Shown piece by piece: positions 1 to 50,130 of a stretch of 50,130 nt of DNA. Under the pieces are notes generated by a model. The model searched no databases. It saw nothing but the letters and a program-made list of their open reading frames with translations, and was not told where the DNA came from. The stretch covers positions 620,001-670,130 of the forward strand of contig BCKZ01000014.1 of assembly GCA_001600815.1 (NCBI GenBank), in the 5' to 3' direction. Positions within the stretch are counted from its first letter, which is position 1. Every line of letters begins with the position of its first letter. The position numbers were made by a program, and so were the translations under genes. Source of the DNA: Alloascoidea hylecoeti (Eukaryota).

Positions 1-1254
1 AGAAGGTGAAGCATGAAACGTGAAAATTGAGGAAGGTTCTGTTTCAGTTGTGGTACTTTGTGAAATAGAATTATCATGGGTAGTAAAGCTAGTAGCGTGC
101 AATTCGAATGATTCGGTGTAACTAGAAGCATTATCAGTTTCAGAAGCCGAGCTTTGAATAACGATAGTATCTTTAGATATTGATACAGTACTAAATTTTA
201 GAGACTTGTCAGTCTCAAGGTCAATTATTGTAGAAACTTTTTCTTTCTTTGATGGCGACTCCACACCAGTAGTATTTGAAGAGTCGAGTGTCGTTACCAA
301 TTTGATATCACTATGGTTATATGTATTCAATGGACCTGCCGTTGGAGTTGTTGGAATTGTTGCGATTGTTCCGATTGCACTTTCTAAAGATGTTAAAGAT
401 GTAGACCTGTAACCAGCAAATAGATAAAATTTATATTAGAAACTTATAACCCAATTGCAAGAAAATCGATGATAAACAACAAAATATATCATCATAAAAT
501 AATGTATGTTAACTTACAGTAAAGAATTAGAAGTAGTATCTTTTTTAGTAGGATGATTCACATCAAAGCTTTCAGTAACAGATATAGAAGATTGAACTAT
601 TCCTGTGTTATTATCCAAAACGGTATCATTGTTTTTTATCAACGAATATATTATAGTTTGATAAATTTCGAGGGTTGTAGGCCAAATTACAGATACAAAC
701 AAGTATTTTAGATGCAGGAATAACCAGGTAGCTATTTTATGAATAATAGGCATCACATAGTTGCGAAATTTATCGGCAGTTGTATGATAAATAGGAGTTA
801 TTATTATAGACACTTGTTGATAGAAGCTGTTCAGAAGGTCTTTTGTTTCCCGAAAAAAGTCGTTTATATATGAAATATAGGGATTTAGAGTATCAGTATA
901 TTGTATAAGTTTTGGGCGTATATGAGTATGAAATGGTGCAAATATAAATTTTGACACAAGAGGAGCAACATGACGAACATACAAGGACTGTGTTTTGTGG
1001 TAAACCGGAGTTCCATAAGTGGTTACTTTATCTTTTGACCAATTGTAGCTGGGATCGATTTTAGAGGACAAATGTTTGGTATAAATGGGTTGAATGACAT
1101 TCGTAAAAGAGCGATGAAGCAGTGGACACAAACAGGGCGCGTTGTCTTGTAACGGACTGGCAGCATTTAAGGGGCATTTCCAGACAGCCAAAAACAGCAC
1201 ATAAACAACAAAAAACTTGACGATTCTGGATACGTTTAAAGCTGTGATCCTCAT
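1..1254 (-). CDS. She10/Osw7-like membrane-anchored/secreted protein, runs off the left window edge; intron 407..517
   Basis: N-terminal hydrophobic segment followed by WKCP...SP...CLCP resembles the She10/Osw7 family. GTAAGT donor at 517, TTCTAAT branch, CAG acceptor at 407-409. Phase-2 splicing gives a Ser/Thr-rich frame open to position 1. Confidence 0.6.
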
Positions 1255-1447
1255 ACTTTTAATTTGGTGTTTATTTTTCTGTTTAATTTGTGAACATAAT
1301 ATTCAAATCCATCGGTTCATTTTATTATAATAGCAAACAGCGTACCACGTGATGTTATTAAGTTGGCTCTTTCCGTTTTGGGTGACCCTGCCTTCTCCTA
1401 CTATTTTCCTATTTTCCAATTTTATATTCTGATTTGCCTTAAAAATA

Positions 1448-3949
1448 ATGTCCTTTTGGAGATTTAGTACTGCGTTTTCAAAGACAAATGCCATCGATAA
1501 AATTTTGGACGACCCCCATCATCACCTGCCGCAAATCCTGGATGAACCCACTCTCTCCGACGAACTGAAGACTTCAAACTCAAAGCTGATTAGCTATTTA
1601 ACTCAGCCTGATGTCATAATGGATTTGTGTGAGATACTTTTTACAGCTGCCAAGGAGCCATTTACGGAGTTTGTCATTTCCGAAGAAGAAGAAAGCGGTA
1701 TTCCACCTGTAGGTGACAGCGACGAAAATAGTTCTTTTTCTGGCTTTTCGGCTTCTACAACACCAGACTTATCCGAGGACGATTCCCGAGAAGCTGTTAG
1801 TGAAACTTTTAGTGAAATGTCTCCAGAGGCAGTAGAACCTTCGTTTCCCGATTCGGATGCGGATACCCACGATGAAGACCAAAATGACAGCCACAGCTTA
1901 AGTATAGACGAAGACAGTGGAGATGATCAAAATTTGGAATATGACATCATCAAATACTCAAATATAGCTGCTGATATACTTTCAAGTGAAATTTGGTCAA
2001 TCTCCGACTCGTTAACCTCTGACAAACCAGCCATGGACAAATTATGGTCTATCCTTAAATATGAACATATTCTACAACCAAACATCGCAAAAGGTTTTGC
2101 TGCTATCTTAGAAACTTTACTGGTAACAAGGACCCACGATCTTTTGGACTACATAAACCATCTTCCTACTTTGGTCGATGATTTCCTCCGTCATATAGAT
2201 AGTTCGGCATTAATGGATTTCCTACTGAAATTAATAAGTTCTGATAAACCCGACAATCCCATAGGAATTACAGAAACATTAAACGAACAGAAACTAATTG
2301 AAAATTTATTGGATTTTTTCAAGCCTGAAGTCTCTCAAGATATTCAAACTTGTGCTAGTGATTTCATAAAAGCAATTGTTACCGTTTCAGCTAATTCAGT
2401 TCCAGACGTAAATATAATTGGTCCTAATATGTTAACACATACTTTAGTTAGTGAAGTATGTGCAACTAAACTTGCTAAATATATGTTATATGGTGGAGCA
2501 AGTTTATCATCTGGTGTGGGTATAATAATTGACATAATTAGGAAAAATAATAGCGATTTTGATTATTTTTCAATAGCTGAAGTTACTATTGAATCCCATC
2601 CACCAAATCCTCATGATCCTTTATTCCTCGGTCATTTATTAAAAGTAATAACAATCAATTTACCTGATTTTTATAAACTTTTAATCATACCACGACATAA
2701 AAAAATTAATACACCATTTGGTGAAATTGAACCTTTAGGTTTTGAAAGATTTAAAATTTGTGAATTAACTGCTGAATTATTACATTGTAGTAATATGATT
2801 TTATTAAACGAACCACATGTTGAAGAAATCGCCAACCTTAGAGAAGAGGTACGAAAAATTGAGGTTCAACGTTCAAGAGCTCAAAATGAATCCGACACCC
2901 ATCCTTGGGATATGAACAATAGCAATTATCATAATAATTATACCACCGATAACAGACGTTATGTAGAATCACTCGAACTTCAACAATTAAAACTTCATGG
3001 AGAAGATAAAGATGATTTCACTTTTATCTCAAAAATAGATCCTGACAACAATAATAATACAAGTCCAACTGATTTTAATGACGAATTATCCCCACACTCA
3101 ACAAATATTATTGAAGATTCAAATTTAAATCACAAAGATTCAATTTTATCTGTTCCAAATAGTGATGAAGATGATGAATCTGCAATATCTGGTCAGGAAC
3201 AAGCAAAATTACTTAGACAAGATCCTACAATTGGTGATTCCTATAAAATTGCACTTACTGATTTAAATATGATTCCAACAATATTAGATTTTTTCTTTTT
3301 ATTCCCATTTAATAATTTTATTCATAATGTTGTATTTGATATCATACAACAGATTATTAATGCAAGGTTTGATATCGGTGGTTATAATAAATTCCTTGCT
3401 ATTGATCTTTTCACTGTTTCACACATTACAACAAGAATTGTAAACGGGTATAAAGCATACAAAAGTCATGAAGAAGAAACTTCAATGAGGTATGGGTATT
3501 TGGGGCATCTTACTCTCATTGCAGAAGAAGTTATGAAATTTGAATCAATGTTTGAAATGGACTCTATCTCACCATTAATAAAAGATTATCTTAATAGTGA
3601 TGAATGGCTAGATTATGTTGATAATGTATTAATGGAAACAAGAAATAAAAATAATGCCGTATTAGGGGGAATACCACCTGAAAAATGTGAGCCATATAGA
3701 AACCCAGATGCTATCATACTTGGGAATGGTGAACCAGAGGATGAAATAGATCCTTACAGAGAAGACAATCCGATTCCAATGGAAAAAGATTTAACCTCTA
3801 ATAATATCAATCCTGATCTTCAAAATAATAACGTTGATTTAAACCTTGAAGGGGAAATTGAAGATTTTGCTAATGAAAATGATAGTAAAATGGACTATCA
3901 TGACATTGGTGTTCTATCAGATCATGATATTGATATTACCACTAAATAA
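1448..3949 (+). CDS. Sit4/PP6-associated protein (SAPS domain; SAP155/185/190 family)
   Basis: 833-aa ORF with MSFWRF N-terminus, IIRKNNSD, IEPLGFERFKICEL.AELLHCSNM, FPFNNFIHNVVFDIIQQI and RYGYLGHLTLIAEEV motifs. Confidence 0.93.
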   Translation: MSFWRFSTAFSKTNAIDKILDDPHHHLPQILDEPTLSDELKTSNSKLISYLTQPDVIMDLCEILFTAAKEPFTEFVISEEEESGIPPVGDSDENSSFSGFSASTTPDLSEDDSREAVSETFSEMSPEAVEPSFPDSDADTHDEDQNDSHSLSIDEDSGDDQNLEYDIIKYSNIAADILSSEIWSISDSLTSDKPAMDKLWSILKYEHILQPNIAKGFAAILETLLVTRTHDLLDYINHLPTLVDDFLRHIDSSALMDFLLKLISSDKPDNPIGITETLNEQKLIENLLDFFKPEVSQDIQTCASDFIKAIVTVSANSVPDVNIIGPNMLTHTLVSEVCATKLAKYMLYGGASLSSGVGIIIDIIRKNNSDFDYFSIAEVTIESHPPNPHDPLFLGHLLKVITINLPDFYKLLIIPRHKKINTPFGEIEPLGFERFKICELTAELLHCSNMILLNEPHVEEIANLREEVRKIEVQRSRAQNESDTHPWDMNNSNYHNNYTTDNRRYVESLELQQLKLHGEDKDDFTFISKIDPDNNNNTSPTDFNDELSPHSTNIIEDSNLNHKDSILSVPNSDEDDESAISGQEQAKLLRQDPTIGDSYKIALTDLNMIPTILDFFFLFPFNNFIHNVVFDIIQQIINARFDIGGYNKFLAIDLFTVSHITTRIVNGYKAYKSHEEETSMRYGYLGHLTLIAEEVMKFESMFEMDSISPLIKDYLNSDEWLDYVDNVLMETRNKNNAVLGGIPPEKCEPYRNPDAIILGNGEPEDEIDPYREDNPIPMEKDLTSNNINPDLQNNNVDLNLEGEIEDFANENDSKMDYHDIGVLSDHDIDITTK

Positions 3950-4226
3950 TACTAACTGTACTAATTTTCACAACAGGAGGTATTATTTATTTAGAATATG
4001 ATTTTGATTTTGATTCTAATTTTGAATTTTATGTTGATTTGCTGATCTCATATAGAACTTACTGGATTACTTTTATTTAAACTGTATATTATTTTCTTTA
4101 ACGACTATACTAAAATCATCCATGTTATGTTATGTTACGTTTATGCTATATGGTATGTAATAAAATAAATGATATCATATCATCTAATATTTAATTATAA
4201 AATTTGAGTGTTCATATATGATTTAA

Positions 4227-6914
4227 TCAATCAATAGTATTTGAAATTGCCTCCAAATTAAAGCTTTCCACCAATCTCTTTTCATCAGTAACTCTCTTAA
4301 ATAATCTTGAGAAATACTTATAAGAATCATCAGTTTCCTTGGCCAATTTAGTTAATTTTTCCTTCTTAACCTTTTGATCTTCAATTCTCATTTCAACTAA
4401 ATGACTAACTTCTCTTATTGGGACATTTAAAATCTTTCTACACTCTTTGGATAATCGTTCTGAATTTTTATGAACATAATCTATTGAATCTGCTTGAGCT
4501 TTTATTTTCCTTGCAAGATTATGAGGAACCGCCCGTTTGATATCTCTTAATATAAGGCCGATTGTAGTGACAGTGACAAACAAAGTCAATGGTAAGGCCA
4601 CTTTTTTAATCATACCACCAGATAAGAATGGAGCCACCTGATAAACAAAATTTAAAGCAGGTGCAGTTTGTAATAATTGACCTCCACCAATTACACTTAA
4701 TAATGTTATTGATGACATTATTGTAGTGCTGTTATTATCATTATCTTTTCTTTTGGATATGCCAGTTAATCCTGGAATAAAAGTTTCTAATGAAATATCA
4801 AAAAAATCTGAAAATTCAACGTCACATTGAATATTTCGTAGTTTTAAGTCTCTAGATCTTTTAAACATTAAATCTCCTCTAAACTCCCGGTCCATAAATA
4901 CCCCACTATTATTTTCCCCACTACCATTCTTCAAGAATTTATTCCCCACTTTCTTGATTTCCTCAACTCCCTGGGCTGTTTTATTACGTGTGAAATCCTC
5001 ACTAGATGAAACTACATTTGTTATAGACTCAATTATGGCAGTCTGTGTCTCATTAGCATAGTTGTAAGCATCAAAAACTCCATAATAATGTGATAGTGGT
5101 TTCTTACCGATTTGTTCAATAACTTCTGTGATATCATTTTTTGTGGTATTATAAATGTTAGAACATGTACTACTTACAAGTTCGTCCATATGATCTTGTA
5201 CTTTTTGTGATTGAGAAATTGAATAATCATATTCAGGTATAATTTGATTTAACTGAGATAATGTTTTTTCACGTTCTTGACCCGTAATATTCTTATTAAT
5301 ATCAGCCAGAACTACCAGATCATTAATCACATTTAGTAGGTATGTTTTTGCTGGCGCTAATTTTGAAATTGCACGTTTTTCCAACACAAAATTTCGTAAG
5401 TTTGCCTCTAACCTATCAAAATTCGGATCCGAACTTGGACCTCCATTATCATCATTATCTGGATCATTACCACCACCATCACCGCCGCCAGGGTTCTTAC
5501 TTGTCCCTTCTAAAGTGTCTGCAGAAGATACAAAATGAACGAATTCAGATGCATCTTTATGAGTTTCTGGAGCCAATCTCGAAACTTGATCCATAATTTG
5601 TCTTCTACATCTAGCTTGATCTCTGATATTGTCAAATTTATTAACAACGATGAAAATCAATGATTTTTCGGCAGCTGCAGCAGCAATAAATTCTTTTGCA
5701 GATAATGTGAAATGATTCTCAGCACTAACAACAAATACTACCAAATCAATCTCCTCTTGTCGTGAAAATACTTGGGTTGTCTGATAAGAGTCCAAATTAA
5801 GACCAGGAGCATCAATTAATGCAATATCAACTACACCATTTCGTAATAGACTTTGTTGAATGGGTCTATGATCATCGACATAAACCTTCAGAATCGAGTA
5901 TTTGTCAGATTCGAGTACTAAATCTTCTAAATCATCCAAGGGAAATACGTCGTATGTTGATTCATCTAAGATATCATAGGTTACACCAATTTCAACACTA
6001 TGAACCTCCTCGATTCCTTTATTTTCTCTAGAGTCGATAACTTCACAGAATACGCTTGTACAAGGTTGTTGATCTTCAGGTAAGATTTTTCTTCTTAGTA
6101 ACGCATTACAGAAAGTTGATTTTCCAGCATTTAAATCACCAGTAACGAAGACTTTTGAAGAAGTGTCATCTATCCTATCACGCAATAACAATAAATGACG
6201 CATTGACTGAACAATCTTTTCTTCTAGTAAAGAGGCAACTGAAGCTTTTTCTAAAGCATCTATAACATTAGCACTACCGTTTCCCAATTTTAGATCTAAT
6301 TTGAGAATATTAAAATTTCTTTGAACTTGAGGAGTGACCAAACGGGGCAAAGAAGTGTCAAGTCCATTAATATCATCTAGAGATCTATCAGAATTGGAAG
6401 TAATGCTCCTTTCCAAGGAACGAGCAGAAATAACGCTCGATCTTTTTTTCGCTATTCTTGAGTTGAGACTATTAAGGAGGTCATCATCATCATCCTGATC
6501 AATGGTAGTATTGGTAGGGAAACAAATAGGTTTCGCTTTGTTCTCATCCTGGAGCTCTGTTAATATTTGTAAAACAGTCGAAATGGCTCTATCCAACGCT
6601 ACTCTAGTGTCATTATAGTGGAGTTGTTGTATTTGAGACCTAAGTCTTTTTGAAGAGGCAGCTTCGGATTCCGTAATACTTCCTGATCTCCCTCCAGAAA
6701 CATAAATTACAGACCCACCATAGCCAGAGTCTTTCACACTCTCGTCTGTATCATCATCATAACCCTCAAATAGATTGACTGCTTTTCCTTTTCCCTTGCC
6801 TTTTGAAGAGTTCGGCATGTTGGAGTTGTCTAGTGGGAGGTTTTGATTTTGCAATGATGGTATGGTACGCACATGCGTATATTTCAGACTGGTGTGTCTC
6901 CTGATCATGACCAT
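4227..6914 (-). CDS. FZO1: Mitofusin, dynamin-related GTPase for mitochondrial fusion (start may be the ATG at 6818)
   Basis: P-loop TGDLNAGKSTFCNALL, LPEDQQPCTSVFCEV, DIALIDAPGLN, VVNKFD, LEKRAISKLAPAKTYL and C-terminal hydrophobic segments. Confidence 0.95.
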   Translation of the reverse strand: MVMIRRHTSLKYTHVRTIPSLQNQNLPLDNSNMPNSSKGKGKGKAVNLFEGYDDDTDESVKDSGYGGSVIYVSGGRSGSITESEAASSKRLRSQIQQLHYNDTRVALDRAISTVLQILTELQDENKAKPICFPTNTTIDQDDDDDLLNSLNSRIAKKRSSVISARSLERSITSNSDRSLDDINGLDTSLPRLVTPQVQRNFNILKLDLKLGNGSANVIDALEKASVASLLEEKIVQSMRHLLLLRDRIDDTSSKVFVTGDLNAGKSTFCNALLRRKILPEDQQPCTSVFCEVIDSRENKGIEEVHSVEIGVTYDILDESTYDVFPLDDLEDLVLESDKYSILKVYVDDHRPIQQSLLRNGVVDIALIDAPGLNLDSYQTTQVFSRQEEIDLVVFVVSAENHFTLSAKEFIAAAAAEKSLIFIVVNKFDNIRDQARCRRQIMDQVSRLAPETHKDASEFVHFVSSADTLEGTSKNPGGGDGGGNDPDNDDNGGPSSDPNFDRLEANLRNFVLEKRAISKLAPAKTYLLNVINDLVVLADINKNITGQEREKTLSQLNQIIPEYDYSISQSQKVQDHMDELVSSTCSNIYNTTKNDITEVIEQIGKKPLSHYYGVFDAYNYANETQTAIIESITNVVSSSEDFTRNKTAQGVEEIKKVGNKFLKNGSGENNSGVFMDREFRGDLMFKRSRDLKLRNIQCDVEFSDFFDISLETFIPGLTGISKRKDNDNNSTTIMSSITLLSVIGGGQLLQTAPALNFVYQVAPFLSGGMIKKVALPLTLFVTVTTIGLILRDIKRAVPHNLARKIKAQADSIDYVHKNSERLSKECRKILNVPIREVSHLVEMRIEDQKVKKEKLTKLAKETDDSYKYFSRLFKRVTDEKRLVESFNLEAISNTID

Positions 6915-9337
6915 TTTAAATTAAAGCTGTTAAATTTCTGTTACTACGACTGTAGGTTATAATTGCCATTGAATGAAGCTGTATTTTCTTGAGGTTTTAA
7001 TCCAATTTGGGTCTCATATTTGCAACGTTTAGCATTAACAAGTCTGGAGGTTGAATAACATTATTAATAGTTATATATAATACCTATTATAAATATCTAA
7101 TACTATCACTCACGAAACAGTTACCATGCTCATATTCATGATGAAAGGTAGCTGAAGCCGTTACCAAACATCAATATCTTTATATGACATAGAATACTCT
7201 AGTTCAACCGAACTATAACCTATATATAAAAAAGGAAAAACAATATTAATTATATTTTTATATGATGATTTGTTTTGATCTTATCTTTGTTTATCTTATT
7301 TTAAAAATTCAAAAATTAAACTTTTAAAAGTATATATACGCCATTGCAATATCAATTGTAACTATATATAGCTAATATTTAACAGCCAGAGAGTTATAAA
7401 TCAATATACTATCCTTTATAATTATTATCACAAATTTAAAGCAGATATGGCAAATATCATATGCATTGCTAGTGAATAAATTTAAATAAGCTTAAGTGAC
7501 ATTAAAGCAACTAAGTTTAAGATATAATTATAAGAATTTAAACCACGTATGATCTTAAGTTAAGCCGATTTATCTTAAACAACAAACAATTCTACATATA
7601 ACTAGTTTCATCTCTTTCTCTTTTTGATAAAACTCTCACATGTATACGTATAGTTATAAAATTATTGTTACACTTATAATTATATAATAACATATATATT
7701 CCAAACTTTCATAATAAAATAAGCAGATTAGAATCAGTAACCGAAATTAAGAGCAAATTTCTGAGATTAAATCGGCAGGCTTTGAGCCAAAAAGTTGAAC
7801 AAATTATAAATCTCTATATATTATAATTGGAATTCTCTTTTGACAATAATTAACCTTATCTAAACGAATATTATCTTAGAGGGAAGATCATTATACCTAT
7901 TTAGTGGTTAATCAAGTTAGTGTTATCCTTGAATGGCATTAATATTATATTTATACTATAGTATAATTGACTTTATGGCTGTTACTTGAAATGGCTGCTT
8001 ATAGATATATTCTAGATCTAAACTTCCTCAATGCATATATGCATTAATATATGCTTCAGTTGAATTTATAATCAACTTGATTGCTATATCCTTGTATCAG
8101 TTTGATTTTGTTGATTTATATGAAAATAAGGCTTATAATAGAATCAATAACCAAAAATACATGAGTATAAACTGGCTAATTTATACAAGCTATATTCTCA
8201 CTATGACTACTAATTTTTCATACCCTCTTCAAATTAGTAGGATTAGTGGTATAAATAAAGTTTTAGTGATCTAGGTCATCTACCATTACCTGGCTAAATG
8301 TCGTTTTATATTTCAAGAGTCTATTTTCTTGTTTGATTATACCATCACCATATAATTATAACACAAGCATTTATATTACTATCAGTTTTTCATAGTATAA
8401 ATATATTATTATGAATGTATACAATCAATATATTGCAATTATATTACATCGCTGATTAAAAACTAATCCAACTATAGCCATATAGCAATATTGAAAAAGA
8501 AAAGAAGTAATTAAATATTTGGAATTACTTATATATCAGAATATTTTCATGAAAAATCTAATCTAGCATGACTTTATATAACAGTATTAGCATTATTGAA
8601 GATCAATTAAGGGTAGTAATGCCATTTGAATAAAACCACCGTGATCAGCTTTTATTTAACTCCATTTATAATTAGTAATATTTTTCACAGTTCAGAGTTC
8701 AACGCAATAAAATTCAAGCAGTTGCAGTTATTAAAAGTTAAGTTTGCTCAACATATTTCTTAAATATCAACATTTTTCTAGATAAGAACTAGTATTTGTT
8801 ATAACCTTATATTATATTAATGATTGTGATGAACAATTGTACTTCTTATTTAAAAAGAACACATGTTCAGAAGCTAGTATTATCATCACTAGCAATCAGA
8901 ATAAAACTCAATCAATTGCAGTGCCTATCACGATATCTATAATTCACTACTTTAATATCCCATGGTTAAGTTAAGAGTTATATCTACCAAAAGGTATTGT
9001 TCCTTTTTTTTGTGGACCCTGCATTACGCATACATATATCACCGCGCTTCTACATAGGGGGAGGGGTGCAAAATAAAAATGGCACCATCGGGTTAGAAAA
9101 TTTAATAAAAAATAAAAAATAAAAGAAATACAGTTTCAATTACATTCCAGAATATTATAATAAAATAAACCCCATGGGGATACATTACGTTATAATTATA
9201 CTTACAAAAATTGATACACTTCATGATCAGCATCAGATATATTTAAAGGAATACATAATGGTAATACACAAGGATAAAATAGATGTGGAAAATATGCATA
9301 AGACAATTGATAAATCCTAAGCTTCTTACTTAAATAT

Positions 9338-10915
9338 TTATGGAGTGGTTGTTTGGGGTAATGGCCTATAATACGATGGAGCATAGGCGTTAATTATACT
9401 GCCTTGACCTTGAAAAAAACAGTAACTATCAACAATTGTTTTATAATCAAGTGGTAATTTAGAATTAAAACCTGATGATGTATCATTAATAAAACTTATG
9501 TTTTGATTTTGTTGTTCATTTGCTTTTGTGTCTTGAATCGGCAGTGATTTAGGAGAAACAGGAGGTGATTGTATATGTACTATGGTTGTTGTCTCCGTTG
9601 TCGTTGAAGATTTTGAACCATTAATAGCTAAACTTTTAGGATGATTAGGGGATCCATCGGCAGATTTAAAAGGGTCGTATGATTGAAACCTAGACTTTTC
9701 ATCTGCAAACTCTTGCGTCTTTTTAAGATTTTCAAATTGAATTGGTTTTGATAATGTGAGCTCCTTAACTTTAATTTGTTGCTGTGTGTGTGTTGGTCGT
9801 GCACCTTGTGATCCAATTATTGAAAAATAATCATTAACATCGTAGCCATAATCACCGCCCAAATTATTATTACTATTGATCTGGTGTTTTCTATTGACGA
9901 CATCTGTATCTGAATTTCTCCTGAAAACTTTTGAATGGTTTGACTCCTTATTTGTATTTGTATTTGTATTTGATTTTTGGGATTGTTTGTTTACTTTCAA
10001 TTTCTTAAAAATAATCTCATAATTTAAATTTTGATTATTATCCCAATATTCGTTACCATTTGAAATATATCTAACACACAAAAATAAAGATTTTGTTCTT
10101 AATGTTTGCTGAGGTATAGTATTCAATTTTAAATTAAAAGTAAATCGATCATATCCTTTAATACGTAATGAACGTGGTATATCATCATTATAATCACAGA
10201 CGAGTTCAGAAATAGTTTTCCAATAATCAGTTGTATATTTAATAGATACATGTTTATTGTAAGATAAATTTTTAACTGCTATATGACCAACTATTTCAGT
10301 TTTATTGATAGAGGATGAGCCGGGATTTGATAAGAATATTTTTTGTAAGAAAACAGGAGAATCATCTCTTGTTAGAGAAGAATTGCGAGGGAAGTTCGGT
10401 AACTCAATTTGCCATTCACTTTTCTTTTTGTTTTGATTTAAAATGTGATGGTGAGAGAGATAAGTGAAATCATGATCATCCGAGCCCGAGTTTAAATCGA
10501 GGTCAATATCTGAATCCAAATCCAAATCGGTGACCCAATTCTGGTTCTTTTTTGAACAATTGTTCACAGCAGCAGGCTTTTCATAACCTTTGAAGTGTCT
10601 AATGTCACACAAATGGGAATCGAAGTGGACTGACTTTGAATAAGATGGAGTGGCTGGGAGAGAGCGGGGACGGGATAGGGAAGATTTCACAGGTTCTCCG
10701 GATTTTTTACGGACCAGACGGGATCTCGGATAGTCACAATCTATGGGCGAGGTGAGAGTGGGCGATAAGTCCAGAGCGGTTGTAGGACGGGAAGGGCCAG
10801 TGGCAGCTGACCATAGGGTGAACAGGGAGGTTGGGCCCAGCGAGTTTGTGGCAGTAGGGGGAGCATAAGGCATTGTGGTTGACAATTGACGGTCAGAAAG
10901 GGCTAAGAGGGCCAT
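9338..10915 (-). CDS. Glycogen-targeting PP1 regulatory subunit with CBM21 domain (Gac1/Gip2-like); likely start MPYAPP at 10873
   Basis: RKKSGEPVKSSL, PP1-docking KSVHF, and CBM21 motifs VKNLSYNKHV..KYTTDYWKT and YWDNNQNLNY. Confidence 0.9.
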   Translation of the reverse strand: MALLALSDRQLSTTMPYAPPTATNSLGPTSLFTLWSAATGPSRPTTALDLSPTLTSPIDCDYPRSRLVRKKSGEPVKSSLSRPRSLPATPSYSKSVHFDSHLCDIRHFKGYEKPAAVNNCSKKNQNWVTDLDLDSDIDLDLNSGSDDHDFTYLSHHHILNQNKKKSEWQIELPNFPRNSSLTRDDSPVFLQKIFLSNPGSSSINKTEIVGHIAVKNLSYNKHVSIKYTTDYWKTISELVCDYNDDIPRSLRIKGYDRFTFNLKLNTIPQQTLRTKSLFLCVRYISNGNEYWDNNQNLNYEIIFKKLKVNKQSQKSNTNTNTNKESNHSKVFRRNSDTDVVNRKHQINSNNNLGGDYGYDVNDYFSIIGSQGARPTHTQQQIKVKELTLSKPIQFENLKKTQEFADEKSRFQSYDPFKSADGSPNHPKSLAINGSKSSTTTETTTIVHIQSPPVSPKSLPIQDTKANEQQNQNISFINDTSSGFNSKLPLDYKTIVDSYCFFQGQGSIINAYAPSYYRPLPQTTTP

Positions 10916-11004
10916 TAATATAGATTGGAGATGAGCGACCCCCTTGTTGCTGATATCTCATTGGGGGAGTTCGTATGCGCATTGCGTTCGAGGGGGTGAC
11001 GCAC

Positions 11005-12304
11005 TTAGATCAAATTGGCTATGACCTGCAGGAGAAACAGCCTGCCGTCAGCAGGAACAAAGCGGACTCCCTTCAGGTTCAGGTCGATGGCGGTTTCCTC
11101 ATCAGCCGACAACATGCAAAACAAAAGAAATGCCGTTATTTGGCACACCAACACTCCACAGTCTGAGCTGTTGTTCTATTTATAATCAATGAATGTTAAT
11201 GAGAGTAGTCTAACTGCCAAATTTAAAAGTAGTAACTTACCTGCTGCGGGCACTCCACATTGATAATTTGAAAACCTTTGCAATTACCTTTGCCATTACC
11301 TTTGCCATTACCTTTGCCATTACCTTTGCTGGTACCTTTGTCGGCTGGCAGCCCCAAAAATTGGCTCAGCTTAACAACAACATTTAAAGCTTCCTCCTCG
11401 TTCCCAGATTCAAGGGTATCATATAGTAGCGCTTTGCGATCCTCCATGCTGATGACAACCAAAGACCAATGTAATCCCCCTTCCGCTACCTCAACATCAT
11501 CATTATCATTTATCGGAAGAAATATAAATTTGGCCTTATTAAGTTTCGGTAATGCCTCTGTTAATGTCCGTGGGTCTAGATTTTACTTGTTAATTTATAT
11601 TTTATAATTATTCTTTCCAAATTTTTTTTATAAAAATTTTCAATGTTTGCATACATACCAGGCGAATGTGCCAATAAATAAACCATTGAAGGCCGTAATA
11701 AAACAATCGGTCCGGGGTAATTTCCATAATTTGTGCGCTCCGATTTGGATAACTGTTTAATTTCCAATAATTCATAGACAAATGATAAATTATTATCATT
11801 TAGCCATTGATCATCTCGAAGATTAAATATATCTTCCTTATATAAACTAGTATCGTGATAGTCTAATATTCTGTCATGATGACTACCATTATTATTACGA
11901 ATAATATAATTGTATAACATCGTTGCTGTTTGTTGTTGTCTATTACTACTATTACAGGTCCTAGCATTTGTTACTGTCTTGTTTTTCTGACGTCTAATCC
12001 TCCTCTCTTGTCTCTTTTGCTTAGATGATACTTGATTTTGTTTCTTCTTACTTTTTGTGAGCTCTTCTTCTCCAACAACTGTCGTCCCATTAACATTAAC
12101 ATTTTCATTTGCCTTTTTTTCATAATTCTCTGAAACAAATTTAAATGAATTATCACCTTCATCATTATTCCAGTTCAAAACATCAAACCCATTGGTGACT
12201 AAATGCCGCCCAGATGAAAATAGATATGGTACGGGTGATGAGAACTTTGAATAATGTTTAGGTACATGATATCCTTTATAATTAGAATATACTGTTGATA
12301 ACAT
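11005..12304 (-). CDS. NEDD8-specific protease (DEN1/SENP8/Nep-like, Ulp1/C48 family); introns 11576..11658 and 11176..11240
   Basis: Spliced product: WLNDNNLSFVYE..LLRPSMVYLL..FLPINDNDDVEVAEGGLHWSL..YDT..CPQQNNSSDCGV, giving a His-Asp-Cys triad. GTATGT..TAG and GTAAGT..TAG introns keep frame; stop at 11005-11007. Start codon uncertain. Confidence 0.9.
11274..11340 (-). repeat. 12-bp coding tandem repeat encoding KGNG in the NEDD8 protease
   Basis: About 4-5 copies of CCATTACCTTTG. Confidence 0.9.
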
Positions 12305-12494
12305 TTCTATATGGTTTTTATTTTTGGTTAGTGGGTTCTTTGGTAAAATGCATATATGGTCACGTGTAACTTAAGATGTACGGAAGTTAAAGATATATTT
12401 TTCAATACCAAGTTAATTCAAACTGTTCCTTCTTTTAATAAATCTTTCAATCAGATTTTCACTTTCATAGTCAACATTTGCATGTTGGGTAATA

Positions 12495-15097
12495 ATGTCC
12501 TCTATTAAACAAAAAAAAAGCAACAGAAAACTAGATTTCAATGTCAGGAGGATCATAAGTCAGAACACAGATCCAGGTAATGTCGTTCAAAAATACATAT
12601 CCTTATCCTTCTCTATGATTCTAACTTATATAATAATTACAGCCCTTAAAAATGGTATTTTGGATATTCACAGCTTTATAAAAGCTAAAGAATTTGAAAT
12701 TAAGCAAATGGCAGAAGCTCAATTACGTTCACGGTAAGTACTTCAAAAGAAGATACCCATTTTTTGTTTCACCCCTTTTAACATTTCTTATTTAATAGTG
12801 CTTCAGCGAAAAAACGAGTGTTTCAAAAAATGCCTCGAACTTTACGCCGTAGAACAGCATCTCATAATGTAAAGCGTATTCCTCGTCGTCATAGAGCCCG
12901 TGCTTTACGCGAAATGTCAAATGAATCTTCATCAATTAAAAAGGTCAAAAGTTTGCGTAGAAGACAATCATATCGATTACGCACAAAAACAATCTCAAAA
13001 TTATTGAAATTAGCTTCACAGGAGAAATCAAAAATAAATAAAGATGTTCTAATTGTTAATTCAATAGGAAATTTTGATATAACTGGTATCAATAAATTAT
13101 CCCCACAACCTATAGGTAAACTGAAATTTCGAAAACGGCAAGTTAAAAAAGTTTGGCTACCCACCCATATTTGGTCTGCGAAAAGATGTCACTTGGTTAC
13201 AAATTGGGGATATTCAATTCCTCTAAAACCAACACAGAAATGTTACAGATCAACACATAGAGCAAGTATTCAAGATGGTGCTCTCCTTTGGGATTCAAGC
13301 TTTATGGGATCTCTCGTATTAGATGGAAATAAAGAAGAAATAACACATCTCACAAGTGTTATTTGCAATGGGAAGGGAGGTTATAAAAGTGGAAGATGCT
13401 GGGAGGGGGAAATTTTTGGTGAAAATGGATTGTTAGGTATTGGATTAATTTATTGGGATTTTTATAATCAATTTCAAAATGACAATGGCGATGACACAAA
13501 TACTAGAGTTCTTATTAGAATACATCCCTCTATTTATACGACACTATTTGAATATTTACAAACTTTAATTCGAAAAATATCAAATACTGGATTTAAAACA
13601 ACCCAAATTTATGATTGTCGTTATTCAATCGGATCGATTGATATAACAGGTCCATCATCTGTATCTGCATTGACTACAATTCTTAAATCCGATCCTTCTT
13701 CTTCTTTATGGCAAAAGTTAAATGGATTAGCAGATTCTAAATCGTTACCCAAGAACATCACATTTTCATTCAATGTTCAGGATCCAAGAATATCATTTCC
13801 TCCAAAACAATCACAACCAAAACAACAGGATTCAGCTGATTTAGTTGACCTAATCCTCGCCATATCAGATACGAAGTGCAATAATGGACTCTTTAATTCC
13901 TCAGGTTTATTGACTGTTGAAGGAAGAACACAATCTTATATCAATCAAGCATCACTGAAACAAATAAATAAACAAAAATCAGAAAAAATACAAGGCACAG
14001 ATGAAAAACTTTTTACTGCTAATAACCCATCAATTCCAATTATATTATGCAAAAAGAATGATAATTCTTGGAGTTTATTAACTCCATGGCATTGGATACT
14101 TCCAATTTGGTATTCATTAATTTATTTGTCATCAATTAAAATAGGTGGTTTACAGCAATCACACCAATTATGTTGTGAATCAAATAAATTATATTACCCG
14201 GATGATTACCCTTTTTTGAGAGAAGGTTGGAAAAAAGAAAACGAAAATAAATTAAATTTAAAAACTGAATGGGAAAGGAAGCCACCAGGGAAAAGAATTG
14301 AATTTGATAGTTTAAAATTATTCAATAAAACTAATAATAATAACGATCAGTTGAAGGGTGAAGTCGGTGACCCCTTTTCTAACGATTGGAGATATTTACA
14401 ATTATTGGAACATTATTTGAAAATATGGAAGAAAAAGCAACGACAACAAGTAGTTTGTGGTGGTGGAAATTTTACATCGTTTGATACAAAAACCTTTAAA
14501 AGAAATATAAAGGTAAAACGAGACGTTTATAAATGTATAATAGATCAAAAAATTGCTGATTCTAAGTGGGAATCAAGTCATTCATCTTCCATAGATATTC
14601 CAATTGAGCTAGCTAAAGTTGAGATTAAAACTACTACTGAGATGGAAACTCATATGGATATTGACGAAGAGAATGAAGAGGATGATAATTTTTTAAAGGC
14701 GAAAATTATACCTATTAGATTAAACATCTTGAATCGTGGCCATGTTACCAGTCGTGCTAGAATTTATAGTATTCCATCAGAAGATCTTCGATACTGGCTT
14801 TCAACTCGTTATTCCAAATCAAGAACCAAAATCCAAAAATCCTTCAAAAAGCCAATTGATATTTGCGATCAAGTTATACCTCCAATCCCAACGGCAGAAC
14901 ATCTTATTGGGTATGTAACTTCCGGATCTTATAACTTACAAGAAGGATCTAGCACTGGAGTTGGATGCATAACTGCAGATAGCGATAGATATACCACTTC
15001 AGGAGAAGATATAAGTATCAATGAGTTATGTATTGTCAGAAATGTTGGTACTGATGTAGCCAGATTAGCAAAATGGAAAAAGATCACATTAGTCTAA
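12495..15097 (+). CDS. POP1: RNase P/RNase MRP subunit Pop1; introns 12577..12642 and 12734..12798
   Basis: Spliced N-terminus FIKAKEFEI..RVFQKMPRTLRRRTASHNVKRIP; WLPTHIWSAKRCH..WGYSIP..PTQK; YPDDYPF; WERKPPGKR; LIGYVTSGSYNL. Confidence 0.95.
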
Positions 15098-15275
15098 TTA
15101 GCTTCGCTGAACATTTTATCGTTAATGTATTGAGATCAAATTTAAGAAATTGAATCTTTTCGAAATAGTTATAACGTTATAATCAGAATTCTAATTATAG
15201 AGCATAACTTATAACTTATATAAAAGTAATTATAATCTTGAAATTGGTTGTGAATAGAGAAATGTTAATTTAGAT

Positions 15276-16104
15276 TTAGAACCCAAATATGTCATCAATT
15301 GCACTTTTCTTTTTATGTTTCTTTTTCTTTTTCCTTGAAGAGTTTTTCCTTTCTGGGTTGACGTTAACAGTAGAGGGATTTAAGTCTAAGCTGTAAGTAA
15401 CAGCTTCATTATTAACAGATGTACTCTCTCGTTTCATGCCTTTCGCAGGATTGAACGTTTCAGAAGTAAGATCATTATTATTTACAGGTTTACCAAGGTC
15501 ATCATCTATATTTTCATCAACAATATTATCAAAGTTATCGGAAGATGACTTATAATCAGGCGATTCAATCTCTTTAGATTTTTCAATTATTGGTGGTTTT
15601 AATATATCAAGCTGTAAAAATAATGAATAGATAGTTGATAACGATGCTAACAATGATAACCCTAAAACAACAAAATGACCCAAGGCAATAATACCATTAA
15701 ACTCTCTTGTAAAATGTGTTAGTATATATTCATGAGAGAAGTGATTAAGCGACATACTGAAAGGCTTTTGGAAAAATATTTTTATATAAAAACCGTATGT
15801 CCATCATTATCATCTTCGATTGATTCTGAAATACCATCAAGTCCTTCTTCTCCCACTTTTTCTTATTCAGAGATTTTTCGTTATTGCCATCCACCGAATA
15901 CCCTTTCTGAATTAACCAGTTGTTTTGATCATTTGATAAATTCAATATTCGACGAGATCGTCTATGAAGAATTGAAAGATATTTCCACCATACAGAACGT
16001 CTATGCTGATTTTTATTACGATAATATAGCAAGTGAAGAATCTCAAATTCACTTTTAAGTGATTGGAATTGCGAGCTGTTAAGTATCGTTTTTGGTGGCT
16101 CCAT
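15276..16104 (-). CDS. RMP1: RNase MRP-specific subunit Rmp1; intron 15706..15757
   Basis: HLLYYRNKNQHRRSVWWKY motif. GTATGT donor at 15757, TACTAAC branch at 15718-15724 and AAG acceptor join the two listed ORFs into AFQEFNGIIALGHFVVLG. C-terminus KKKKK..SAIDDIFG. Confidence 0.9.
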
Positions 16105-16173
16105 TAAGAAAATGAAGAAAGTATGTAAGACTTATATTTATTGCTTCATAGTAGAAAATACGTCTGACTCTAT

Positions 16174-16208
16174 TTACCCGGCTAATTTTCAATTTTTTAC
16201 GTTCATCA
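16174..16208. promoter_or_regulatory. Candidate Reb1 site with RRPE-like and PAC-like elements upstream of RMP1
   Basis: TTACCCG at 16174-16180, AATTTTCA (TGAAAATT on the minus strand) at 16184-16191, and TTCATC (GATGAA) nearby; fits a ribosome-biogenesis promoter. Confidence 0.45.
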
Positions 16209-16441
16209 GAGAATATCAAATAGCTATTTATCACGCACCATTCCCATTCAAAATAACTACAATCAATACAATATTTCAAATTTACAATATTTCAAATAAA
16301 CATATTTATATTGATATATATATTTCAAATAACTATATATATATCTAATATAATATTCCAAATTATTAATACAAAATTTCAAATAAATATAATTAATATA
16401 TAAATTACTTCGATCCACCATAATTAATACAATTCTTTATT

Positions 16442-17103
16442 ATGGATCAAACAAGTAGAGAAGGTGAATCACTAGTTGCAAATATTCATGCACGAATTGT
16501 GGAAGACAATATCCAACAACGAGCAGATGGATTTCAGTTAGTCCAAACTATAAATAAAAGAACTATAAACGAAAGGAAAGACATCATTCCTCAAAATACA
16601 AAGAATTATTATGGGGCTTCCCCAAAAAGATATCTCGAATATTGCAGAGATAAATTCAAAAATGAAAGATACCCGGAAAAGGTATTTAGCGACAGATTGA
16701 TGTGCTATTTGTATTGCAGAAAAGATAGGGGGAAAAATATAAAGTCATTCGAAATGGTCAGATTTTCACCAAAAAAGTACCATTAAGCTTTCAGACTATG
16801 GATTAAATAGTATCAGCTGTAATCAGTTTATACCACGAGCAGGTGATTGAAGAGCAAGCTGAGTTTGGTGGACAAGCGTGGGACCACCCAAGATCAACAA
16901 ACGTAAAAACATTTGTAAAAACATACAAAGGCCAGATTGCTCAATATAATATCATTACATTCAATAAAGATCCCGATATAAACAATGCGTATAGCCATTC
17001 GGACCTGCTCGCTATGATTGCCTATGGTTTGGTGCATTCAAATGCTACAAAATCTTTCATAGGAACCATTTCGACAATTGTATTATCCCATAATCCAGTG
17101 TAA
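16442..17103 (+). mobile_element. Crypton (tyrosine-recombinase transposon)/Ndc10-like N-terminal remnant, pseudogenised
   Basis: Joining frames across the A-run near 16771 gives PQNTKNYY..YLEYC..EKVFSDRLMCYL..LSFQTMD*IVSAVISLYHEQ..DHPRSTNVKTFVKTY..NAYS. This matches the Crypton pattern PKNT..Y..W..WC..VTEDKL..FL..YVSAIVDL..Q..PR..DGY. Stop at 16804-16806; no catalytic domain seen. Confidence 0.7.
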
Positions 17104-18070
17104 ATTTTATAATAATGTATGAAGTTGTTAAGGATATTCAAATTAATTTTTAAAATGTAAAATAGTGCTATTTAAATTTAAGTCCATGCAATAAGATGGT
17201 CAAAATTTTCATATTTTTATTATAAATGGGTGGTATATATTTCAGGAAAACTTTCTTTTGACCTGCGCGGGTTTTACATATAAATTTAGTATGCGTTATA
17301 TGTTTTACGTTAACACATACAACCGCGAAGATTAGAAATTTTGTTAACTCAATCATCCTCTTTTCTTTTTAATTAACAGTTCTTAGCACTACTTGCATAA
17401 GGTATTGGCAAAATGACGAATCATTTTAAAATTGCCACTCATCTTTGCTTATTGTCCCAGAGTGCATCTTCAGAATCATTTATTGTTGTGTTCATCATGG
17501 TTATAATTAGGAAGCAAAGATTGATCCTTCGATTGTATCAAATCGCCTATTTGGGTAATTTATGCATGTTGTTGGTGGTTCAACTCTCTCTCTTTCCGAA
17601 AACATAAAAATAAGAATGCAGTGACTTCTATTTATCATTTGTATATTTGTGTATATCTTTAAATTTGTGAATTAATGCTGCTGGTTGTGGATTGTACTAG
17701 AGACTAAAAAAGGGTATTGGGAAAACCTCATGCACTTTCATTTTAAATGTGAACTACCATATCCACAGTACACATTAGGAATTGCTACACGACAATTGTA
17801 TAGATTTTACCATACAACAAGAAGATCTCTAGAATAATTATATTTCCAGGGTTATGGAGAGTTACTAATTCATTAATTATTTCTCCGGTAGCAAGGAATC
17901 TGCCCCAGTGGTCGTCTCTGTATAGTGTAAATTCAAGTAGATTCGTACACCTCGATCACTAGATTTCTCAGAAACAGGGTAAAATTCGCAACCATTTGTT
18001 TTTGGAAAAATCAAGAATACTTGCTGACAACCACGGGTTCCAAGACAAAAAACCATTTGACAATTGCAAT

Positions 18071-19327
18071 ATGGTTTCACATAAAAATTTTCAGACCACT
18101 CTCGATTTTGTTTCCGGTCTCCCTGATGAAATATCTGAAATAATATTCACAGATTTGCTACCAACAACTTTACTTAATTGTAGAAGAGTATCTAAATCAT
18201 GGAAACAAATGGCTGATAATGATAATATATGGAGATCAAAGTTTCAAGATCAAAAATGGAAATACTATAATGATGATTCAGAAACCGATTCATGGTATGA
18301 ATTATATCAGGAGCGTTATCTTTTAGAATCAAATTGGAAAAATGATCAATTTACACAGCATAAGTTAAGTGGTTATTCTGACATAACATATTGTGTTAAA
18401 TTTTTTAGAAGCTGGATTTTAACTAGTTCGGAAGATTGGGCAATAAGAATTTGGGATAGTGAGACTTTTCAATGTTTGGAAATAATAGGTGAACCGGACC
18501 CTGGGATTTCAAGAGAACATTTATTGAATACATAAATATTGGAATTAACAAATAATGTTGATCACTAATATCCATACAACGAACACTACCGATATGAAAT
18601 TTGATATCAATATTTGGTTTCTGGTTCAACTGATGGTTCTTGTATCATTTGGAAATTATCAGACCTTAAACCAATAGATCGTCTGGTAATATCAACACAA
18701 AGATTAAGCATTGTAAATGATGTCTCTATGTACAATGCCTATATTATATGCTGTTATGATGATGGTTATGGTGTTTGGAAATAAAATCATGATCAACTAC
18801 AGTTTAATTTTCAACTCCGCATAGAAGGAGTAGATTGGATTGGTGGTATTTTCATTCATAATAGTATTTTATATAGTAGAGAATTTGGGGCTACAAGAAC
18901 CTGGAATATTTAAACTGGTCAAATCATCCAAGAATTTCGAAATGTATATGTCAGATCCATTGCAGTAAATGATCAATACCTATTTGTCGGTGAATACGGC
19001 AAGGTAACAATTTGGGATTTACAAACAAATAAAACATGTATTTTATCGGACGAAGGAATAGATATTGATGAAGCACCAGTTAAACTATCTATAGCTAATA
19101 ATCAAATCATTTCTGTTAATGATAATTGTACTATTAAGACTTGAAATTTAAATGATCTAAAATTATTTAAAAAATTTAAAAATTTAGAACATAAAAAATT
19201 GAATTCACATCCTGTTCTTTCAATTGGTGCTGATTCGAAAAAGCTAGCTGCTTTTACCATGGATGGTGATATTGTTATTTATGATTTTACCGAAAAATTA
19301 AGGAAAAAATATTTAAAACATTTATAA
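18071..19327 (+). pseudogene. F-box/WD40-repeat protein pseudogene (SCF substrate adaptor-like)
   Basis: F-box DFVSGLPDEISEIIF..CRRVSKSWKQMADNDNIWRSKF followed by WD repeats in one frame to TAA 19325-19327. In-frame stops at 18533, 18782, 18911 and 19142, plus an inverted segment at 18558..18610. Confidence 0.88.
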
Positions 19328-20565
19328 TCTATTGATAATTGATCATGAAAATAAACATCATTGCTTAAAGAAGTTTTTAATTGAAATAAATCATTTTATC
19401 CTGTTAATGTAATTTAACCTAATTGTATTTATATGAAATCTGGTCATTCCAGGATTATAACCTATGTAAAGTTTATAAGTATAACCTATATAATTGACAT
19501 AACAAGATAGAACCATGTGTTAATCCTTCATCTAAAAACTACTCATTAACATTCCATTATTATATGATCACTTCAGTACCCTACTTAGAACTTTGGGATA
19601 TTACCATACTTCTATTTCATCCTTCTGCTCGCATACCAGTCATTAATATAGTGAATAGAATAGGATATAAATAGATACAACTTTCCTTTAATACAACGTT
19701 CATATTATTCATTTAAATTCTACCATTTATTACATTTACAATAGTAATTTTGATTTGTTCATGTTTTCATATCGTACCTCAGATATAGGGGCATATCGAA
19801 CTACGTTTATTAGGTGTTCACTCTGAAACATACTTTATGAACATAAAACCTAGGAATTCTCAAGGAAATATAACTAAACAAAATAGAAATAAGATTCTCT
19901 AACTTGTCTAAGTATCACTGGAGACAATTCTAGAGAAAATATGGCCTTCTTTTGCGGTGACAACTAGTAATGCACTGGTATATATGAATTGCGAGTATGA
20001 TATCGATTACAAATTATAAAAAACTCAATACTCATGTTATACACCTATAATCACACAAGAAAAGAAAAGAGACATGATTTTAATTAAATATGAATCAATT
20101 GCAATAAAACCCTTATAACAAATTAAAATTACAATGACTTCAAGATGGAGATATACATGTAGCAAATGCATGAGAGAATCCTAATGGTAGACTACGGTTT
20201 CATTTGTTAATAAGGAAGAGAAATAGCATTGTTCATGGTAGCGATAGTGATCATAACTGGAGATGATATAGAATAAGGTTAACTATTAATATTAAACATA
20301 TTAAGAATATAGTCTTAAGATATAAATTGAAGGAGCGTGCAGTCTAAAGAAAATCAATGAGGATATATAGGAATACATATTCTTGACAATTGCATTTAAA
20401 AGATAAAAATATGAATCAAGTTTTAGGTGAAAATAGAAAAATACTAGTGAATTTCAAAAAAAAAAACATTATAATGTATATAAAAAGGAAGGAACAAAGA
20501 AACAATACCCAAATTCAAACGAGATTTAAAAGGAACTAATCATGGCAATTTCAATTTCAATTGAA

Positions 20566-21899
20566 TCAGTCTAACAATATTCTTGGGTTTGGTCTTGGGG
20601 AATAAGTAGCTTCACTTTGAGCCATATGCATTGAGTCGTTGTCACTATTAGTTGGAGAAGTAATATTTAAATTGATTGCATCTGAACACTGTTTTTGATG
20701 ATTTGCTTCATGTTTGATGCCAGTTGTATATCTTTTTAAACTATGATTGAAACCCATCTGTACTTTAACAGCAGTTATAATTGTTAAAATTAAACAAAAG
20801 ATGGTTAGAGCGGCAAAAGTTGTTAAAGATTTCCTTGCAGATTTATAGACGGTTTCTGATTTTTTTGTATACATTCTGACGAGTTTGAATAAGAAATAAG
20901 CTAGAGCACAGAAATATAGAAATATAACAGCCATCATACCATGGGAAATTTCTAATCGTGCGAAAAAGTAAGCACAAACTAGGATAATCATAGTTAATGG
21001 AATAACAGCGATGGTTAAAGCGAATTCAACATCATGAGTTTTTAGCATTATAACACAAAATTGGATCGTAAAAGCTAAGAAGAAGAAGAAGTCAAATTTC
21101 AGCAATGTACAATAGATCTGATAAATAATATAACGATTCCTCATTTGCAAGTCTGCTCCTATATGTTTAAACATTGACCAACCGAATTCTTTGTATAACA
21201 GAAAGGCAAGATAAGTCTCGGATGAAAACGTTATACACATTACGCATATGACAGCTATTAAGCTTGCTTTTGTTGCAGTTCTCCAGTCTGATTCTAGATA
21301 GCTGGCAATTGTATTTTGAATTTCATAATATTGGATGCCTGAATATACGCACATGGCCGCGTAGAAGAAGGATAGTAAAAAGATCTAGAATTGGAGTGAT
21401 GTTAGGAATATTGATAATAGACACTAGATAAAATCAAATCAGGGTCAACGTACTTGGATAGTGTTCTCGTTCAGCAGAGCTTCATAAGATAGGACGACTT
21501 GATATACCTATATACGGGAGGTTAGTTGGATTGTATAATGATCGATTTAGGTTCAGTTTGGAAAATGAGGACAGAAACACTTTTTTTTTCAAGTAGAATT
21601 AAGTCCGGAGATCAATAAAAAGAATAATGGTGGATGTTAAGCTGAAGGGAGGGGGACAAGCTGAAACATACCTCTGAGAAGATGAAAAGGGCCAAGAAGG
21701 TCGCTATTGTTCTGGCCTTGTTGTCTTTATTAGCATTTTGTAGATGTCTGATATAAACTGTAAACAGATAACTCTGTAGAACGAGAATGATCAGGGCCGA
21801 TATCACAGAGACGCCAAAATAGATGCGAGCGACCAGAGACTTGCGTGGGATGAGCCTGCCTAAGATAGTTTTTGGTTGTTCGTATTCCTCGTAGGACAT
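20566..21899 (-). CDS. UPF0658-like multi-pass Golgi membrane protein; introns 21508..21671 and 21385..21453
   Basis: Spliced TFLALFIFSE/VYQVVLSYEALLNENTIQ/IFLLSFF..YSGIQY; LYKEFGWSMFKHIGAD; LLKFDFFFFLAFTIQF; FNHSLK. Confidence 0.85.
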
Positions 21900-22424
21900 G
21901 ATCGAAAAAAGATGGAGGAACGGTTGAGAGAATGAGAGTGTCAGCAGTACTAATTATATAAAAAACAATACGAAGGAGTAATCAAAATCAGGCGGGTCTG
22001 CGGCTCCCGATCTGTCTTGGCTCGGAACGGGTCCTCGCGTGCATAACTGCCCTGTCACGTGCCACTGCCACTGCTAGCCTTATAAGATCTGCAGCTGCAA
22101 GTTTCTGCCTCTGCCAGGTAAAAGACGGTTGCATCTGTTTACATACTTTAACTGAAATGTTTCTGTTGCATACATAATGTTGTAGACATCTATTATATTC
22201 TTAATTGTATAACTCAATTGTAGTAGCCTGACGACACAAGCCTTCCTCAAGAATGATATAAAAAGGCCAGATGTCTCCAAGATTTCTCTTTTTTTTTTCT
22301 TTTCTTTAGGCTTTGCGAAGATTGGGAACCCTCCACCCTAAAAATAGTGTGCTATCCATATTACTTCAGTTACCGAGTCTTTATACATTTATCGTTAAAA
22401 GCATCGTCTTATTAACAAGTGGAA

Positions 22425-23972
22425 ATGCCGGAACTTGATTTAAACACCTATGCCTCAGAATTAAAGAATGCATACGATAACTTAATTCGTTTTAAGTCTT
22501 CTACAACTGATAACTGTCGTTGGACAACATTTGGCTATGAAGCTGTAAGAATTTTAAAGCCAATTAACAGTGGTTCTTCATTAGACCAATTAGTTATCCA
22601 ATTTAAAATGGATTCCATAATGTATGCTTTGCTTAAACTAAACTCGAAATATATGCTAATTGGTTGGTGCGGTGAAAAGGTTCAAATTAAAACTAAAATG
22701 TGGTTCAATTATCATCTTAATGATTTTTCAGAAAGGTTTATAACCATTAAACATGATCATTATATCGCAAGAACTCTCGAGGATTTATCTTTGGATGAGA
22801 TTTTGAATAATTTTACTGGTAGAAAGGATAGTGGTTCCATTAACTTAGAATCACCAATCCCAACCCTAAATATTAAATCAAAGGTTAGAGATTTTAATTT
22901 GAAATCAGTAATCTCAAAGAAATATCCACCACCAATTGCTCCTTCACCACAAAAGAAAAGTGTGGACATTCTAAGATTGCAAGCAAAGTCTAAGAAGGCT
23001 GCCCCTGACCCAACTACAGGAATAAGATCACCAAAGAAAAGAATGTCTCAAATTACTGTTATTACTACCATTGCTTCTTGTATTGAAACTTCTCCGTTAC
23101 CAGATTTCTCAACTTTAAAGATGAAGTTTGATAATAACTCTAATGGATTTCATAGAACCGTTTCAAGAACAATCTCAAGAGAAAGTATTTATTCAAATGT
23201 TACTGATGAAAGTGAGCTACAATTAAAGAAATCAGATACTGCTATTACAACTCCTGATGAAGAATTATCTAATCCCTTGGATGATTTTGAAAAAGTTTTT
23301 AATCAAGAAATTACTACTCCTATTATCGTTACTGATACAAAAGAAGAAGTTGGTACTGGTGAAAAACTAGAGTTTGAAAACACAGTTCCTTCAATTTTAG
23401 AAAAGTCTTCGGTTTTACCTGAAATTGATATTACTGAAAAATCAAGTTTTTATGCCTTAAGTTCAAGTTCAATTATAAGTGATAATTGCTACTATCCATC
23501 TGCAATTGCTTTGTTAAATTATCCCAAATCTAATGAAGCTGAATTGAATTTGGAAGAAGGTGAACCATTAGAAGATATTGAAACCATGGATAATGAATGG
23601 TTTCTAGCTACAAATAAATTTGGACAAAGAGGTTTGGTACCTGCGTCATATATTCAATTAAATGACTCCGATTCTGATTCTGAGGATGAAGATCAAGATG
23701 ATGTATATGATGAAATGTCACCAATTCCATGTTCTACTGTACACGTTATTAAAGAAAAAGATAAAGATAGAGATAAACTAATAGATGAGAAAGATATATT
23801 AAACGCACTTGTGCAAATCAGATATAATTCTACTAAGCCTTATCAATTAAATCTATGTCAAGGAGACATTGTAAAAGATGTTGAAATTGTCGATGATGAT
23901 TGGTGGCTTGGTACGTTATCAAATCAAAGGAAAATGTTTCCGTCAAATTATGCTAGTCTAATATGGACTTGA
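22425..23972 (+). CDS. ADF-H (drebrin/Abp1-like) domain protein with two C-terminal SH3 domains
   Basis: KYMLIGWCGEKV ADF-H motif. SH3 motifs ALLNY..EAELNL..NEWF..GLVPASYI and YQLNL..DDDWWLG..MFPSNY. Confidence 0.8.
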   Translation: MPELDLNTYASELKNAYDNLIRFKSSTTDNCRWTTFGYEAVRILKPINSGSSLDQLVIQFKMDSIMYALLKLNSKYMLIGWCGEKVQIKTKMWFNYHLNDFSERFITIKHDHYIARTLEDLSLDEILNNFTGRKDSGSINLESPIPTLNIKSKVRDFNLKSVISKKYPPPIAPSPQKKSVDILRLQAKSKKAAPDPTTGIRSPKKRMSQITVITTIASCIETSPLPDFSTLKMKFDNNSNGFHRTVSRTISRESIYSNVTDESELQLKKSDTAITTPDEELSNPLDDFEKVFNQEITTPIIVTDTKEEVGTGEKLEFENTVPSILEKSSVLPEIDITEKSSFYALSSSSIISDNCYYPSAIALLNYPKSNEAELNLEEGEPLEDIETMDNEWFLATNKFGQRGLVPASYIQLNDSDSDSEDEDQDDVYDEMSPIPCSTVHVIKEKDKDRDKLIDEKDILNALVQIRYNSTKPYQLNLCQGDIVKDVEIVDDDWWLGTLSNQRKMFPSNYASLIWT

Positions 23973-25580
23973 AATGTTGATGTATGGAAATATGAATTGA
24001 TCATGATGAGATGCACATTTATATATTTTTTTCACTCTTGGATTTATTTAAAGTGAAATTTTTTAAAAATCTTTGTCTTCTTCTAAACGTACGGCAGAAT
24101 AATGGTTATTGAAGTGGTATATTTATTATATATATTTCTGGTATTCATTAATTATTTTCTACTAGGTAGTTATAGATTATAGATTTATAAATCAAGTAAA
24201 ATTTATTATAAGAAAACTCTACTGTAGCATCTAAATTAATAATTAGATCATAGGAGGTTAATTGTATTATCAATCATAACGTTAGAGTGATATTAACATC
24301 GATATCCAAGTGGCCAATGACAAAGGAAGTTTTCTATCGAACAAAAGAAGGCACGTAGATATGGTTTGTACCAGGCGAATTCTAACACAACTATAGAAAG
24401 TAGTATAGTGGTAGATATTAGATAGGCACTCCTAGGCTTAGATCTAAAGAATTTGAGAAAATGTTGTTTTCATAACTCTATAAATAATTAGTGTGATAAG
24501 TATTTATTATTATATAGGGCTAATATAACTATGGAGCTTGATAGGATATCGCAACTCGCGACCGTATCGAAAGATATCCATAAGTATATAACTTATAGGC
24601 ATATATGGATAATTAAGTTCTTAAAATCTACAATCAATTACAAGTAGCCCAAAATAGTTATGCTTTTGAAAAGAAATGTGAGTACTAGAATGAATCAGAT
24701 TGATTTATGACCAATAATTCACCTTGAAATTGCCCTTTCTTCACACAGTTAACGAGAAAAGATGTTCCAATCAACAAGGGTACGTACGTAGTACGTACTA
24801 AGTAGTGTCACTGTCATGCGATCCAGATAGATCAGTTGGTACACATTGGTACACAATGCTACAGATACAACAATTGATAGTGAAAACAAAAATGATTAGG
24901 TATAATTTTGAGACATTCAATTGCAAGAATATACTGTTCTTCAAATGTGGCGATTGAGAGGTTACATCTTATTACTTTGGTGAATCCATTCACAAGATAT
25001 CAATGGATTCTGCTGCTGCTATTTAAATTTTATTGATGGGTATATTTTATTATACCTTGCTCGTTGTTCTTGCATTTGTTGATATTTTTGGTGTTCACAA
25101 ATTATAAATAAGTATGGATATATGTCTCCTCACAAGCTGAGTGAATTATATACACCATAGTACCACATTCATGAGTGGGTAAGAATACTAAAAAGCTTGC
25201 ATCTATTACCTGTGTATGCTTGATATCATATTTCCCAAAATCTAGTTACTGAAGATCTGAATTATCTGAGTCAATACATATTTCAGATATAATTATAAAC
25301 ATTTTATAATTATCAAGCGATCGCGAAAAAAAAGTTTCTATTTAGGGATTAAGTATAAGCCTAGTGTGTAACAGTCGTTTGTTACTATTGTTATACCCAA
25401 TCACAATATTAATTGAGTTTAAGCTTAATTTCATTATTTATGTATAAATTTTATTAAAAATACGGCAATAATATATTACCCATAATACATGACTCACATC
25501 AATACATAATATTATCTATATAGATATGCATATACTAATTGCAAATACAATGTTATAAATATACTCCTCTAGATCTAGTC

Positions 25581-27058
25581 TTAAACCTGACCTATTAATA
25601 GCTTAACAACTCGTTTTCCCCAAAATTGTAATGTAGCTGCTCCTTCTGGCATCAGGTCAGGTCCTCTCATACAAATAATATCAACATGAGCGTCTTTACC
25701 TTTTAAGTCAATCGCGTACTTCTCCCATGTTAACGTGTTTAAGTTATCAATCATGGTTCGTACGTTTGTCGGTAAATTTTTGATTTCAACTTTTTCGAAT
25801 ATTTCATAACATGTATTATTTGAAATCTTATAATCAATAGTATTGATAACATTATCGATATCAGATTTGGATTTAGATTTAGATTTTCTATTGATATTAT
25901 GATCATGATTTGAGTAACGTCCAACCAGGTTACTATTACTTATTGCTTTTGTTAATAATCTATTTGGTAAATAATTTTGGTGGCTTGCGGACTTCACCTC
26001 TTGGAGCTCGGCTGTCGACTTACCCGAGGAGAGATTTTTATATCTCATAATCCTCAAAGTACTAGCTACCTGTAAGAAAATATTACCAAAGAGAAGCAAT
26101 GGAAGCAGCAAATAGAAAGCCATTGTCTTGCGAAATTTAGTGTAATCATGAGGACTATTATTCGAATCTAAAAGTTTGCTGGACGCAAGGTCAACTATAG
26201 GTGCTACCAAAGTTGAAGTTGAAGTTTCGGCTGAAGATATTGATGCAACCGACGATGATGAGCATGAAGCCGAATTGGAATTTGTAAATTCCTTATCACT
26301 ATTAACCTCTAATACTGAAAATGAAACAGCATGATGTGCAAAATCCGAAGGCGTAATATACGATGTGTAAAAGGGAACAGCATGGTCATCCTGAGTATTT
26401 GCTAAAAGCAAACGATTTTGAAATCTTGAAAGTCCTTTAAAATAAACAGAACTAGGCGAAGCCATTTCGTATATCAATTCACTCTTGTCATCAAAACAAT
26501 CAGCACTGGTTTTTCCGAAAGTTTTAGAGCCCAGAAAGCACATAAATTTTCCACTTAAATGAGGGCCATAATATCCTGTTGACACATGCGGTGTAGCAAA
26601 ACTACAATATATCATTGGGCGATACTTCTCAAATAAACCTTCGCGTTCACAAATTCCGATGCAATATCGAGTTATTAATCCACCTAGTGAATGTCCAATG
26701 AAACTTATATCATCAATTTCGATACCAGATTTAACCTTCAAATCGTTTACTTTTTCAGTAACTTCTTTATAAAGTCGTTCTCCTAGTATCTGCAATCCAT
26801 CATAAGTTCTTGCTCTTCTATTACTCTTGGACATTAAATAGTATAGTTCATGAGACTCTGTTCCATACTCTCGAATTGCACCTTTTAGATATCGTTTTAC
26901 TTGTGAAAGATCAGTGTAATCACCAACTAGGCTATGGAAGTAGGTTAGTCATATATTAATAAACGAACATGTAGTATTAATATTGATTATAACAGTTGGA
27001 ATTTCACTTACCCATGAGCAAAAACAAATAAATGTCTTTTCGTTAATGATGATGTCAT
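25581..27058 (-). CDS. DUF676 putative serine esterase/lipase (Rog1/Lpl1-like), copy 1; intron 26932..27011
   Basis: HLFVFAHG/LVGD after splicing (GTAAGT, GACTAAC, TAG); TYDGLQILGERL; ISFIGHSLGG; FATPH; NTQDDHAVPFYTS; DAHVDII. Confidence 0.9.
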
Positions 27059-27678
27059 CCTTGTAATAATCAATATGATATGGAATACAGTATAGAAGAT
27101 GAGATAGAATGAGAAAAAAGTAGTACTGCTGAAAATGAAGGTGATATAACCCAGATATCCGTCAAAGGCATGGATCCATGTGGCTAGCACAAGCTAAATA
27201 TATATTCCAATTGTTATGTTTCTCACTATATAGTTACAAATTAAAATTCATGCAGATACCTCCTTCACTTTTCATTCTTTATAATACCGTATATAAAATG
27301 ACAATGACACAAAACGGCCAAAAGCTTCCAACTGCCAAGTTCCAACTGGTCACATTGTGTTATGTGACTGTTATGCATAGGCCTTATAATTATAGCCTGG
27401 AATCCTCGCGCAGTGCAGCGAATATCGGCGAAGCTGATTAAGCAACGTTAATATTATAACATTTGTAAGTCTCATATAATATATATATTATGGTTTTAAA
27501 TTTATAATTATAAAAGCTATAAGATATTATCAGAATTATAACTTTACAATTATAAAGAAATACTAGTAATTATTAAAATTTTAGTCTTATTATATATACC
27601 GGTATAACATTTTATATTCCATTTTATATAAAATTTAAGGATTTATTCATTGTTAACGTTTAATTTCGAAACTTATGA

Positions 27679-28909
27679 CTAGGCACTTCCTGTTAAAATT
27701 TCAACAACACGTTCACTAACAAATTTTACAACTTCTGTTCCTTCTGGGTTTGCTTCGGGTCCATAGTAACCTACAATATCAATATGTGCATCCAATCTAT
27801 CAATGTAAACTGCGTATTTTTCCCATTCCAAGGAGTTTAGATTCTTGATTAATTGTCTTTCTTCCTTTGTTAAACTCTTCAATTCGGCTTGCCTAATAAT
27901 TTCAGGCTCCTCTTTAGGAGGGGGTGAAATAGGTGGTGGAGCAACAGGTTCAGAAGTTTTTCTTGGAATTGGAGGAGGTAAAGTTTTATAGTTTCTAACT
28001 CTGAAATAACTGAGAAGACCATGATACAACCAGAGTGGCATAAGAGCGTAAAATTGTACACTATGAAGAATTCTTCCAATCAAAAAATTTCTCCTCTGTT
28101 GTTTTTGAGCGGGTGGAAGTAATTTAGAAGTGTTAAGATCTACTAGACAAGATGGAATAGCGTCTAAAGATGATTTTTTAACATCGCTATGCTTATAATG
28201 CCCAAAATCAACCTCTCTATAAGAAAAGTCTGCAGTTGATATATAAGAAGAATAAAAGTTCAACTCAAGATCATGTTGTGTAGATCCAAATGCTAGTCTC
28301 TTTTTAAATTTAGCCAAACCGTTGAGATAATCAGATCCGGGTTCCGAAATATCTTGCAAGAATTTACTTGTTGGGGTTAATTGTGAACCTGATTTTCCGT
28401 ATAACAGTTTTGTGTTGAAAATGTATTGCAAAAATTTATCCAAACCTCCATAATGGCTTTTAACACCTATATGCGATGTTCCAAAACAACAATAAAAGCC
28501 AGGGTTATATCTTTCCCAAATACCATACTTTTCACATACACCAATGCACACTCTAGATGATAAGCCACCAAATGAATGTGCCAAAAAGCTAATATCATTG
28601 ATCTCAATGTTTTCTTCTTGTAGTTTGTTTAATTCTTGCAGTATTTCAACGTAAAGTCTTTCTCCTAAGATTTGAAGGCCATCAAATGATGTAGTAAATC
28701 TATTGGCTTTGGCTTCCAAGAAATACACTTCATCTTCCCTGCTATCTTTTAAATTGGCTGTTATTTGCTCTTTGAATTTGCACAGATTATCATAATCTCC
28801 TAAAAGACTGTATATTTTACAATTAGTGATTTTTAATTAAACCTCAGTACCAATGTAACAAAACATACCCATGAACTAACACAAGTAGATGCTTTTTTGA
28901 TTCAACCAT
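27679..28909 (-). CDS. DUF676 putative serine esterase/lipase, copy 2; intron 28808..28868
   Basis: HLLVLVHG/LLGD after splicing (GTATGT, CACTAAT, CAG); SFDGLQILGERL; ISFLAHSFGG; DAHIDIV. Confidence 0.9.
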
Positions 28910-31009
28910 TATAATATATTAATTTGAAAATATTTTACTTATGGGTAGTTTTCTTGATTAGCAAAAGTAAAGAAGAACCACTGTATTTAAGGAACATATT
29001 TTAGCAATTAATATAAACGTTGTTTAAAGTATTGGTATGATTGATATACATTACATTTTACATCCCCCCGCAAAGTTAATCTAATAAATTTAAAACCTAC
29101 TAGAGAATTAAACAGGTCAAAAAACCATTAAAAACTTATATAATTATAATCATAATTGTAAAGGACTGTGAATCACAGTTGAGCAAAATGATTGACAATG
29201 AATATGGCATGAATATTGGGAGTCATTGTCGTTAGCACAATATACAGTAGAAAAGAGATGAAATTAAGCCATCCGATGCATATCTATAGTTTCATAGGGA
29301 GATGGGGATGATTTCATGTTTGAAGTTTTACGTATTAAAGTTTGGTGAAATCATATGCATTCAATCGCAAATATTTGTCATTCTACATCACTGCATCAGG
29401 GAGTTTTCAGACTAAAGCTCTTTGATTTAATTTATCCAATGCATTATGATTAGTTTTGCCAATATATCTTTAAATATATTCAGTCGTATAAGAGTCACAA
29501 TTGTAATTAGTTAGATAAGTAATAGGGATATTATTACTCACAAAACCTTATGAGAGCCTCAAACTTAAAAAAGTTGAATTCTACCATGTCATTTTTAACT
29601 CTATATGTTTATGGTACGCGCCACTTAAAATGAACAATTTATTTCTTAATAGTCCTCCAATTGTTGGCCAACTTCTGGATTATTTAAGGAACACCCCGTG
29701 CCATCTGATCCACTCTTGATTCATTTTGAACATATTGCCCACATCGTGTCTGATGTTTTAACTGTGATAATCTTCGGGGTTATTTTCCACCAGAACAAAA
29801 TATATTTAATAATAAATATCCATCACCATTATCCAGTGCCAACCATTGATATAGCTTTCCACCCATTAAATTTGAAATTGCTAATCTTAAACTTTAATAC
29901 TATCTCTACCTATGCTAGATGCAATGGATATCAACAGATCTAGTGTGTGAATCTTTAGGGAATTGTTTTGTTATTTAATAGAATACAACATATAGAATGG
30001 TCATGGTGTATTAGAGTTGCATATTTATTAGGCCTATCGATACCAAATTAGGGGCATGAATAGGTTTAGAGTATTTATAGGCTTATAAAGGGTAGATATT
30101 CCCCACATAAAAATCAGCTAACAGTTGGCCAAGGTAAATTACAATTAACATATAGGCCTATATCACATTTCTGCCATACAGTTATATAACTAATACTTAA
30201 CATTAATTACGTATAACTTACAACAGAATGATAAACCGGATCCGTCTATTAAATATGATGTATGTTATAATGGGAGACAGCGGCCAATTTATAAGCTTCT
30301 AGATCTTAATCTTAAATTAAACGTGAAGTTTTTTATTCTTGTAGATACTTAAGCTTACTCATGATAAGGGAGAATCGAGCTCCAACTAATATTGAAAATT
30401 GTAATACTGACTCATCGCTGATAATCTGGCCATATATCCACTGTCCAGCTCTCGAGTTCCAAATTTCATTGTACTGCAGGCGGTGTATTAATTAACTCGA
30501 TTTCGAGAGGGAGGTTCATGATCATGGATAACCAAAAATATCCTTATAACTATACTAAAATATTATAATATTTTTAACCATAAGTTAAACATTTCCTTCT
30601 GACACACACATGGTCTCCAAAATGCAGGTTCGCCCTTTTAAAATACTAATTATCTGTCATATTTGAAACTGTCAACGTTCGATTCATTTTCTCTTATCAA
30701 CTTCAATCATTAATACCTCAACGTTTAATGACATTCTACATACATTGGTACAGACGTAAATTATATTTAGTGATAATCTTAAGAAAAATAAGGAACCTTC
30801 AATTAATTTAAATCCTATTTAAACTGGAATCAATTGAATAAAAACAATTTGCAAAGTCAAATGAAGCTTCGAAGAAGATCAAGAATATATATATTATTGA
30901 ATTTTTTTGTTTGCATCAAAATAACGAAATTACATAAAAGTATAGAAATCAAAACGTAGCTAACTGCAGTTGCAACCTTTAAAACATTAAATTAAAACTA
31001 GTTATAAGA

Positions 31010-31954
31010 TTAGAAAAAATGTAACCAATTTCTCTTAGCCAAAACACTTGATGTCTCTGGTGATAATGCTTGAGAAGTTGAAGTACTAGCTGCAATAGAA
31101 ATTGGGGCAATTGTTGCACTACTAATGGTATCATTACCATAATAATGAACAGTAGAAAGTGTAGCATAAGCAGAAGATGCTGATACAGAGTAGGCGGTTG
31201 AAGTGGCATTATTAAGAGTCTGATAAATTGTATTATAACTTGTGACAGTCGAAATTGATCCATCTTCATCAGTGACATATGTGGTGGCAGACACAGTACT
31301 TGTTGCAGTAAGAGAACTTGTAACAGAGTTTGTGATTGTCAAAGTCAAAGTAGCTTCTTGGGTTGTGACAACATCAGTACTTGTTGGAATAACACTAACA
31401 ACTGAACCACTAGCGTCGGTAACCGTAACTGAAGCAACAACAGGAACAGTAGCAACGACTACAGTTGTGATAAAAATAGTGGAGTCTTCACTGAGGGAAA
31501 GATCATAAGCAGCAGCAGAAGAAGTGGCATAGGCGTCACATTCAGTGACGGTGACGGTCTTTCCGGCTTCGGTGACAGTAACAGTAGCCTCTGAACTGCC
31601 TGATGAAGCAATGACTGCATCGGTAGAAGAAGCAACAAATGAAGCGGCAGCAGAGGAGGCAGCAGAGGAGGCAGCAGAGGAAACATCAATAGCCTTATAA
31701 ACCGAAGAAACTTGAACATAACTATCAGAAGTTGTTGAAGCACCAATAGAGCTTGTTGATTGAGTATAATATGAGTCAAGTGTGACAGTATCAACAACAA
31801 TGGTGCTTGTCATTGTAGAAGTTATTGAAGACTCATTTGTAAAAGCTCTTCTGGCGAGCTTTCCCCCAAACAAGTTGGGTTTGAGTACATTTTTTGCACT
31901 GGCCGAGGAAGCGAGAACAGAGGCAATAAGGATAGCAGATAACTTAAATTGCAT
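31010..31954 (-). CDS. Secreted Ser/Thr/Val-rich cell-wall-type protein with dibasic (Kex2-type) sites
   Basis: Signal peptide MQFKLSAILIASVLASSASA, LARR site, Ser/Thr-rich body with TVTVTE motifs, ends KRNWLHFF. No hydrophobic GPI tail. TATATAAA upstream at about 32137-32144. Confidence 0.8.
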   Translation of the reverse strand: MQFKLSAILIASVLASSASAKNVLKPNLFGGKLARRAFTNESSITSTMTSTIVVDTVTLDSYYTQSTSSIGASTTSDSYVQVSSVYKAIDVSSAASSAASSAAASFVASSTDAVIASSGSSEATVTVTEAGKTVTVTECDAYATSSAAAYDLSLSEDSTIFITTVVVATVPVVASVTVTDASGSVVSVIPTSTDVVTTQEATLTLTITNSVTSSLTATSTVSATTYVTDEDGSISTVTSYNTIYQTLNNATSTAYSVSASSAYATLSTVHYYGNDTISSATIAPISIAASTSTSQALSPETSSVLAKRNWLHFF

Positions 31955-33126
31955 TTTGATTGATTTTTTGTTTTGTTAATAGTTTGATGAAATGAACGCA
32001 GATATAGAGAAGATCAAAGTGTGAAAAAGTCCAGCTTTTAAATCTTTGAAGTAACGAATGGACGAGGTTTGGTGCTCAGAAATAAGAGTCAAAGGGAATG
32101 ACGATAATTGAGAAGAAAGACTGGACTTCAGGCTCTTTATATATAAATGTGAATTATTAAGGTTGGTTCCTGAATCATTAGACACAAATCAAAACGATAT
32201 CCTTGCATATATTAAGACATCCTCGGCGCATAACGCGCCCGCAAACTCAATGGTACTAATAATTGGGTAAATTTAAGTATAACTGTATAGCTAGCCCTAA
32301 CTTTGTAACTTGAATAATAGTGTATAATCATATACTTTTGTATATGGATTTATTCGAGCACGATCTTAAGCATAAACCAAAGAAAAGAGCAGGTAAGATG
32401 ACAATTGATCAGACTATAATATTATAATTATCAACACTTTCAATCACGAAAATTGAACTCAGAGTTATGAAACATGCAGGTCATTAATAATTATTGTAAA
32501 TGTAGTCACAATCAAGGCTTGGTAATTATAAGGAAAATTTCAATTAATTATTAGTATTGCAACATATAACATTAATTTGCAGTTAATAAATCTTTTCCAG
32601 GATCCAGGAGAATGTGCGACAAGGTCTGGAGTGGGATAGACACCCAAAAGCCATAGTTAATCGATATAGTCAGGACCATCCAAGGCTTAAGGTTAATGGA
32701 GCATAATCATGACATTGAAAAGGTTGTAGGATAATTAACACGTAGAAAATACATGTCTCTCGAGTAACGATTTTTCATTGTCTGTCTTACATGATCAGGG
32801 GTAGTCTTTTAACCTGTGATAGTCGTGCGACATGGACGGCCAGCTCACGTGACAGCCACTAAGCACCTGTGTTGACCTTGAAATTGCAATACGACATGCG
32901 AATATGAGAAAGCAGCTAGTTAGTATCGAATCAAGTCACTCCGCTGCTCCTGCACTTCTTCCTCCAATTACTTCCTTTTTTTTCAATTGTAATTGGAGTA
33001 TATAAAGTGATCAAAGCCCCCTAAGATCTCTTTCCTTCTTCTCTTACCTCCTCGTCCTCTTGATACAGATCGCAACCTTTTCATTCTCTCCATCCTCCTG
33101 GTATCACACATTAAACACATTAAGCA

Positions 33127-34038
33127 ATGAAATTCTCAACTGTTGCCATTCCTTCTCTTATAGCCGCTGCAGGCACCACGTTCGCTGAAGAGGACGTGAC
33201 TGTTCACGTAACAAGCACCGTTCAATCTGTTGTTACCGCTGTCACAACCTACTGTCCCGTCACCGCCTCTGAGGCTTCTGCTGCCTCTGTTTCAACTGAA
33301 GCTTCTGGAGCCGTTGTGGTTGCTACTACCGCTTCTGCTGCAACTGAAGCTTCTGCTGCTTCTGTTGTTGTTGGTACTGAATCTGTTGCTGCTGTTGGTA
33401 CTACTGCTTCCGTTGTCGAAGCCTCTGGATCTGCTGTTGCAGTTGCTACTACTGCTTCCGTTGTGGAAGCCTCTGGATCTGCTGTTGCAGTTGCTACTAC
33501 TGCTTCCGTTGTGGAAGTCTCTGGATCTGCTGCTTCCGTTGTAGCCTCTGGATCTGCTGCTCCCGTTGTAGCCTCTGGATCTGCTGCTCCCGTTGTAGCC
33601 TCTGGATCTGCAGGTGCAGTTGCCGTTTCAGGTGAAGAAACTACTGTCGTTTGGACTGCCGTCTCCGCCACTTCTGGTGTTGCTGCTTCGGGTTCGACTG
33701 CTCTCGTCACAGTTACAGGCACTCCAGCTGCCTCAAGTGAAGAGACTACTATTGTTTGGACTGCTGTTTCCGCTACCTCTGGTAGTTTTGGAAATACCAC
33801 CTTGACAACCGTTACAAAGAATTCAACCTCAACGTCCTCAAAATCTTCATCCAAATCAACCAAGAAATCAACTTCTGTTACTGCTACAGGTACAGGTTCA
33901 GGTTCTGAATCAGCTGCCTCTGCCTCTGCAAGTGGTAGTGGCTCTGGTAATTCTTCTTCAAATGGTGCCGCTGTTTTTAATGCCGGTTCATCTGTCACAT
34001 TCGCAGCTGCCTTAGCGCTTGCTGCTTTTATCTTATAG
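33127..34038 (+). CDS. GPI-anchored Ser/Thr/Ala/Val-rich cell-wall mannoprotein
   Basis: Signal peptide, TTYCP motif, internal repeats, SSNGAA omega-like site and hydrophobic C-terminus. TATATAAA at about 32999. Confidence 0.88.
   Translation: MKFSTVAIPSLIAAAGTTFAEEDVTVHVTSTVQSVVTAVTTYCPVTASEASAASVSTEASGAVVVATTASAATEASAASVVVGTESVAAVGTTASVVEASGSAVAVATTASVVEASGSAVAVATTASVVEVSGSAASVVASGSAAPVVASGSAAPVVASGSAGAVAVSGEETTVVWTAVSATSGVAASGSTALVTVTGTPAASSEETTIVWTAVSATSGSFGNTTLTTVTKNSTSTSSKSSSKSTKKSTSVTATGTGSGSESAASASASGSGSGNSSSNGAAVFNAGSSVTFAAALALAAFIL
33400..33612 (+). repeat. Coding minisatellites: 48-bp (VEASGSAVAVATTASV) and 27-bp (VVASGSAAP) units
   Basis: Repeated GCCTCTGGATCTGCTG cores at 48- and 27-nt spacing. 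Confidence 0.9.
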
Positions 34039-37000
34039 ATTCTTTAATCATTTAATAGTTTTAAACTTCCCCTTACCTGCTTCTTAATGTTTCGATTATC
34101 CTAAAAGTTTACTAGATGTTCTTTCTATTTTTATAGGTCTTAACTCCTATTTTTTTATTTCTCATCATACTCTTCATTTAATGTGGGTTTCTTCATGGTA
34201 ATGTTTTTGTCGTTACTTATCTTTTGTTTTTGATATTATAATTAATTAATTAATGGAAAATATAACTATAATCATATAATTAGAATCTAATATCCCAGGT
34301 TACGTAGTTACGATACTGAATCATTCTCCCTATAAACGGGATGCTATTTCACATTTTAATATGGTAGATTATATTTAAGTGCATTAGCGGCACTCAAGTT
34401 TGCGTGTTGATGTTGTTAATTCGGTTTAAGTAGCAGAATTGTCATGATCATATAGGACAAAGAACAATAGTGCTGTATTTCTACGAATATAATTTGTGTT
34501 CACTAACCATGGCCTAAAACTTATAGCTGTAGTTCTATACATCCAATCTGATGCCATGGATATATTTTAATATCACAGTTGTCACTCCTACTAGAGGTGA
34601 GAATTCACAGGTTCATTTACTTATAAAATTTTATGCAAGCTATTATTATGCATGGATTATTGTATGTCAAACTCTGCACAATAGAGGATGCAATACATAT
34701 GCAAGTCTCCTAACAATATCCTTATTTCTTCAGCACAGTAACTTAACATTACTTTTACCACACAGTTTTTGTTTACAATATTTTACAGTAAAATAGAAAG
34801 ATGAACTATTGTTCTTATTTTCTTGTGTTCATTTTGCAATTGTATTGTGAATATTAAGCTGATTAATATTTTGGATTTCTTTTTTAAATGAATATGCATA
34901 TAAATTGAAGCCCGGGTAATTCATCGGTCTTTAAAAACTCAAATAAAATGTGTAATCCGGGTAATATCATGATAGTGATAAGATGATCCTACTACTTTAT
35001 AACCTCCATGAGTGAAAGAGATGACAAAGTATTATTATGGCCTGCAAAAATTAATTTTCCTCAATGGCCGATTCTTAAGCTTGTGCACTACATTACAGCT
35101 TAAAAACAGTGTGATAGGTAGTTATCTAACTATTTTTAAAGATTAAATCAGAAGTTTTGAGTTTGAAAAAATATTGAATTATTGTATCGAAATTATTCGA
35201 AGATATAAATAAAGAAAAATAGTATTCAAAGAAAAACACAATAATTAATGACTATGATCATATCCTTCTAAATGTAAATATCAAGTAGGTACAATTATAT
35301 ACCTTAGTTAGCTATATAGGGTCCCGCCTAATCTAGAGAGGTCAATTAATCCCAAAACAAATCACTATGTAGTTAAGTGATCAATCAACTCCTATGCAAA
35401 TAGCTAGTAAGTGCACCAATACTAGCGCCAATTGCAAGAGTAATCACCAATCGGCTTTCAACCATAAATTGCCATAGTAGCAAATTAAGAACCCACTAAA
35501 TCATTATAAAGAAGCTCACAAGATATTTACTTTTTGTTTCCCAAATGATTTAATGCGGTTTGGCTAAATCAATTTCAACTGAACCACTAAATTTGGTGGT
35601 GGTTAAATCACCAAGATATTGTCCTACGAACCAGAATTACCTAATTAACGCTATTTATTCACCATAAAGAACACTAAATAATTTTAAATTATTATTTTGA
35701 TTAATTTTAAAAGCATTCCCTGCTTAGCTCCCAAAAGCATCACTAATATTTCTCAACAATGGCGGTACAAATAAGTGAAAAAACTGTATCATTGCTAAAT
35801 TTTAATCAGCAGTAATGTTGATTATTAAATCCTTAATTGATTTATAAAATTCTCAACCTCAAATAAATAATGTTGTTTAATTCCATTATTTAAAGCTGGA
35901 TCATAATTCTTCTTGGCGTTACACGTTAATTGGATTCTCTTAATGTTATACAATTGCACCACTACATATTCAAATATTCCCATTTATACCAGTTTCTCCA
36001 AGACATATTTCCAGCGCTTCGAATAAAACTATTTCATTATCGGTATTGTTAATTCTAAGGTTATCTCTGAATAAATCCATGTCTGGATCTGATCAATATT
36101 TAAAGTTCACAAGCAAAGATCTATCAATAATCTACAAGGATGAAGTTTGACTCTCTTTAAAATCCGTATCTACTATATATCTAGGCTCGTTGCATTCTAT
36201 ACGACTTTTAAATATAAAAAGATTATAAGATCAAAACTTAAACACATCATTTTATAGATGCTTACGTTGCTTAGTGATCCGCATTTATTCAGACTACTTG
36301 TTTTTTATTGGAAGTTCGATTGTAGTTTTTGTTGCTAGTTAAAGGTGACTACTCGCCACAGCTACAATAAGGCTATACAGCCGATCATCGAAGTTAATTT
36401 ACATCTATCCCCACAATTAAGCTTACAGCTCCACGGTAAATTTAGGTGACCGAAGCCACCTTAAACCTATTTTTATCGTGGTGCTGGGTCTTGAGTGCTG
36501 AATATTGCATCGGAGTATCGTATCATTATAATGTTAATGTTATCTGGAACTGTAATATTAATAATATTGGAATGTTCTAATCCATCCAAATTTTCTGTTT
36601 TAGGCCTACAAAAACTAATTATTTCAGAGTTTAAATTAAATTTTATATCATTTAAACACAATTGCAAGTTGTGACCTTTTTCTACTTACTTATTCCATCA
36701 TAGCTAGTTTTCTTTAAAGCAATAGGGCTCACAAACTTGCAAACTTGCAATATTAAGAGAAATTAACTAGGTTTCATACACGTGATTATTTGTGGATATA
36801 ACTTTATATAGTGAAACATAAACCCAAAAATTCTGCTGCTCGAAAAGGAAATAATGTAGATTCATTTCAAAAAAGTAAACAATAGTTTGATTATATTACT
36901 TGTGAGCTCAGAAAAGGTTTTATTTATTAGTGTTTTGTTTAAAAAGACGTAAATATTTGTAAATATACAAAATTACGCCAATATTAATTATTAGAGAGGT

Positions 37001-37285
37001 ACAAGTAAAATGTGTGACCTGTGAGACATCCACAAGCTTAAGTTGTTTTATGATTAACCATGCAGTCAAAGACTGTTTATAATAATCTTTTATTTCTCCC
37101 AGCTAAATAATGTTCAATTTCATAAAAGGTGGGTAATATCTCTTCATTGTTTCTTTTAAAACAACAGATATTCGCTCGTTTATCCATTCATTTCATTCAT
37201 TTACTTTTTATCAAATCATACAGCTTGCTTTTGCTTACTGTCTACAAGCTACTGCTTATGTAATAAACGTTGACTAACAAGTAAA

Positions 37286-39559
37286 ATGCTATCAAATCCA
37301 TTACCACCAAAAAACTTGAAAAGCTTAGTTCGAGACAAGCTTAAGACAGATATTTCAGACCTCAAACCAAATAATTTAAAGTACAAGCCAGGCAAGCCTC
37401 CTTTAAATCCAAATTCAAAAAACAATATTAGTGGTGAGGATAATAGTAGTATTCATTATGTGAAAAAATCACCAATATCAGCAATCTTTTTAGCAAAATT
37501 TAATGTTCATACAGGTTATGTTATTCAATGGAGCAAAAAAGTATCAAACGATATTTCTTTAGAAGGATTGGAGTTTAAAATCTTACCATCTGGTGTTCAT
37601 TCGATTAAAGACGATGTTATTTATTTTATTCAGCCACGATTACAGAAAAGTAAAAAGTTCAAAAATCTAAATGGGATAGCAGTATTTAAACAAAATATTA
37701 AAAATTATGATGATGAGGATGAGGATAGAAGAGATAAATTTCAAATGTATTCACTTGGTATTTTAACTGATAGAAATTTAACTACATCTTCAGATTCATC
37801 AAAGGTTAATAATAATTTATTAACTGATTTATTATATTCAGAAAAATCATATGGATCAGAGTATATTAGTGATTTAAAATATTTATTATCAAAATTTATG
37901 GAATCGAATGAATCATCTTTCGACGAATCAAGTGAGTCAAATAATCTTAAACCAATTAATGACTATTTTACAAATCATTCGTTAAAGGAGAGAAATCGGA
38001 GCAGTACTACAACCACTCTTAGTAATTTCAGCGAAACAACAACCTTAAATTTAAACTCAGCAGCTATTTCAAGAACCAATACATTTAATACAACCACAAA
38101 TTTCAATTTCAATTTAAAATCAATCATTATTGATCGTGATAATGATGATGCTTCATCAAATCATATGATCAATCTTTTAATACCAATGATTAAAGAATTG
38201 GGACCAATAGTTTTTCAACTATGGAAAGCACAAATTTTGAAAAAGAGAATATTAATAATCTCATCTCAATCGATTGAATATACATGTAGTATAGCATATT
38301 GCTTATCACTCCTAACTAAAACTTCGAACCCTTCATTAGAGATTGACAGTTCTTGTAAAAAAGAATTCCATAATAAATTCCAAAAAGACATACCATTATT
38401 ATTTAATATTGGTATTAGTGATATTCAATGGTTAACTGAGAACAGAAAAGAGTATATTGAAACTGGTTTCATTGCAACTACAACGGATGAAATAATGGAG
38501 TATAAAGTCGATCTTTATGATGTTTTATTAAAATTGGAATCGAAATCTAGTGATAAGAATAATAATAATAGATCATTAAGATTTCCACCGATTTTAAAAT
38601 CACCAAGATTTCCTGAACTTGAAACCCCTACCCGAAATGATTTTAGAAGATATATTTCATTACTAAAAATAATATATTCAGGGAATAAATATAAAATTAA
38701 TAAATTTATAAGAATAATGAATGAAAATAAAAAATGGCAATTTATGTTGGAAAAAATTTCTTTTAAATACTTGTATTATATCATATGTTTAAAACTTATT
38801 AATGGTACAAGAGATTTTAGAGAAAAATTCATGAAAGCTTTCAGTTTTACGCTTTGCATTTCCAATCCATACTCATCCAAAACAAATAATAAGAGATCAT
38901 TATCTAATAATTTTGGCCCTCAATCTAATTCAAATTTAAATTCAGATAAAAAAGCTGTATCATTAGAAAATGAAAATGAAAATGAAAATGAAAATGAAAA
39001 TGAAAATGAAAATGAAAATGAAAATGAAAATGAAAATGAAAATGATAAAAATAACAGTGATAAGGATAATAATACCAATGATAAAAATAATAATAGAAGT
39101 CATAATAATAATGTTAATGATTTTAACCAATATTATAATAACTCTTCAGATATAAATTCTCAGATCTTCAATTGGAATATTAAAGATTCAAGAGCAGCAA
39201 CAAAAATTCTTGACTATTTCAAGAGATTAAATAATAAGTTCTATTCAAAATTATCGAATTTTACACTTATAAATAAACCATCGTTATCATCGTTACCATC
39301 AGAATCACACCGAAAAAAATCTACGGCTGATTATAACGAGTTCAACCTTAATTCTAATCTCAATGTTTCAAATCTTCATTCAAACCCAAATAAATCATAT
39401 CTAGAAGAAGGAACTATAATCTTCACAACAACGGATATAGTTGAACTTGGCTTATATCCCTATTCAAGAAATGATAGGAAATTGATAACTCAAGCTATAA
39501 AATTATACTTCAATAAAGATTCAATATATGCACCAGATAATTTCATTTGGAGTTTATGA
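37286..39559 (+). CDS. DENN-related protein (Anr2/DENND11-like)
   Basis: AIFLAKFNVHTGYVIQWS..LEGLEFKILPSGVHSIKDDVIYF; LGPIVFQLWKAQILKKRILI; PLLFNIGISDI; GFIATTTDEIM; ELGLYPYS..DR. Confidence 0.85.
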   Translation: MLSNPLPPKNLKSLVRDKLKTDISDLKPNNLKYKPGKPPLNPNSKNNISGEDNSSIHYVKKSPISAIFLAKFNVHTGYVIQWSKKVSNDISLEGLEFKILPSGVHSIKDDVIYFIQPRLQKSKKFKNLNGIAVFKQNIKNYDDEDEDRRDKFQMYSLGILTDRNLTTSSDSSKVNNNLLTDLLYSEKSYGSEYISDLKYLLSKFMESNESSFDESSESNNLKPINDYFTNHSLKERNRSSTTTTLSNFSETTTLNLNSAAISRTNTFNTTTNFNFNLKSIIIDRDNDDASSNHMINLLIPMIKELGPIVFQLWKAQILKKRILIISSQSIEYTCSIAYCLSLLTKTSNPSLEIDSSCKKEFHNKFQKDIPLLFNIGISDIQWLTENRKEYIETGFIATTTDEIMEYKVDLYDVLLKLESKSSDKNNNNRSLRFPPILKSPRFPELETPTRNDFRRYISLLKIIYSGNKYKINKFIRIMNENKKWQFMLEKISFKYLYYIICLKLINGTRDFREKFMKAFSFTLCISNPYSSKTNNKRSLSNNFGPQSNSNLNSDKKAVSLENENENENENENENENENENENENENDKNNSDKDNNTNDKNNNRSHNNNVNDFNQYYNNSSDINSQIFNWNIKDSRAATKILDYFKRLNNKFYSKLSNFTLINKPSLSSLPSESHRKKSTADYNEFNLNSNLNVSNLHSNPNKSYLEEGTIIFTTTDIVELGLYPYSRNDRKLITQAIKLYFNKDSIYAPDNFIWSL
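38966..39043 (+). repeat. (GAAAAT)13 coding microsatellite encoding poly-EN
   Basis: Perfect hexamer array. Confidence 0.95.
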
Positions 39560-40080
39560 AAATTACAAAATAAGCTTGCAAATTCAATGGTAATTGATTG
39601 TGATCTGCAACTCGTAAGTTAATAAAAATTTACTTATAAATACCTGTTAACAGGCTGTTATACGTTATAAACAACTACTTTAAAAATTCTAAATTTATAT
39701 GGCTCATTCTATTGATGTTAGCCGGACTGATATTATAATTAGTACCTATATCTTAATTACTAGTTTTTGTTGTTTAAACCAATAATATATTGTTGCTATT
39801 GGATCATGATCAATGTTTGTTTGCAAATGTCTTGTTTAAATTAATTTATTATAAATGTATGTTAACTATAGAAAGCTAAATAGCTAAATAGAGTTTATAC
39901 ATGTTCCAAATAATACAGACAAATTTTGAAAATGGAGTAAAATACATTATAATTATAAAGTCATAAATACGAGTACGTTTATAAACAGTTCATCAAAATC
40001 TAGATCATTATCGTAAAAGAACCAAAAAAATAGAAACACCTTCGTTGTTGAGTATGATGAATATTTATCAGGAGAGGTTG

Positions 40081-40638
40081 TTAAGTTTGACTGCGGCTGT
40101 TATATTTGTTTTGAGCGCTAGCGACAATAGGATCAGTTCTATTGCTCATATTCTTTTCATTGGTATTAGTATTGATATGATCATGAAAAGTGTCTTCAGA
40201 AACAACAACTTTAAACTCTGTAATTATATTTGGATTCGAATGGGCCATAAACAGATCGTCTTCAGTATCATCAGAAGAGTCAGATAGTACTTCAATATCA
40301 TCAGAAGAGTCAGATAGTACTTCAATATCATCAGAAGAATAAGATGAAAGCTCAATATCTTCATAATAATTATCATGATCTTCATTAAGATCCTCGTCAT
40401 CTAACTCAACTTCCTCACATTCTATGATAGGAGCAATATCATTTTGAGATTTATAAGGGAATTCTATTACACATTGGTTCAATTGTGACCGCTCTTTAGA
40501 TATAGTATTAACTAAATCATCCAAAAAATTTGCATGAGTAACCAAAGCTCTCAAATTGTGATCATTTTTAGAACACTCCTGTGTAAGCTTTTGTCTTGCC
40601 TTGGTGGCTAACCAGAAAGTGATAGCTAATGAAGACAT
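40081..40638 (-). CDS. Ecm13-like small acidic protein
   Basis: MSSLAITFWLATKARQKLTQECSKNDHNLRALVTHANFLDDL matches the Ecm13-family N-terminus; acidic tail. Confidence 0.78.
   Translation of the reverse strand: MSSLAITFWLATKARQKLTQECSKNDHNLRALVTHANFLDDLVNTISKERSQLNQCVIEFPYKSQNDIAPIIECEEVELDDEDLNEDHDNYYEDIELSSYSSDDIEVLSDSSDDIEVLSDSSDDTEDDLFMAHSNPNIITEFKVVVSEDTFHDHINTNTNEKNMSNRTDPIVASAQNKYNSRSQT
40266..40338 (-). repeat. 30-bp coding tandem repeat (SSDDIEVLSD), about 2.4 copies
   Basis: TATCATCAGAAGAGTCAGATAGTACTTCAA repeated. Confidence 0.9.
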
Positions 40639-41558
40639 TTTAGAATAAAAGTATAGACAATTGAAAGTAGTGGAGTTATAAGAAAACAGAATTTTAAGAA
40701 AACTCGATTTCAATTCCACGACTCAAGCTTATATACCATTATTATACCATATATTATATTATTAATTACTAATATTGCAGCATCAGCCGGTCCGTTATTG
40801 CATATTACATAATACATAACCTAATTTATATGCTCTATTCCATTGCATATGCGTGACTGCATAAATCGTATCCTAAAAATGGATGATATCTCTGGGCGCT
40901 TTTTTTATTTTCACTTTTTCCCGTTGATGCCCGGGTAACGTAATCGATTTCCATTACCCGGAAATATTTAATCCATACTTATCACAAAAGTACATAAAAA
41001 TCTTCAGGAATTAAGTTTCGATAGCCGAAAATCGGGTATTAAAATGATAATGTATTTGGCAACAATGTTTATTGAAGTAAAGGAGACAGGAAAAATTGGT
41101 TATCTTCAAGTAATAACTGTCCTGTGGGAGCCCTTTGGTTTTAGTTATGGTAAAAACCTGTATCATTATTAGTAATTTGAATAACTTTTAAATGATATCC
41201 AAGCACATAGAATACAAGACTAGACTTGCCTGGTTGACTTTATTATTCCAGTTGAATGCGATATAAGGTTTGTGTTAAGGAGTCGACAATTGTTTAATCC
41301 AATTGCAAGTTATAGCGCTTAGTAGTAGTAACCGCTTACAACTAAGTTACAAGTGATCTGCAGTTTACTGTATTATATTTTTTTTAGAACTCTGAGCCTT
41401 TGGATCATTTATATTTCAGATCAAACCGTATTTACTTACTACTGTTAACGTTCAGATATAATTGTCGTATGGAAGAGTCAACCCCGGGTGGAAGTATACA
41501 AAACTTCCGGAATATACCGTTTATAACTTATAGTTTTGATCGGAAGATCTTACTGTTA

Positions 41559-42108
41559 ACAAGTTAGTACATTTTGATAAGAAAATTCAGTACATCAAGT
41601 TTTTGGCCTATACAAGTGGAATATTTAATTTACAACAAGTTACCATTACGATTAAGAACAAAGAATCGTGATTGCAGACATCCGAGATAATTCTTCATTT
41701 TTGGTTAAGTTGTTGATTATTGTGTTTTCTAAGCTTCTATTCTTCAGGCATTCTTGATATTGATATTGTTTTTATTTTCATTTTCATTGTATCCTTCTGT
41801 GTACTTTTTTTCATTAATTAATTTTTATTATCCTGCTAGATATCTAGAACCAGGAGGTGTGCTGGAACACTGCTATAAGTTACAATTACAGTTGTTTATA
41901 TTCCCTTTTCTAGCAAGTTAGTACATTTTAGTTAGAGAATTGAATATATCAAGTTTACATTTTGATTTATACAAGCAAAATATTTCATATATAACAAGTT
42001 ATCTAGTTAGCAATTATAAGAGTCGTGATTATTGAGATTTTCAAGAGAATTCATTTTTGATTAAGCTATTGATTATTTTGTTTTATATCATTCAGAGATT
42101 TTTGATAT
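41559..42108 (+). repeat. Diverged ~200-bp direct duplication (about 41559-41760 and 41913-42108)
   Basis: Collinear shared blocks CAAGTTAGTACATTTT, ATCAAGTTT, TATACAAG, AACAAGTTA, TCGTGATT, TTCATTTTTG.TTAAG and TTGATTATT. Confidence 0.8.
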
Positions 42109-42280
42109 AGTGTGTATTTTGATTTTGAGATTGTTACTCTATTGCTCATAAGTTTACAAAGTCTNACGACAAATCATATGAAACCGTTTATGCACGTGCA
42201 TACATAGTAGTAATCAAAAAAACGTATGTGGTACCCTAAATCTAGTTTTTCTATATAATTTAAACTTTAAAAAAGATTCA

Positions 42281-43759
42281 ATGGAAAGAGGATCAAAAAT
42301 TATTACCTCGTCTGAAGCTATAGTTAAGTTACCACACCTTAATAATACGATCGCTAGTGGCAGCAAACATCGAGATGAGAAACATTGCCAGTACTTAGAA
42401 CAGAAGGAAGATCATTTGAAGGAACAGAAAATAAAAACTAAAAATGTTTCTAATGCTAATAATGTTAACGAAACCTCAATCCTCAATGATTCTGATTCTG
42501 ATGCTGCACAGCCCATATTACTATTCGATCAAGATGAATCTTTCCCCGATGGTGGTTTAAGAGCATGGCTTGTTGTATTATCCTCATTTTTAGGCTTGAT
42601 TTCTGTATTTGGTTACATCAATGCCACTGGTGCAATTCAATCATATATTGAAACCTATAAGTTAACATCTTATACAACCTCACAGATTAGTTGGATTTTT
42701 TCAATTTATAATTTCATGTTATGTGGTGGTGGTATTGTAGCTGGTCCTATCTTTGATATGTATGGCTTTAAGGCGCTGTATATCATTGGAACTCTATTTC
42801 ACGTTGGTGGAATCATGATGACAAGCCTTTGTACTAAATACTATCAATTTATTTTAGCTACTGGAATATGTTGTGGAATTGGATCAAGCTTGTTGATGAC
42901 GCCTTTAGTTGGGATAGTAAACCATTGGTTCTTAAAAAAGAGAGGCAATGTTAATGGGCTCGCCACTGCAGGAGGTTCTGCAGGGGGGGTTGCCTTTCCT
43001 TTAATGTTACGGAGTTTATATCCAGAGATAGGATTTGCTTGGAGCACTAGAATTTTAGGTTTTATTTGCTTAACATTATTATGTTGTTGTGTTCTGCTTT
43101 CAAAAGAACGATTACCTCGTCAATCCAAAAAGCCTCTTAAGAAGATTGTTAAGGACCTTTTCGATTTTTCGGCTCTAAAAGAACCAAGATATATGTTAAC
43201 GGTGGTAGCGAATCTTCTTGGTGAGCTTGCAACATTTGCTGTTACCACCTATATTTCATTATATGGTCTCTCAATTGGTATGACAAGTTCAGAATCTTTA
43301 CTCCTTGCATCAGTTGTAAATGCTACCGGGATATTTGGAAGAATATTTCCAGGAATGGTATCTGATAAGGTAGGAAGATTCAATACAATGATATGCTCCG
43401 AAATTGTCGTTATATTACTGATATTTATTATTTGGTTTCCATTTGGTCACATCAAATCAGTCTTATATACATTTGCAGCTTTGTATGGTTTTGCATGTGG
43501 ATCAATTTACTCTTTAATGGGTGTTTGTGTCTCACAAATATGTAGAACCGAGGATTTCGGAAAAAGATATGGCACAATGTACTTTTTTATTTCTCTAGCA
43601 ATGTTGGGCGGATTGCCTGCTTTTGGTGCTATTATAGGAAAGAATAAACATTATTCTCGTCTAGTTCTTGTGGATGGAGTAATTTTAACATTTTCTGCAT
43701 TATTTTGGATTTTAGCAAGAGGAAAGTGTGTAGGCTTTGGGGTGAGAAAAGTGTTCTGA
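42281..43759 (+). CDS. MFS monocarboxylate-transporter homologue (Mch4/Mch5-like)
   Basis: FPDGGLRAWLVVL; ISWIFS; GPIFDMYG; HWFLKKRG; GRIFPGMVSDKVGRFN; QICRTEDFGKRYG; about 12 hydrophobic segments. Confidence 0.92.
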   Translation: MERGSKIITSSEAIVKLPHLNNTIASGSKHRDEKHCQYLEQKEDHLKEQKIKTKNVSNANNVNETSILNDSDSDAAQPILLFDQDESFPDGGLRAWLVVLSSFLGLISVFGYINATGAIQSYIETYKLTSYTTSQISWIFSIYNFMLCGGGIVAGPIFDMYGFKALYIIGTLFHVGGIMMTSLCTKYYQFILATGICCGIGSSLLMTPLVGIVNHWFLKKRGNVNGLATAGGSAGGVAFPLMLRSLYPEIGFAWSTRILGFICLTLLCCCVLLSKERLPRQSKKPLKKIVKDLFDFSALKEPRYMLTVVANLLGELATFAVTTYISLYGLSIGMTSSESLLLASVVNATGIFGRIFPGMVSDKVGRFNTMICSEIVVILLIFIIWFPFGHIKSVLYTFAALYGFACGSIYSLMGVCVSQICRTEDFGKRYGTMYFFISLAMLGGLPAFGAIIGKNKHYSRLVLVDGVILTFSALFWILARGKCVGFGVRKVF

Positions 43760-44989
43760 GATTTGTTATATAACATATGATACTGATCCAGTTCAAGTCG
43801 ATACACAAACATTAGGAAAGAACTTGAAAGTTTAGAGCAGTTATAATTTTTCTAAATTCACCAATGCTTCAAGTAGTTTAAGTATATATCCCTTTAATTA
43901 TTAACGTTTTCAGGTATTACTCCTTGAGTAAAACGTGAGTGATATTTTCCCATCATTTATATATTATAATCATCAATTTCAAGATCACTGAGATAGCTTT
44001 ATCGACCAAAGTCGTAGTTTCGTTTTATAACCTTCATAATTATTATTGGAGTGATAGTCGGTACATACTTCTTATTTTCTTTTTATCTATCATTTTTAAT
44101 TTCATTATAATTATTGATAAAGAAACTTAGGTTCAAACTGGTCTCTTATATGAATGGAAGCTTAAATTAGAAGATCGTGATTGAGTGATATTATTATCTG
44201 GTGATAAAAATGGTGACAAAATATGGAAAAAATTGAAACTGGAGGAACAATTAGCTGTAGCTGGAAAGGGATCCATAGTAAGTGTTATGGTCCAATATTT
44301 GATTATGAAACAAGAAAATATACAGGAATGAAATACTAGTTTCCAACGTTGGTGTACGACTTCCCATATCAATATCCAACAATACACGGAAGCGCTAACT
44401 GTCATATAACAAAGTTCCCAAAGCAGGTTATAGGGGTGAAATAAGTAGCTACTACGTTTAAGATAATGACAAATGAGTATAAGTACCCATGCCGTGAATC
44501 TTTATGACCAGAGATATCAAAATAAATGGAGAAAGAGAAGCAATAATAAAATATAAATCGATGATTATTGGTATTTCTAAAGGCGTATGCAACTCCTTAA
44601 GACACCTTATGAATAAGAAGTTAGATCTAGATGAGCTGGAATAGGCTGCATTTCTATTTTTTACTTCTCTCTTGTCAATCTTTAAACGATTTATGTACCG
44701 AATGATTTATGATCATGTGTGAATGAATGAACCATTCTGAGAAGTTAGTTTATAGAGTGTAAAATAGTACTATTTAAATATAAGTCTACGCAAGGTAGTC
44801 AAAATTTTTGTTTATTTAATATAAACGGGGTGTTCTTATTGGAGAATTTGAGTTTTTCGCTAGTATAGATCTACAGTATATGAAGTCAATCAGATTATAA
44901 ATGATATCCCGATCCACGAGGTACCATTATTTTGAAAGTGACATGAGAATTAGGTGTTTCTTCACCTTTAAAACATATAAAAGGCTCAT

Positions 44990-45600
44990 AATCGTAGTTC
45001 TTGCCTTGTAATGAACTTTTATGCGGAGATTCCACATGCGATCAACTGTTCAGGTCCGTTCAAAAAGGCCGCCACTCTAGCACCTCTGACTCCTTTTCAA
45101 CTGTTTAATTCATCATTATTGTAGATTTCTGGATAGTTATACTATCCTGCTTGAATATGAGAAACTTAGGAAACTCATCCAAAGCCTCTTCCAGAAGTTG
45201 TATGTAGGAACATGTGGTGGGTCTTATTTTTCTGCAATTAGGATTCACAACTGCTTTATTCAGTGAACTACGGCCTTTTCCCCAAAGATCGGCACATATT
45301 ATAAACCTCTAGTACCTAGACTTCCCTATACTAGAAATAGTTCTTGATTCTAAGGCTTGGTATGGCTGTTGTGGACCATATGGTATATCTTATACTTTTC
45401 CCGATCCGGATCCTGTAACTACCCGTATACAACATTCATCACTAAATAGATCACTATCCCAAATATCATGAAACCTTCAACCTATATCTAGACAATTGGA
45501 TTCTATTCATGGGGTACTTGCAATTCAGATAATTCCATTTGCAAGTCGAAAATATTCATGCCTTTACGGAAGGGTTCTTAGGCGGTCACAGTATTGAACT
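44990..45600 (-). mobile_element. Heavily decayed Tc1/mariner (DDE) transposase remnant
   Basis: Minus-strand translation gives WDSDLFSDEC (about 45430-45460), GRSSL..YIQLLEEAL..LIFKQDS (about 45140-45280) and VLEWRPF*TDLN (about 45045-45085). These correspond to the FSDE, FMQDNA and WPPYSPDLNPIE motifs. Confidence 0.75.
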
Positions 45601-46464
45601 TTGAAGCCTGCTCCTGGTGCATATTCAAGGGGAGAGCTCTCACAACACACAGTATTTAGTTTATTGCCCCTTTATATAAGTTTTACAAGTTTCCTATTAA
45701 ATTGTTACACACGAAGAGTTGTTGGTGCAATTATTTAAGGTGAACCATACAGTTAACGTTGAAGGTGCAATATTAAGCCTTATGCTTACTTCAGCAATTG
45801 AGAAATCGTTTTTATTCATAATCCATCTTGAGTTCGTTTAGCTAGTAACAAAATCTTCTTAGAATTAGAATTACGCGAAATCTAGCTTAACAGAGTTTCA
45901 GATGTCATTTTATGTATCGCCTTATACCTGTATTTATATTTAAAGAAAATGAATTTTTCCGAAGGGTGTGTCAGAAAAAGATCACCAACATATGAATTTT
46001 CCCAACTGGAGATGAAATAGATTAAAAAAGATAATTTTAATGTAGAAAAGAATAGTAAAATAATAAATAATCTCAATGTATATAAAAATAAGTGATTGGG
46101 CAAATTTACAATTTTATTTGTTAGTTGTGCCACATTGTAGAGAGGATTTCGTTATTTTAAAGGTGTGCTTATTCGGAATCTTTAAAATTTGAATTCTAAC
46201 AGAATAATACTTCGCCATGTAGTTTCAATATATTTGGTCACGCTAAACATATATTTCGCATCTTATACGGCTTATGTGTAAGTATAATTCCGACATTCTG
46301 TGTTGTCAGTAGTTTGACATGCGGCAGACCATAGGTTCGTCATCAAGTTTCATAATAGCTCGTCATATTACTAGGCACAGATTTCATGATCCAATTGACC
46401 ATACGTGAAACTTTAAATTCATCACAGTGTGGAGTTGCGGTTTCGGCACTATGGTAATAGAAGT

Positions 46465-47087
46465 TGTTGAAAGAATGTACAAAACAATGTTCATAATTCA
46501 CGAGTAATATATAATAAGAAATACCAAATTTTATATAGTTAGATAGCTGAATTTCAATATAAAAGAAAAGTCAAATGCTGATTTGAATTTGACTCTTCAC
46601 CCTTTCCATCTTTACTCTACTTACACAGTACTATTAATTCTATACAGAACTACTACTACTTCTATCTATTGACGAATCACACCGCAAAATATAAAATTTC
46701 CAAAAAAATTCTGTTGCTAGTCGTTATTCACTTTAAATAAATTTTCCATAGCAAAATATTTTATTAAACTTCGTTACGATGGCATCCACTTCAGATAACC
46801 CAAGTAACATCTCAGCAAACCCAAACTGATCATTATCATTAAAAAATTTAGTTAACAACTCTGGTGACATTAATTATGATTGTTTTAAAACTCAAATTGA
46901 CGCCCTTAAAGCCGAAAAGTTTAAACCATTTAATCAAGGTCCCTATCTCCAATGCATGGCTCCAAAATATCTTTAAGGATATGTTAGGAGATGATACTAT
47001 TACTGAATCATTTCTTAATAAATTTATCTTAATACATCTTTACACGGATGTTTTATGGGATTCACTGGAACCAGTAAAATTGCCTCT
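46465..47087 (+). mobile_element. Ty1/copia element A: 5' LTR (about 46465-46693) and degenerate gag from 46779, interrupted by element B
   Basis: TGTTGAA start, TATAAAA plus hairpin, eroded PBS AATTTCCAA. Gag MASTSDNP..N*SLSLKNL..GDINYDCFKTQIDALKAEKF..NAWLQNIF is homologous to the ORF at 49859. Confidence 0.7.
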
Positions 47088-47254
47088 ATCTAAAAAACTT
47101 TTAACTTTTAATAGTTAAGAATATGAATAAGATAAAGGATAGAGAAAGAAATCCTGAGGTGGATTTCTTCTCTTTTTATATTACTTTTTAACTATCTAAC
47201 TTATATAAATTAAGATATTATTAATTGCATATGTTGCTAAATATGGTTTCAACA
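47088..47254 (-). repeat. 3' LTR of Ty1/copia element B
   Basis: Begins TGTTGAAACC on the minus strand, downstream of RNase H; about 80 nt nearly identical to LTR 49629..49782. Confidence 0.85.
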
Positions 47255-47529
47255 TTCTCAGTATTTTAAGGCATATGCAAATTATAAAGTAATCAATAAA
47301 AATAATAATAATAATTATAATAAAAACAATTTTGTTTAATTTTAATAAGAATATAAAATAAGCAATATAAGTTTGAATAAAAATAAGATTCTTTTAATAA
47401 GATAAATTAAAGAATAACAAAATATAAATATCATAAGTATAAGATAAAAATAAGTATTAATAAAATAAGTTTAATATAAGTATAAGATAAAGAGTAAAAA
47501 TAAGAAATAAGATAAATGATTTTTAGTTT

Positions 47530-49147
47530 TTAATTAATAAGAGGATTCATTAATTTTTGAAATTGTATTTTGTTCAGATTTTTGGTTAAAGGATCTGAAA
47601 TGTTTTGGTTCGTTTGAATATAAAATAATTCAATTTCTTTTCTTTCGACCAATTCCCTAGTAAAGAACCATTTAATTTCAATATGCTTCGATCGGTTACA
47701 GTAGTGATCAGCAACCGAAAGAGCTGCCATATTATCATTAACAACTTTAATCGGATTTAAAATAAATTTTAATTCCTTTAAGAAGTTTCTGATAAATAAG
47801 GCATTCTTAGTTCCNTCCACAATCCCCACAATTTCAGATTCCCACGTTGACAAAGTAATATTTGAAATCTTTTTGGATTTCCAAGAGACAATGTTATTGT
47901 TGATAACAGTTATGAATCCAAAAGTAGAAGACCTATCTTTTTGATCAGCCCAAGATGCATCAGTAATTACTTTTATTTCATTGTCATTTGGTAAATCAAT
48001 AATTTCAGGTTTTCTTTCTTTCATATAGAGGGAGTTTAACAATTTCAATATCCAACGTATTATTTTGCTTATAAGTAATACCCAAATCTTTACTAGCAAT
48101 CAAATAGTTCAAAACCCTTTTAGCAGCCTTCAAATTAGATTGTGTTGGTGATTGAGATTTCCTAGCCAATAAACTTGTAGCATAAGCAATATCCATTCTT
48201 ACTGTTGAAGTGGCATAATTAAGAATTCCAATAATCTTTTGATAATGAGTAATTTNATTCTTGTTAAGAAGTTCTGAGGGACTATTAATATCATAATTTT
48301 CTGGTAGAGGTGTATAATTACGATAATTAGGAGTGATTTTATTCTCAGTTTGTATCTTTGATAAGTAATCACTTAAGCTNAACTTAACTTCCCCCTTATT
48401 TATGTTATTAATTGTTATACCCAAAAAGATCTTTGGTTTTCTATTGATAGTTAATGTAAATTCTTTTTGAAGATGAATAAGAACCTCATCAATATCTTTT
48501 TTCATTCCAAAAAGTAATCCATCGTCAACATAGATTATCAATTTAACCTTAGATGTGTAAAATACACAAGGTTCAACAACAGAATTTTTCATACCAATAG
48601 ATTTTAAAACTTCAGAGATTTTATGATAGAAGTTCATGGGTGATTGTTTNAATCCATATAAAGAANGATGAAGTCTCCAAATACAATTAGGATTTGATTT
48701 AATGCCAGGTGGAGGATGCATGTATATACATTCACTGAGGTTTGAAGAAAGGAAAGCTGTTTTTACATCAAATTGAACCATAGTTTCATTTGGTTTTTGT
48801 GTGTGTAAAGACAACAGTGTTCTTAAACTGTCATGGGATGAAACCGGAGAGTATGTAGAGGAGAAATTTATGCCTTTTTCTTGTGAGAAACCTTTTGCAA
48901 CTAGTCTTGCTTTGTACAAAGGTTTTGAATCAAGATTCTTCAGTGCAAAAACCCATCTTGAACTAACAATAGAAGTTTTTGGAACATATTCATATGTTTC
49001 TTCAAATACTTTGTTATCTCTTAGACTTTGTAATTCCTTATCCATTGCTTCAATCCATTCTTTTTTGTGGTTAGATTGGAGTACTTCATTATATGTCTTA
49101 GGGATAATTTCTGTATTTGATGGCATTAACAAAAATGATTCATCCTC
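47530..49147 (-). mobile_element. Ty1/copia element B pol fragment (reverse transcriptase and RNase H), one frameshift near 48010, cut at 49147 by element C
   Basis: PKTYNE..WIEAMDKELQSL; YKARLVAKGFSQ; QFDVKTAFL; SLYG.KQS; YVDD; ITDASWAD; VSWKSKK; SKHIEIK; NISDPLTK. Confidence 0.95.
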
Positions 49148-49628
49148 TGTTGAAAATACTTCTTACATACTTCAATTTATTATTTAATATTTATAACTAT
49201 ATTTACATATCTTATATACATAAATATTAATATAAAAGGAGACTAAATCCACCTTGGATTTAGTTCTCCATCCTAATTTTATTATAACCATCAGTACTAT
49301 TACTAAGTGNAAAAGTAACAAAATTAATAGATTTCCAATCTTTACGTCTTGTCAACTTTCACCTACTACTAGTAAAACTTTCACAACACTTATTTTATCA
49401 CAAAACTTTTAAAACTTATTTACAAACTTTTATTAAACCGAAGCAATGACACANCATCGGTCACCTGATACTGGTCAAGGTCCTTCAATTGATTTAACAT
49501 TTGAAAATCAATTCTTCAGTCTCGACAGTCTCATCTCTACTGGTAACGATTATATGGATTTGCCTTTTCAGATCTACAAATCCTATAAGGAATCTTCAAT
49601 TGCTTCAACTAAATTTAAACACGGATAC
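49148..49628 (+). mobile_element. Ty1/copia element C: 5' LTR (49148-49329), PBS (49330-49343) and gag start (49446), interrupted by element D
   Basis: TGTTGAAA start exactly where element B pol breaks, TATAAAA plus hairpin, GATTTCCAATCTTT, then an ATG-initiated ORF cut by the next TGTTGAAA. Confidence 0.72.
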
Positions 49629-50130
49629 TGTTGAAACTATATTTAGAATTATATAATTATCTTATTTATATAGAATACATAGTAAAAAGAAATATAAAGA
49701 GAGAAGAAATCCTCCTCAGGATTTCTTTCTCTATCCTTTATCTTATTCATATTCTTAACTATTAAAAGTTAAAAGTTTTANAGATTTCCAATCTTTAGAC
49801 TCTTACTATTAATTGCTACACAAAAACTTACTTTTTACTTTAACTTAACAATTCAACCATGTCTTCTGACGTATCCCCTACATCAGATAGACAAATAAGA
49901 TCACTCACCTTCAACGATCTTACCGTTACTGGTGGTGATATGAACTTCGATTGCTTCAAAACTCAATTTGAATCAATCAAAAACGAAAAATTTGAAACAT
50001 TTGATCATGGCTATTACTTCCCTGTCGTTAATGCATGGATTATGAACATTTTTCAAAATATGTTCGTTGACTCATCATTTAATATTGAATTTATTGAAAC
50101 TATGTATCATGGAAACAAATTCCCGGTTAA
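49629..50130 (+). mobile_element. Ty1/copia element D: 5' LTR (49629-49782), PBS (49783-49796) and gag ORF from 49859 running off the window
   Basis: LTR homologous to 47088..47254. Open frame MSSDVSPTSDRQIRSLTFNDL..GDMNFDCFKTQFESIKNEKF..NAWIMNIF. Confidence 0.85.

Follow-up and report, generated by a model that had tools for sequence, protein, structure and literature searches.

Priming of reverse transcription from a cut tRNA has been described for several Ty1/copia retrotransposons, among them Ty5, copia, Tca2 and Bianca, and is the route that we propose below for a group of decayed yeast elements. In published accounts, as far as these were available, the half-tRNA primers of other copia elements derive from iMet, Arg, Lys, Tyr, Ile, Asp and Asn tRNAs, and serine is named only as a 3'-end primer, in bivalve Helenus. 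The best comparison within budding yeasts is provided by the Ty5-like elements (S. cerevisiae Ty5, C. albicans Tca5, W. anomalus Ty5.1/5.2/5.L and Sa. ludwigii SaCEN-Ty5). As described, these Ty1/copia elements have LTRs that start with TGTTG and carry, directly after the LTR, a primer-binding site (PBS) that pairs with the anticodon stem-loop of a tRNA rather than with its 3' end; an iMet PBS is called diagnostic for the Ty5 family in PMC12711049. Candida albicans Tca2/pCal and related LTR families are yeast copia elements with a PBS to the internal region of a non-initiator tRNA, the C. albicans families being assigned to internal tRNA-Arg(UCU) or iMet in PMC4139406. In filamentous ascomycetes, the FunCo1 PBS is reported to be complementary to an internal region of tRNA-Lys (PMC5445492), while the rust-fungus Copia and Helenus families are listed with the anticodon loop of Tyr, Ile(AAT), Asp, Asn or iMet tRNAs. 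Judging by these rust-fungus families and FunCo1, copia elements of fungi commonly switch from one half-tRNA primer to another. Drosophila copia is presented as the classic "half-tRNA" primed element. Finally, plant Bianca elements are described as using a half-tRNA-Ile primer whose A34 is edited to inosine, with a PBS complementary to the edited half-molecule (PMC6317226); its supplement table gives 1/2tRNA-Ile as the dominant PBS type in 92% of 260 elements.

Here we compare with these systems a set of elements at the end of a 50,130-nt stretch of Alloascoidea hylecoeti DNA. This whole stretch is called the window below.

A nest of four decayed Ty1/copia elements

The final 3.7 kb of the window consists of four related, decayed Ty1/copia LTR retrotransposons, which we call A, B, C and D and which were delineated by reading, repeat finding, alignment and BLAST of their parts. 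B is inserted in A, C in B, and D in C. The four are homologous across the LTR core and gag, both by alignment and by BLAST of the parts against the window. None of them has both ends within the window, and BLAST of the element parts against the whole window found no further LTR copies elsewhere in it. The features are as follows.

46488..46694, + strand: 5' LTR of element A, starting TGTTC and aligning with LTRs B, C and D over a common core
46695..46708, + strand: eroded putative primer-binding site of element A, AATTTCCAA (46695-46703) and then A-rich, matching 8 of the 14 PBS columns of C/D
46780..47090, + strand: N-terminal gag remnant of element A, in ORF pieces with stops and frame changes, interrupted by B
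47091..47254, - strand: 3' LTR of element B, of the LTR D family (136/153 identical to LTR D; inverted-repeat pair I1, 95%)
47255..47262, - strand: purine run adjoining the 3' LTR of element B, CTGAGAA on the minus strand, a candidate plus-strand primer site
47530..49147, - strand: pol remnant of element B, reverse transcriptase and then a presumed RNase H-like C-terminus, in two frames that overlap at 48005-48099
49148..49329, + strand: 5' LTR of element C, TGTTGA ... TTAATA, its start set by loose contig ends reading ...AGCGAGAA before TGTTGA
49330..49343, + strand: putative primer-binding site of element C, GATTTCCAATCTTT
49344..49351, + strand: possible tRNA-pairing extension of element C, a bulged A and then CGTCTTG against tRNA nt 20b-26
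49446..49628, + strand: N-terminus of gag of element C, an ORF interrupted by D
49629..49782, + strand: 5' LTR of element D, TGTTGA ... TTTTANA, its start set by a loose contig end reading ...AGCGAGAA before 49629
49783..49796, + strand: putative primer-binding site of element D, GATTTCCAATCTTT
49859..50130, + strand: N-terminus of gag of element D, open to the window end and aligning with residues 7-93 of the polyprotein P0001

The assignment to Ty1/copia comes from the pol of element B, where 48005-49162 matches Pfam RVT_2 (E 3.6e-44) and is thus a copia-type reverse transcriptase. No Pfam family was found on 47530-48099, the C-terminal part of this pol, which we take to be RNase H-like from its position and from familiar motifs only. 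The reverse transcriptase and this C-terminal part are all that the window keeps of B. The closest full-length relative, P0001, is a single polyprotein of 1500 aa that is 54% identical to B in the reverse transcriptase and 31% identical to the gag of D (E 2e-13). P0001 has RVT_2 at 1017-1233 (E 1.7e-46) and, upstream, Pol_BBD (325-398) and SH3_retrovirus (663-705), both below the Pfam cut-off; a search of the viral_contigs collection found no relatives of it. Within the nest, the internal region of D (query 151-282) matches 46862-46985 in A at 68% by BLAST, and the alignment shows an insertion of 32 columns in LTR A that the LTRs of B, C and D lack.

To compare the junctions with other copies, contigs from four host-containing runs were set against 49100-50130; three of the runs share an organism label, the fourth being a wood-decay metagenome, and they amount to at most three samples from three studies, two of which samples may be the source of the assembly itself. 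These contigs set the LTR starts at 49148 and 49629: other copies end loosely at 49148, 49153 and 49629, reading ...AGCGAGAA and then TGTTGA, and AGCGAGAA before TGTTGA is the purine tract expected ahead of a 3' LTR. Host contigs without C carry pol onward beyond 49148, and those without D read other (gag) sequence onward beyond 49629.

All four LTRs start with TGTT(G/C). They end in TAATA (C), TANA (D), TTTA (B) and ATAA (A), with no clean CA, and position 49781 is an N; yeast LTRs usually end CAACA, according to PMC4139406. Among the host contigs set against 49100-50130, the differences between copies are mostly transitions; in X1, for example, C>T accounts for 18 and T>C for 11 of 50 places. 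Together with the TAATA end of LTR C set against the usual CAACA, these transition-dominated differences give a hint of transition-biased decay.

A few further observations concern the nest and its surroundings. Single N letters lie at 47816, 48257, 48381, 48651, 48667, 49311, 49455 and 49781, the last being the penultimate base of LTR D. Between the pol stop of B and its 3' LTR, 47264-47529 is very A+T-rich and contains ATAAGATAAA-like units repeated directly, though imperfectly (families D1 and D2). Host contigs from three of the four runs rejoin 49822 to 49628 via 375 other letters, giving the order LTR end, PBS, 40 nt of leader, about 375 nt and LTR start; they may represent a short non-autonomous derivative or a further nested insertion. 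The remaining genes of the window are ordinary yeast genes, and include two adjacent paralogues at 25581-26834 (-) and 27679-28728 (-) that encode DUF676 putative serine esterases.

The 14-nt motif after the C and D LTRs

The first-pass annotation of this DNA had reported one and the same 14-mer directly after LTRs C and D. We recovered GATTTCCAATCTTT as exactly two copies in the window, at 49330-49343 and 49783-49796 on the + strand, each adjoining the end of a 5' LTR (49329 and 49782, respectively). No third copy with at most two mismatches occurs in the window. A shuffle control counted matches with at most two mismatches (mean 1.89) and is uninformative on two exact copies; these two, moreover, sit in homologous elements and are not independent of each other. 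The eroded counterpart that had been proposed for element A near 46695 is also present, AATTTCCAA standing in the aligned position with 8 of the 14 PBS columns matched. As had been stated as well, a TGG-type PBS of the usual kind is missing: the 30 nt after LTR C and those after LTR D are without TGG, as expected of half-tRNA-primed elements, which have no 3'-end tRNA PBS beside the LTR.

Had the 14-mer recurred in 3' LTRs, it would have been LTR sequence. The 3' LTR of B ends ...GTTTTTTA and is followed by GATAGAGG, which is gag of A, and this flank has only GAT in common with the 14-mer. In host contigs that contain an LTR only (records 14, 20 and 28), the match ceases at 49779. Since the 3' LTR of B has only GAT and the LTR-only contigs stop at 49779, we regard the 14-mer as internal sequence adjoining the LTR; because of the GAT in common with the B flank and the N at 49781, the LTR end itself is uncertain by up to 3 nt. 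Contig depth drops from the LTR into the internal regions, a poor measure that we did not count as evidence.

The same annotation had called LTRs C and D dissimilar. They are rather divergent but homologous, sharing a common core with A and B, with 98 of 152 aligned columns identical and 29 gap columns. Against this background the 14-mer is identical at 14 of 14 positions, while the 60 columns that follow it give 23/54, and it is the best-conserved 14-column window in the C/D alignment. A second, C-like host contig covering 49305-49386 shows 11 differences over 82 nt, none of those listed lying within the 14-mer, and among the differences listed for the four host-containing runs no other letter falls within either PBS copy.

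A second conserved feature lies inside the LTRs. All four carry a hairpin, GAAATCC, a loop of 3-6 nt and GGATTTC, just after a TATAAAAG-like box (49704-49727, 47146-47169, about 49230-49255 and the aligned part of LTR A). This hairpin is the best-conserved part of the LTR.

Proposed pairing with tRNA-Ser(AGA) and its alternatives

The anticodon arm of S. cerevisiae tRNA-Ser(AGA), which the first-pass annotation had given correctly, is in print: Table 2 of PMC7200024 lists the antisense anticodon-loop probe GCCCAAAAGATTTCTAATCTTTCG, and bioRxiv 10.1101/422972 gives the 5' part of the tRNA as GGCAACTTGGCCGAGTGGTTAAGGCGAAAGATTAGAAATCTTT. The claim that the 14-mer complements nt 27-40 of this tRNA save for a C opposite position 34 held up against the probe, with 13 of 14 positions matching and the sole mismatch being C in the element versus T in the probe, opposite tRNA position 34. 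The printed 5' part of the tRNA places the match at nt 27-40, a stretch that takes in the anticodon stem on its 5' side, the entire loop and the two bases of the 3' strand that follow it. The motif lies directly after a 5' LTR and complements an internal part of the tRNA whose end falls within the 3' anticodon-stem strand, the tRNA in question being that of S. cerevisiae, not that of the host. By our own estimate, chance would give about 4e-4 matches of 13/14 among about 2,700 tRNA positions, and the probability that the single mismatch is an I-compatible base at position 34 is about 1/42. An alternative register that reads the loop as that of tRNA-Pro(UGG) was rejected by eye: its stem would not pair.

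In element C, pairing had been proposed to extend past a 1-nt bulge, CGTCTT against AAGGCG, and by eye this gives 5 Watson-Crick pairs and 1 G-U pair. The longer CGTCTTG, set against tRNA nt 20b-26, gives 5 Watson-Crick and 2 G-U pairs, again by eye. The C-like variant contig retains CGTCTTG with T as the bulge. We give the extension little weight, however, because D is without CGTCTTG.

ARAGORN and Rfam found no tRNA or other RNA family in the window. A metagenome scan with a 15-base pattern carrying N at position 34 returned at least 120 loci; the matches listed were all unrelated and, by eye, without a tRNA-Ser gene or an LTR element. At one of these loci (L091:270-350), a tRNA-like gene with anticodon UCC by eye carries the PBS in the sense direction as its anticodon arm. 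Because an arm with anticodon GGA turns into one with anticodon UCC on reverse complementation, this match is uninformative on priming. The host is a budding yeast distant from S. cerevisiae and has no close named relative in the collection searched. For its SAPS protein, the best named homologues come from Cyberlindnera, Spathaspora, Yarrowia, Wickerhamomyces, Trichomonascus, Geotrichum, Lipomyces and Ogataea, and none exceeds 51% identity in alignments that are all partial. The tRNA-Ser arm of the host could thus differ from that of S. cerevisiae.

Taking the S. cerevisiae tRNA as a guide, the best explanation, and in our judgement a likely one, is that these elements were primed by half a tRNA-Ser through the PBS adjoining the 5' LTR. 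The host tRNA-Ser(AGA) would carry the same anticodon arm as in S. cerevisiae, with nt 27-40 reading AAAGATTAGAAATC. Cleavage of the tRNA after C40, within the 3' anticodon-stem strand, would release a 5' fragment; this would anneal to the element RNA, and its new 3' end at C40 would prime minus-strand strong-stop DNA. The C opposite position 34 would suit the mature tRNA, in which A34 is deaminated to inosine, pairing like G. This register, with the primer ending in the 3' anticodon-stem strand, is the one described for half-tRNA primers in PMC6317226. That all four elements are decayed counts against this reading.

One property of the proposed primer also speaks against it. The PHA6 assay detects i6A37 through weakened hybridisation. 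S. cerevisiae tRNA-Ser(AGA) carries i6A37, and anticodon-loop probes are listed for this assay in PMC7200024. The modification may hinder pairing across the anticodon loop, which is a point against half-tRNA-Ser as the primer. As for the cut, RNase P is named in a review as making the internal cut of the Ty5 primer tRNA. The window contains a POP1 gene, encoding a subunit of RNase P/MRP, at 12818-15097 (+); its presence there is most likely a coincidence.

Three other explanations of the motif were weighed. A primer might be exactly complementary without editing, for example an encoded tRNA-Ser(GGA) or another host RNA, and the C would then be silent on inosine. By sequence logic the 14-mer does perfectly complement an arm with anticodon GGA. 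To our knowledge, though, the UCN serine box is read in eukaryotes by A34/I34 tRNAs, and G34 genes are as a rule absent. With A34 tRNAs stated to be deaminated in all eukaryotes (PMC10275265), we consider an unedited exact primer very unlikely.

About equally improbable is that the 14-mer has been kept for another role of the leader (packaging, dimerisation or translation) or for self-priming or an unrecognised mode of priming, its likeness to tRNA-Ser being coincidental. The conserved LTR hairpin lends this some plausibility, its 5' arm being complementary to the first 6 nt of the PBS, and fungal GalEa copia elements have been reported to have a conserved hairpin site instead of a PBS (PMC5445492). 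Pairing between the PBS and the LTR is weak, however. Watson-Crick complements of the PBS stay below 6 nt in LTR C and do not exceed 6-mers in LTR D; the duplex energies are -5.2 (C) and -8.9 (D) kcal/mol, as against -16.8 for a perfect duplex, while shuffled PBS sequences paired with LTR D give a mean of -5.66 (sd 1.75, minimum -12.6). It is also unlikely that chance would produce a tRNA match of 13/14 whose register is the one known for half-tRNAs and whose mismatch falls on position 34. Self-priming of the Tf1 type, which employs a complement of about 11 nt to the element's own 5' transcript, was rejected, the LTR complement being at most 6 nt and the energies within the shuffled range.

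Least credible of all is that the identical 14-mers reflect shared descent or gene conversion only, with no constraint, for while A, B, C and D are indeed homologous throughout the LTR core and gag, the flanks have fallen to 64% (LTR) and 43% (leader) next to a 14-mer identical at every position, and the variations listed for the C-like contig spare the PBS.

Position 34 and comparison with described half-tRNA systems

If half a tRNA-Ser was indeed the primer, the C opposite position 34 deserves attention of its own. Inosine pairs like G, which makes C the best partner at this position. Deamination of A34 to I34 is given as common to all eukaryotes (PMC10275265). The C could have arisen by two routes, either because reverse transcriptase copied I34 as G or because selection favoured I:C pairing, and the reading as an imprint, put forward in the first-pass annotation, is unproven. 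The Ty1 PBS is said not to be re-copied from its primer, to go by the title of a 1994 paper of Lauermann and Boeke. If this non-inheritance of primer sequence holds for the present lineage too, selection for I:C pairing is the likelier route. It is doubtful, in turn, that the PBS here is re-copied from the primer in each round, unlike in Ty1, and that the C is a heritable record of reverse transcriptase reading inosine as G. Were this true, wobble editing of tRNA would be recorded naturally in the genome by these elements, which would also offer a handle on whether half-tRNA primers are copied up to a modified G26. In S. cerevisiae, G26 is m2,2G in 21 of the 22 cytosolic tRNAs with an encoded G26, according to PMC10275265. 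It is speculation that a stop at G26 during plus-strand copying of the primer would yield exactly 14 nt (nt 27-40).

As a half-tRNA primer, serine would join the list given above, and non-iMet half-tRNA priming would extend to a deep-branching budding yeast. Because an iMet half is treated as the hallmark of Ty5-like elements in budding yeasts, annotation based on the PBS would miss or misfile such a lineage. The PBS would also be a second independent case, after Bianca with tRNA-Ile, that spans an inosine-edited wobble base, here with C. The elements would therefore provide a system for asking whether it is pairing with the mature, modified tRNA or copying of the primer that shapes a PBS, and whether such sites owe their length and sequence to I34, i6A37 and m2,2G26.

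The novelty that the first-pass annotation had suspected stands in part. Our literature search, which covered the running text of part of the relevant papers, found no serine half-tRNA primer in print, though there may be an earlier report. The broader idea was already published, an edited-I34 half-tRNA primer being described for Bianca (PMC6317226), along with many non-iMet fungal cases. Among the described systems, the Ty5-like elements resemble the present ones in their TGTTG start, in the placement and proposed anticodon-arm target of the PBS, in forming nests and, to go by P0001, in having a single polyprotein. They differ in that their PBS pairs with initiator tRNA-Met, whereas the PBS here matches tRNA-Ser(AGA), which sets these elements apart from the Ty5 family as strictly defined by its iMet PBS. 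Tca2/pCal and its relatives share the use of an internal, non-initiator tRNA region in a yeast copia element, but their primer, Arg(UCU), has no A34/I34 in the paired stretch. FunCo1 and the rust-fungus families differ in their hosts, which belong to Pezizomycotina and Basidiomycota, respectively, and Drosophila copia is an animal element that uses initiator tRNA-Met. Bianca resembles our elements, as interpreted here, in a half-tRNA primer whose wobble A34 is edited, and differs in pairing with tRNA-Ile in plants where ours would pair with tRNA-Ser in a yeast. Altogether, the way of starting reverse transcription proposed for the A. hylecoeti elements is a known one, and the choice of tRNA-Ser as the primer within it is probably new.
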